Source of the DNA: an uncultured Actinomycetota bacterium
GTDB taxonomy: Bacteria; Actinomycetota; Actinomycetes; Propionibacteriales; Nocardioidaceae
DNA: 64,000 nucleotides
Direction: 5' to 3'
Assembly: GCA_963813615.1 (NCBI GenBank)
Contig: CAWFAE010000016.1
Span: forward strand, 164,531 to 228,530
A program made the translations under genes and the position numbers. The notes beneath the pieces were generated by a model. The model ran no database searches. It was not told the DNA's origin and worked only from the letters and a program-made list of their open reading frames with translations. This document shows, one piece after another, positions 1 to 64,000 of this stretch (positions are counted from its first letter, which is position 1; each line of letters opens with the position of its first letter).

Positions 1-1025
1 CGTAGTCGGCCGCCCAGACCGGGATCCGTTCGCCGTTGGCCGGGTTGACCGCGTGCACGCCCAGGAAGACACCGGTCTTCGGCCGCTCGGTCGACATCCG
101 GTCGATCTCGGACTCCTTGCGGACCTGCTCCAGATAGGCGTCGTACGCCGGCCGCTGCTCGTCGGTGACCAGCTCGGCCGCCAGCGGGGCGTCGGGGGCG
201 ACCACCATGAACGTCGTGCCGAACAGCGTGTCCTGACGGGTCGTGTACACGGTCATCGGCTCGTCGCGGCCCTCGACCACGAAGTCGACGTGGGCGCCCT
301 CGGACCGGCCGATCCAGTTGCGCTGCGCGGTCAGCACCCGGTCCGGCCAGGCGGCGTCCAGCGGCTCCATGTCGTCCAGCAGCCGCTGGGCGTAGTCGGT
401 GATCTTGAAGTACCACTGGGTCAGCTCGCGCTTGGTGACCTCGGCCCCGCAGCGCTCGCAGTGGCCGTCGACGACCTGCTCGTTGGCCAGCACCGTCTGG
501 TCGTTCGGGCACCAGTTGACCGGGCTGTTCTTCCGGTAGGCCAGCCCCCGCTCGCGGAACTTCAGGAACAGCCACTGGGTCCAGCGGTAGTAGCTCCGGG
601 TCGCTGGTGTGCAGCCGCCGCGACCAGTCGAAGCTCAGCCCGTAGTTCTTCATCGACTCGTACTGGGTGTCGATGTTGGCGTAGGTGTAGGTCGCCGGGT
701 GCTCGTCGTTGCGGATCGCGGCGTTCTCGGCGGGCAGGCCGAAGGAGTCCCAGCCCATCGGGTTCAGGACCTCGTAGCCGCGGAACCGCCAGTAGCGGGC
801 CATCACGTCGTGCAGCGCGAACACCTCGGCGTGACCCATGTGCAGGTCGCCGCTCGGGTAGGGGAACATCGTCAGCGCGTAGCGCTTCTCGCGCTCGCCG
901 CGGGCCACGACGTCGTCGTCGGCACGGAACGGCTCCAGCCGGTCCCACACCTCGCGCCACTTCTGCTCGGTGGCGTGGACGTCGTACGTCGCGGGCTCGG
1001 TGTCCTGCGTCTGCTGCTCGCTCAT
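1..1025 (-). CDS. leuS: leucine--tRNA ligase, 5' part (runs off window; apparent frameshift near 590)
   Basis: Minus-strand translation from ATG 1025 gives [23 protein letters not shown]...[13 protein letters not shown] (HIGH motif), [39 protein letters not shown]. Confidence 0.95.
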
Positions 1026-1058
1026 CTCGTCTCCTCGGATGTCGTCTGCTCCGGGCAC

Positions 1059-1084
1059 AAAAAAGCCCCTCGGGCACGAGGGGC
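1059..1084 (-). terminator. intrinsic terminator of the leuS attenuator
   Basis: Minus strand reads GCCCCTCG-TGCC-CGAGGGGC then TTTTTT, about 35 nt upstream of the leuS start. Confidence 0.85.
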
Positions 1085-1112
1085 AGCCGCGTCGGGTGGT
1101 CCGCCGACGCGG

Positions 1113-1139
1113 CTAGGTAAGGAGCAGGTGCCTCAGCAT
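1113..1139 (-). promoter_or_regulatory. Leu-rich leader peptide MLRHLLLT* (attenuator leader)
   Basis: ATG CTG AGG CAC CTG CTC CTT ACC TAG; the stop overlaps an 11-bp stem (1085-1114) directly before the terminator. Confidence 0.8.
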
Positions 1140-1180
1140 GCGGCCATGGTACCGCCACGGCTCGCCCCTACGATCGCGGC

Positions 1181-1942
1181 ATGACTGTCACCGACATGTT
1201 CCGGCTCGACGGCAAGGTCGCGGTGGTGACCGGCGCCTCGAGCGGGCTCGGCGTCGCCTTCGCCCAGGGGCTCGCCGAGGCGGGGGCCGACCTCGCGCTC
1301 GGCGCCCGCCGGGAGGACCGGCTCAAGGACACCGCCGCGCTCGTCGAGGCCGCCGGCCGGCGCGCGCTCTGCGTGGCCACCGACGTCGCCGACCCGGCTG
1401 CCTGCGACAACCTGGTCGCGCTGGCGATGGAGGAGTTCGGCCGGGTCGACGTACTCGTCAACAACGCCGGCGTCGGCACCGCCGTCCCCGCGACCCGGGA
1501 GACGCCCGAGCAGTTCCGGCAGGTCATCGACGTCAACCTCAACGGCTGCTACTGGATGGCGCAGGCCTGCGGCCGGGTGATGCAGCCCGGCTCGAGCATC
1601 ATCAACATCAGCTCCGTGCTCGGCATCACCACCGCCGGCCTCCCGCAGGCGGCGTACGCCTCCTCGAAGGCCGGGCTGATCGGGATGACCCGCGACCTGG
1701 CCCAGCAGTGGACCGGCCGCAAGGGCATCCGGGTCAACGCGATCGCCCCGGGGTTCTTCGAGTCCGAGATGACCGACCAGTACCCGCCCGGCTACCTGGA
1801 GTCCCAGGGCCCGCGGATCCCGGTCGGCCGCAAGGGCGACCCCGCCGAGCTCGCCGCGGCCGTGGTCTTCCTCGCCTCCGCCGCCGCCGGCTACATCACC
1901 GGCCAGACCCTCCCCGTCGACGGCGGCATGACGATCACCTGA
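1181..1942 (+). CDS. short-chain dehydrogenase/reductase (SDR)
   Basis: TGASSGLG, NNAG and YASSK motifs; intact 253-aa ORF. Confidence 0.92.
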   Translation: MTVTDMFRLDGKVAVVTGASSGLGVAFAQGLAEAGADLALGARREDRLKDTAALVEAAGRRALCVATDVADPAACDNLVALAMEEFGRVDVLVNNAGVGTAVPATRETPEQFRQVIDVNLNGCYWMAQACGRVMQPGSSIINISSVLGITTAGLPQAAYASSKAGLIGMTRDLAQQWTGRKGIRVNAIAPGFFESEMTDQYPPGYLESQGPRIPVGRKGDPAELAAAVVFLASAAAGYITGQTLPVDGGMTIT

Positions 1943-1995
1943 CTCGGCTGACCCGGGTGACACCCGGCTGATCGGGAGCGCGGCCGGGTCGCTAG

Positions 1996-3476
<1,481 letters not shown>

Positions 3477-3484
<8 letters not shown>

Positions 3485-4849
3485 GAGGGAAGCCGCCCTC
3501 GAGCGTGCCCACGAGCACGCCGTCGCGCTGGCTGGCCTCGCTGGCCGACCGCCCGGTGCCGCCGCAGGCGTCCGTCGACGAGGTGGTCGCGAGGCTCGGC
3601 ACCGAGCTGCCGGACGGGCCGAGCGATCCCGGCGAGGTCATCGACCTGCTGGCCGCGGCCTGCGAACCCGGGTCTGACGGCGATGCCGTCCGGGCGGTTC
3701 TTCGGCTTGGTGATCGGCGGCAGCCACCCGGCCGCGCTGGCCGCCGACTGGCTGACCAGCGCGTGGGACCAGAACGCGGGCATGCGGGACGTGACGCCGG
3801 CGTACTGCGGCGGTCGAGGACGTCGCCAGCGCCTGGCTGCTCGACCTGCTGGGGCTGCCCGCGGGCAGCGGCGTCGGCTTCGCCACCGGGGCGACGATGG
3901 CCAACTTCACCTGCCTGGCCGCCGGCCCGCGGACGAGGTGCTTCGCCGGGTCGGCTGGGACGTCGGCCAGCACGGGCTGACCGGAGCGCCGCGGGTGCGG
4001 GTGCTCGTCGGCGCGGAGCGGCACGACACCGTCGACCTCGCGCTGCGCTACCTGGGCCTCGGCGCGCCCGAGGTCGTCGCCGCCGACGACCAGGGCCGCA
4101 TCGGTCCCGGCGCGCTGGCCGACCGCACTCGAGCAGCGGCTCGGACGGCCCGACGATCGTGCTGCTGCAGGCCGGCAACGTGCACTCCGGCGGCTTCGAC
4201 CCCTTCGCCGAGGCGATCGAGGTGGCGCACCGGCACGGCGCCTGGGTGCACGTCGACGGCGCCTTCGGGCTGTTCGCCGCAGCATCGCCGCGACATCGGC
4301 ACCTGGTCGCCGGGTTCGAGGCGCGCCGACTCCTGGGCGACCGACGCGCACAAGACGCTCAACGTTCCCTACGACTGCGGGATCGCGATCGTCGCGGACC
4401 CGGCGGCGCTGCGCGCGCGATGGGCATGCACGGCGACTACCTGATCCAGAGCGACGGCGGGCGACCCGTTCGAGAAGGTGCCCGAGCTGTCCCGCCGCGG
4501 CCGCGCCTTCCCGGTGTGGGCGGTGCTGCGCTCGCTGGGGCGGTCCGGCGTCGCGGAGCTGGTCGACGGCTTCTGCCGGCACGCCGCCGCGTTCGCCGAG
4601 GGCATCTCGACCATCGACGGGGCCGAGGTCCTCAACGACGTCGTCTTCACCCAGGTGTGCGCGTCGTTCGGCAGCGACGAGCGCACCCAGGAGGTCGTAC
4701 GGCGGATGCTCGCCGACGGCACCGCCTGGATGTCCGGCTCGCGCTGGCACGACCGCGCGGTGCTGCGCATCTCGGTCAGCAACTGGTCGACGACGGATGA
4801 CGACGTACGACGCAGCATCGACGCGCTGCGGCGGGCCGCCGACTTCTGA
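3477..4849 (+). CDS. PLP-dependent decarboxylase, group II (frameshifted)
   Basis: HPAALAADWLTSAWDQN, WVHVDGAFGL, DSWATDAHKTLNVPYDCG, ELSRRGR. Confidence 0.85.
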
Positions 4850-4854
4850 CGGCC

Positions 4855-6540
4855 TCAGGCGCCGTCCGGCAGCGCCCGCTCGAGGATCGCGCCGACGTCG
4901 GTGCCGCCCGGCAGCGTGCCGAACGCGAAGCCGCCAGTCGCCGCCGAGCCGGCTCGCGCAGAACGCGTCGGCGACGGCGGCGGGCGCGTGCCGGACCAGC
5001 AGCGAGCCCTGCAGCGCCAGCGCCATCAGCTCGACCAGCCGCCGGGCCCGCAGCTCGATCTGCTCCAGGTCGGCCGAGCTCGGCGTGCGAGCCGGTCGAC
5101 CGCCGCGTCCAGCCGGCGGTCGGCGCCCGCGCGCCCGGCCGAGCTCGGCTCAGCAGCGCGTCGGCGGTGCCGGGCTCGCGGCCCAGCGCGCGCAGCACGT
5201 CGAGCGCGTTGACGTTGCCCGAGCCCTCCCAGATCGAGTTCAGCGGCGCCTCGCGGTAGAGGCGCGGCATGCCGGAGTCCTCGACGTACCCGTTGCCGCC
5301 GAGGCACTCCAGCGCCTCGGCGGCGAAGCGCCGGGCCGCGCTTGGTGACCCAGTACTTGCCGACCGCGGTGGCGATCCGGCGGAACGCCTGCTCGTCCGT
5401 CGTCGCCGCGGATCGCCCGGTCGGCCGCGCCGGCCAGCCGCAGGCCGAGCGTCGGTCGCGGCCTCGGACTCGAGCGCCAGGTCGGCGAGCACGTTGCGCA
5501 TCAGCGGCTGGTCGATCAGCAGCGCGCCGAAGGCGGTGCGGTGCTTCGCGTGGTGGCCGGCCTCGACCAGCGCCTTGCGCATCAGCGCCGCCGAGCCGAC
5601 CGACGCAGTCGAGCCGGGTGCAGTTGACCATCTCGATGATCGTCTTGACGCCGCGGCCCTCCTCGCCGACCAGCCAGGCGACGGTGCCGTCGAACTCCGG
5701 CTCGGAGGAGGCGTTGGACCGGTTGCCGAGCTTGTCCTTCAGCCGCTGGATGCGGAACGGTGTTGCGGGTGCCGTCGGGCAGGACCCGCGGCACCAGGAA
5801 GCAGGACAGGCCGCCGGGCGCCTGGGCCAGCACCAGGAACAGGTCGCACATCGGCGCGGACGTGAACCACTTGTGCCCGCGCAGCGTGTAGACGCCGTCC
5901 TCGGCGGTCGGGGTGGCGACCGTGCGTGTTGGCGCGGACGTCGGAGCCGCCCTGCTTCTCGGTCATCGCCCATGCCGGCGAGCAGGCCGCGCTTGGTGGT
6001 CGGCACCCGCAGGCCCGGGTCGTAGACCCGGCTGGTCAGCAGCGGCTCGTACGTCGCGGCCAGGTCGGGCTGGTGGCGCAGCGCCGGGACGACGGCGTAC
6101 GTCATCGAGATCGGGCAGCCGTGCCCGGCCTCGGTGTGGCCCCACACCAGTCGAGCCCGCGGCCCGCGCGACGTGCGCGCCGGGCCGGTCGTCGGCCCAC
6201 GGCGGCGCCGCGCCAGCCCTCGGCGACCGCGACCTGCATCAGGTGGTGCCAGCGACGGGTGGAACTCGACCTCGTCGATGCGGTTGCCGTAGCGGTCGTG
6301 CGGTGCGCAGCACCGGCTCGTAGCCGGTTGGCCTCCTCGGCCCACTGCTGCGCCTCGGCGCCGCCGGCGAGCCGGCCGAGCCGTGCGGAGGTCCTCCTCG
6401 GCCCAGCCGGCGCCCTCGCGGCGCAGGCCCTCGAGCAGCGCCGGTCGTCGGCGGCGTCGTACGGCGCGAGCGGCGGCGGCTGGTTGGTGACCTCGTGCGT
6501 GGCGGAGCCGGTGCGTGCTGAGCGTGGAGTCGAGGGCCAT
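4855..6540 (-). CDS. AidB-like acyl-CoA dehydrogenase (frameshifted)
   Basis: GHGCPISMTYA, MTEKQGGSDVRANT, RLKDKLGNRSNASSE, EALECLGGNGYVE, RLYREAPLNSIWEGSGNV. Confidence 0.88.
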
Positions 6541-6583
6541 GTCGCCAGTATTGCGAATCTTCGACAGATGTTTCAATAGTGCA

Positions 6584-7317
6584 ATGACGACGGTCATCTC
6601 GCCCTGCGGCCGCTCAGCGCCCGGTCGGTCGTGCTCAGCCTGCTGCTCGGCGCCCACCCGCGCCGAGCTCTCGGCGGCCGCGACTGGTGCGCGCGGGCGA
6701 GCCTCTTCGAGGGTCGCCGAGACCACCCTGCGGGCCGCGCTCAGCCGGATGGTGGCGGCGGGCGACCTGGTCCGGGACGGCAGCACCTACCGCCTCAGCG
6801 AGCGGCTGCTCGAGCGTCAGCGCCGCCAGGACGCCGCCCTCGACCCCGCGACGACCGCCTGGGACGGCGCCTGGGAGCAGGTCGTGATCACCTCGTCGGG
6901 CCGCGAGCGCCGCGGACCGCGCCGAACTGCGCGCCACGCTGACCGCCCTGCGGCTCGCCGAGCTGCGCGAGGGCGTCTGGCTGCGCCCCGCCAACCTGGC
7001 CCGGCCGCTGCCCTCGTGGCCCGCCGACCTGATCGCCACGTTCAGGGCGACACCCGACGAGGAGCGCCGTCGCTCTGTCTCGCCGGCTCTGGGACGTCGA
7101 CGGGTGGGCCGCCCACGGGCGGGCGCTGCTCGCCGGGCTCGCGGGCGCCGACAGCGCCCGAGACCGACTCACGCTCAGCGCCGCCGTCGTACGACACCTT
7201 CTGCGGGACCCCGCCCTGCCCGAGGAGCTGATCCCGGAAGCCTGGCCGTCCGTTTCGTTGCGCGAGATGTACGCCGGATATCAGGCAGAGCTGATCGCGA
7301 CGACCCGAGGCAGTTAG
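6584..7317 (+). CDS. PaaX-like transcriptional regulator (frameshifted)
   Basis: LRPLSARSVVLSLLLGAHP, TLRAALSRMVAAGDL, LAELREGVWLRPANL, HLLRDPALPEELIP; divergent from the AidB-like gene. Confidence 0.78.
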
Positions 7318-7369
7318 GCAGGCTGCGCCTTCCTGCGGACCAGCTCCATCGCGACGAAGCCGGTGGGTC

Positions 7370-8443
7370 CCTGCTGGTCACCCTGGCGTTGAAGGTCAAC
7401 TCGCTCGTCGGGATCGATCAGGCGCCGAACAGCCTGGCGCTGGTCGCCGGGGTCGGCGCCCTGGTGGCGATGGTCGGCAACCCGTTCTTCGGCAGGCTGA
7501 GCGACCGCACCTCGTCGCGGCTGGGCATGCGGCGGCCGTGGATGGTGATCGGCCTGGTCGGCGGTTCGCTCGGCATCCTCGTCGTCGCGGTGGCGCCGAA
7601 CATCGCGGTCGTCCTCGTCGGGTGGTGCGTCGCCCAGCTGTTCTTCAACGCGCTGCTCGCCGCCCAGGTGGCGGTGCTGCCGGACCAGGTCCCGGCCGCG
7701 CAACGCGGCGTGGTCTCCGGCGTCCTGGGCGTCTGCCTGCCGTCGCGTCGGTGAGCGGCACCTTCCTGGTCAAGCTGTTCACCGGCAACCAGCTCGCGAT
7801 GTTCCTGGCCCCGTGCGCGATCGGCGGGTTCTTCATCCTGCTGTTCGCGGTCACGCTGAACGATCGCCGGCTGGCCAGGCGGACAAGCCGGCCTGGTCGC
7901 TGCGCGAGTTCGCCGGCACGTTCTACGTCAACCCGCGCAAGAGCCCGGACTTCGCCTGGGCCTTCGCCAGCCGGTTCCTGTTCGTGCTGGCGTACGCCTT
8001 CCTGGTCACCTACCAGGCCTACTACCTGCTCGACAAGATCGGCAGCGCCGAGGCGGACGTGCCGCAGCAGATCTTCCTCGGCACGCTCGTCCAGTCCGTC
8101 GTCGTCGTCGCCGCGTCCCTGATCGGCGGCCGGCTCTCCGACCGGACGGGCCGGCGGAAGGTCTTCGTGCTCGACCGCGGCGATCGTGTACGGCCTGGCG
8201 CTGTTCGTGATCGCCGTCGCCAGCGACTTCAACGGCTTCCTCGTCGGCATGGCCATCGGCGGGCTCGGCTTCGGCATGTACATGGCCGTCGACCTCGCGC
8301 TCGTCGCCGACGTGCTGCCGGACACGGACAACGTCGCCAAGGACCTCGGCGTGTTCAACATCGCCGGCGCGCTGCCCTTCTCCATCGCGCCGGCGATCGC
8401 GCCGGCCATCCTGGCGCTCGGCGGCGGCGCGAGGGCGCTCTAA
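7370..8443 (+). pseudogene. MFS transporter, apparently truncated at both ends
   Basis: GRLSDRTSSRLGMRRPW and GRLSDRTGRRK (MFS motif A), KDLGVFNIAGALP; no start or TM1 visible; stops right after LALGGG. Confidence 0.6.
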
Positions 8444-8462
8444 CGCGCTCACATACCGGTGG

Positions 8463-10089
8463 TCATGCGCGATGCCGCAGGTCCGTCGCATCCGCCCGGC
8501 GTGTGCGGAGCAGCTTGAGCGCCAGCTCGGCGCTGGCCCGGTAGTCGACCTTGCTGACCGGCGGTCCGCGGCACCTGGGGCACGAAGAAGATCTGCTTGG
8601 GCACCTTGTAGTTGGAGATCAGCGACCGGGCGTGAGTCGCGCAGGTCGTCCTCGGTCGACCTCGGAGCCGTCGCGGCGCTGGACCAGCGCGGTGACCTGC
8701 TGGCCCCAGCGCTCGTGCGGGGTGCCGACCACGGCCGCGTCGAAGACGTCGTCGTGGCGCAGCAGGACCGCCTCGACCTCCTCGGGGTGGACCTTCTCGC
8801 CGCCGGTGTTGATGCACACCGAGCCGCGGCCGAGGACGGTCACGAGCCGTCCTCCTCGCGGCGGGCGAAGTCGCCGGGGATCGACCAGCGCACGCCGTCG
8901 ACCTCCTTGAACGTCGCCGCGGTCTTCACCGGGTCCTTGTAGTAGCCCAGCGGGATCGGGCCGGTGCGGCCGAGCATCCCGTCGACACCCGGCGGGCACG
9001 GCCTCATGTCGGCGTCGAAGACCTCGACGTCGTCGCCGGCGCGCGAACTTCGGCGCGCCGACCGGCGCCCTCGGTGCCGTCGTCGATCCGGGACGCCGTC
9101 GCGCCGGACTCCGAGGCGCCGTAGGAGTCGAGGATGAAGCGGCCGGGCAGCGCCTTCCGGATCTCCGCGCGCACGCCCTCGGACAGCGGCGCCGCGCCGT
9201 TGGACACCGCGGCCAGGCTGGACAGGTCCCAGCGGTCCGGCTCGGCGAGGATCGCCTCGGCGACCGGGCGGCCCATCGCGTCGCCGAGGAAGGTCAGCGA
9301 GTTCACGCCCGGCCTTCTGCACCAGGTCGAGGACCGTGCTCGGCGTAGAAGCTCGGCTCGGTGTAGAGCGCCACGGTGTACCCGGAGACGTGGCCGTTGC
9401 CCATGATCCACTGGCTGCCGCCGTGCATCATCGGGCCGCAGGCGAGCAGCACCATCGGGCGTCTCGTTGGCCGCGGCCTCCGTCGGCCAGCTGCTCGACC
9501 GAGTCGATCGGCGCGCCGAACCGGCTGGCGTTCAGCGCCGCCCGGATGATGTCCTCGTTGCGCCAGACGACGCCCTTCGGGCTGCCCGTGGTGCCGCCGG
9601 TGTAGAGCACGTAGTGGTCGTCGGCGCTGCGGCCCGCGAGCCGCTCGGTCGACGCGGCGGCCAGCGCGGCGTCGTACTCCTCGCCCAGCACGAGCACGTG
9701 CTCGCAGCGTCGGGCAGGTCGAGCGCCGGCGACCGCGTCGACGTGCTCCGGCGCGACGATCGCGGCCACGCAGTCGGCGTTGTCGTAGAGGTAGGCCAGC
9801 TCGTCGTGCAGGTACTTGTAGTTGATGTTGATCGGCACCGCCCGCGCCTTGAGGCAGCCGTAGAAGGCGTCGACCCACTCGATCCGGTTGGCCGAGTGGA
9901 CGGCCACGTGGTCGCCCGGCCCGACGCCGAGCGAGACCAGGTGGTTGGCCAGCCGGGTCGAGCGCTCGTCGATCTCCGCGTAGCGTGTAGTCGCGGTCGA
10001 TGGTGACGACGGCGACGCCGGTCGGGGACGGCGTCGGCCATCGCCTCGAGGACGTCGGCGAGGTTGACGGGGCGGGGCGCGGTGGTCAC
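8463..10089 (-). CDS. acyl-CoA synthetase, FadD19-like (frameshifted)
   Basis: RSADDHYVLYTGGTTGSPKGVVWRNEDI, DSYGASESG, IPLGYYKDPVKTA, LGRGSVCINTGGEKVHPEEVE, NYKVPK. Confidence 0.87.
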
Positions 10090-10107
10090 GGCCCACACCC
10101 TCTCAAC

Positions 10108-10121
10108 TGAAACGTGTTCTA
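10108..10121. promoter_or_regulatory. KstR-type operator
   Basis: TGAAACGTGTTCTA matches TnnAACnnGTTnnA exactly, about 19 bp upstream of the FadD19-like start. Confidence 0.7.
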
Positions 10122-10166
10122 GCCAAGAGGTGAGCGCCGGTCGGGTCACAGGAGTAGAACTGGCAG

Positions 10167-10838
10167 ATGGCCAGTTACGTCCGGAGGTACCTGCGGGTCT
10201 ACCTGCTGGACGACCACGACCTCGTCAGGAAGGGTTTGGCCGACCTGCTGATGCCGGCCACGGACATCGACGTCGTCGGCAACTCCGGCTCCGCCCGAGA
10301 CGCCGTGCGAGCCATTCCTGATCTCGAGGTCGATGTGATGGTGCTGGACCTGCGACTGCAGGACGGCACCGGCGTCGAGGTCTGCCGGGCAATGAGGTCG
10401 GTCGACCCGTCGATCACCGGGCTGCTGCTCACCTCGTCCGATGACGACGAGGCCTTGGTCGCAGCGATGCTGGCCGGGGCCGCGGGGTACGTCATCAAGC
10501 TGGCGCCCAACTCGGACATCATCGCCGCGATCCGAAGAGTCGGCGCCGGCAAGTCGCTGATCGATCCGGCCGCGGCTGAGCGGGTGAGCCAAGAGCTCCT
10601 GGCGAGCGAGCTGCGCCCCCCACTGGTCGACGACGAGCGCGAGGTTCTCACCCATGTCCTCGGCGGGCTCACCGACGCCCAGATCGCCGAGCGGATGGGG
10701 ATCTCCGCTGAGCGCGCGTCGCCGGAGATCACCAGCCTGGTGGCGAGAATCTTCCATCCCGGCAACGGGGACGGACCTGCCCACGAGCCAACGACTCCCG
10801 GCAGGCACCGCCGCCCTGACAGCGAACAGGACTCCTGA
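10167..10838 (+). CDS. NarL/DevR-like response regulator (orphan)
   Basis: VYLLDDHDLVRKGL, VMVLDLRLQDG, AGAAGYVIK; C-terminal LuxR-type HTH. Confidence 0.85.
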   Translation: MASYVRRYLRVYLLDDHDLVRKGLADLLMPATDIDVVGNSGSARDAVRAIPDLEVDVMVLDLRLQDGTGVEVCRAMRSVDPSITGLLLTSSDDDEALVAAMLAGAAGYVIKLAPNSDIIAAIRRVGAGKSLIDPAAAERVSQELLASELRPPLVDDEREVLTHVLGGLTDAQIAERMGISAERASPEITSLVARIFHPGNGDGPAHEPTTPGRHRRPDSEQDS

Positions 10839-10851
10839 CTGCCGGCGGAGC

Positions 10852-11425
10852 TCAGCCCACGCCGACCCAGGGACCGAACTTCCGCTTTCCGGGCGCCCAG
10901 TCTCCGTGCCCGCCGAAGACCGTGACCGTGTGCACGCTCACCCGAAGCCTCGCCGGGAAGGTTCCCGGCCTTGCTCCGCAGGCTCCCGCGAGGGATCCGG
11001 AACCGGTACTGCTGCGTCTCGTGGTCGTAGTGCAACCGGCCGGAGCGGCTGGTGGCCTTGCCGAACTTGCCGAACTTCTCGGAGCGGTACACCCGGAACC
11101 AGTCGCCGTAGTCCGTGTTCGTCTGGACCACGAACTCGGGACCGGGGTTCTTGAGGATGGTGTCGATCCAGTACTCGTCGAAGTCACCAAGGAACGCGCC
11201 CTTGTGGGGTGTCGCCTTGATGTAGACCCAGTCCTTGCCGTGCCCGATCCGGACCCGTTTCACGTCGCCGATGTCGTTCGGCCCGCCGCCGTTGTCGTCC
11301 CCGTCATTGGCCTTGTCGTGGATGTAGCGCACCTCGGCGGAGGCCGGCTGTTGCGCCACCGCGATGCTGCCCACCCCCGCGAGTGTTGCCGCCAGTGTGG
11401 CCACAGCCATCCGCCGCTTGCTCAT
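10852..11425 (-). CDS. secreted hypothetical protein (one frameshift)
   Basis: Signal peptide MSKRRMAVATLAATLAGVGSIAVAQQPASA; GGAG RBS; host-like codon usage. Confidence 0.65.
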
Positions 11426-11467
11426 GTCTCTCCTTGGGCTCTGGGGCACGCCCGACGCCCCGGCTAC

Positions 11468-11670
11468 CCCTCTGCATGATCGCCCAGATTGACAGAAGCC
11501 GCTACCAGCTGCGCCGGACGCAAAACCGATGCCGCAAGGCCGGTTCATTCCGTGGAGCTGAGGGGACTCGAACCCCTGACCCTCTGCATGCCATCGCCCA
11601 GAATGACAGACCGCTACCAGCTGCGCCGGCCAAAACGACGGAAACCGGGCCGCAGGCCCGGTCTCAATCC
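11468..11670 (-). repeat. two degenerate ~120-bp tandem units containing tRNA-Ala-derived sequence
   Basis: 11552-11594 is identical to the tRNA 3' half; CGCTACCAGCTGCGCC (D-arm) recurs near 11500 and 11612; each unit carries a GC hairpin. Confidence 0.7.
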
Positions 11671-11671
11671 G

Positions 11672-11744
11672 TGGAGCTGAGGGGACTCGAACCCCTGACC
11701 CTCTGCATGCCATGCAGATGCGCTACCAGCTGCGCCACAGCCCC
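11672..11744 (-). tRNA. tRNA-Ala (GGC)
   Basis: GGGGCTGTGGCGCAGCTGGTAGCGCATCTGCATGGCATGCAGAGGGTCAGGGGTTCGAGTCCCCTCAGCTCCA; cloverleaf, G3:U70 pair, anticodon GGC. Confidence 0.96.
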
Positions 11745-11829
11745 GTCGCTTGTTGCCCGGCGACTGCTGGGCAACTCGCGGAATCTTAGCCAACCGATGG
11801 GGGCGAGGCGAAATCGGCCGTGTCGTCGG

Positions 11830-12455
11830 TCGGCCGGGGCCGTCCGGTTGTACGAGGTCAGCCGCAGCCGGCCGCCCGGCTCGTCCTCGGTGAGCACCGC
11901 CCAGCCGCAGTTGACGAGGGCGCCCGAGGGTGAGGCCGAGCGGCGCTCCCCAGCCCACCAGCTCGGCGAGCCCGACCCGGATCGCCGCGCCGTGCGACAC
12001 GGCCACGGACACCCGTCCCGGCGGCGGTCGCCTCGAGCAGCTCGCGCAGCGCCTCGGCCATCCGGGCCCCCACCTCGGCGGTCGACTCGCCGTCGGCCGC
12101 CTCGAAGTCGCCCGCGCCGGAAGCGCTCGAACGCCTCCGGGTCGCGTCTCGGCGACGCTCTGCGTAGAGTGCGGCCCTGCATCGCCCCGAGGTCGTACTC
12201 CCGCAGCCGGGGGTCGGTGACCACCTCGAGCCCGCACGCCTCGCCGACGTACGCCGCCGTGTCGGCCGCCCGGGCGAGGTCCGAGCTCCACAGCAGGGCG
12301 GGTCGGCGCGGCGGCGATCTCCTTCGCCGCGGCCCGCGCCTGCGCGTGGCCGGTCTCGTCGAGCCCGGCGTCGAGGTGGCCCTGGATCCGGCGCTCGGGG
12401 TTCCAGGCGGTCCGCCCGTGCCGGAGCAGGAGCAGCGCGCGCCGCGTCAGCCACC
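11830..12455 (-). CDS. histidine phosphatase family protein (frameshifted; ends approximate)
   Basis: LLLRHGRTAWN, DPRLREYDLG, VSHGAAIR, NCGWAVL. Confidence 0.8.
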
Positions 12456-12828
12456 GGTGGGCGGCGTCGACGTCGGCCGGCAGCTCGATGGTCGGGCAGT
12501 CGCGCCACAGCCGCTCGAGGGCGTAGAACTGCCGCTCCTCCTCGTGCTGGACGTGCACCACGATCTCGCCGTAGTCGATCAGCACCCAGCGGCCGTCGCG
12601 CTCCCCCTCGCGCCGGATCGGCTTGGCGCCGATCTCGCGCAGCTTGTCCTCGACCTCGTCGACGATCGCCTTGACCTGGCGGTCGTTGGTGGCCGAGGCG
12701 ATCAGGAAGGCGTCGGTGATCGCGAGCTGTTCGCTGACGTCGAAGGCGACGATCTGCTGGGCGAGCTTGTCGCTGGCCGCGCGGGCGGCCGCGACGACGA
12801 GCTCGAGGGCGTGGTCGGTGGCTGTCAC
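12450..12828 (-). CDS. rsfS: ribosome silencing factor RsfS
   Basis: [16 protein letters not shown]...RQVKAIVD...[32 protein letters not shown]; follows nadD. Confidence 0.92.
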
Positions 12829-13445
12829 TGCGTTTCCCTCGGGTAGAGGTCGTGCTTCGGGATGTACTGGACGATGCCGTCGGGCACGAGGTACCAGATC
12901 GGCTGGCCGCGGCGCTGGCGCTCACGGCAGTCGGTGGAGCAGATCGAGAGCGCCGGGATCTCCAGCATCGTCACCCGCTCGGGCGGGATCGCCCGCAGGG
13001 TCTCGGGGTCCATCTCGGAGCCGGGTCGGGTGCAGCCGACGAAGTGCGCGAGCTCGAACGCCTCGTCGGCGTCGCGCCAGGTGAAGATCTCGGTCAGCGC
13101 GTCGGCGCCGGTGATGAAGTAGAGGTCGGCGTCGGGGTGGACCGCGCGCAGGTCGCGCAGCGTGTCGATGGTGTACGTCGGGCCGCCGCGGTCGATGTCG
13201 ACCCGGGAGACCCGGAACCGCGGGTTGGCCGCGGTCGCGATCACGGTCATCAGGTAGCGGTGCTCGGCGGGCGAGACCTGCCGGTCGGCCTTCTGCCACG
13301 GCTCCCCGGTGGGGACGAAGAGGACCTCGTCGAGGCCGAACCAGGCCTGCGCCTCGGAGGCCGCGACCAGGTGCCCGTGGTGGATCGGGTCGAAGGTGCC
13401 GCCCATGACGCCGATCCGACGGCGTGCCGAGGCGGTCTGCGACAT
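12825..13445 (-). CDS. nadD: nicotinate-nucleotide adenylyltransferase
   Basis: [31 protein letters not shown]. Confidence 0.95.
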
Positions 13446-13447
13446 GC

Positions 13448-13605
13448 TCAGGTGTGCTCGCGTCCTCCGCCGAAGGCGACCAGGGCGACCAGCAGCAGGA
13501 GCAGGATGCCCAGCGCGCCGCCGCCGACGAACCACGGGTTGACGGCGGGCTCGCCGTGCTCCTCGGCGGCCGGGTCAGCAGCACGGCGATCTGGCTCAGC
13601 GACAT
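13448..13605 (-). CDS. small membrane protein upstream of nadD
   Basis: Reconstructed ...[34 protein letters not shown]; one TM helix. Confidence 0.6.
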
Positions 13606-13629
13606 GGCCCGCAGCCTACAGAAACCGAC

Positions 13630-14086
13630 TCAGTCGAAGAGGAAATCGACCCCGACCAGCACCAGCCAGAACCGCAGGGTCCGGCCGACGAAGATCGTCG
13701 GGAGGAACACCCAGAACGGCATCTTCAGCACGCCGGCGACCGCCGCCATCACCAGCAGCGGCGGGATCCCGCCCAGCGCGGCGGCGAACATGACCGCGCC
13801 GCCGTACCAGGGGCGGCCCTGCATCGCGCCCACCCAGTGCTCGTAGGCGGCCTTCACCTTCGGCGCGGAGAGCTTCTTCTGCGCCCACTCGGACTCGATG
13901 CCGCGCCTGGCGACCTCGTACCAGAAGATCTTGCCGATGGTCTGCCCGGCGCCGGCGGCGATGCCGAGGCGTCACCGCCTCGCCGGAGCCGACGGCACCG
14001 ACGCCGGCGAGATAGAGCTCGATGTTGATCAGGGGAAGCAGTGCCGAGGCCATGCTCACGCCGAACGTGGTCAGCAGCAGGATCAT
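13630..14086 (-). CDS. DedA/VTT-like membrane protein (frameshifted)
   Basis: [26 protein letters not shown]...GQTIGKIFWY...GIPPLLVMAAVAGVLKM...GRTLRF. Confidence 0.65.
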
Positions 14087-14702
14087 CGATGTTCGCGGTC
14101 GGGACCTGCTCAGGGACCGGCATCCCGAGCTGCAGCAGCCACCGCAGGGAGACGCACTTGAGCACGAGCAGGGCGATCGCGATCACCAGACCAAGCCACC
14201 ACCAGCCGGTGACCAGCAGGAGCACGGCGAACAGCGCCGAGTTGACCGCCTTGGCCGGCTTCGACCAGTTCCACAGGTAGATCCGCCGGTCGACGACGTA
14301 GAAGTAGTTGGGGCTGCGGATCGGCCAGGCGAGGAACGCCAGCGACAGGAACACGTCGATCACCATGAACTCGAAGAGGTAGACGCCGACGGGCAGCGCC
14401 ATCTCGGGCTCGAGCCAGGCGAGGCCGACGTAGAACGCCGCGCAGTTGAGCCGGTCGCACAACATGTCGATGCAGGCGCCGGTGCGGGTCTCGCAGTCGA
14501 ACCAGCGCGCCCACGCGCCGTCGAGGCTGTCGCCGACCCAGTAGACGACGAGGCCGACGACCAGCCAGAGCTTCTCGCCCTCGTAGGCGCCGCACAGGCA
14601 GAGCACGAGCGACGCGATGGTGCGGATGAACGTGATGACCGTGGCGCCGGTCCAGAGCCGCTCCACGGACGCGTCAGCGTGGATCGGCAGGTCCTTCGGC
14701 AT
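14083..14702 (-). CDS. CDP-alcohol phosphatidyltransferase family protein
   Basis: [26 protein letters not shown] matches the DxxDGxxAR...GxxxDxxxD signature. Confidence 0.85.
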
Positions 14703-14732
14703 GGGCGAAAGGTATCTCGTGGGGTGCGCCGG

Positions 14733-15990
14733 TCAGCGCACGTGTCCCTCGCCGGTGACGACGTACTTCGTGGACGTCATCTCCGGCAGCCCCATCGGTC
14801 CGCGGGCGTGCAGCTTCTGGGTGCTGATCCCGATCTCCGCGCCGAACCCGAACTCGCCGCCGTCGGTGAACCGGGTCGAGGCGTTGACCAGCACCGCGGC
14901 CGAGTCGACCGCGGCCACGAACCGCCGGGCCGCGGCCTGGTCGCCGGTGACGATCGCGTCGGTGTGCTGGCTGGAGTAGCGGCGGATGTGGGCGATCGCC
15001 GCGTCCAGGTCGGGTACGACGGCGGCGGAGATGTCGAGGGAGAGGTACTCGCGCGCGTAGTCCTCGTCGGTGGCCGGCAGCACCCCGTCGTACGCCGCGA
15101 ACGCCTCGTCGCCGTGGACGGTGACGCCGGCCTCCTGGAGCGCGGCGACCACCCGCGGCAGGAACGCGTCGGCGACGTCGGCGTGCACGAGCAGGGACTC
15201 GGCCGCGTTGCAGACGCTGGTGCGGTGGGTCTTGGCGTTGACCACGATCGCGAGCGCCTTGTCGAGGTCGGCGGCGCGCGTCGACGTAGACGTGGCAGTT
15301 GCCGACGCCGGTCTCGATCACCGGCACCGTCGACTCCTCGACGACCGAGCGGATCAGGCCGGCGCCGCCGCGCGGGATCAGCACGTCGACCAGGCCGCGG
15401 GCGCGCATCAGCGCCTTGACGCTCTCGTGGGTGTCGCCGGGCACCAGCTGGACGACGTCGGCGGTCCAGCCCGGCGGAGGCGGCCGCGTCGCGGAGCACG
15501 TCGACGATCGCGGCGTTGCTGGACCGCGCGCTCGAGCTGCCGCGGAGCAGCACCGCGTTGCCGGACTTCAGGCAGATGCCGGCGGCGTCGGCGGTGACGT
15601 TGGGTCGGGCCTCGTAGATGATCCCGACCACCCCGAACGGCACCCGCACCTGGCGCAGCTCCAGGCCGTTGGCGAGGGTGCTGCCGCGGACCACCTCGCC
15701 GACCGGGTCGGGCAGGCCGGCGACGTCGCGCAGTCCCTGGGCCATCGCCGTCGAGCCGCTCGGGCGTCGAGCCGCAGCCGGTCGATGATGTTGGCCGGCG
15801 TCCCGTCGGCCTCCGCGCGCGGCGACGTCGTCGGCGTTCGCGGCGAGGATCTCGCTCGGCCCGGGCCAGCAGCGCGTCGGCCATCGCGTGCAGCGCGGCG
15901 TCCTTCTCGCGCCCGGGTGGCCAGCGCCAGCGCGTGGCTGGCCACCCGCGCGCGCTCCGCCGTCTCGACGACCTCCTGCTGGATGCTCAC
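14733..15990 (-). CDS. proA: glutamate-5-semialdehyde dehydrogenase (frameshifted)
   Basis: [69 protein letters not shown]. Confidence 0.95.
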
Positions 15991-16003
15991 CCGAAAAGGG
16001 TAG

Positions 16004-16431
16004 TCAGGTCTGACCGCGCTCCTCGAGCCCCATCTCAATTAGCCACCGTCGCGCCTTGGTCTTCGGCGCCCGCGCCAGCCAGGCGTCCGCGACGACCTCG
16101 GCGAGCTCGTCCACGTCGAGCTCGCCGACCCGGCACCCGCGCAGCAGCACTGACGGGTGGCCGTTGAAGTGCGGAGTGGTGAAGAACGGCAGCGACTCGT
16201 CGGCCAGCAGCTCGTGCTTCACCTCCTCCGACTCGACCCAGAACACGATCACGTCGTCGTACCGCTCCCCCGTCTCGGGATCGAACGCGTCCGGCCGCGG
16301 GGTGCGGAAGAATACAAAGCTCTTCGCGGCTCACCTGGTAGACGGCCTTCTTCGGATCGGGGTAGCGGGTCGCGCCCGGCATCGACAGAGCGAGACGGTG
16401 CACGTCCTTCGACGGTCGCGCGGCGGGCCAT
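16004..16431 (-). CDS. MmcQ/YjbR family DNA-binding protein (frameshifted)
   Basis: VHRLALSMPG...DVIVFWV...FFTTPHFNGHPSVLLR...DAWLARAP. Confidence 0.8.
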
Positions 16432-16449
16432 GCCCGCAGGGTACGACGC

Positions 16450-17339
16450 TCAGCCGAGGCGCTTCCGGGCGCGAGCGAGGCCCTGGGCGTGCCGGCGGAC
16501 ATCGGCCCAGGGGCAGGCGCGGCGGCGCAACCGTCGCCGTACCGATGCGATGTCGTGAGCGTCCGGCGCGACCCGGGACAGCTCGGACCACTCGATCGGG
16601 GTCGCCACCGGCGCGCCCGGCCGGGGCCGGACGGCGTACGGCGGGACGGCGGTCTGTCCGTACCGTTGCGCAGCACGTCGACGAAGACCCGGTCGCCGCG
16701 CTTGGCCTTCCGGTGCTCGAGGGTGAGCAGGTCGGGATCGTCGTCGACGAGGCACCTCGGCGACCCGGCGGGCGAACGCGCGGACGTCGTCGAACCCGAG
16801 GTCGCGGCGCAACGGGACCAGCACGTGATAGCCCCGCGACCCGGTCGTCTTGAGGTACGTCGTGAGCCCGAGGTCGTCGAGCAGCCACCCGACGAGCGGG
16901 TCGCCCGGCGTACCGCGGCGTGTCCGGGTCGTCGTCGGAAGGGTCCAGGTCGAAGATCAGCTGGTCCGGGCCGCTCCAGGTCGTCCTCCGGGACAGCCAG
17001 GTGTGCGGGGTGATGCAGGCCTGCTGGGCGAGGTAGACGAGGGTCCGAGCGTCGTCGGCGACGACCTGCCGCTGCGGCTCGTCGGCGGTGTCGACCTGGG
17101 TGGTGGGCACCCAGTCCGGGAAGTGCGACTGGCACCTTCTTCTCGTAGAACGCGCCGCCCTGGATGCCGTCGGGGAAGCGCTGCATGTTGACGGGCCGGC
17201 CGCGCACGTGCGGCAGCATCACGTCGGCGATCTCGTCGTAGTACGTCGCCAGATCGAGCTTGGTGATCCCGTCGTCCGGGAACAGCACTTTCTCGGGTTT
17301 GCTGACCTCGACGCCGTGGACGTGCAGAGTGTCTGCCAC
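16450..17339 (-). CDS. stand-alone LigD polymerase (primase-polymerase) domain protein (frameshifted)
   Basis: VSKPEKVLFPDDGITKLDLATYY, RPVNMQRFPDGI, PDQLIFDLDP, KTTGSRGYH, GQTAVPPYAVRPRPGAPVATPIEW. Confidence 0.88.
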
Positions 17340-17452
17340 GATCCGGCGGTACCCATCGCCTTCGAAGGCAACCAAACCGGCGCTCAGTGCGTCACCACGG
17401 GTAAGGGCGGCTCCGCCCGCCATCGCATCCCCCGTCGAAAGGCAACCCCACC

Positions 17453-18912
17453 GTGCACCGACGCATCGCGCTCGCCCTCGCGGCGACGCTCATCGCGGCC
17501 CCACTCGCCGCCCTCCCGACCACCGCGCAGGCCGACGAGGCGACACGCCGACCCCGTCCTCAGCCTGCGACTCCCGCCCGGACGGTCGCCTACACCTACG
17601 GCGCCGCGGCTGCACCGAGTCCCGCTGGCCGGTCGACTGCGCGCCGGGGCGACCCGTTCGAGGTCTGGTCCACGCGGCCGTCGTACGACGAAGCATCCGC
17701 ACCGTCTGGAAGTCCCCGACGGCGACGTCGAGCTGCCGGCCGGCTCGATGAAGACCTTCGGCGGGCTGCACCGCTTCCTCAAGTTCAGCGTGAAGAACGT
17801 GGCGACCGGGAAGGTCGAGCACGAGCTGGAAGGACATCTGCCTGAACTCCTACGAGTCCCAGCGCACCCGGCCCGACGCGCCGGCCACCTCCCCGTACCC
17901 CTACGACTGCCCGCTACAACCCCTACACCCTCGGGTCGGTGCAGGGCATCCAGGCGGGCTGGACGAGCAACGTGCTCGGCTGGCAGAACCCGCTCCGCCT
18001 GCCTCCGGCCAGTACGACGTCACCTCGCGATCGCGCCGGAGTACGCCGAGGCGTTCGGCCTCGCCCCCGCCGACGCCGGGCACCACCCGGCTGGTCGTGA
18101 AGAAGGGCAGCGGTGACGAGGCGGGCCGCCGACCGCGCCGAGCCCGCGGCCGCACGCGAAGGCACCGACCGGCCCGACGCACGTCGGACGCCGAGGCGCT
18201 CGAGGGCCCGGTCCCCGACCTGCGGTCGCTGCCCGCCTTGGGCATCGGCATCTCCCGCAACGGCAACAACCTGCCGGTTCGCGGCCACCGTCTGGAACGC
18301 CGGCAACAGCCCGCTGGTCGTCGACGGCTTCCGCGCGAGGGCGAGGACCAGATGGACGCCTACCAGTACTTCTTCGACGCCGACGGCAACCAGACCGGCT
18401 ACCAGCAGGTCGGCGACGATGCACTGGCACGCCAGCCGACCCACCAGCACTGGCACTTCAAGGACTTCGCGCGCTACCGGCTGCTCGACGCGGACATGAC
18501 CCTGGCGGTCGCTCGACGCAAGGAGGCGTTCTGCCTGGCCAACACCGACGCCGTCGACTACACCGTGCCGGACGCCGACTGGCAGCCGGAGAACACCGAC
18601 CTCGCCACCGCCTGCGGCGGCGACGGACTCCCTGTCGATCCGCGAGGTGCTCTCGGCCGGCTGGGGTGACACCTACGCCCAGTACCGCGCCGGCCAGGCG
18701 TTCCGGATCGAGGACCTGCCCAACGGCGTCTACTACATCGCGGTCGAGGCCAACCCGAACGGCAACGCTGGTCGAGTCGACGACACCGACAACAACGACG
18801 TCGCTGCGCAAGATCATCCTCTCCGGCAAGCGCCGGCGACCGCAAGGTGAGGGTCGCCAAGGTCGGCATCATCGACGAGGAGCGGATCGGCGGCTTCTTC
18901 CTGACCAACTGA
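17453..18912 (+). CDS. secreted lysyl oxidase family protein (frameshifted)
   Basis: Signal peptide; PDLRSLPA, VWNAGNSPLVVDGF, HQHWHFKDFARYRLL, KEAFCLANTD, GWGDTY, LPNGVYYIAVEANP. Confidence 0.78.
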
Positions 18913-18979
18913 GCCCCAGACGACAAGCGCTGCCCGTCAGCAGAATGTCGTGACGGGTCAGCGTTCGGCTGGTGACGGG

Positions 18980-19937
18980 TCAGCCCTTGCGCTTGTTGAT
19001 CTCCTCGGTGGCGGCGGGGAGGACCGTGTGCAGGTCGCCCACGACGCCGAAGTCGACCAGCTCGAAGATCGGGGCCTCTTCGTCCTTGTTGACGGCCACG
19101 ATGGTCTTCGAGGTCTGCATGCCGGCGCGGTGCTGGATCGCACCGGAGATGCCGGCGGCGATGTAGAGCTGCGGCGAGACGGTCTTGCCGGTCTGGCCGA
19201 CCTGGAAGGCGTGCGGGATCCAGCCGGAGTCGACCGCGGCGCGCGAGGCGCCGACGGCGGCGCCGAGGGCGTCGGCGAGGCCTCGACCGGCTCGAAGTCG
19301 CCACCGGTGCCGCGGCCGCCGGAGACCACGATCGCGGCCTCGGTGAGCTCGGGGCGACCGGTGGCCTTGCGCGGCTGGGAGGCCACGATCTGCGCCTTCT
19401 TGGCCGCGTCGGAGACGGTCGCGGCGAACTCCTCGACCGTCGCCGGCGCCCTCGGCCTCCTCCGGGGCGGCGGAGTTCGGCTTGACCGTGATGATCGGCG
19501 TGCCCTTGGTGACCTTCGCCTTGACCGTGTAGTTGCCGGCGAAGACCGACTGGGTGGTCCCGGCCGTCCTCGGCGACGTCGACCGCGTCGGTGATCAGGC
19601 CCGGAGTCGAGCTTGATCGCCAGCCGGCCGGCGATCTCCTTGCCCTCGAAGGAGGAGGAGATCAGGATCGCGGCCGGCGACGGTCTTCTCGGCCAGCTGC
19701 TGCAGCGCCTCGGCCTTGGGGGCCACCAGGTAGCCCTTGATCTCGGCGTCGTCGACGACGTAGACCTTCTCCGCGCCGTACTTCTTGACCTCCTCGGCCA
19801 CCGCGCCGGCCTTGTCGGCCGCCGCCGATGAAGACCGCGGACGGCTCGCCGAGCCGCTTGGCGATGGTGAGGAGCTCGTAGGTGGGCTTGCTGACCTCGC
19901 CGTCGACGTGGTCGACGAGAACCAGAACTTCAGACAT
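18980..19937 (-). CDS. etfA: electron transfer flavoprotein alpha subunit (frameshifted)
   Basis: [52 protein letters not shown]. Confidence 0.92.
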
Positions 19938-19954
19938 GTCAGCTCATCCGCTCC

Positions 19955-20758
19955 TCAGATGAACTTCTTGGAGGCGAGGAACTCGGCCAGCGCCGTGGCG
20001 CCCGAGCCGTCCTCGTCGTTGACGATCTCGCCGGCGGTGCGCGGCGGACGCTCGGTGGTCTCCTCGACCTGCGGTCCACGCGACCGACAGGCCGACCTCG
20101 CCGGCGTCGACGCCGAGGTCGCCCAGGGAGTAGGTCTCCAGCGGCTTCTTCTTCGCCGCCATGATGCCCTTGAACGACGGGTAGCGGGCCTCGCCGGACT
20201 GGTCGGTCACCGAGAGCACCAGCGGCATCGTCGCCGCCGATGACCTCGGTCGCGGCGTCGCCGTCGCGCTTGATCGCGGAGCTGGTCGCCCTGGGTCTCG
20301 ATCACCGAGGCGAGGGTGACCTGGGGCAGGCCGAGCCGCTCGGCGAGCATCGCCGGGACGACGCTCATCGCGCCGTCGGTCGAGGCCATGCCGCAGAGCA
20401 CGAGGTCGACGGCGCCATCGCCGATCTTCTCGACCGCCTTGGCCAGCACCAGCGAGGTCGCGATCGCGTCGGAGCCGGCGATCGCGTCGTCGTGGACGTG
20501 GACGCCCTGGTCGGCGCCCATCTGCAGCGCCTTGCGCACCGCGTCGACGGCCTTCTCGGGGCCGACGCACAGCGCGGTGACCGTCACGTCCTCCGGGTTG
20601 TCGGCCTTCTCCTTGATCTGGAGCGCCTGCTCGACGGCGTACTCGTCGAGCTCGGACAGCAGACCGTCGACACCCACGCGGTCAACGGTGTTGTCCGACT
20701 CGAACCGCCGGTCGGCGGTCGCGTCGGGCACGTACTTCACACAGACGACAATGTTCAT
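19955..20758 (-). CDS. etfB: electron transfer flavoprotein beta subunit (frameshifted)
   Basis: MNIVVCVKYVPD, SELDEYAVEQAL, RYPSFKGIMAAKKK. Confidence 0.92.
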
Positions 20759-20909
20759 GGTGTGTGGCCGGAACGGCCCCTCCTGTGCGCATCGGTCAGC
20801 CATGTGGTGGCAGCGTGGGGCAGGTTACTGGCGGGTCACGTGCGGCGGAACACGGTCCACGCGTGGACTCCCTCACAGCGTGTTCCGGGTCACGCCGGTG
20901 CGCGCCGGC

Positions 20910-21256
20910 TCAGGGCTGGATCATGCGCTCCAGGAACCGGCCGACGATCAGGTAGACGACCGCGCCGATGCCCTAGTTGAACAGCGCGTTCTTGACCTCG
21001 GCGTTCTCGCCGTTGAACTGCCTTGATGGCGTTGTCGCAGGTCGAAGACGCCCGAGGTCGACCGCGTTGGCGACGTCGAGCACGAAGCTGCACCAGCGCG
21101 TTGTCCTGGTTGGCGTCGAGCGCGATCAGCAGGGCGCGCAGAGCGCGAGGACCAGCCGAAGACGACGAACGATGCAGCCAGACCACGCTGCGCAGCGCGT
21201 GGTGCGGACCGTTGTCGGTGTTGGTGACGTCGCCTTCGGCCCCATGCCCTGCTCAC
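20910..21256 (-). CDS. small hypothetical membrane protein (frameshifted)
   Basis: Reconstructed ...[15 protein letters not shown]...[26 protein letters not shown]; coupled to the upstream hydratase. Confidence 0.5.
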
Positions 21257-22035
21257 CGTCCACTGAACTCGGCCTTGCCCGGGCCGTTCTCGACGAAGGA
21301 TCCATGCCGATCGCGCGGTCCTCGGTGGCGAACAGCGCCGCGAACTGCTGACGCTCGATCTCCAGGCCGGTCTCGAGGTCGACCTCGAGGCCGCGGTCGA
21401 TGCTCTCCTTGGCGGCCCGCAGGGCGTACGCCGCGGCGCCGGCGAACTGCCGCGCCCAGGCGACGCGCCTCGTCGTAGACCTGCGGCGGCCGGGACGACC
21501 CGGTCGACCAGCCCGATCGCCAGCGCCTCGTCGGCCTTGACGAACCGGCCGGTGAAGATCAGGTCCTTGGCCTTGCTCGGGCCGACCAGCCGGGTGAGCC
21601 GCTGGGTGCCGCCGGCGCCGGGGATGATGCCGAGCAGGATCTCGGGCTGGCCGAGCGTCGCGTCCTCGGCGGCGATCCGGAGTCGGCGCACAGCGCGAGC
21701 TCGCAGCCGCCGCCGAGCGCGTAGCCGTTGACCGCCGCGACGACCGGCTTCGGGATCTTCGCCACCGCCGTGAACGCCGACTGCAGCGCGCCGGAGCGCG
21801 GACCATGTCCGTGGTAGGACATGTCGGCCATCTCCTTGATGTCGGCGCCGGCGGCGAACACCCGCTCGCCGCCGTAGACGACGACGGCGCGGACGTCGTC
21901 GCGCTCGGCGGCCTCGGTGGCCGCGGCGCGGATCTCCTCCTGCACCTGCACGTTGAGGGCGTTCATCTTCGGCCGGTCCAGCCGGATCGTGCCGACGCCG
22001 TCGGCTGCACCTCGAGGCCGCACGAACTCGCTCAT
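21253..22035 (-). CDS. enoyl-CoA hydratase/isomerase (frameshifted)
   Basis: [52 protein letters not shown]. Confidence 0.9.
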
Positions 22036-22127
22036 GGTCCCTCCTCCGTCGCCTGGGCGGTTGCAGCAATCCGCCCCGCATTGTGGCCGTCACCCCTCGC
22101 TGCCCTCGGGTGGCGGCATCGGGAAGA

Positions 22128-24292
<2,165 letters not shown>

Positions 24293-24296
24293 CGCG

Positions 24297-24665
24297 ATGG
24301 CGCGCCGGACACCTGCGTCCGCTCCCTGCTCACGCGTGCGGGCTACGACGTACAGCGCGTGCGGGACGGCGCCTAGCTGGTCCAGGCAACGCGGCGCTCG
24401 ACCAGCGGTGACCGTGCAGCACGATCGGGTCCGTCGAAGATCGGCCCGGTGCTGCTCGCGACGACGACGGCACCTCCGGCGGATGCGGCGCACCGCAGCG
24501 CTCGTCGCCCAGTTCGCCGACGAGCACCGGCCTGGGTGTTGCAGAAGCTGCGGATCGACTGCGTGCTGGACGTCGGGGCAACCGAGGCCAGCTCGCGCGT
24601 CGGCTCGCGGCCTGGGGTTCGCCGGGCGGATCGCCTCGTTCGAGCCGGTGCGCCGACTGCGGCTG
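24297..24665 (+). pseudogene. 5' fragment of an FkbM-family methyltransferase
   Basis: WVLQKLRIDCVLDVGA...LGFAGRIASFEPV, then coding sense breaks off. Confidence 0.55.
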
Positions 24666-24689
24666 ACTCGGTCCGCCGGACTCGGGCGA

Positions 24690-25185
24690 CGCAGTCGACG
24701 CCGAGGAACGCCGACGCGCCGATGTCGACGGGCCGCCTGGTCGCCGGCCTCGATCTGATCGGCGAGCGCGAGCGCCATGTCGAGCTGATGGCGTAGCCGG
24801 TGATGTCCGGGCACCGGTCGACGCGGCCGTGGTCATCCCGACGACCTCGCCCTGAGAGTCGAGCATGGCGCCGCCGGAGTCGCCGGACGACCACGTCGAC
24901 GTTCGCACTCGATCAGGCCGGACACCGTCTCGCCCTGGCCGTTCCGTCGGTGGAGGCGGTGATGGTCTGGTCCAGGCTCGCGTGACCGGGCCGCTCGCCG
25001 CGACCAGGTCGCCGCGGCCCTCGGCGTTGCCGAGCCGTGGTGACGGTGTCGCCGGATCTTGCGCGTTGCCGTCGTCGGTCGATCGGTGGCCGCGGGTCAG
25101 ATCCGAGTTCGACGTCTCATGGAGCCGCAGCACGCGCGACGTCGTTGGTGGCGTCGAAGCCGACGTACCTCGGCCTGGTAGGTCT
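24690..25185 (-). pseudogene. internal fragment of an HtrA/S1C-type serine protease
   Basis: VGFDATNDVA.L, LGNAEG, SGDSGGAMLDSQGEVVGMTTAAS, AFLGV; N-terminus and PDZ region not seen. Confidence 0.6.
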
Positions 25186-25269
25186 TGAACCGATCAAGGA
25201 AGACCTCTCGAGGTGACACCCGCGATCTGGGTGGCGCCGTTCGACAACGTGGTAGGGGTTGAGTCAGCA

Positions 25270-26090
25270 CCAGGTCCGTCGAGTTGAGCAGAGATCAGTT
25301 CCCGCAATGGGCCGACCTGCCGCTCGAACCAGTTGGCAACGGTGGCTGGGACAACTGGACCTTCCACCTCGGCGAAGAGCTGGTCGTGCGCCTCCCGAGC
25401 GCCACCGAATACGCGCCAGGCGGTCGAGAAGGAACACCAGTGGCTACCTGCGCTCTCTGCACGACTGCCGCTGCTGATACCGACCTCGGTCGCCAGGGGT
25501 GCGCCGAGCCGCCGACGATCCGCATCCCTGGTCGATCGACCGGTTGTTCGATGGTCGAAGCCGCCGCTGTCGAACGGATCGCCGACCCCCGTGAATTCGC
25601 CGCCGACCGGGCGGTAGCCGCTGCTCTGCAGGCTGTCGACCCAACTGAGGGACCGCAACCCGGCATACACAACTGGTTCCGAGGCGGCACCCTGCGCACC
25701 TGCGACGGCGAGACCGCCGCGCCGTGGAGGACCTCGAAGGGCACATCGACGTCGACTCGGTCCGCAGAGTCTGGGCCGAAGCCCTCAACGCAGAGTGGGA
25801 CGGCGTCGCCGCTGGTTCCACGGTGACATTGCCGCAAGGGAACGGCATTCGACACCGCCGGGCAACTCGCAGCCGTGATCGACATAGGTGCCTGCGGGGT
25901 CGAGTGACCCCGCCTGCGACTTGGCCGTCGCCTGGATTCTCCTGACCATTGAGGGCCGACAGGCCTTCGGAGACCGTCTTGCTGTGGACGATCCGACCTG
26001 GGCGCGAGGACGGCTGGCACTGGAAGACCTGGCCACTGCTGGCACCGTCGACGGACGCCCGGTGACAAGCGACAGAGTGCGACACAGGTC
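25270..26090 (+). pseudogene. aminoglycoside phosphotransferase-family protein, degraded
   Basis: QFPQWADLPL...GWDNWTFHLG..RLPS...VEKEHQWLP, WFHGD, AAVID, DPACDLAVAW; many frame breaks. Confidence 0.65.
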
Positions 26091-26131
26091 AGATCGAATA
26101 GATCTCCGAGCCGCACCTCGATGGTGCTCGG

Positions 26132-28731
26132 CTACCACCGGGCAGCGCCACCACGCCGAGCTCGGCGGGCGAGGCCAGCATCGGGTTCTTCGGCAGCACG
26201 CGGACGGTGTAGCCGAACGGGCCGGCTGGTCCGAGCGTCACCTCGACCGTCGAAGCGGTGCCGGTTGCCGTCGTAGGTCTCGGCCGGGCGCAGCGAGCGA
26301 CGACGGTCGGTTCGATCAGCTCGTCCTCGGAGTTGGTCCGGCCGTGCACGACCTGGACGTCGACGTCGTCGGGGGTCAGCTCGCCCAGCGACACGAACGC
26401 GCGGACGGTCGAGCGTCGCGCCGACCTCGGGCGCGTCGCCGACGCCGCTCGCTCTCGACGTGCTCGACCCGGACGCCGTCCCAGGCCGCCGCGCACCCGC
26501 GCCTTCCAGGCCGCCAGCTCCTGGGCGCCCTCGTAGTCGGAGTTGAGCGCGCGCGACGACTCGGCGGCCGGCGCGTAGAGCTGCGCGGACGTAGTCGCGC
26601 ACCATCCGGGTCGCCAGCACCTTCGGCCCGAGCGACTTGAGCGTGTGCCGCAGCATCTCGATCCAGCGCGCCGGCACGCCGTCGCCGTCGGCGTCGTAGA
26701 ACCGCGGCGCGACCTCGTTCTCGATCAGGTCGTAGAGCGCGGCGCCTCGAGGTCGTCGCGCTTGTCGGGGTCCTCGACGCCGTCGGCGGACGGGATCGCC
26801 CAGCCGTTCTCGCCGTCGTACCACTCGTCCCACCAGCCGTCGAGGATCGAGAGGTTGAGCGCCGCCGTTGAGCGCGGCCTTCATGCCGGACGTGCCGCAC
26901 GCCTCGTAGGGCCGCAGCGGGTTGTTGAGCCACACGTCGCAGCCCGGGTAGAGCGGCTGCGCCATCGCGATGTCGTAGTCGGGCAGGAACACGATCCGGT
27001 GCCGCACCTCCGGGTCGTCGGCGAACCGCACCATCTCCTGGATCAGCTTCTTGCCGCCGTCGTCGGCGGGGTGCGACTTGCCGGCGATCACGATCTGCAC
27101 CGGCCGCTCGGGGTGCAGCAGCAGCGCCTTCAGCCGCTCGGGGTCGCGCAGCATCAGCGTCAGCCGCTTGTACGACGGCACCCGGCGCGCGAAGCCGATC
27201 GTCAGCACGTCGGGGTCGAGCGCGCGTGTCGATCCAGCCGAGCTCGGCCTCGGCGCGCGCCGCGCTTGCGCCAGGACTGGCCGAGCCGGGCGCGGGCGTC
27301 CTCGACGAGCTGCTCGCGCAGCCGCCGCTTCACCGACCACAGCTCGGTGCCGGTGATCTTGTCGACCGCGGCCCAGAACGCGTCGGCGTCGTCGGAGTCG
27401 ACGTCGGCGCCGTGCGCCTGGCGGCCAGCTCGAACACCTCGCGGGCGACCCAGGTGGGCGCGTGCACGCCGTTGGTGATCGACGCTGATCGGCACCTCGG
27501 CCTCGTCGAAGGCCGGCCACAGCCCGTTGAACATCGCCGCGGCTGACCTCGCCGTGCAGCAGCGAGACGCCGTTGGCGCGCTGCGCCAGCCGGAAGCCCA
27601 TCACCGCCATGTTGAACACCGCCGGGTCGCCGCCCTCGAAGTCCTCGGCGCCGAGCGCCAGGATCCGCTCGACGGGCACGCCCGGGCGTGGCGCCGGCGT
27701 CGCTGAAGTACTGCTCGACCAGCGTCGCGCGGGAACCGGTCGATGCCGGCCGGCACCGGGGTGTGCGTGGTGAACACCGTGGACGCCCGGCCGACCTCGA
27801 GCGCCGTCTCGAAGTCGAGCCGCGGCCCCGCCTCGTCGACGGTGAGCTCGCGGATCCGCTCGATGCCGAGGAAGCCGGCGTGGCCCTCGTTGGTGTGGAA
27901 CACCTCGGGCTCCGGCGCGCCGGTGATCCGCGACCACTCCCGCAGCGCCCGGACCCCGCCGACGCCGAGCAGCAGCTCCTGCCGCAGCCGGTGCTCGCTG
28001 TTGCCGCCGTACAACCGGTCGGTGATCTCGACGTAGTGGTCGGGGTTGCTCCTCGACGTCGGTGTCGAGCATCAGCATCGGCACCCGGCCGACCTTGGCC
28101 ACCCAGATCAGGGCCACCAGGTCCGGGCCGCTCGGGCAGCGCGATGGTGATCGTGGCGCGCGTGCCGTCGGCGTCGCGCAGCAGCGAGATCGGCAGCCCG
28201 TCGGGGTCGAGCACCGGGTAGGTCTCCTGCTGCCAGCCCTCCCGCGAGAGCGACTGCTTGAAGTAGCCGTGCCGGTAGAGCAGGCCGACGCCGATCGATG
28301 GGTACGCCGAGGTCGCTGGCCGCCTTCAGGTGGTCGCCGGCCAGGATGCCGAGGCCGCCGGAGTACTGCGGCAGCACGGCGGTGATCCCGAACTCCGGCG
28401 AGAAGTAGGCGATCGAGGCCGGCCCGTTGCCGCCGCGGCGTTGGTACCAGCGGTCCTCGGTGAGGTAGCGCTCCAGGTCGGCGCGAGGCCACCCCGAGCC
28501 GCTCGAGGAAGCCCTCGTCGGCGGCCAGCTCCTCGAGCCGGGCGTTGCCCACCGCGCCGAGCAGCCGCACCGGGTCGCGCCCGGTCGTCTCCCAGAGCTC
28601 GGGGTCGACCTCGGCGAAGACGTCCTGGGCGGCGGGTGCCACGACCAGCGGAGATTGCCGGCGAGCTCGCCCAGCGCAGCCAGCGCGTCGGGCAGGACGG
28701 GACGGACCGTGAAGCGTCGGATCGCACGCAT
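26132..28731 (-). CDS. glgP: alpha-glucan (glycogen) phosphorylase (frameshifted)
   Basis: [18 protein letters not shown]...[46 protein letters not shown]. Confidence 0.93.
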
Positions 28732-28846
28732 GAACGGCAACGTACCGCCGATCACTTGAACGATCCAATAACCACCCGGCGGCTGGCCCGTTGTACCCCC
28801 GCAGACGATCCGCGGAATCTGCTTGGTGGGAGTCGAACGGGACGAG

Positions 28847-29365
28847 TCATGGGGGCTCGTCCCGTTCGGCATCTGCAGCTGCCTGCGAGGAACGAGCAGG
28901 CCGCGGCCGGTGGGTTTCGAGACGCTCGCTGGCGCTCGCGTGCTCGACCACCGGAGCACGACGCGCGGCTCGCCGCGCGACGCTTCCGGTGGTCGAGCAG
29001 CCCGGAGCGAGGAACGAGCGACGGGCGTCGTCGAGACCCCGGAACCGACCGACTCCGCCGCTGGCTCGGCGAGCGGTCTCGCGGTTGCGCCCCCGCGCGA
29101 GCGCCGGCAGGTCGTCGTACCGCCCCTCGATCAGCGCGATCCGCTTGGCGCGGCTCCACTTCCGGATCCGCTTCTCGTAGAAGAACGCGTCGTCCACCCG
29201 GGCGAAGTCAGCCGCCCAGGCCAACCTGACCGGGCGACGCCGACGCGGCTTCGTGTACGACGCCCCCTCGCCGAGGTTGTGCTGACTGATCCTTCGTTCG
29301 AGGTCGATCGTGCTTCCGACGTAGAAGCTGCCGTCGGCACACTCGAGGATGTAGGTCCAGGCCAT
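28847..29365 (-). CDS. GIY-YIG nuclease family protein (YhbQ/UPF0213-like); as assembled the frame runs on through the repeats
   Basis: [38 protein letters not shown]...RPVRL...[20 protein letters not shown]; the domain ends near 29100. Confidence 0.88.
28881..29040. repeat. REP-like palindromic repeat cluster left of the GIY-YIG gene (modules 28881-28901, 28913-28954, 28986-29040)
   Basis: GGTTTCGAGACGCTCGCTGGCGCTCGCGTGCTCGACCACCGG followed by an inverted copy CCGGTGGTCGAGCAGCCCGGAGCGAGGAACGAGCGACGGGCGTCGTCGAGACCCC. Confidence 0.85.
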
Positions 29366-29425
29366 GCGGTGCGCGTTCCCGGCCGCCTTGCGCGATCCAC
29401 GGCCGCTGCGCCTGTGGTCGAGGCC

Positions 29426-29507
29426 GGGGTCTCGACGACGCTCGCTGGCGCTCGCTGCTCGACCACCGTTGGCCGACGCTCGCCGGCGCTCGCTGCTCGA
29501 CCAGCGG
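29426..29507. repeat. REP-like palindromic repeats right of the GIY-YIG gene (29426-29468, 29475-29507)
   Basis: GGGGTCTCGACGACGCTCGCTGGCGCTCGCTGCTCGACCACCG and a partial copy GACGCTCGCCGGCGCTCGCTGCTCGACCAGCGG. Confidence 0.85.
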
Positions 29508-29563
29508 GGCGCGACGCGCCGGGGGCGTTTGCGTCCCGGGGTGGAGTTCGCGAGTGTTGAGGC

Positions 29564-33216
<3,653 letters not shown>

Positions 33217-33220
<4 letters not shown>

Positions 33221-34580
33221 ACCTGGAGTCGCTCAAGGCGTTCGTGACCGAGGCCCGCTGGTTCGGCGGCAAGGGCCGCGAGTTCGAGATCGGCGACGTA
33301 CGCCGGCTGGCCGAGGTGCCCGGTGCCCCCGAGGACGGGCCGTCGACCCACCTCCACCTGGTCGAGCTCCGCTACGACGACGGCGGGGTCGAGCTCTACC
33401 AGGTGCCGCTGGTCTTCTACAGCGAGCCCGCAGTCCCGCCTCGACCACGCCTTCGTCGGCTGGTGGGAGGAAGAGGAGCTCGGCTGGGTGCACGCCTACG
33501 ACGCGCTGCACGACCGGGAGGCGATGGCCGGCTGGCTGCACGCCTTCGACACCAAGCCGGAGGGCGACCTGCGGTTCGAGCGGATCCCCGGGCACGAGCT
33601 GGACCTGGAGGCGCACTCGACGCTGTTCAGCGGCGAGCAGTCCAACTCCTCGGTGGCGTTCGGCGAGGACTCGATCCTCAAGGTGTTCCGCAAGATCACC
33701 CCCGGCACCAACCCCGACATCGCGATCCACGAGGTGCTCACGGAGGCCGGCTCGGAGCACGTCGCCCAGCTCTACGGCTGGGTGGAGGCCGACACCGACG
33801 ACGGGCTGCTCCACCTGGCGATGCTGCAGCAGTTCCTGCGCACCGCCACCGACGGCTGGGAGCTGGCGCTGACCAGCGTGCGCAACCTGTTCGCGGAGGC
33901 CGACCTGCACGCCGACGAGGTGGGCGGCGACTTCGCGGGCGAGTCCACCCGGCTCGGCATCGCGCTGTGCCGAGGTGCACGTCACCCTGGCCGAGAACTT
34001 CGAGACCGGCACGGTGCCGGCGGCCGAGGTGGCGGAGGGGATGCGCGCCCGGCTCGACGAGGCGACCCCGATCGTGCCGGAGCTGGCGTCGTACACCGCC
34101 CAGCTGCGCGGCGCCTACGACGCGCTGGAGGCGCTCGGCGAGCTGGAGGTGCAGCGGATCCACGCCGACCTGCACCTCGGTCAGACGCTGCGCACGGTGC
34201 TGGGCTGGAAGGTCGTCGACTTCGAGGGCGAGCCGGCCAAGCCGCTCTCCGAGCGGGTGCTGCCCGACTCCCCCTGGCGTGACGTGGCCGGGATGATGCG
34301 GTCCTTCGACTACGCCGCGCACGCCGTGCAGCGCACCCTCGCCGGCCACGACGAGACCTCCGCCCACCAGCGCGCCCGGCGCGCCGAGGAGTGGGCGGCC
34401 CGCAACAAGCAGCACTTCCTGGAGGCCTACGCCGACGGCGAGCTCGACGGACGGCAGGGCACCATGCTCGCGGCGTACGTCGCCGACAAGGCGGTCTACG
34501 AGTGCGTCTACGAGACCCGCAACCGGCCGGCCTGGGTGTCGATCCCGCTCGAGGCCGTGGCCCGGATCGGAGTGCCGTGA
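33217..34580 (+). CDS. mak: maltokinase (Pep2/Mak) (frameshifted)
   Basis: [51 protein letters not shown]; located between treS and glgB. Confidence 0.88.
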
Positions 34581-36775
34581 CCGTGAAGGTGCCCGTCGAG
34601 GAGCTCGAGCAGATCATCCGCGGCGAGCACGGGGAGCCGCACGCCGTACTCGGCCCGCACCCCCACGAGGGCGGGGTGACGGTGCGCACGCTCAAGCCCC
34701 TGGCCCGGCGGGTGGAGGTGCTGCACAAGAACGGCCCCACCCCGCTCACCCACGAGCACGGCGGGATCTGGGTCGGCGAGCTGCCCGGCACGGAGGTCCC
34801 CGACTACCGGCTGGCGGTGACCTACGACGGCCTCACGCACGAGGTCGACGACCCGTACCGCTTCCTGCCCACGCTCGGCCAGGTCGACCTGCACCTGATC
34901 AACGAGGGTCGGCACGAGCAGCTGTGGGAGGTGCTCGGCGCGCGGGTCCACCACTACGAGACCCCGCTGGGCGACACGGTGTCCGGTACGTCGTTCGCGG
35001 TGTGGGCGCCCAAGGCCCGCGGGGTCCGGGTGAAGGGCGACTTCAACTCCTGGGACGGCCGCGAGCACCCGATGCGCCAGCTCGGCGAGTCGGGCGTGTG
35101 GGAGCTGTTCGTGCCTGACATCGGCTCGGGGACGACGTACAAGTACTGGATCCTGGGCGCCGACGGGCAGTGGCAAGAGAAGGCCGACCCGCTCGCGTTC
35201 CACGCCGAGGTGGCGCCCGCGACCTCGTCGCGCGTCTTCGAGACGGCGCACGTGTGGGGCGACGACGCCTGGATGGCCGACCGCGCCCAGAAGCAGCCGG
35301 TCGACGAGGCGATGTCGATCTACGAGATGCACCTCGGCTCGTGGAAGCGGCACCCCGACGGCGGGTTCTGGTCCTACGACGAGCTCGCCGACGACCTGGT
35401 CCCCTACCTCTCCGACCTCGGGTTCACCCACGTCGAGCTGATGCCGGTGATGCAGCACCCGTTCGGCGGGTCGTGGGGCTACCACGTGACGTCGTACTTC
35501 GCCCCGGACTCGCGGTTCGGCGACCCCGATGGCTTCCGCCGCCTGGTCGACAAGCTGCACCAGGCCGGCATCGGCGTGATCCTCGACTGGGTGCCGGGCC
35601 ACTTCGCCACCGACCCGTGGGCGCTGGCGCGGTTCGACGGCGGCCCGCTCTACGAGGACCCGAACCCACAGCGCGGCTGGCACGAGGAGTGGGGCTCGCA
35701 CATCTTCGACTTCGGCCGCCACGAGGTGCGCAACTTCCTCTATGCCAACGCGGTCTACTGGCTGGAGGAGTTCCACGCCGACGGGCTGCGCGTCGACGGC
35801 GTCGCCTCGATGCTCTACCTCGACTACGCGCGCGACGAAGGCAAGTGGACGCCCAACAAGTACGGCGGCCGCGAGAACCTCGAGGCGGTCCAGTTCCTGC
35901 AGGAGATGAACGCCACCGTCTACAAGCGGGTGCCCGGGATCGTGACCATCGCCGAGGAGTCGACGTCGTGGCCGCAGGTCACCGGCCCCACCTCGGGCGG
36001 CGGCCTGGGGTTCGGCTTCAAGTGGAACATGGGCTGGATGCACGACACGCTCGACTACCTCGAGCGCGAGCCGGTGCACCGCTCCTACCACCACGGCGAG
36101 ATGACGTTCTCGCTCGTCTACGCGTTCTCCGAGAACTACGTGCTGCCGCTGTCCCATGACGAGGTCGTGCACGGCAAGGGGTCGCTGCCCCGGAAGATGC
36201 CCGGTGACCGCTGGCAGCAGCTGGCCAGCCTGCGTGCCTACCTCGGGTTCATGTGGGCCCACCCCGGCAAGCAGCTGACGTTCATGGGCATCGAGATCGG
36301 CCAGGAGGCCGAGTGGGCCGAGTCGCGCGAGCTCGACTGGTGGCTGCTCGAACACCCGGAGCACCGCGGCGTGCAGTCCGTCGTACGCGATCTCAACGCG
36401 GCGTACCGCGCCTCCCCCGCCTTCTGGGGCCGCGACGCCTCCCCGGAGGGCTTCACCTGGATCGACGCCAACGACGCCCACCGCAACGTCTTCTCCTTCG
36501 TACGCCGCGCCCCCGACGCCCCCGACGTCGTCTGCGTCTCCAACTTCGCGTCCATCCCGCACGAGCACTACCGCCTCGGCCTCCCCGCCGAGGGCGAGTG
36601 GCGCGAGATCCTCAACACCGACGCCGAGATCTACGGCGGCTCCGGCGTCGGCAACCTCGGCGCGGTCACCGCCACCGCCGACCCCTCCCTCGCCGACACC
36701 CCCGGTGCCAGCGCGGCGTACGCCGAGATCGTGGTGCCGCCGCTGGCGACCGTCTGGTTCAGGCGAGACGGCTGA
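34577..36775 (+). CDS. glgB: 1,4-alpha-glucan branching enzyme
   Basis: IYEMHLGSW, HPFGGSWGY, LRVDGVASMLY, IAEEST, LPLSHDEVVHGKGS. Confidence 0.96.
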   Translation: MTVKVPVEELEQIIRGEHGEPHAVLGPHPHEGGVTVRTLKPLARRVEVLHKNGPTPLTHEHGGIWVGELPGTEVPDYRLAVTYDGLTHEVDDPYRFLPTLGQVDLHLINEGRHEQLWEVLGARVHHYETPLGDTVSGTSFAVWAPKARGVRVKGDFNSWDGREHPMRQLGESGVWELFVPDIGSGTTYKYWILGADGQWQEKADPLAFHAEVAPATSSRVFETAHVWGDDAWMADRAQKQPVDEAMSIYEMHLGSWKRHPDGGFWSYDELADDLVPYLSDLGFTHVELMPVMQHPFGGSWGYHVTSYFAPDSRFGDPDGFRRLVDKLHQAGIGVILDWVPGHFATDPWALARFDGGPLYEDPNPQRGWHEEWGSHIFDFGRHEVRNFLYANAVYWLEEFHADGLRVDGVASMLYLDYARDEGKWTPNKYGGRENLEAVQFLQEMNATVYKRVPGIVTIAEESTSWPQVTGPTSGGGLGFGFKWNMGWMHDTLDYLEREPVHRSYHHGEMTFSLVYAFSENYVLPLSHDEVVHGKGSLPRKMPGDRWQQLASLRAYLGFMWAHPGKQLTFMGIEIGQEAEWAESRELDWWLLEHPEHRGVQSVVRDLNAAYRASPAFWGRDASPEGFTWIDANDAHRNVFSFVRRAPDAPDVVCVSNFASIPHEHYRLGLPAEGEWREILNTDAEIYGGSGVGNLGAVTATADPSLADTPGASAAYAEIVVPPLATVWFRRDG

Positions 36776-37003
36776 GGAGCCGCCCCCGCACCCGGTGCAG
36801 CCGCGGCATCACGCCGTAGATCACGATCGGTACGGCGACGGTCGCGAGCACGAACGTCCGCAGCACGCTGGGCGCGTCGACCAGCAGGTCGCCGAGAGCG
36901 AGGTTGAGCACCGTCAGGGTCGGGAAGACCGCGACCCAGATCATCAGGCGAGCTGGTGCTTGGTGGGCGGCGGGATGGTCGGGGTGTTCTGAGTCTGGGT
37001 CAT
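36759..37003 (-). CDS. small two-TM membrane protein (one frameshift)
   Basis: PPTKHQLA/LMIWVAVFPTLTVLNLALG...RTFVLATVAVPIVIYGVMPRL. Confidence 0.6.
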
Positions 37004-37079
37004 GCATCGAGGGTGGCCGCCGGCACCCCCGACGACAACGCTTGTTGCCGTTTCCGGGAATTGCCGCTGCAATGGCCGG

Positions 37080-37679
37080 GTGAGCAAGCAATCACGCGGT
37101 GCGTCCGAGGTCGCCTCCACCCTCGACCTGGTGGCCCCACGACTGCGCCGGGTCAGGGAGGAGCGGGGTATCACGCTGACCGAGGTCTCTGAGCGGACGG
37201 GGATCTCGAAGAGCACCCTGTCTCGCCTGGAGAACGGCCAGCGCCGCCCGAGCCTCGAGCTGCTCCTGCCCCTCGCCCAGACCTATCGGGTGCCGCTGGA
37301 CGACCTGGTCGGCGCGCCCGACGTCGGCGACCCCCGGATCCGGCTCAAGCCCCGCCGAGTCCACGGGCGCACCGTCGTTCCGCTGACCCGGCACCCGGGC
37401 GAGGTCCAGGCGTGGAAGATGCTGATTCCGGCGAGCCAGTCGAAGCCGACCACGCGGACCCACGACGGCTACGAGTGGCTCTACGTCCTGACCGGCAAGA
37501 TGCGGCTGATCCTGGGCGAACAGGATCTCGTCCTCGGCGTCGGCGAGGCCGCGGAGTTCGACACCCAGGTGCCGCACTGGTTCGGCAGCACCGGCGACGG
37601 CCCGGCAGAGGTGCTGAGCATCTTCGGCCGGCCCGGTGAGCGGATGCATGTCCGGACCACCGGAACCGGCGGTGAGTAA
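37080..37679 (+). CDS. XRE-family HTH plus cupin transcriptional regulator
   Basis: LTEVSERTGISKSTLSRLENGQR; HDGYEWLYVL...FDTQVPHWF. Confidence 0.9.
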   Translation: MSKQSRGASEVASTLDLVAPRLRRVREERGITLTEVSERTGISKSTLSRLENGQRRPSLELLLPLAQTYRVPLDDLVGAPDVGDPRIRLKPRRVHGRTVVPLTRHPGEVQAWKMLIPASQSKPTTRTHDGYEWLYVLTGKMRLILGEQDLVLGVGEAAEFDTQVPHWFGSTGDGPAEVLSIFGRPGERMHVRTTGTGGE

Positions 37680-37931
37680 TGCCGGGTCCGCCGGCCGAAT
37701 ACCCGGCACTGGTCACCGCTGCCGGCGCCGTGCATCCGTCACCGGCCGACGACCTCGACGAGCCCCACCTCCTTCCTCTGGGACACCTCGCCTGACAGTC
37801 GACGCGGCGGCCGTCGGGCCGCGGATCCGCCGCGGTCAGCAGGCCGGGCCACCGGGTGCAGCGACTGACTTGCGGGTCGGCGCGGTGTTCGGTGAGGCGT
37901 TCGAGACCGCCCGCAAGGAGCTCCGGAAGCG

Positions 37932-38259
37932 CTAGCGCAGCACGTAGATGTGCGCCTCCACCGCGTCACCGCTCGGCGAGCCCGGCAATGGTCAGGACCC
38001 GCTCGTAGCCCTCGCCCTCGAACTCGTCGAGGCGCTCCCAGTGCCGGGCGAGCTCATCCGAGCTGAACACGAAGCCCGCGACCTCGGGACCGTCCTCGCT
38101 GAGGATGATGACGGGGTATCCCAAGGCCGCACCCCAGCCCTCCGGCAGCAGCTCGCCCCTGACCGTCGCGGGCTCCCAGGTGCCAGGAACGTCGGCAAGC
38201 ACGTGCTCATTGGGTCGACCCGGGGCGAGGGTTCCGTAGACGAAGAGCCTGTGAGACAT
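37932..38259 (-). CDS. gamma-glutamylcyclotransferase (AIG2-like) family protein
   Basis: LFVYGTLAPGRPN...LDEFEGEGYER. Confidence 0.85.
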
Positions 38260-38302
38260 CGACAGCGACCCTAGACGGGCGGCCGACGCGACGCGGGTCG
38301 CG

Positions 38303-38476
38303 TCAGGCGCACCAGCGGATGGACTCGCTGGCCTGGTCCGCAGCGGGTAGCAGTCCCGCGAGGTCGGGCCGGCGACGCAACAGCTCGTCGAGCACCCGCG
38401 CACGTCTCGCCTCGCGACGCTCCCGTTCGGCGGCTTCCGACAGGTCCGGCGCGTCCTTCTTGGACGTGGGCATCAT
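38303..38476 (-). CDS. small hypothetical protein (57 aa)
   Basis: MMPTSKKDAPDLSEAAERERREARRARVLDELLRRRPDL...IRWCA*; start overlaps the upstream stop (ATGA). Confidence 0.5.
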   Translation of the reverse strand: MMPTSKKDAPDLSEAAERERREARRARVLDELLRRRPDLAGLLPAADQASESIRWCA

Positions 38477-38646
38477 GGCGTCGGTCGGCGGACAACCCAC
38501 CAGGCCGCGGCGTACGCCGCGAGCACTGCGGGGAGCGTCTGGTAGCTCTCGCCGAAGACGACCGCACCGATGTGGACGGTCGCCACGATCCCGAGCACGA
38601 GGCGCGCCGGGTCGACCGAACGCGGTGGCACTTCTTGCTCGACCAT
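38473..38646 (-). CDS. small membrane protein (57 aa; not in the ORF track)
   Basis: MVEQEVPPRSVDPARLVLGIVATVHIGAVVFGESYQTLPAVLAAYAAAWWVVRRPTP*; AT-rich TATTAT just upstream. Confidence 0.5.
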   Translation of the reverse strand: MVEQEVPPRSVDPARLVLGIVATVHIGAVVFGESYQTLPAVLAAYAAAWWVVRRPTP

Positions 38647-38717
38647 AGTGACCTAATAATAGCAACACACTGCACTTAAGGTCGATCTGTGAGTCCGTGC
38701 GTCGCGGGATCGACGGC

Positions 38718-39339
38718 CTACAGCAGCGGCAGGTGAGAGTCATCCGTGCCGACGCGCCCGGCCGCGAGCTCGGATCCAGGCCATCGGGTCGTTCACGTCG
38801 GGCCGACTCCCCGAGCGCTCCTCGTAAGCGTCGGCAAGAGTCGCCGCGACCGACTCGGCGGCTTCTTCGACCACCGGTGAGGTCCGCGCGTCGATGGCCC
38901 GCTCCAGATCGTCGCCGTGCACGACCAGCTCGAGCAGCCTGGTCTGCAGGTAGTCCGCGTAGGTGAGCGGGCCACGCCTGCCGAGGACGACGGGCCAGTC
39001 GACGCCCTCGATGGCGGCGAACGCCTCCGCAGCGATGCGGTCGAGGCCGGCCAGCAGATCCGGCTGCAGCTCGGCCGCCAGATCCCGCGTGCCGGCGGCG
39101 ATCGCTTCGGCGGCGGGCGGGTAGTGGCCGACGTAGCGCCCGAACGACATCGGCTCGGTCCCGGGCTGCGCTGGCGTGATCTCGGTGAGCATGCCCAGGC
39201 CGAGGCCCAGGTGCGCCACGAGGTCGGAGACGCTCCAGGCACCCAGCCCGGTCGGGAGCTCCCCGCGGTCCAGCACATCGGCGTCGTCCAGCCAGCCGCG
39301 CAGCGCCAGCCACTGCTCCCGCAGCAGCTCCTCACGCAT
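38718..39339 (-). CDS. DinB/mycothiol maleylpyruvate isomerase N-terminal domain protein
   Basis: PTGLGAWSVSDLVAHL...TRLLELVVHGDDL. Confidence 0.8.
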
Positions 39340-40555
39340 CGGTCGGCGACAGCTCCTTGGTCCCCCAGGGCGAGCCGTAGGCGGTCAGCAGGTCGAGGAA
39401 CGGTACGGCGTCGAAAGCCTCGGGCCCCAGCACGCCGGCGCCCTTCCAGGTGCCCGCGGCCAGCAGCTCCAGCGCCACGACCGGGTTGATCGCGGTCTGC
39501 CAGACCACGCACTGGTGGCCGTACTCCCGCATGGTCCACTCGTTGTCGACCACGTGGTAGAGGTACGTCGAGCGCGGCTGGCCGTCCTTGCCCTTGCCGG
39601 TCACCCACAGGCCCGCGCAGGTCTTGCCCTTCATCCGGGGACCGACCGTCGCGGGGTCGGGGAGCACCGCGGCCACGACGTCGCGAGGTGACACCTCGAC
39701 GCCCTTGACGCGCACCTTCTCAGTGCTGTCGAGGCCGAGGGTGTGCAGGACCTTGAGGATGTTGATGAACTCGTCGCCGAGGCCGTACTTGAACGTCGCC
39801 CGCTTGCACTCGACCCAGCGCGGCATCAGGAGCACCTCCTCGTGCTCCACGTTCACGCACTCGACCGGGCCGATGCCGTCGGGGAAGTCGAAGACCTCCG
39901 GCTCGGAGAAGGGCGGCGTCGTGTACCAGTCACCGTCCTGCCAGATCACCGGCGGGTTGAGGCACTCCTCGATCGTCGTCCACATCGAGAACGACGGCGC
40001 GAAGATCTCGTTGCCGTCGTCGTCGGTGACGACGAGGTTGGCGCCGTCCCGGGTGCCGAGCTCGTCGATCTCGGAGAAGAGATGGTCGGCGGCGTACCGG
40101 GCGAAGACGTCGGACAGCCCCGGCTCGACCCCGATGCCGACCAGGGCCAGCCGGCCCGCGGACTCCCAGTCGGAGGCGACGGCGAACTGCTCGTCGCCGA
40201 GCTTCACCCCCGTCTTCTCGTACGGCGCGGTCGGGTGCGGCTTCGAGAGCGACATCGCCATGTCGAGGTAGTCGGCGCCCGCCTCAAAGGCGCCGCCGAA
40301 GATCGACATGTTGAAGATCGGGTCGACGGCGTTCATGACGTGCGTGATGCCGTGCTCGCGACACAGCGCGGCGACGGCGTCGACCGAGGAGGCGTCGACC
40401 TGCGCCGCGACGTACCGGCTGTCGGTGGCCGCGGCCTTCTCGGCCCGAGCCTGGTCGTAGTCGGCGATCACGATCGTCTCGTAGAAGTCGCGGCGCGCGG
40501 CGATCGCAGCGAAGGCCGCCCCGACGCCCCCGGCGCCCACCAGCAGGATCCTCAT
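39332..40555 (-). CDS. saccharopine dehydrogenase-family oxidoreductase
   Basis: MRILLVGAGGVG, YLDMA, GVEPGLSDVF, VEHEEV, GVLGPEAFDA; intact 407 aa. Confidence 0.88.
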   Translation of the reverse strand: MRILLVGAGGVGAAFAAIAARRDFYETIVIADYDQARAEKAAATDSRYVAAQVDASSVDAVAALCREHGITHVMNAVDPIFNMSIFGGAFEAGADYLDMAMSLSKPHPTAPYEKTGVKLGDEQFAVASDWESAGRLALVGIGVEPGLSDVFARYAADHLFSEIDELGTRDGANLVVTDDDGNEIFAPSFSMWTTIEECLNPPVIWQDGDWYTTPPFSEPEVFDFPDGIGPVECVNVEHEEVLLMPRWVECKRATFKYGLGDEFINILKVLHTLGLDSTEKVRVKGVEVSPRDVVAAVLPDPATVGPRMKGKTCAGLWVTGKGKDGQPRSTYLYHVVDNEWTMREYGHQCVVWQTAINPVVALELLAAGTWKGAGVLGPEAFDAVPFLDLLTAYGSPWGTKELSPTDA

Positions 40556-40575
40556 CCGCTCGTCCCCTCGCCGGT

Positions 40576-40616
40576 AGGTGGTTTCGAGGCTCGCCGCGCG
40601 AGCCTCGAAACCACCT
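40576..40616. repeat. perfect 19-bp-arm palindrome related to the REP-like family
   Basis: AGGTGGTTTCGAGGCTCGC-CGC-GCGAGCCTCGAAACCACCT; intergenic, no U-tract. Confidence 0.8.
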
Positions 40617-40630
40617 CGACCGTCCCCCGG

Positions 40631-42068
40631 TCAGTCACCGATGTAACTCATCACGTGCTTGATGCGCGTGTAGTCCTCGAAGCCGTACATCGACAGGTCC
40701 TTGCCGTACCCGGAGTGCTTGAAGCCGCCGTGCGGCATCTCCGACATGTACGGGATGTGCGTGTTGATCCAGACCACGCCGAAGTCGAGCGCGCGCGCCA
40801 TCCGCATCGCCCGTCCGTGGTCCTTGGTCCACACGCTGGAGGCGAGGCCGTACTGCACGCCGTTCGCCCAGCGCACCGCCTCGTCCTCGTCGCTGAACTG
40901 CTGAACCGTGATCACCGGCCCGAAGATCTCGTCCTGGATCTGCTCGTCGTCCTGCTTCAGCCCCGAGAGCACGGTGGGCGTGTAGAAGAACCCGCTGTCC
41001 CCCTGCCGCGAGCCGCCGGTCCTGAGCTCGGCGTGGTCGGGCAGCCGGTCGACCATCCCGGTGACCCGCGCCAGCTGGTCGGGGTTGTTGAGCGCGCCGT
41101 AGAAGGCGTCCTCGTCGTCGGGCATGCCGGTCTTGGTGCCCTTCGCCGCTTCGGTCAGCGCGTCGACGAAGTCGCCGTGCACCCGCGGCCCAGCGATGAC
41201 CCGGGTGGCGGCGGTGCAGTCCTGGCCGGCGTTGAAGTAGCCCGCCTCGGCGATCGCGGCGGCCGCCTTCTCGACGTCGGCGTCGTCGAACACGACCACC
41301 GGTGCCTTGCCACCGAGCTCGAGGTGCACGCGCTTCAGGTCGGTCGCCGCCGACGCGGCCACCTCCATGCCCGCCCGCACCGAGCCGGTGATCGCGACCA
41401 TCTGCGGGGTCTTGTGCGCGACCAGCGTGCGCCCGGTGTCGCGGTCGCCGCAGATCACGTTGAGCACGCCCGGCGGCAGGAACTCGGCGCACAGCTCGGC
41501 CATCATCGTCGAGGTCGCGGGCGTGGTGTCGCTCGGCTTCAGTACGACGGTGTTGCCGGCCGCCAGGGCCGGCGCGATCTTCCACGACATCATCGCCAGC
41601 GGGTAGTTCCAGGGCGTCACCTGGCCGATCACCCCGATCGGCTCGCGGCGGATGAACGACGTGTGGTCCTCCATGTACTCCCCCGCCGACTTCCCCTCCA
41701 GGATCCGGGCGGCGCCGGCGAAGAACCGGAAGTGGTCGATGGTCGGCGGCAGCTCCTCCGAGGCGGTCAGGCTCAGCGGCTTCCCGGTGTCCTTGCACTC
41801 CGCCTGCACGAACTCGTCGGCCCGTGCCTCGAGTGCGTCGGCGATCTTGAGCAGCGCCTCCGACCGCTCCTTCGGCGTGCTGCGCCCCCACCGGCTCGCG
41901 AAGGCGCGTCTCCGCGGCGGCGTACGCACGGTCGACGTCCTCGTCCCGCGACAGCGCGGCCTGGGCGTAGGTCTCGCCGGTGGAGGGGTCGAGGACGTCG
42001 TAGGTCTCGCCGCCCGCGGCATCGACGAACTCGCCGTTCACGAAGTTGCGGAAGGTCTCGTCGGCCAT
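40631..42068 (-). CDS. gamma-aminobutyraldehyde dehydrogenase (one frameshift)
   Basis: [54 protein letters not shown]. Confidence 0.9.
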
Positions 42069-42200
42069 GACGGCAGAGTACAAGGCTCACGACGAAATCA
42101 GGAGGGATTCTGCGCAGACGACGGATGAAATCGGCAGCACGTGACCGATGGCACGACGGATTCACTTGCGTCCGGCATCGTTCTCGCCCACGATGGCTCC

Positions 42201-43571
42201 ATGGACGAACACGCTCGGCTTCAGCGCGCGGCCAAGGACCACCTGTGGATGCATTTCACCCGTCACGGGGCGTACGCCGACGCCGACGTCCCGGTCATCG
42301 TCCGCGGTGAGGGCGTCTATCTCTACGACTCACAGGGCAAGCGCTACCTCGACGCCCTGGCCGGCCTGTTCGTCTCCCAGCTCGGCCACGGCCGCACCGA
42401 CCTCGCCGAGGCCGCCGCCGCGCAGGCCCGCGAGCTCGCGTTCATGCCGCTGTGGTCCTACGCGCACCCGAAGGCGATCGAGCTGGCCGAGAAGGTCGCC
42501 GGCTACGCGCCCGGCGACCTCAACCGGGTCTTCTTCACCAGCGGTGGTGGCGAGGCGGTCGAGACGGCCTGGAAGCTGGCCAAGAACTACTTCAAGCTCA
42601 CCGGCAAGCCGATGAAGCACAAGGTGATCAGCCGCGCCATCGCCTACCACGGCACCACTCAGGGCGCGCTGTCGATCACCGGGCTGCCGCTGCTCAAGCA
42701 GCAGTTCGAGCCGCTGGTGCCCTCGACGTTCCGGGTGCCGAACACGAACTTCTACCGCGCCCCCGAGCGCGCCGACGACCTCGAGGCGTTCGGCCAGTGG
42801 GCCGCCGACCAGATCGCCGTCGCCATCGAGAACGAGGGCCCGGACACGGTCGCGGCGGTCTTCCTCGAGCCGGTGCAGAACGCCGGCGGCTGCTTCCCAC
42901 CCCCGCCCGGCTACTTCCAGCGGGTCCGCGAGATCTGCGACGAGTACGACGTACTCCTGGTCTCCGACGAGGTCATCTGCGCCTTCGGCCGGCTCGGCCA
43001 CATGTTCGGCTCCGAGCGCTACGGCTACCAGCCGGACATGATCACCTGCGCCAAGGGGCTCACCTCCGGCTACGCCCCGCTCGGCGCGATGATCGCCACC
43101 GACCGGCTGATGGAGCCGTTCCTGGGCGCCGAGGGCGCCATGTTCGCCCACGGCTACACGTTCGGCGGGCACCCGGTCTCGACCGCGGTCGCACTGAAGA
43201 ACCTCGAGATCTTCGAGAACGAGAAGGTGCTCGAGAACGTGCGGGCCAACGAGGACGCCTTCCGCGCCACCCTCGAGCGACTGCTGGACCTGCCCATCGT
43301 CGGCGACGTCCGCGGCGACGGCTACTTCTACGGGATCGAGCTGGTCAAGGACAAGGCCACCAAGGAGACCTTCACCTCCGAGGAGTGCGAGCGCCTGCTC
43401 TACGGCTTCGTCTCCAAGAAGCTCTACGAGGAGGGCCTCTACTGCCGCGCCGACGACCGCGGCGACCCGGTCGTCCAGCTCGCTCCCCCGCTGATCTGCA
43501 CCCAGGAGCACTTCGACGAGATCGAGCAGATCCTCCGCGCCGTGCTCGACAAGGCCGCCACGCTGATCTGA
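42201..43571 (+). CDS. class III PLP aminotransferase (putrescine/omega-amine type)
   Basis: HLWMHFT, FFTSGGGEAVE, AYHGT, SDEVICAFGRLG, CAKGLTSGY, HGYTFGGHP. Confidence 0.92.
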   Translation: MDEHARLQRAAKDHLWMHFTRHGAYADADVPVIVRGEGVYLYDSQGKRYLDALAGLFVSQLGHGRTDLAEAAAAQARELAFMPLWSYAHPKAIELAEKVAGYAPGDLNRVFFTSGGGEAVETAWKLAKNYFKLTGKPMKHKVISRAIAYHGTTQGALSITGLPLLKQQFEPLVPSTFRVPNTNFYRAPERADDLEAFGQWAADQIAVAIENEGPDTVAAVFLEPVQNAGGCFPPPPGYFQRVREICDEYDVLLVSDEVICAFGRLGHMFGSERYGYQPDMITCAKGLTSGYAPLGAMIATDRLMEPFLGAEGAMFAHGYTFGGHPVSTAVALKNLEIFENEKVLENVRANEDAFRATLERLLDLPIVGDVRGDGYFYGIELVKDKATKETFTSEECERLLYGFVSKKLYEEGLYCRADDRGDPVVQLAPPLICTQEHFDEIEQILRAVLDKAATLI

Positions 43572-43630
43572 CCCGCCCCTTCAGGGCGCGGCGGAAGCCG
43601 CCGGTTGAGTCTCGCTGTCAGGATGGCCGG

Positions 43631-44974
43631 GTGCGCCGTGCCGTAGGTCCCCTGCTCGCCGTGACCGTGGCACTGGTGCTCGCGGACTCCGCGGTGGTGA
43701 CGCTGGCCCTGCCCGACATCCTCCGGAACCTGGATGCGTCCGTCGGGCAGGTCGCCTGGGTGCTGATCGCGTTCAACCTCGTGTTGGGGCTGGTTGCCGT
43801 GCCGACGGCCGTGATCTTCGGCCGGGCGCAGCCGCGGAGCTTCACTGCCCTCGGCATTGCGGTGTTCGCCGGCGCCTCGGCGTGGTGCGCGCTGGCGGAC
43901 TCGATCGAGGTGCTGATCGCGGCTCGGTGCGTGCAGGCAGTCGGAGGAGCCTTGGCGCTGGTCGGCTGCCTGGAGCTCCTGGTCGCGATGTACGGCGAGC
44001 GCCGCGGCGTCGCAACCTGGGTCACGGCCGGGGTGGTCGGCACGGCCACCGGACCGGTCGCCGGCGGACTGCTCACGCAGGCGATCTCGTGGGAGGCCAT
44101 CTTCGTGGTGCAGGTGCCGTTCGCCGTGCTGGCGGTGCCGGCCGCGCTCACCGTTCGTGCCGTACCGGCGCTCGAGCCGGACCGGCACCGTCCGGCCGTT
44201 CGCCCCAACCTGACCCTCGCCCTGCTCTCGGCGGCGCTCACGGCGGCGCTGTTCCTGCTGGTCCTGCTCCTGGTCGAGGGCTGGCGCCACTCCCCGGCCA
44301 CTGCGGCTCTGACGGTGTCCGTCGTGCCGGTCGCGGCCCTCGCGGCTCGCCCGCTCGCGCGCCTCCTGCGGGCTCCGGCCGAGGTCGAGGTCGCGGTGGG
44401 CTGCTTCCTCATCGCCGGAGGACTGGTGGCCCTCGCGATCCTTCCGTCGGCCCACCTGGCCTGGACGATCGCGCCCCAGGCCCTGGTGGGCCTCGGGCTC
44501 GGGCTGACCATCGACCATCTGACCGCCCAGGCGATGGAGATGCGCCTGCCGCGAGCGGAGCACGCGGGGTGGACCATCGGCGCACGTCACATCGGCGTAG
44601 TCGTCGGACTGGCGATCCTGACGCCGGTGTTCACCGCGGACCTGCGGGACGCCGAGACGCCCGCCCAGGAGGCCATCACGTCCCTGGTGCTCGACGCCCC
44701 GATGGCGCCGCAGGACAAGATCGCGGTCGCCGAGGCACTCGGCCGCGAGCTGTCGGCCGCAGCAGGGTCAGGTCCCCGACCTGCACCGCGCCTTCGCGAC
44801 GTTGGACCTCGAGCCCGAGGAGCGTCGCCGCCGCAGCCCAGCTCGAGCGCGACCTCGACGCGCAGCTGGAGCGCGCCGCCACGCGTGCCTTCCGCGACTC
44901 GTTCCTCATCGGCGCCGGCCTCGCGCTCCTCGCCCTGCTCATCGTGGTCGCGCCCCGCAGGCGGAGGACCATGA
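43631..44974 (+). CDS. MFS transporter (DHA2-like)
   Basis: LADSAVVTLALPDI, LIAARCVQAVGGA, GPVAGGLLTQ..SWEAIF; many TM segments. Confidence 0.8.
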   Translation: MRRAVGPLLAVTVALVLADSAVVTLALPDILRNLDASVGQVAWVLIAFNLVLGLVAVPTAVIFGRAQPRSFTALGIAVFAGASAWCALADSIEVLIAARCVQAVGGALALVGCLELLVAMYGERRGVATWVTAGVVGTATGPVAGGLLTQAISWEAIFVVQVPFAVLAVPAALTVRAVPALEPDRHRPAVRPNLTLALLSAALTAALFLLVLLLVEGWRHSPATAALTVSVVPVAALAARPLARLLRAPAEVEVAVGCFLIAGGLVALAILPSAHLAWTIAPQALVGLGLGLTIDHLTAQAMEMRLPRAEHAGWTIGARHIGVVVGLAILTPVFTADLRDAETPAQEAITSLVLDAPMAPQDKIAVAEALGRELSAAAGSGPRPAPRLRDVGPRARGASPPQPSSSATSTRSWSAPPRVPSATRSSSAPASRSSPCSSWSRPAGGGP

Positions 44975-45582
44975 GCGCCCTGCCTCGCCTGGTCGGCCTG
45001 CCGGCCGTCGCGCTGGCTCTCGTGAGCGGTGTGATCGGGGTGCAGCTCGCCCACGGCGGGGGGACGTTCGAGCCACTCCGACCGGCCGACGCGTGCGCCG
45101 AACGCACTGTCACCTCGCAAGCCGACGGCATCGACGGCCTCACCGAGCGTCTCGTGCTGCTCGGCATCGACGGCGCCGCCTGCCACCTGGACGTCAGCCG
45201 CGAAGCGCTCACGCTGGAGCTCGCGCAGACCGGTGCCCCCACGGACGCCCAGATCGACGCCCTGCGCGAGGGCCTGCTGCTCGCCGTACGTCGGATGGAG
45301 GACGACGGGACACTGCCTCCGGCCTCGGAGCTGGTCGACGAGGCGCTCGACAACGCGGACCTCAACGGCTTCCTCGAGGCGGCGATCCGCGCCATGCCGG
45401 ACTCGGTGATCGACGCGGCGCTGAAGACCGACGACATCCTCACGCGCGCGATCGAGGACCTCGACCTGCGCGCTCTCCTGGCGAACGTCGACAACCAGGA
45501 CGAGCTCAACCAACAGGTCGAGGACGCGGTCACCGAAGCCGTCAAGGACTCGCTCGTCGCCCGCCTCAGCGACCTCCTGTGA
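44971..45582 (+). CDS. membrane-anchored hypothetical protein
   Basis: ATGA-coupled to the MFS gene; N-terminal TM then an acidic helical domain with two Cys. Confidence 0.7.
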   Translation: MSALPRLVGLPAVALALVSGVIGVQLAHGGGTFEPLRPADACAERTVTSQADGIDGLTERLVLLGIDGAACHLDVSREALTLELAQTGAPTDAQIDALREGLLLAVRRMEDDGTLPPASELVDEALDNADLNGFLEAAIRAMPDSVIDAALKTDDILTRAIEDLDLRALLANVDNQDELNQQVEDAVTEAVKDSLVARLSDLL

Positions 45583-45685
45583 CTGTTCTGAGCCGGCCCG
45601 AGCGCCACCGGACCGGATCCGACGAGCGGATGAGTCGGCGAGTGGTTGCGGGCGGCACTTGTGATCGTCTCGAAGGGAGTCCTCC

Positions 45686-46261
45686 ATGCGCGTCGTAGTG
45701 GTCAACCACGTCACCCTCGACGGTGTCCTGCAGGGGCCAGGCCGTCCCGATGAGGACACCCGCCACGGCTTCCGGCAGGGCGGGTGGGCGGAGCAGGCGG
45801 CAGCTGACCCGGCAATCGGCGCTGCGCTCGGGGAGCCGATGGGCAAGGACTTCTCTTGGCTGTTCGGCCGGCGCAGCTACGAAGACATGCTGGGTCACTG
45901 GAACGAGGTAGGCGGTCCGTTCAAGGACGGCCTGAACCACACGATGAAGTACGTCGCGTCCTCTAGTGCCGACACCGAGTTGCCGTGGCCGAACTCCGAG
46001 CTGATCAGTGGCGACGTCCCCCGCGCGGTCGATGCGCTGCGTGGGCAGCCGGGCGGCAATCTCGTGATCATGGGCAGCGGTCAACTCATCCGGTCCCTCC
46101 TTCCCCACGGGTTGGTTGACGAGCTGTTCCTGATGATCCACCCGGTCGTGCTCGGCTCGGGCCAGCGATTGTTCGGTCCTGCGGAGGACCGGATGCCGCT
46201 GACGCTTGTCGAGAGCGCCACCACGTCCACCGGCGTGATCCTGGCGACGTACCGTCCATGA
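45686..46261 (+). CDS. dihydrofolate reductase/RibD C-terminal family protein
   Basis: VTLDGVLQGPG, LFGRRSYE, GSGQL, HPVVLGSGQRLF. Confidence 0.9.
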   Translation: MRVVVVNHVTLDGVLQGPGRPDEDTRHGFRQGGWAEQAAADPAIGAALGEPMGKDFSWLFGRRSYEDMLGHWNEVGGPFKDGLNHTMKYVASSSADTELPWPNSELISGDVPRAVDALRGQPGGNLVIMGSGQLIRSLLPHGLVDELFLMIHPVVLGSGQRLFGPAEDRMPLTLVESATTSTGVILATYRP

Positions 46262-46299
46262 CCATCGTTCGCTCATGGGTTGGAAGCGCTGAGGCGTGC

Positions 46300-46965
46300 T
46301 CAGAACTCCTTGCGCGCCAGGAGCATCAGCCAGCGGCTCTCCTCGGAGTCTTCGCCAGCGAATCTCCACTCGACTCCGAGCCCGGCGTCCCCGAGCAAGG
46401 TGCGGAAGGCGGATTCGGTCCATTGCACGGTGAAGTAGGGGTTGCCCGAGTCGCCGACCTCCCAGCGCTCACCGACACCTTCGCGGATCGCAACCAGGAA
46501 GACCCCACCGGGCTGCAGCGCCGCGGCAACTCTGCGCAGGAGTGCCGGGATCTGGGCCCGGTCGACGTGTTGGAGCACGGCCAGCGCCATCACCGCGTCG
46601 TACGGGCCGCCGAGTTGGTCGCTGGTGACGTCGAGCTTGTCGACGTGCTTGCCCCGCTCGACCTGGAAGTCGATGAAGGCGGCCGCGACTTCGGTCCGCC
46701 GCACCGCGACGCCCTGCGACTCGACGAAGTCGGCGTCCCAACCGGGTCCCGAGCCCACTTCGAGCACGGTTCCGCCGGCTGGCACCGCGTCGACCAAGCG
46801 GCGCAGGCCCTCGCCACTGAATTCTGCCGGGCCACCTGAGTCAGGAGCGGTGTCATCGGCGTACTCCCGGGCGATGCGTTCGTAGGAGCCGATCGTGCGG
46901 CGGTTGGCTGAGTCGATGCCATCCTCCGGCTCGGGGATCCGTCGACGTGGGGTCACGGTGTGCAC
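46300..46965 (-). CDS. class I SAM-dependent methyltransferase (start approximate)
   Basis: VLEVGSGPG, YDAVMALAVLQH, LQPGG. Confidence 0.85.
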   Translation of the reverse strand: MHTVTPRRRIPEPEDGIDSANRRTIGSYERIAREYADDTAPDSGGPAEFSGEGLRRLVDAVPAGGTVLEVGSGPGWDADFVESQGVAVRRTEVAAAFIDFQVERGKHVDKLDVTSDQLGGPYDAVMALAVLQHVDRAQIPALLRRVAAALQPGGVFLVAIREGVGERWEVGDSGNPYFTVQWTESAFRTLLGDAGLGVEWRFAGEDSEESRWLMLLARKEF

Positions 46966-46984
46966 CGGCTTCTCGACTCGAGCA

Positions 46985-47623
46985 TCAGGTCGTCTCGTAC
47001 TGCGGGCGACCGGTGGTGCGGTACGTCTGGATCGTCAGCCCCTTCGGGGTGGACTGCACGTCGACCAGCTCCAGTCCCGTGTCCGCGCCGGTGGCGGGGA
47101 AGAGTCGCGTCCCCTGGCCGACGACCACGGGGTAGGTGAGCAGCACGATCTGGTCGACCAGCCGGTGGTCGAGCAGCCAGCGGATCAGGGTCCCGCTGCC
47201 CCACACTTGCAGCTCACCGCCTGGCTCGGCTCTCAGCTCGCCGATGGCGCTCTCGACGTCACCGGACAGGACGGTCGTGTGCGCCCAGTCCGGGTCTCTG
47301 AGCGTGGTCGAGGCGACGTACTTGGGCCGCGTGTTCAACGCCTCCCCGACGGGGTTCCCGGGATCCATGCCCGCTCCCCAGGAGCCGGCGAAGATCTCGT
47401 AGGTCCGCCGGCCGAACAGGAACGCGTCGGCGCGTTGGAAGGCCTCGCTGATGAACGTCGAGGCCTCGTCGTCGAGCAGGGGCGGGCCCCATCCAAACCG
47501 TTCGAAACCGTCGCTGCCGTCCTCCTCCGGCCCACGGCCTTCACGCCGGGTCCCGACCTCAATCCGTCGATGTCCCTGCGTCACTCCGTCGAGGGAGACA
47601 TTCGTGACGGTCGTCAGCTTCAT
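46985..47623 (-). CDS. dihydrofolate reductase/RibD C-terminal family protein
   Basis: NVSLDGV, FLFGRRTYE, WGSGTL, PVVVGQGTRLF. Confidence 0.9.
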   Translation of the reverse strand: MKLTTVTNVSLDGVTQGHRRIEVGTRREGRGPEEDGSDGFERFGWGPPLLDDEASTFISEAFQRADAFLFGRRTYEIFAGSWGAGMDPGNPVGEALNTRPKYVASTTLRDPDWAHTTVLSGDVESAIGELRAEPGGELQVWGSGTLIRWLLDHRLVDQIVLLTYPVVVGQGTRLFPATGADTGLELVDVQSTPKGLTIQTYRTTGRPQYETT

Positions 47624-47832
47624 GTTCGCCGTTCCCTTCTTGCCGGGTCGTCGCTCGGTACGACCGGACTGCGGCGCCGATCTCATCGGTCGTGCACGTC
47701 TCTACCCCAGTCGCTTGGTGGCGCTGGTGATCGGGCTGGTCGCAGCACTGGTCTGGTCATTTCAGGGCGTAGTCACGTACGGGCGCCGTAGCCAGCACAT
47801 TGCGGTGTTACGTTGCGCCGAAGGAGTCACCC

Positions 47833-48677
47833 ATGACAGCCGCCAGGCTTCCCGTCCTCGTAATGGTGCTCCTGCTCGCTGCCTGTTCCGGAGGCGATCC
47901 CCCCAAAGCAACGGGTTCCGCGTCGACCGAGCCCTCGCCAGCCGATGGTTCTCCCACGTCCGTCGTCGACCCGGCGGCGCAGCCCTCCATCGACGACGCG
48001 TTCACAGTCGCCACCGGAGGCAGACAGCTGGCGTTGGTGTGCTGGGGCACGGGGAGTCCGACCGTGCTCCTCGAGACCGGCGGCGACAACATCGACGAGT
48101 GGGCAGGTTCTGGAATCGTCGACGAGCTCGCCGGCCGCGCGCGCGTGTGCACCTACGACCGCGCGGGAACTGGCAGCAGTGACGCGGCGCCCGACAGGCG
48201 ACGGGACGCTGATGACGTCGTGACCGATGCTCATGCTCTGCTCGAGGCCGCCAATGTCGACGGCCCGCTCGTGCTGCTTGGTCGGTCCTTCGGAGGCATG
48301 ATCGTGGCCCACTACGCGGACGTGATGCCGCAAGACATCGTCGGCGTCGTCGTGCTCGACACGCCAGCACCGTCGGCCGAGTTCACAGAGAAGAGCGAGC
48401 CCGACCTGGTCTGGGACGCGCCGGGCAACACTCAGCACCTCGACGTGGTCCACGGCTTCGAAAACCGCTTCGCCAACCACCCACCCAACTTTGACGCCCC
48501 CTGCTCCTGATCACCCCGGTCCCCGGCGAAGGCAGCGTCAAGAACGAAAGCTTCTGGCTGCAGACCAGCCCGCAGGCCAAGCAGGTGCAACTCGCCTGCG
48601 GCGAGGAGCCCACCGAGGGCCCCTGCGCCATCAAGGTCGCCGACTTCGTCGAGAGTCTCGACATGAGCAGTCACTGA
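47833..48677 (+). CDS. alpha/beta hydrolase lipoprotein (one frameshift)
   Basis: Lipobox LAAC; YDRAGTGSS; GRSFGG nucleophile elbow. Confidence 0.8.
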
Positions 48678-48774
48678 CCAGGTTCAGCGATTCAGGGCCC
48701 ACTCGAGAAGCACAACGGGCTCGCGCCGACCGCCGCGAGTGACACGAGCCGTCGCGGCGACTGGCGGACAACAG

Positions 48775-49449
48775 TCAGTTCGCTCCCGATGTCGGGTCTG
48801 ATCCATCAGCGCTCAGCGCGGCCAGCACCGCCAGCACCCGCCGGTGGTCGTCGGGCTCGTTGTGCAGGTCGAGCTTGGTGAAGATGCTCGCGATGTGGCT
48901 CTCCACCGTCTTGAGCGAGACCACCAGCCGATCGGCGATGGCGCCGTTGGAGCGGCCCTCGGCCATCAGCCCGAGGACGTCGCGCTCACGCTCCGAGAGC
49001 GCGTCCACCGGGTGGGAGCGGTCGTGCACATGCATCATCCGCCGGGCGATCTCGGGGTCGAGCACGGTGCCGCCGGCGGTGATCGTGTGCAGCGCGTGCA
49101 TCAGCATCGAGACGTCGACGACCCGGTCCTTGAGCAGGTAGCCGAACCGCTCTCCGTGCCGCTCGAACAGCTGCGAGGCGAAGTGGGTCTCGATCGCCTG
49201 GGAGAGCAGCAGGATGGCGAGGTCCGGGTGGTCGGCCCGCAGCTGTACGGCGGCCACGGCGCCCTCGTGGGTGAAGTCCGGGGGCATCCGGATGTCGATC
49301 ACCGCGACGTCCGGCCGGTGCTCCTCGACCGCCTCGATCAGCGCCGCCGCGTCGGGGACCGTCGCGCACACCTCGACGCCGGCCTCGACGAGCAGCCGGG
49401 CCAGGCCCTCGCGCAGCAGCGCGGAGTCGTCGGCGATCACGACACGCAC
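48775..49449 (-). CDS. NarL/LuxR response regulator
   Basis: VRVVIADDSALLREGL, DIRMPP, GYLLK, LSERERDVLGLMAEGRSN. Confidence 0.92.
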   Translation of the reverse strand: MRVVIADDSALLREGLARLLVEAGVEVCATVPDAAALIEAVEEHRPDVAVIDIRMPPDFTHEGAVAAVQLRADHPDLAILLLSQAIETHFASQLFERHGERFGYLLKDRVVDVSMLMHALHTITAGGTVLDPEIARRMMHVHDRSHPVDALSERERDVLGLMAEGRSNGAIADRLVVSLKTVESHIASIFTKLDLHNEPDDHRRVLAVLAALSADGSDPTSGAN

Positions 49450-51393
49450 GGCAGCACCGCCTCGATCTCGGTGCCCTGCGGCTCGAGCGCCCGCACCGAC
49501 AGCGTCCCGCGCAGCGCGGCGACCCGATCGGCGAGACCACCGAGCCCATGCCCCTGGCCGTCCGCCCCGCCGACGCCATGGTCGGTGACGACGACCCGCA
49601 GCTGCGAGTCGGACGGTCACGACCGAGATGCTGGCCTCGTCGGTCTGCGCGTGCTTGACCACGTTGGCCATCCCCTCCGCGATCACGAACCACGCCGCGG
49701 CCTCGACCCGGGCGGGGAACCGCCGGTCGACCACGTCGTACTGCACCCGCAGCGGGATCCGTCCGGTCAGGTCGACGACGGCCGCGAGCAGCCCGCCACC
49801 GGCGAGCGCGGCCGGCTGCAGGCCGGCGGCAAGGTCGCGCAGCTCCCGGACGGTCTCGCCCAGGTCGACGACCGCGCGGTCGACCTCGCGGGTCAGCACC
49901 TCCGGCTCGCCGTTGACCCGGGCCGCCTGGAGCTGCAGAGCGATCGCCAGCAGTCGCTGCTGCGCGCCGTCGTGCAGGTCGCGCTCGATCCGGCGCCGCT
50001 CGTCCAGGTGCGCGGTCGCGAGCCGCGCCCTCGACTCGGTCACGACCTCCACCTGCCGGGCCAGCTCCGCCCGCAGCGCCACGTTGTCGATCTCGGGAGC
50101 GGCCGCCGCGGCCACCGCCTCCACGACCTCCCGGTCGCTTCGCTCCGGGTCGTACTCGACCCGCGCGGTCGGTACGCCGTGCCGGTGCACGTCGACGTAC
50201 ACCTCGCTCGGCGTCACCTCGTGCCCCTGCGCGGTGACCCAGGTGTCGCCGGCCGCCGGATAGACGACCCGCGCGCCGCTGTCGAGCGCCGCCGCCACCA
50301 GCGCGTCCAGGTCCGGTGCCGGGTCGCCGAGGCCGGATCGCACGGTCTCGACGGCGTCGAAGCGGGTCCGGTTCACGCGCCGGCCGACCGCCCTCCGCCC
50401 CCACACGTACGACGCGCGCGCGACCACGACCCCGGCCAGCGTCGCCGCGATCGTGGGCAGCTGGGCGCCGGCCTCGATGGGCGTGCTCCTGCTGATCACC
50501 AGGACCACCAGACCGAAGATGACCACGACCGAGACGGACGCGAAGGCGTACGCGGCCGACTCGGTGATCACGCGCTCGACGTCGTACAACCGGTAGCGCA
50601 GCACCGAGAAGCCCGCCCCGAGGACCAGGCTGACGATCGCCAGGCCGAGCAGCGCGCCGGCGAGCGAGGTCCGATCCGCCAAGGAGAACGCGAACGCGGC
50701 GACCACGACGGGCGCGACCGGTACGGCGCCCGCGACCAGCCACAGCAGCTGGCGGCGCGACTCACCGGTCGACCGCCGCCAGGCCCGCACGAGCAGGTAC
50801 ACCGACAGCAGGAGACATAACCCGAGGGAGTAGATGGCGAGGGCGGCACCGTTCTGCGCCGGCCAACGCAGGGCCTCCACGGCCCAGGGACTGACCAGGT
50901 CCTCGTGGGGCGGGTCGAGGTGAGTGGAGCGCAGCAGTGCCAGCACCTGGAACGCGACGCCGGTCAGCACGGTGACGGCGGGGAGCCGGGTGGCGAGGCG
51001 GCCCTCGCGCGGCCCCGGCGGTGTGAACTGCAGCACCAGCGCCAGGAACACGAACCACCACACGAAGCTCGTGTCGCCGAGGGTCGCCATGAGGTCGTAC
51101 CCCGGCAGCGGGTCGGGGTCCCCGGCCGGTGCGTACTCGTCGGCGAACGCGCTCCAGGCGATCGCCGTCCCGAGGCCGAGGAACGCCCAGCCCGCCGGTT
51201 GCGCATAGGAACGGCCGGTGACGACCACGCCCACCAGCCAGCAGGCGACCAAGGCGGCGATCACGGGTACGTCGGCGGCGGCCGGTCCGGAGTCCGACGT
51301 GCTGCGCGACTCGGCGACGAGGGTCGCCACCAGCAGGGCAGGCGTGAGCGACCAGGTCAGTGCCCGGGTCAGCGTTCGTCCCGCCGCCCCCAT
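49437..51393 (-). CDS. multi-TM sensor histidine kinase (HisKA_3; one frameshift)
   Basis: ERRRIERDLHDGAQQRL, EGMANVVKHA, DHGVGG...GLGGLADRV. Confidence 0.9.
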
Positions 51394-51525
51394 CCCGACA
51401 TCGTGACAGCAGTTCCGGCTCCAGGACTCAGGGTTAGCCCTGGTTGGAAGACCGGTGACTGACTCCGTCGTTCCGCGGCGCTGGTGGGCCGACGCTGAGG
51501 GCACCTACTCAGAACGGAGACCACC

Positions 51526-52191
51526 ATGTCCGTCACCAGCACCCCGTCAGCCCAGCCCGAGACCCGGTCGACCACCGCCGCGAAGGTCGCCGTCGTCGCC
51601 GCGATCCTCTTCGGCGCCGCAATGTTCCTGACCGTCGCCAGCGTCAACGTCCCGCACGACGCCTCCGACGCCAAACTCCTCGAGTGGTGGCAGGAGCAGA
51701 GCAACCGCACCTCCGGCGTGATCTCCGGGCTGTTCGCGGTCTGCGCGGCGGCGCTGCTCGCCGTACTCATGAACCACGTGCACCACCTCGACGCCACCCG
51801 CAAGTCACCGCTGTGGCGCGGGTTCGCGCACTCGATGGCGACCGCCTTCACCGCCGCGATGCTGATCACCGCGGCCACCCGCTCGGCGATCGGGCACCTG
51901 GTCGACGTCATGGACGAGCCGCTGCCCGGCGTCGACGTCCTCCGCTACGCCACCGCGCTCAACTACCAGGTGCTCGGCCTGGCCGCGATGGGCGCGCTCG
52001 CCCTGACCATCCTGGCCACGTCCGTCCTGGCCCTGCGGACCGCGGCCTTCGGCCGATGGGCCGCGTGGATCGGTCTCGGCTGCGGCGCGATCATGCTGGC
52101 CGCGGTCGGCGCCGGGTACGGCGGCTTCACCGTTCCGCTGGCGATCCTGTGGTCCGTGTGCGTCGGCGTCGCCGTCCGGCCGAGGGGCTGA
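51526..52191 (+). CDS. multi-pass membrane protein
   Basis: About six hydrophobic segments; GGAG RBS; divergent from the kinase. Confidence 0.78.
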   Translation: MSVTSTPSAQPETRSTTAAKVAVVAAILFGAAMFLTVASVNVPHDASDAKLLEWWQEQSNRTSGVISGLFAVCAAALLAVLMNHVHHLDATRKSPLWRGFAHSMATAFTAAMLITAATRSAIGHLVDVMDEPLPGVDVLRYATALNYQVLGLAAMGALALTILATSVLALRTAAFGRWAAWIGLGCGAIMLAAVGAGYGGFTVPLAILWSVCVGVAVRPRG

Positions 52192-52257
52192 GGGCGGCGG
52201 CGCACGCCGTACTAGGTTGTTCCTCCACTCGACACCGTCGTCGCAAGGAGGAACTCG

Positions 52258-53322
52258 ATGCCCTCGACGTCCCGGGAGGACTTCGTACAGCGGATGAACG
52301 ACGCGGTCCTCGGCTCGTTCGAGATCGCGTCCACGTACCTGGGAGTGAAGCTGGGCTTCTATCGATCGCTCGCCGACGAGGGGCCGGCCACGGCCGCCGA
52401 GCTGGCCGCACGGACCGGCACCAACGAACGACTCGTACGCGAGTGGCTCGAGCAGCAGGGCGCCACCGAGCTGCTGGCCGCGACGAAGGAGAACGGCGAG
52501 TGGCGGTTCGCCGTGCCGCCCGAGCACGCCGACGTACTGCTCGATCCCGACGCCGTGGACGGGGTGGCCAGCACTGCGGTGTCGGTGGTCGCGGACCTCG
52601 CGCAGGTGCCACGGCTGGTGGAGTCGTTCCGTACCGGTGAGGGCATCCCGTACGCCGAGTACGGCCCCGACGAGGCCGAGGGGCAGGCGATGGGCACCCG
52701 GCCGATCTACCGGACCGAGATCAAGAGCTGGTTCGACGCCGTCCCGGAGCTGGCCGAGCGGCTAGCCGACGGCAGCGCGCGGGTGCTGGACATCGGCTGT
52801 GGCGTCGGATGGTCGAGCGTCTGCATCGCGCAGGCCTTCCCGGGCGTGCGGGTGGACGGCGTCGATCTCGACCCCGGCTCGATCGAGGCCGCCCGGAAGG
52901 TGGCCGAGGCCGAGGGAGTGACGGACCGGGTGACGCTCGAGCTGCGCGACGCGGCCACGCTGTCCGGCGCCGGGTACGACGTGGCGACCTTGTTCGAGAT
53001 GGTGCACGACCTCGCGCGACCGGTGCAGGCGCTTCGCGCCGCCCGCGAGGCGCTGGGTCCGGACGGGGTGGTGCTGGTGGCCGACGAGCCGGTCGGTGAC
53101 GAGTACGCCGGAGCGGCGTCCGACGAGGTCGAGCGACGCTACTACGGCTACAGCCTGCTGCACTGCCTGCCGGCCAGCATGACCGTGCCCGACTCCGCGG
53201 CCACCGGCACGGTGATGCGGCCCGACACGCTCCGGAGGTACGCGACCGAGGCCGGGTTCACCTCGGTGGAGGTGCTGCCGGTCGAGAGCGCGGCGTTCCG
53301 GCTGTATCTGCTGCGACCCTGA
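52258..53322 (+). CDS. wHTH plus SAM-dependent methyltransferase (Rv2258c-like)
   Basis: ELAARTGTNERLVREWL; VLDIGCGVGW; SLLHCLP. Confidence 0.88.
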   Translation: MPSTSREDFVQRMNDAVLGSFEIASTYLGVKLGFYRSLADEGPATAAELAARTGTNERLVREWLEQQGATELLAATKENGEWRFAVPPEHADVLLDPDAVDGVASTAVSVVADLAQVPRLVESFRTGEGIPYAEYGPDEAEGQAMGTRPIYRTEIKSWFDAVPELAERLADGSARVLDIGCGVGWSSVCIAQAFPGVRVDGVDLDPGSIEAARKVAEAEGVTDRVTLELRDAATLSGAGYDVATLFEMVHDLARPVQALRAAREALGPDGVVLVADEPVGDEYAGAASDEVERRYYGYSLLHCLPASMTVPDSAATGTVMRPDTLRRYATEAGFTSVEVLPVESAAFRLYLLRP

Positions 53323-53369
53323 CGTCCTGCCCACCGCGGTTTGGAGCCGTTCGGCTTGGATAGGGCCTC

Positions 53370-53636
53370 GTGGTGGGACTCGTCGGCTATCTCGCGAGCC
53401 TGGGCGCCATCAGCATGTGGATGCCGCAGGCCTGGCGGGTGCACCGTCACCGGCATGACGCCGCCGTGCTGGCGGGCGTCAGCGTTCTCGCCTACGCCAC
53501 CGCGATGGTCTTCAACGGCCTCCTCCTGGCGTACGGCGTCGGCTCCGACAGCGTCCCGGTCGCCCTCAGCGGCGGCGTGAACCTTCTGATGAGCGCGTTC
53601 ATCGTCGCCGTCGTGAGCAGGAGGCGTGCGACGTGA
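53370..53636 (+). CDS. SemiSWEET/PQ-loop family small transporter
   Basis: WMPQAWR...GVS...LLAYG...N; three TM helices, 88 aa. Confidence 0.7.
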   Translation: MVGLVGYLASLGAISMWMPQAWRVHRHRHDAAVLAGVSVLAYATAMVFNGLLLAYGVGSDSVPVALSGGVNLLMSAFIVAVVSRRRAT

Positions 53637-53944
53637 TCGCGTTCGTGGGCTACCTGGCCGCGGTGATCGACATCGGTCAGTTCACGCCGCAGACGTGGCG
53701 GACGGTACGGCGGCGTCGGGACCTCGCCGCCATGAGCGGCATCAGCGTGACGGCGTACTCGATCGCGACGGCGCAGGCAGTGCTCTGGGTGGTGTACGGC
53801 TTCGCCACCGACCGCCTGCCCATCGCGCTGCCGAACCTGCTGATCGCGCCGGCCTGTGCCACCGTTCTGGTGCTCGGTGTCGTTGCCCGGCGGCGGGCGC
53901 GGCAGACGCGGGATGAGCTGCTGACGCGCCTACATACGAGTTAG
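53633..53944 (+). CDS. SemiSWEET/PQ-loop family small transporter
   Basis: FTPQTWRT...GIS...LWVVYG...PIALPN; three TM helices. Confidence 0.75.
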   Translation: MIAFVGYLAAVIDIGQFTPQTWRTVRRRRDLAAMSGISVTAYSIATAQAVLWVVYGFATDRLPIALPNLLIAPACATVLVLGVVARRRARQTRDELLTRLHTS

Positions 53945-55657
53945 TAAGCCCGTCCACCAGCAGAGAAGTGCTGGTAGTCCGGCGACTCGGCCCACGATCC
54001 GCCCCACTCCCAGCCGATGGCCGCGAAGGCCTCGACCGCCACGTCACCGTCCCGGATGGTCCCGGCCGGCACGGGCCCGGCTGCCCGATCCAGCCGGGCG
54101 AAGGGTCGCCCGGCTGGTGGATGGACCACCCCGTCGCGGAGGTAGGGGTTCTCGACCGGGTTGATGTCGATGGCCGCTCCGTAGGCGTGGTCCGACCACT
54201 TGTTGCTCCCAGCGACTCTTCGGCAGTTGTACGCCGACGTGTTGTCGGCCGCCATCGACCGGTCGTCGTCCCCGGCGAAGTCGCTCGACGGGACGCATCC
54301 GCCGGATCGGCCAGCGTGCGTCGTGGAGCCGGGCGAAGGCGCGAACGACGGCCCCGGCGTACTCGGCGCGCACGACCATGCCCCCGGTGTGCTCGCCCCC
54401 GTCGAACCCGACGTAGGGCAGCCGCAGGTAGCGCAGGTCCGGCCAGGCGACCGGGCACCCGCGCCCGTGCGAGGAGCTGAGGCGCTCCCGGAGCTTCGGC
54501 CCGATCCGGTGCACGGACCCGTGCTCCCGCCGGTCCGGGACCGCGGGGACCGGCGGGCCCACGAGCGGTCGGGCGGCCAGCCCAGCGCAGGTGCGCAGCT
54601 TCCGCCACCGCTCGATCGCGTCGGTCCGAGCCTTGCCGCGCAAGGGGCGCGGGCCACCGAACACCTGGATCTCCGCGGGCTCCCACGCGTCTGACGCGAC
54701 GTGTCCGTCCTCCACCTGGAGCCGAAGCACCCCGGTGTCGGGTTGGTGGTTGTGGTACCAGAGGAAGTTGCCCAACCCGTAGTCGACGTAGGTCTGCCCG
54801 AGCCACCCGGCACCTTGCTGGACGTGGGCGTGGCTGCCCACGATGACGTCGGCTCCGGCATCGGCCAGGTCCTGCGCCAGGCGCTGCTGGTCCGGGCTCG
54901 GGCAGCTCGCGTACTCGGCGCCCCAGTGCAGGTAGACCACGACGAGGTCGTCGCGGCCGGCAGCACGCCGGACCGCACCCGTCAGCGCCCCCGTCCTCGT
55001 CTCCCTGGCCGCGGCCAACCCTGGAGTGTGTGCGCCGGCCTCCCAGACCCGGCCCGCCGACTCGCGCGGCGACGCGTCGGCGGCGAGGACGGCGACCGGG
55101 GTGCCCTCGATCGTGGTGCGGTACGGCGTGTACGCGGAGCGTCGGTGCCGGCCGATGCCGACGACGGGGATCGGGCCGCGACGTACGGCGCGCAAGGTGT
55201 CCTGCAGCCCTTCCGGTCCGAAGTCGGCGCCGTGGTTGTTGGCCATCGTGACCACGTCGACGCCGGCGGCCGACAGCACGTCGAGCGCCGCGGGCGGGGC
55301 CCGGAACCAGTACCGGTCGGCCGGCGCCTCGAGCTCCTTGGGATCGGGAGACCCGCCGTCAGTCAGCGCGCTCTCGAGGTTGAGCATCGTGAGATCGGCA
55401 TCCCGGAGCGTCCTCGTGATCGGCCCGAGGGCGCCGCGCGGATGGTCGAGCAGGCCGGCCAGCTGGATCTGGAAATGCGCATCGCCCGCAAACGCCAGCG
55501 TGATCACCTGCCCGGGTTCGGGTTCGGCGTCAGGTGCCGGGCTGGGGGCCTCGGGTGGAGCGAGGCGCTCCACCGAAGCGCTGCTGCCCAGACAGCCGGT
55601 GAGGGCCACGCAGGCGACCAGGGCGAGCACACCGATCGCGGTGGCACGACGTGGCAT
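53941..55657 (-). CDS. CapA/PgsA metallophosphoesterase domain fused to an M15 peptidase, lipoprotein (one frameshift)
   Basis: LTGC lipobox; AFAGD, NLES, MANNHGAD, LHWG, GSHAH, GLGNF; then SAYNCR...SDHAYGAAIDINP...DYQHF. Confidence 0.82.
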
Positions 55658-55755
55658 CGCACGACTCCTACCCCGGGCCGCCTTCGGCCCTCCTATGGAC
55701 ACGAACCCCGAGGGCCTGGCCCGGTTCCGACGCGGGCGCTCGAAACATCGCCCCG

Positions 55756-56863
55756 TCAGCCGATCTCGGGCATCACCACCTGCTCCGGGAGTTGGTTCGC
55801 GAGCGTGCACGCCCGGGTGGAGAAGCGGCATTCGAGCAGGTCGTCGTTGCCCGCTCGGTTCACCGTCACGATGACGGTGTCGTCATCGACCCACTGGGTG
55901 AGCCAGTTGGCGGCCGCAGCCGGGTATCCGGGCGGCGCATCGAAGAGGAAGCGCCGGTTCGAGCCGCCGTCGCGCGCGTCCAACGGCTGTGGTCCCTGGG
56001 GCTCGACCCGGTTGCGGACCACGTCGAACTGCCAGTTGATCCCGTCGTGGACGCGGTACGTCGTGGGTTCCCCCTCCTCCGCGTGGCTCACCATCATCGT
56101 GCGCGGGGTGCCGGGACCCGGAATGTCCGCCTCGTAGTCGCTCTGGTCCACCGGCGTCTGATCTCCGGTGGCGAGCCCGATCCGGGCCTGGGGGACGGCG
56201 ATGTCGTCGTCCGACTCCGGCGAGGTGTACCAGTAAGCGTTTTGCTCGGTGACCGACGCCAGCAGGGCGTAGGACCCGGGCTCCACGTCGAGCTCCTGTC
56301 GGGTCACCTGCACGCCGGCCTGCGTGTCGTAGACGACGAGCTCGGGCTGCCCCGCCTGGGGGAACTCGAACCAGGCGACCTGCGAGCCGGCGTTGCCGGA
56401 GACCACGAAGCCCCACGTGGTTGCGTAGGGACGGTCGGGCACGTCGTACGCCGAGCCGGGCTCACCGAGCGTCCCGACCTGCTCCGAGTCGGCGCCGTCG
56501 GTGAACCAGATCTCGCCGGCATCGGTGCGGAACACGACTCCGTCGTCGGTGAGGTCGAGCTCCACGACCTGGTCGGGAGCGGTGACCGAGCTGTCGCCGT
56601 AGAAGATCGTCGAACCGTCCGCGAACGTCACCGGGTGGGTCGTGGTAGCGCCGTCCGGCGGCTCGATCGGCTCCTCCCGGCCGTCGTCGTTGTCCGTGGT
56701 CAGGACCGCGACGCCGACGACGACTGCTGCGACCGCAGTGGCGGAGACGCGCGGTGACGAGCGTCCGACGACGGCTCCGAAGTCGTGCGGTCTCACGCAA
56801 CGCTTCGAAGGGAGGCTGGTCGATCTGGTCAGCGAGACCGCGCAGCAGGTTCAGCTCAGACAT
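55756..56863 (-). CDS. putative anti-sigma/membrane protein with an extracellular domain (one frameshift)
   Basis: Overlaps the ECF sigma stop; short cytoplasmic part, RRR plus TM, then a beta-rich acidic domain. Confidence 0.65.
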
Positions 56864-57347
56864 GACGGCCCTCCGTCTCGTCGAGAAGGTCGGCAAGCCG
56901 GGCTCGCGCCCGCGACAGCCGAGACTTCACCGTGCCCACCGGGATCCCGAGCTCGTCCGCGACCTCCGCGACGTCCAGGTCGGCCAGGTAGTAGAGGACC
57001 ACGACCTCGCGGTGATCACGGTCGACCTGCCCCAGCGCGGTCACGATCGCGACATGGTCGGGCCCGGCCTGAACCGGCTGCTGCGGACCCGGAACGCGGG
57101 GTTGGTACTTGCGCACCACCGTCGCGTGCCGCCATCCCTTGCGCAGACGGTTGAGGGCGGCCGTGCGCACCCAGGCTTCCGGGTTGCCGACCTTGCGCAG
57201 CTCGCGCTGCTTCCGGATCGCGGTCACGAAAGCCTCCTGCACCGCGTCCTCGGCGTCGGACATGTCACCGCAGATCGCGTACAGCTGCACGACGAGTCGG
57301 CGGTAAGACGCGTCGTAGAGCTCGTCGAGCGCAGGTTTGTCGACCAT
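56856..57347 (-). CDS. ECF RNA polymerase sigma factor
   Basis: AEDAVQEAF, NPEAWVR, EVADELGIPVGTVKSRLSRAR. Confidence 0.92.
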   Translation of the reverse strand: MVDKPALDELYDASYRRLVVQLYAICGDMSDAEDAVQEAFVTAIRKQRELRKVGNPEAWVRTAALNRLRKGWRHATVVRKYQPRVPGPQQPVQAGPDHVAIVTALGQVDRDHREVVVLYYLADLDVAEVADELGIPVGTVKSRLSRARARLADLLDETEGRHV

Positions 57348-57498
57348 GCCCGCCTCCTCGATCCAATGTGCCACCGGCCGGACTGGGATGGCGGCCGAAA
57401 TTGGGGATCTCGAAGTCACGAGCCCCGAGGGGCCCCTTCGGTTCCCGCCGGTCGGTGACGAATAGGCCGGGCCGGGGAAAGGCGAGCGTGGAGCCGGC

Positions 57499-57975
57499 TC
57501 AGCCGTGCTCGTCCGACGCCTGGGTTTCTGGCTGGACCGACCAGGCCGGAGGCTCGTCCTCGCCCGACTCCTCGTCGCGCTCCGCGTCATCGGACGTGGC
57601 CTGCACCAGGCCGGCCGCGTGGTGGACCGGCGCGTAGACCGCGTAGACCTGCAGGGGCTCATCACCGATGTTCGTGACGTTGTGCCACGAGCCTGCGGGC
57701 ACGAGGATCGCCCAGCCATCCTCGACCTCCCGGTCGAAGTCGAGCCGGTCCTTCGCGGGACCCATCTGCACGCGACCTCGGCCCGCGTCGACGCGCAAGA
57801 ACTGGTCGGTCTCCGGGTGCGCCTCCAGGCCGATGTCCTCGCCGACCGGGATCGACATCAGCGTCAGCTGGAGGTACTTCCCGGACCACGCGACGGTCCG
57901 GTAGTTGGTGTTCTCGACCGTCGCCCGCTCGAGGTCGAAGCTCTGCGGCTCCGGCCCGATGTCGTTGATCGTCAT
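57499..57975 (-). CDS. cupin domain protein
   Basis: DIGLEAHPETDQFLR...VPAGSWHNVTN. Confidence 0.9.
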   Translation of the reverse strand: MTINDIGPEPQSFDLERATVENTNYRTVAWSGKYLQLTLMSIPVGEDIGLEAHPETDQFLRVDAGRGRVQMGPAKDRLDFDREVEDGWAILVPAGSWHNVTNIGDEPLQVYAVYAPVHHAAGLVQATSDDAERDEESGEDEPPAWSVQPETQASDEHG

Positions 57976-57988
57976 GCTCTCTCCTCGG

Positions 57989-58783
57989 TCAGGTCAGCGA
58001 GTCGGAATGGCTCGGCACCCGGCGCTCCGCATCCCGCGGCGGCCGGACGTAGCCCTGGGGCTCGGGCCGCTTCGGGATCGTCGGCGCCGCGTGTTCCATC
58101 TGCTCGTAGTCGATGCTGCTCAGCAGGTGATGGATCATGTCGAGCCGCGCCCGCCGCTTGTCGTCGCTCTCGACGATCCACCACGGCTCCTCGGCGCTGT
58201 CGGTGTGGACGACCATCTGGTCCTTCGCCCGTGAGTAGTCCTCCCACCGGGCCAGCGACTCCAGGTCGGTCGGGGACAGCTTCCAGCGACGTAGCGGGTC
58301 GTTGGCCCGCGACCGGAAGCGCGCCTCCTGCTCGGCGTCGCTCACCGAGAACCAGTACTTGCGCAGCAGGATGCCGTCCTCGGTCAGCAGGCGCTCGAAG
58401 ATAGGGGCCTGATGCAGGAACCGGTGGTACTCGTCGTTCGTGCAGTAGCCCATCACGCGCTCCACCCCAGCGCGGTTGTACCAGGACCGGTCGAACAGCA
58501 CGATCTCGCCGGCGGCCGGGAGGTGCTCGACGTACCGCTGGAAGTACCACTGGGTGCGCTGGCGCTCTGTCGGCGCCGGCAGAGCAGCGATCCGCGTGAC
58601 GCGGGGGTTGAGGTATTGCGCGATCCGCTTGATCGTGCCGCCCTTGCCCGCCGCATCGCGGCCCTCGAAGAGCACCACGAGACGCTGGCCGGTGGTCTTG
58701 ATCCACTCCTGCATCACCACGAGCTCGGTCTGCAGCCGCAGCAGCTCCTCCTCGTAGACCCGCTTGGGCAGGCGGTCAGACAT
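57989..58783 (-). CDS. ppk2: polyphosphate kinase 2
   Basis: FEGRDAAGKGG, FDRSWYNRAGVERVMG, WKLSPTD. Confidence 0.95.
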   Translation of the reverse strand: MSDRLPKRVYEEELLRLQTELVVMQEWIKTTGQRLVVLFEGRDAAGKGGTIKRIAQYLNPRVTRIAALPAPTERQRTQWYFQRYVEHLPAAGEIVLFDRSWYNRAGVERVMGYCTNDEYHRFLHQAPIFERLLTEDGILLRKYWFSVSDAEQEARFRSRANDPLRRWKLSPTDLESLARWEDYSRAKDQMVVHTDSAEEPWWIVESDDKRRARLDMIHHLLSSIDYEQMEHAAPTIPKRPEPQGYVRPPRDAERRVPSHSDSLT

Positions 58784-58837
58784 GCCTGAACCATAGGCCC
58801 GGCGCCGCAGAAAGATCGAGGTGCGGCGTACGCCGGC

Positions 58838-59642
58838 TCAGCGGACTGCGAGCGCCTTCATCCGCCGGCGGTTGTTCAGCTCGACCACCCCCACGATCAC
58901 GACCGAGACCGCGAACATCAGCGTGCCGACGACGTTCACCTGCATCGGTACGCCGACCCGGGCCGCGCCCCACACGAACATCGGGAACGTCGTCTCGGAC
59001 CCAGAGTTGAGGTTCGTGATGATGAAGTCGTCGAAGGAGAGGGAGAAGGAGAGCAACGCCGCGCCCAGGATTCCGGGCAGCACCAAGGGGAAGGTGACGC
59101 GCCAGAAGGTCTGCGGCGGGCGTTGCATACAGGTCGGCTGCCGCTTGCTCCAGGTTGTCGCTCATGCCCGCCAGTCGTGACCGCACGGTCACCACCACGA
59201 AGGACAGGCAAAACATGACGTGGGCGATGAAGATCGTCCAGAAGCCGAGCTGGCCCGCGAAACCGCCCTGCACGAACAGGGTGAGGAGGGAAGAGCCGAG
59301 GACGATCTCGGGAGCGGCCATCGGCAGAAAGATCAGGAGGTTGGACGACGAGCGTCCGGCGAAGGCGTGGCGCACCAGTGCGAAGGCGGCCATGGTGCCG
59401 ATGATGGTGGCCACCAGGGTGGCCAGCAGCCCGACGCGGATGCTCAGCCAGAGGCTGTCGCACATGCCGGGCGCCTCGCAGAAGTGCGTCCAGTTGTGCA
59501 GCGTGAAGCCGTCGAACCGGTAGATGTTGCGGGTCTCCGGGTCGTTGAAGCTCATCAGCACGACGACGCCGATCGGCACGAACGTGTACACCAGCACGAG
59601 CAGGCCGAGCATGAGCACCAGGTGCTCCCGGATCCAGCGCAT
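58838..59642 (-). CDS. potC: polyamine ABC transporter permease, PotC-like (one frameshift)
   Basis: PEIVLG, LEQAAADLYA, LLSFSLSFDDFIIT. Confidence 0.85.
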
Positions 59643-60503
59643 CAGAGCAGCTCCTCCGTCCCGGCCCGGCGGACGTAGAAGAACACCATCGCCACGATGA
59701 TCACCATCAGGATCATCGAGAGCGCGGCCGCGATCGCGGAGTTGTTGGCGTCGGTGAACTGGCCCTCGATCACCGCGCCGATCACTCGGGTGTTGGTGCT
59801 GCCGAGCAGCTGTGCGTTGATGTAGTCACCGGCGGCCGGGATGAAGGTCAGCAGGGTGCCCGAGACCACGCCGGGCAGTGACAACGGCCAGGTGACCTTG
59901 AAGAAGCCGGCTGACCGGGTTCGCGTAGAGGTCGCTGGAGGCCTCGATCAGCCGCGGGTCGATCTTGTCGATGCTGGCGAACAGCGGCAGCACCATGAAC
60001 GGCAGGAAGTTGTAGGCCAGCCCGGTGATCACCGCGAACGGCGTCGCGAGCAGCCGGCCGTCGTCCCCGAGGATGTGCAGGAACTGCAGGGTGTCCACGA
60101 TCAACCCGTCGTCGGCCAGGAGCAGCTGCCACGACAGCGTCCGGAGCAGGAAGCTGGTGAAGAACGGCACGATCACCAGCACCAGCAGCAGCGTCTTCCA
60201 CCGGCCGGACTTGAAGGCGATCGCGTAGGCCAGTACGTAGCCGAGCACCAGGCAGATCAGGGTCGCGATGCCGGCGTACACCAGAGCGCGCAGCAGCGGC
60301 TGCCAGTACTCCTGGAGGGCGTCCACGTAGTTGCCGAACGCGTAGGTCATCTCCCAGCCGCGGAAGTCGCTGCCGCCCTGGTCGTAGAGGCTGGTCGCGA
60401 CCAGGGAGTAGAACGGGATGACGAAGAACAGGCCGAGCCAGACGGCAGCCGGGAGCATCAGCAGGTAGCCGACCTTCCCGCGCCGGCGCGCCATCTCGGC
60501 CAT
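59642..60503 (-). CDS. potB: polyamine ABC transporter permease, PotB-like (one frameshift)
   Basis: PFFTSFLLRT, YNFLPFMVLPL, LIEASSDLYA, FIPAAGDY. Confidence 0.85.
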
Positions 60504-61666
60504 CAGACGTCGGACTCCTGGGCGCCCGCGCGCGCGTCCTGGGACGCATCGAGGAGGAAGGCGTACTCCGGTCGCCAGGAGAGCTCGACCTTCTCCCCCA
60601 CTCGGAACAGCCGGGTGCGGCCGGTGTTCTGCGCGAAGATCTGGAGCTCCTGGCCCCACGGCATCCGAACGAGGTACTGCGTGCTCACGCCCACGAAGCT
60701 GACGTCGGAGATCACCCCACCGGGCACGGTGTTGCCGGGCGCGTCGAGCTCGATACCCTCTTCCCCGATCAGCACCTTCTCCGGCCGGATGCCGATCCAG
60801 CCGGCATCGCCTTCGACATGTGCCCGCTCGGCGCGGATGGTCACGTCGATGCCGTGCATGTCGACGGTGACCAGGTCGGAGTCGCGGCTCTTGACCGTGC
60901 CCTCGATCAGGTTGGACTGGCCGAGGAAGTTGGCGACGAACGTGCTGCGCGGGTTCTCGTAGAGCTCGGTGGGCGCGCCCATCTGCTCGATGATGCCCTT
61001 GTTCATCACCGCGACCGTGTCGGCCATGGTCATGGCCTCCTCCTGGTCGTGGGTGACGTGCACGAACGTGAGGCCCACCTCGGTCTGGATCCGCTTGAGC
61101 TCGATCTGCATCGCGCGCCGCAGCTTGAGGTCGAGCGCGCCGAGCGGCTCGTCGAGCAGGAGCACCTCGGGCTTGTTGATCAGGGCCCGGGCCAGCGCGA
61201 CCCGCTGCTGCTGGCCGCCGGAGAGCTGGGCCGGCTTCTTGCGCCGCTGTGCCTCGAGCTCGACCAGGGCCAGCATCTCGTCGACCTGCCGCTCGACGTC
61301 CTTGGACTTCCGTCGACGCAGCCCGAAGGCGACGTTCTCGTAGATGTCCAGGTGCGGGAACAGCGCGTAGTTCTGGAAGACCGTGTTGACCGGCCGCCGG
61401 TAGGGCTTGGTGTCGGTGATGTCCTGACCGGCGAGCGTGATCGTCCCCGAGGTGGGGGCCTCCAGGCCCGCCACCATCCGCAGCGTCGTCGTCTTGCCGC
61501 AGCCCGAGGGGCCGAGCAGCGCGAAGAACGAGCCGCGGGGTATGTCGAGATCGAGGTCCTGGACGGCGGTGAAGCCGGCGAACCTCTTCGTGAGCTGGCT
61601 CAGCCGCAGTCCGTCGTACGACGCATCGGTCGCGGGCGGCGCGGTGGCCTCAGCCTGTTGTGACAT
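60503..61666 (-). CDS. potA: polyamine ABC transporter ATP-binding protein, PotA-like
   Basis: GPSGCGKT, NTVFQNYALFPH, LSGGQQQR, LLLDEP. Confidence 0.9.
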   Translation of the reverse strand: MSQQAEATAPPATDASYDGLRLSQLTKRFAGFTAVQDLDLDIPRGSFFALLGPSGCGKTTTLRMVAGLEAPTSGTITLAGQDITDTKPYRRPVNTVFQNYALFPHLDIYENVAFGLRRRKSKDVERQVDEMLALVELEAQRRKKPAQLSGGQQQRVALARALINKPEVLLLDEPLGALDLKLRRAMQIELKRIQTEVGLTFVHVTHDQEEAMTMADTVAVMNKGIIEQMGAPTELYENPRSTFVANFLGQSNLIEGTVKSRDSDLVTVDMHGIDVTIRAERAHVEGDAGWIGIRPEKVLIGEEGIELDAPGNTVPGGVISDVSFVGVSTQYLVRMPWGQELQIFAQNTGRTRLFRVGEKVELSWRPEYAFLLDASQDARAGAQESDV

Positions 61667-62850
61667 CCGACCAGTCTCCTTCGTACTTCTGTTGCTGACG
61701 GTCGTCGAGAGTCATGAAGTCGAACGTGTTCGCGAGCATCGCTTCGTCGGGGAAGATCAGCGGGTTCTCGGCCAGCGAAGGATCGATCTTCTCGATCTCC
61801 TCCCTGGCGCCCTGGACCGGACAGATGTAGTTGACCCACGAGGCGAGCTTGGCGGCGATGTCGGGCCGGTAGAAGAAGTCGATCCACGCCTCGGCGTTCT
61901 CCTGGTGGATGGCCTTGTTGGGGATCAGCATGTTGTCGCTCCAGAGGTTGAGGCCCTCCTCCGGCACGACGAACTTGATGTCCGGGTTGTCGAACTGCGC
62001 CTGGATCACGTCGCCCGACCACGCCTCGCAGGCGTAGAGGTTGCCCTGCGCCAGCTGCTGCAGGTAGTTGTTGCCGGAGAACTGCAGCACCTGCCCGTCC
62101 TCGATCACCTGGGTCAGCTTGTCCATGGCGTTGTCCCAGTCGGCGTCGTCGAAGTTCTCGGGGTCCGCGCCGGTCACCTTGAGCATGAAGCCCATCGTGT
62201 CGGGCATCTCGCTGAGCAGGGTGATCTTGCCCTTGAGGTCCGAACGGGTGATCAGGTCCTCGAAGCTGCCGACCTCGTCGACCTTCGCGGCGTTGTAGGC
62301 GATGCCGGTGAGCCCGCTCTGCCAGGGGGCGTGGTACTCGAGGTCGGGGTCCCACTGCCTGCCCTGCAGCGATTTGATCAGGTTCGCGTGCAGGTTGGGT
62401 ACGGCGTTCGCGTCCAGCGGCTGCACCCAGCCCAGGCCGATCATCCGGGCCGCCATCCAGTCGGTCAGGATCATCATGTCCCGGTCGATCGGCTCGCACT
62501 CGCCGAGCTGGTTCTTCACCTTGGCGTAGAACTCGGCGTTGTCGTTGATGTCGACGTTGTAGGTGACGTCGATCCCGGTGGCGTCGTTGAACCGGCTGCA
62601 TCGTGGACCCGTTGGGGTTCGGCGGGTCGATGTAGCCGGTCCAGTTGGAGATGGTCAGGCTCGGGTCGGACGACGAGACGTCGGTGGCCTTGCAGGTCAG
62701 CGGATCCTGCACGGCACCGTCGACCCCGAAGAACGGCAGCTTGAGGGCGGCGAGGCTCAGTCCGGCGAACGCCGCCACCCCGCCGCCCTTGAGCACCCCC
62801 CGTCGGGAAAGGGTGGAGCGTCGCGCAGGCTGCTGCGGCAGGTTCGACAT
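61650..62850 (-). CDS. potD: polyamine ABC transporter substrate-binding protein, Tat-exported (one frameshift)
   Basis: LSRRGVLK Tat motif; SNWTGYID, PWQSGLTGIAYN, AWSGD, WSDNMLIP. Confidence 0.85.
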
Positions 62851-63005
62851 AGTCCCCCTATTGTGACTCCGCCGTTGCCGGGGATCCTCGCACGCGGTCT
62901 TTCGTCTGACAAGCGATCCAGTCGCTTCGAAACACGCTTGCAACGAAATCCGCGACAGAACCTGCTCCTGGGCACCGAAGCCGAACTCATGCGAGCATCA
63001 TTCCC

Positions 63006-63479
63006 ATGAGCGCGCCCCCGGACCGGCCCGTTGTCCAGCTCGACGACGTCTCCAAGGCAATCATCTCGGAGCTGCAGCAGGACGGCCGTCGCTCGTACGC
63101 CGCGATCGGGAAGGTCGTCGGACTCTCCGAGGCCGCGGTGCGGCAGCGGGTGCAGCGGCTGATCGAGGGCGGGGTGATGCAGATCGTGGCGGTCACCGAC
63201 CCGCTGGAGCTCGGGTTCGGGCGTCAGGCGATGGTCGGGATCCGGGTGTCCGGCCCGGTCTCCCCGGTCGCCGACGCGATCGCCGAGCTCGACGAGGTCG
63301 ACTACGTGGTCGTCACCGCCGGGTCCTTCGACGTCCTGGCCGAGGTGGTCGCCGAGTCCGACGAGGGTCTCCTCGAGATCCTCTCCGACCAGATCCGCAC
63401 GATCCCCGGCGTGGTGACCACCGAGACGTTCGTCTACCTGCGGCTCCGCAAGCAGACCTACTCCTGGGGGGTCCGATGA
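63006..63479 (+). CDS. Lrp/AsnC family transcriptional regulator
   Basis: LQQDGRRSYAAIGKVVGLSEAAVRQRV, TAGSFD. Confidence 0.93.
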   Translation: MSAPPDRPVVQLDDVSKAIISELQQDGRRSYAAIGKVVGLSEAAVRQRVQRLIEGGVMQIVAVTDPLELGFGRQAMVGIRVSGPVSPVADAIAELDEVDYVVVTAGSFDVLAEVVAESDEGLLEILSDQIRTIPGVVTTETFVYLRLRKQTYSWGVR

Positions 63480-64000
63480 CCACGACGGAGGCCCATCTCA
63501 AGTCCGACGCGATCGGCTTCGTCGACGCGCTCGTGATCGGCCTCGCGGCCACGTCGCCGGCGTACTCGCTGGCCGCGGTGATCGGTCCGATCGCGGCCCT
63601 GGTGGGTATCTACGCCCCCGGCGTACTGCTGGCCAGCTTCGTGCCGATGATGCTGATCGCCACCGCGTTCCTCTACCTCAACCGGGTCGACCAGGACTGC
63701 GGTACGACGTTCAGCTGGGTCACCCGGGCGATGGGGCCGTGGGCCGGCTGGCTCGGCGGCTGGGCGATCACGATGACCGGCGTGCTGGTGATCGGGTCGC
63801 TCGCCGACGTCGGCGTCCGGTTCGGGCTCTACACCGTCGGCCTCGACAGCTGGGGCGACGAGACCTGGGTCCGGATGCCGCTGGCGATCCTGCTGATCCT
63901 GGTGATGACGTACATCTGCGTGCTCGGCACCGACATCTCCGCCCGGCTGCAGAACGCGCTGATCTTCGGCCAGGTCGGTGCATTGCTGGTGTTCGCCGGC
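63476..64000 (+). CDS. APC family amino acid/polyamine permease (runs off window)
   Basis: From ATG 63476: ...IGLAATSPAYSLAAVIG...LNRVDQDCGTTFSWVTRAMGPWAGW. Confidence 0.85.
   Translation, partial: MTTTEAHLKSDAIGFVDALVIGLAATSPAYSLAAVIGPIAALVGIYAPGVLLASFVPMMLIATAFLYLNRVDQDCGTTFSWVTRAMGPWAGWLGGWAITMTGVLVIGSLADVGVRFGLYTVGLDSWGDETWVRMPLAILLILVMTYICVLGTDISARLQNALIFGQVGALLVFAG

Follow-up and report, generated by a model that had tools for sequence, protein, structure and literature searches.

The 64,000-nucleotide stretch of DNA analysed here (the window) carries a small GIY-YIG nuclease gene bracketed by members of a dispersed hairpin repeat family, and this pairing of gene and repeat extends across phyla. 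A hairpin was present on both sides of 52 of 59 close homologues, as compared to 4 of 130 control window pairs, and on both sides of 45 of the 50 metagenomic homologues with full flanks. The concept of a hairpin-bracketed GIY-YIG nuclease has already been published; the enzyme branch and the hairpin described here are different ones. We consider it probable that the cassette spreads itself by a cut-and-patch mechanism.

The gene lies on the minus strand (start ATG at 29365) within the spacer between two divergent genes, presumably glgP and glgE, as named from a first reading of the letters. The left neighbour has a second copy, identical to it at 98%, on which Pfam identified DUF3417. GIY-YIG was the sole Pfam match of the nuclease itself (PF01541, residues 1-74, E 1.9e-16), and no NCBIfam family scored above its cut-off. 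Residues Y5, Y15, G17, R25, H29 and E64 were invariant in an alignment of 45 homologues. Sequence searches of the PDB returned 1zg2 and 1ywl, and the predicted model (pLDDT 95) matched these two structures and Slx1 in Foldseek. Most homologues are 92-114 aa long. The window frame reads 172 aa, to a stop at 28847-28849 past the downstream repeats, because a stop that is kept in the 98% identical orthologue L001, which ends at 104 aa, is missing. A frameshift or an indel in the assembly accounts for this, and the tail is probably no real domain. The gene is single-copy in its own 5.2-Mb genome, where the three other GIY-YIG matches are two long UvrC-type proteins and a similar long multi-domain frame. 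Viral contigs yielded six weak relatives, which did not support a phage-gene origin.

Upstream of the start codon, at a distance of 55-61 nt, TCCACA was found in 46 of its 52 occurrences among 87 high-GC loci, a fixed position that suggests host control. The site, TCCACA(G) and often TT(G/A)TCCACA, is degenerate in the window (29412-29418), and the word also occurs twice upstream of DUF222 genes. The site resembles a DnaA box. A perfect 13-bp stem-loop at 28834-28868, also present in L001, L289 and C4, is unrelated to the hairpin family.

The original prediction described five palindromic repeat modules around the gene. Three of them proved to be full units and a fourth a unit without its 3' stem; the fifth, placed at 28881-28901, shrank to a 13-nt fragment (Table 1). 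The innermost copies are inverted about the gene as predicted, and their perfect 15-bp end extends to 18 bp. The 28913 and 28986 copies likewise form the expected inverted doublet, of opposite-strand units at 28913-28953 and 28987-29038. The term palindromic did not hold, in that the units are not plain palindromes. ViennaRNA with DNA parameters did not pick them out as strong hairpins, and five of six strand folds had z values between -1.8 and +0.5 (the remaining one, -3.1).

Table 1. Positions of the nuclease gene, its flanking repeats, and insertions and elements elsewhere (window coordinates unless a contig or locus is given)
Feature	Position	Strand	Basis
Single-domain GIY-YIG nuclease, UPF0213/YhbQ-like, first 94 codons	29084..29365	-	Pfam, alignment, PDB sequence matches, Foldseek
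Read-through tail of nuclease frame across downstream repeats	28847..29083	-	Frame reading, comparison with L001
13-nt inner-arm fragment of long variant, not a full unit	28885..28897	+	Family D8
CG-tagged hairpin unit (GGTC-GAG ... CGA-AACC), the outer one of the inverted doublet	28913..28953	-	
Hairpin unit, long variant; innermost downstream copy, 3' end toward gene	28987..29038	+	
18-bp perfect inverted repeat around gene, left arm	29025..29042	+	
18-bp perfect inverted repeat around gene, right arm	29424..29441	-	
Hairpin unit, commonest genomic variant; innermost upstream copy, 3' end toward gene	29428..29468	-	
Hairpin unit lacking the 3' stem; inner arm and 5' tag kept	29474..29506	-	
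Hairpin-nuclease-hairpin cassette inside EcoAI-type hsdR, reading frame kept, immediately ahead of the DECHR motif	L137:1292-1816, L144, L158, L179; proteins P0002-P0121		
DUF222-HNH copies, own genome	C3:1240-2676, C15:394812-396243, C1:176997-178459, C16:104260-105695, C23:477113-478508, C23:183366-184825, C24:143308-144746		

We defined the hairpin as NNNY-GAG-(2-40 nt)-CGA-RNNN, so that GAG and CGA are constant across loci by definition. Read with its 3' end toward the gene, a unit opens with a 5' tag, after which comes a stem arm of 4 nt whose last base is a pyrimidine. GAG follows, then an inner arm that varies between 2 and 40 nt in length, and the unit closes with CGA and the stem complement. 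The tags are mostly CGGT, CGCT and CGTT, with CGTCA in Flavobacterium, and the stem sequences include GGTC, GGTT, CCCT, TCCT and GGCT among others. When counted in the own genome with a pattern that did not demand pairing, the Y/R pair was C-G in 51 cases, T-A in 22, C-A in 6 and T-G in 4 (n=83). Judging from this covariation and from DNA chemistry, Y-GA-G against C-GA-R would fit tandem sheared G.A pairs, which the accessible text of PMC8163305 describes in DNA. Tandem G.A pairing was absent from the ViennaRNA folds. The opposite strand of the hairpin would carry T.C mismatches.

The repeat family exceeds chance, because the most frequent 16-mers of the own genome come from it, the genome-wide count that had been proposed gave 66 strict copies versus approximately 5 expected under a third-order Markov model, and the loose hairpin flanks a random site on both sides only 1.7% of the time. 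Doublets and arrays are present in the own genome and in its close relative G441. Clusters matching the strict pattern in the own genome mostly comprise one unit, and their degenerate partners fall outside the count. A second abundant repeat in the same genome, GCGGTTTGGTCACCAACCGCA-like, has approximately 20 copies.

For the close homologues, hairpins were scored within 400 nt on each side of the gene, and control window pairs were placed 1-2 kb away. The 59 scored loci came from 69, after removal of matches shorter than 60 residues and of the window's own locus. The inward orientation of the window's hairpins recurred in 33 of the 52 bracketed close homologues. The 80 metagenomic homologues span GC contents of 0.33-0.74, and 61 of them were bracketed irrespective of flank length. 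By comparison, none of 18 housekeeping YhbQ/YazA-type genes, all with full flanks, was bracketed (E. coli yhbQ, B. subtilis yazA and actinobacterial UPF0213; control groups were assigned by eye after inspection, and the remaining odd rows stand in neither group). A phylum-wide profile search, in which at most 16 candidates per genome were scored, served as a source of control genes, not as evidence of absence. Thus, the association of nuclease and repeat that had been predicted was found in close and distant homologues alike, and the enrichment of flanking repeats proposed as its check was present. Neither of the sequence-based outcomes named as refuting it, unenriched flanks or a syntenically fixed gene free of repeats, was encountered.

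In the proposed check for co-variation, repeat similarity followed protein identity across 138 loci (Mantel rho 0.47, reached in 0 of 999 permutations), a correlation that kinship alone could cause. Upstream and downstream repeats were 0.89 alike within a locus and 0.63 alike between loci. The test on paralogues within a genome gave 14 of 20, a weak result from non-independent cases.

Within the genus, the nuclease occurred in 12 of 24 genomes, with 0-3 matches each, and its distribution was patchy and non-syntenic. The glgP-glgE spacer was looked for at 30 loci. Both genes were present at 10 of them, and the nuclease was missing from 9 of these 10 readable spacers, in agreement with the empty sites that had been expected in relatives. 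In eight distant relatives the spacer measured 57-299 nt and lacked a hairpin. An 88% relative had hairpin doublets there without the nuclease, and a 97-98% relative had the nuclease, but with a different repeat array. In this unrooted comparison, the cassette has been either gained or lost at the spacer among close relatives. The own genome also contains a second glgP region (C4:28893-29758), 98% identical and with other hairpin variants, after which the contig ends; it probably represents the haplotype of a second strain within the assembly.

The repeats themselves were also polymorphic. Genome G441 carries 154 repeats; 53 of these sites were tested, and 36 had orthologous flanks in the own genome, where 22 were empty (by eye, two of these resemble copies in decay), 6 degenerate and 8 shared. 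The original prediction saw no target duplication around the gene, and none was found at any junction of the 36 orthologous site pairs. At empty sites, 7-270 host bases stood in place of the repeat, the larger values being inflated by nearby indels. The junctions were ragged, so the cut site could not be read from them. In L348 and L349, compared with C15 of the own genome, single hairpins replace a stretch of similar length in apparent coding sequences. The median number of repeats per genome was 162 with the nuclease versus 45.5 without it (p 0.028, 12 versus 12 genomes, with the own genome included and one fragment-only genome excluded), which is only a trend, as kin are non-independent and the ranges overlap. 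Five repeat-rich genomes of the genus had no match to the family profile; three of these are at least 90% complete, and one is a single contig with 50 repeats.

Four metagenomic homologues lie inside the type I restriction gene hsdR, where they split the helicase domain (Table 1). A reversed hairpin opens the insert and a forward hairpin closes it, and a few host codons are replaced. Pfam reported no splicing domain. All 120 matches listed from a search with the insert region carry a GIY-YIG domain, a figure that gives no insertion frequency because the query included the insert. With a host-only query, 114 of the 120 proteins listed lacked the domain, and 106 of 109 parsed empty alleles contained an 18-residue MSGPNDTPYFGEY-type segment. 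The catalytic pattern was intact in 117 of 118 parsed inserts. When stem covariation was scored on these 118 proteins as P..G, G..P, A..A and T..V, the translated ends were stem-complementary in 107 of 110 cases on the right (shuffle mean 42) and 102 of 111 on the left (mean 51), with shuffles that ignore relatedness.

On a FastTree of the host parts (114 filled and 109 empty alleles, the latter sampled only near one query), the filled or empty state changed nine times, of which seven changes were forced by starred branches. For 7 of the 114 filled alleles the nearest neighbour was empty, at 93-99% identity, and identities of host and insert were weakly correlated (rho 0.31). Gain of the insert and replacement by an empty allele are indistinguishable here, and either needs segment exchange at the site. 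Related nucleases in L177 and L171 are fused in frame, via translated hairpin arrays, to MeaB and a JAB domain; the MeaB fusion includes approximately 200 codons of translated repeats.

Homing endonucleases and inteins place an active nuclease within the reading frame of a host gene, always at the same site and amid empty alleles. The hsdR inserts share this arrangement, but they are bounded by hairpins, replace host codons and lack a separate DNA-binding domain.

Stand-alone GIY-YIG genes bracketed by hairpins were previously published as the Ssn nucleases with their NTS repeats (PMC11893778), and the predicted status as a new system is to that extent not supported. According to the accessible text, Ssn enzymes correspond to the cd10448 clade and cleave single-stranded DNA in a strand- and site-specific manner just upstream of an oriented NTS hairpin. 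Its authors, Chenal et al. 2025, remark on the IS-like NTS-ssnA-NTS layout and raise both the REP/RAYT parallel and domestication. The window protein resembles Ssn in being a single-domain GIY-YIG enzyme of approximately 95 aa with catalytic Tyr, Tyr and Glu, encoded between oriented hairpins that have a conserved 5' tag and are dispersed genome-wide. In contrast to Ssn, its tyrosines are spaced by 10 rather than 11 residues, and its repeat, with definition-fixed GAG/CGA and a free inner arm, does not match the SRM. The SRM pattern (HGTCWY...) was found nowhere near the window gene, at 0 of 59 close homologues and at 1 of 80 metagenomic ones, as compared to 6 of 19 Ssn-type rows used as a positive control. 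Empty sites and in-frame hsdR insertions, found here, do not appear in the accessible text of PMC11893778.

In a 43-row tree, 12 Ssn-type rows formed one clade without the window protein (100/99, branch 1.04), and a 96-row quick tree gave the same split; rows were assigned as Ssn-type by tyrosine spacing and SRM flanks, and N. meningitidis SsnA was not among them. An AU test did not reject union of the window group with Ssn (p 0.32), the tree does not separate the window group from YhbQ/YazA, and, at 39%, the window protein has the same identity to YazA as to one Ssn-type protein with SRM flanks. We do not regard it as an Ssn member, because it falls outside the Ssn-type clade, is UPF0213-like and belongs to a group with the SRM at 0 of 59 loci. 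Of the 19 Ssn-type genes, 2 are bracketed by this G.A hairpin as well, there with TGTCA as its tag, which suggests a possible connection between the two repeat classes. At L086, L096 and L100, Ssn-type proteins are flanked by TGTCA-tagged G.A hairpins that escape the published SRM pattern. A match from N. gonorrhoeae was considered as SsnA and rejected, being a UPF0213-type gene without hairpins. Nocardioides alpinus, which carries this nuclease gene (L004), is scored in Supplementary Data 4 of PMC11893778 as tblastn no, loose psiblast yes and CDD>100 no.

The predicted REP/RAYT-like layout without a dedicated transposase stood, the bracketed gene being a GIY-YIG nuclease. As in REP/REPIN-RAYT systems, hairpin repeats flank an enzyme gene, form inverted doublets and long arrays, and occur where the enzyme is missing (PMC3116915, in which Bertels and Rainey 2011 defined REPINs; PMC3733652). 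Unlike RAYTs, the enzyme is a GIY-YIG hydrolase and not an HUH tyrosine transposase, so that no chemistry for joining strands is known for it; singlets are numerous here, and host bases are replaced at the junctions. The best sequence and structure matches are UPF0213/YhbQ/YazA and Slx1, with which the tyrosine spacing is shared. However, hairpins are lacking at yhbQ of E. coli and yazA of B. subtilis, both of which overlap their neighbours, whereas the window group is patchy and repeat-bracketed, with no fixed operon position. The system would function in the manner of Ssn/NTS and has a layout resembling REP/RAYT, and it departs from Ssn in two tests and from RAYT in the defining one. In the largely open-access literature and most of the Ssn supplements, the UPF0213-side group, this repeat and the hsdR insertion were not described, and the Ssn paper was the only one found on GIY-YIG genes with flanking hairpins.

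In the cut-and-patch mechanism that we favour, the enzyme would recognise and nick the single-stranded hairpin, by analogy with Ssn enzymes, and nicking would drive the spread of repeats and nuclease gene alike. One strand of the hairpin would fold with tandem sheared G.A pairs; strand specificity could arise because the complement cannot form them. The cut would fall beside the 5' tag while the DNA is single-stranded, and host recombination or repair may then patch it with another hairpin array as template, whereby between a few and some tens of host bases would be replaced. Since no strand-joining enzyme is encoded, joining would be left to the host. Both cleavage and self-mobilisation by the enzyme are read from sequence and stay predictions. 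We put forward more tentatively that these cassettes might represent a widespread class of autonomous mobile element whose sole enzyme, a GIY-YIG protein of approximately 95 residues, reads a strand-specific tandem-G.A hairpin. Such an element would seed genomes with non-autonomous hairpins, home in frame into hsdR and other conserved host genes without splicing and be the missing mover of RAYT-less repeats, with YhbQ/YazA possibly domesticated offshoots.

A domesticated Ssn-like nuclease that cuts the hairpin for a host function, such as trimming incoming or recombining single-stranded DNA or resolving hairpins at forks, while the repeats multiply by other routes, would fit the single copy in the own genome and the positioned TCCACA site; in Neisseria, SsnA lowers transformation by NTS-bearing DNA (PMC11893778). 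We think this unlikely, as the gene is patchy and non-syntenic, with up to three matches per genome, and its repeated in-frame presence in hsdR beside empty alleles fits a selfish element better. It is very improbable that the association is one of RNA level or of chance, with hairpins that serve as signals for transcription or mRNA stability and a gene for an ordinary YhbQ-type repair nuclease. Although UPF0213 proteins and Slx1 are the nearest matches of known structure, and the repeats adjoin many unrelated housekeeping genes, these repeats are found within genes as well as around them, in either orientation, Rfam returned only three weak miRNA matches far under threshold, and the flanking statistics, including the absence of bracketing from housekeeping genes, largely refute this reading.

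The nuclease could also be cargo, with REPIN-like units moved by a RAYT-type HUH transposase, a DUF222-HNH element or an IS. Consistent with this are the repeat-rich genomes without the nuclease and the DUF222-HNH element, which lies directly behind the hairpin at 8 of 9 leader sites. This element is 1.44 kb long, with at least seven copies in the own genome that are 78-93% identical; its 3' end is sharp, at the stop codon, and in 6 of the 7 its 5' end directly follows the hairpin; the repeat is therefore used or carried by a further element. This element resembles the REP13E12 family. In two nuclease-free genomes, however, a hairpin was near only 1 of 15 DUF222 matches. One Y1 transposase gene, the sole PF01797 match in the own genome, lies elsewhere, seems to contain a frameshift and has another kind of repeat at its flanks. 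The hairpin class accompanies the nuclease family across hosts with GC contents of 0.33-0.74, and catalytic residues are retained even within hsdR. Di Nocera et al. 2013 reported CGTC-type repeats without a linked tyrosine transposase, in a text whose accessible part does not contain the word 'Actinobacteria' (PMC3733652). We therefore judge cargo status distinctly unlikely and retain the self-spreading cassette as the preferred reading.

With these results, nuclease-hairpin partnerships are no longer confined to the published Ssn clade but include another branch, adjacent to YhbQ/Slx1, whose different recognition structure would add a pool of predicted site-specific cutters of single-stranded DNA. 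They also bring comparative evidence to the question, raised by the Ssn paper, of whether such nucleases spread their repeats, and the filled and empty hsdR alleles and polymorphic sites make such spreading directly testable. The Y1/RAYT-like transposase gene mentioned above (L227, own genome C24:29050-29196) has its own CACTGGTGG...CCACCAGTG repeats and sits at the edge of a stretch of 57-60% GC that is foreign or mis-binned DNA.
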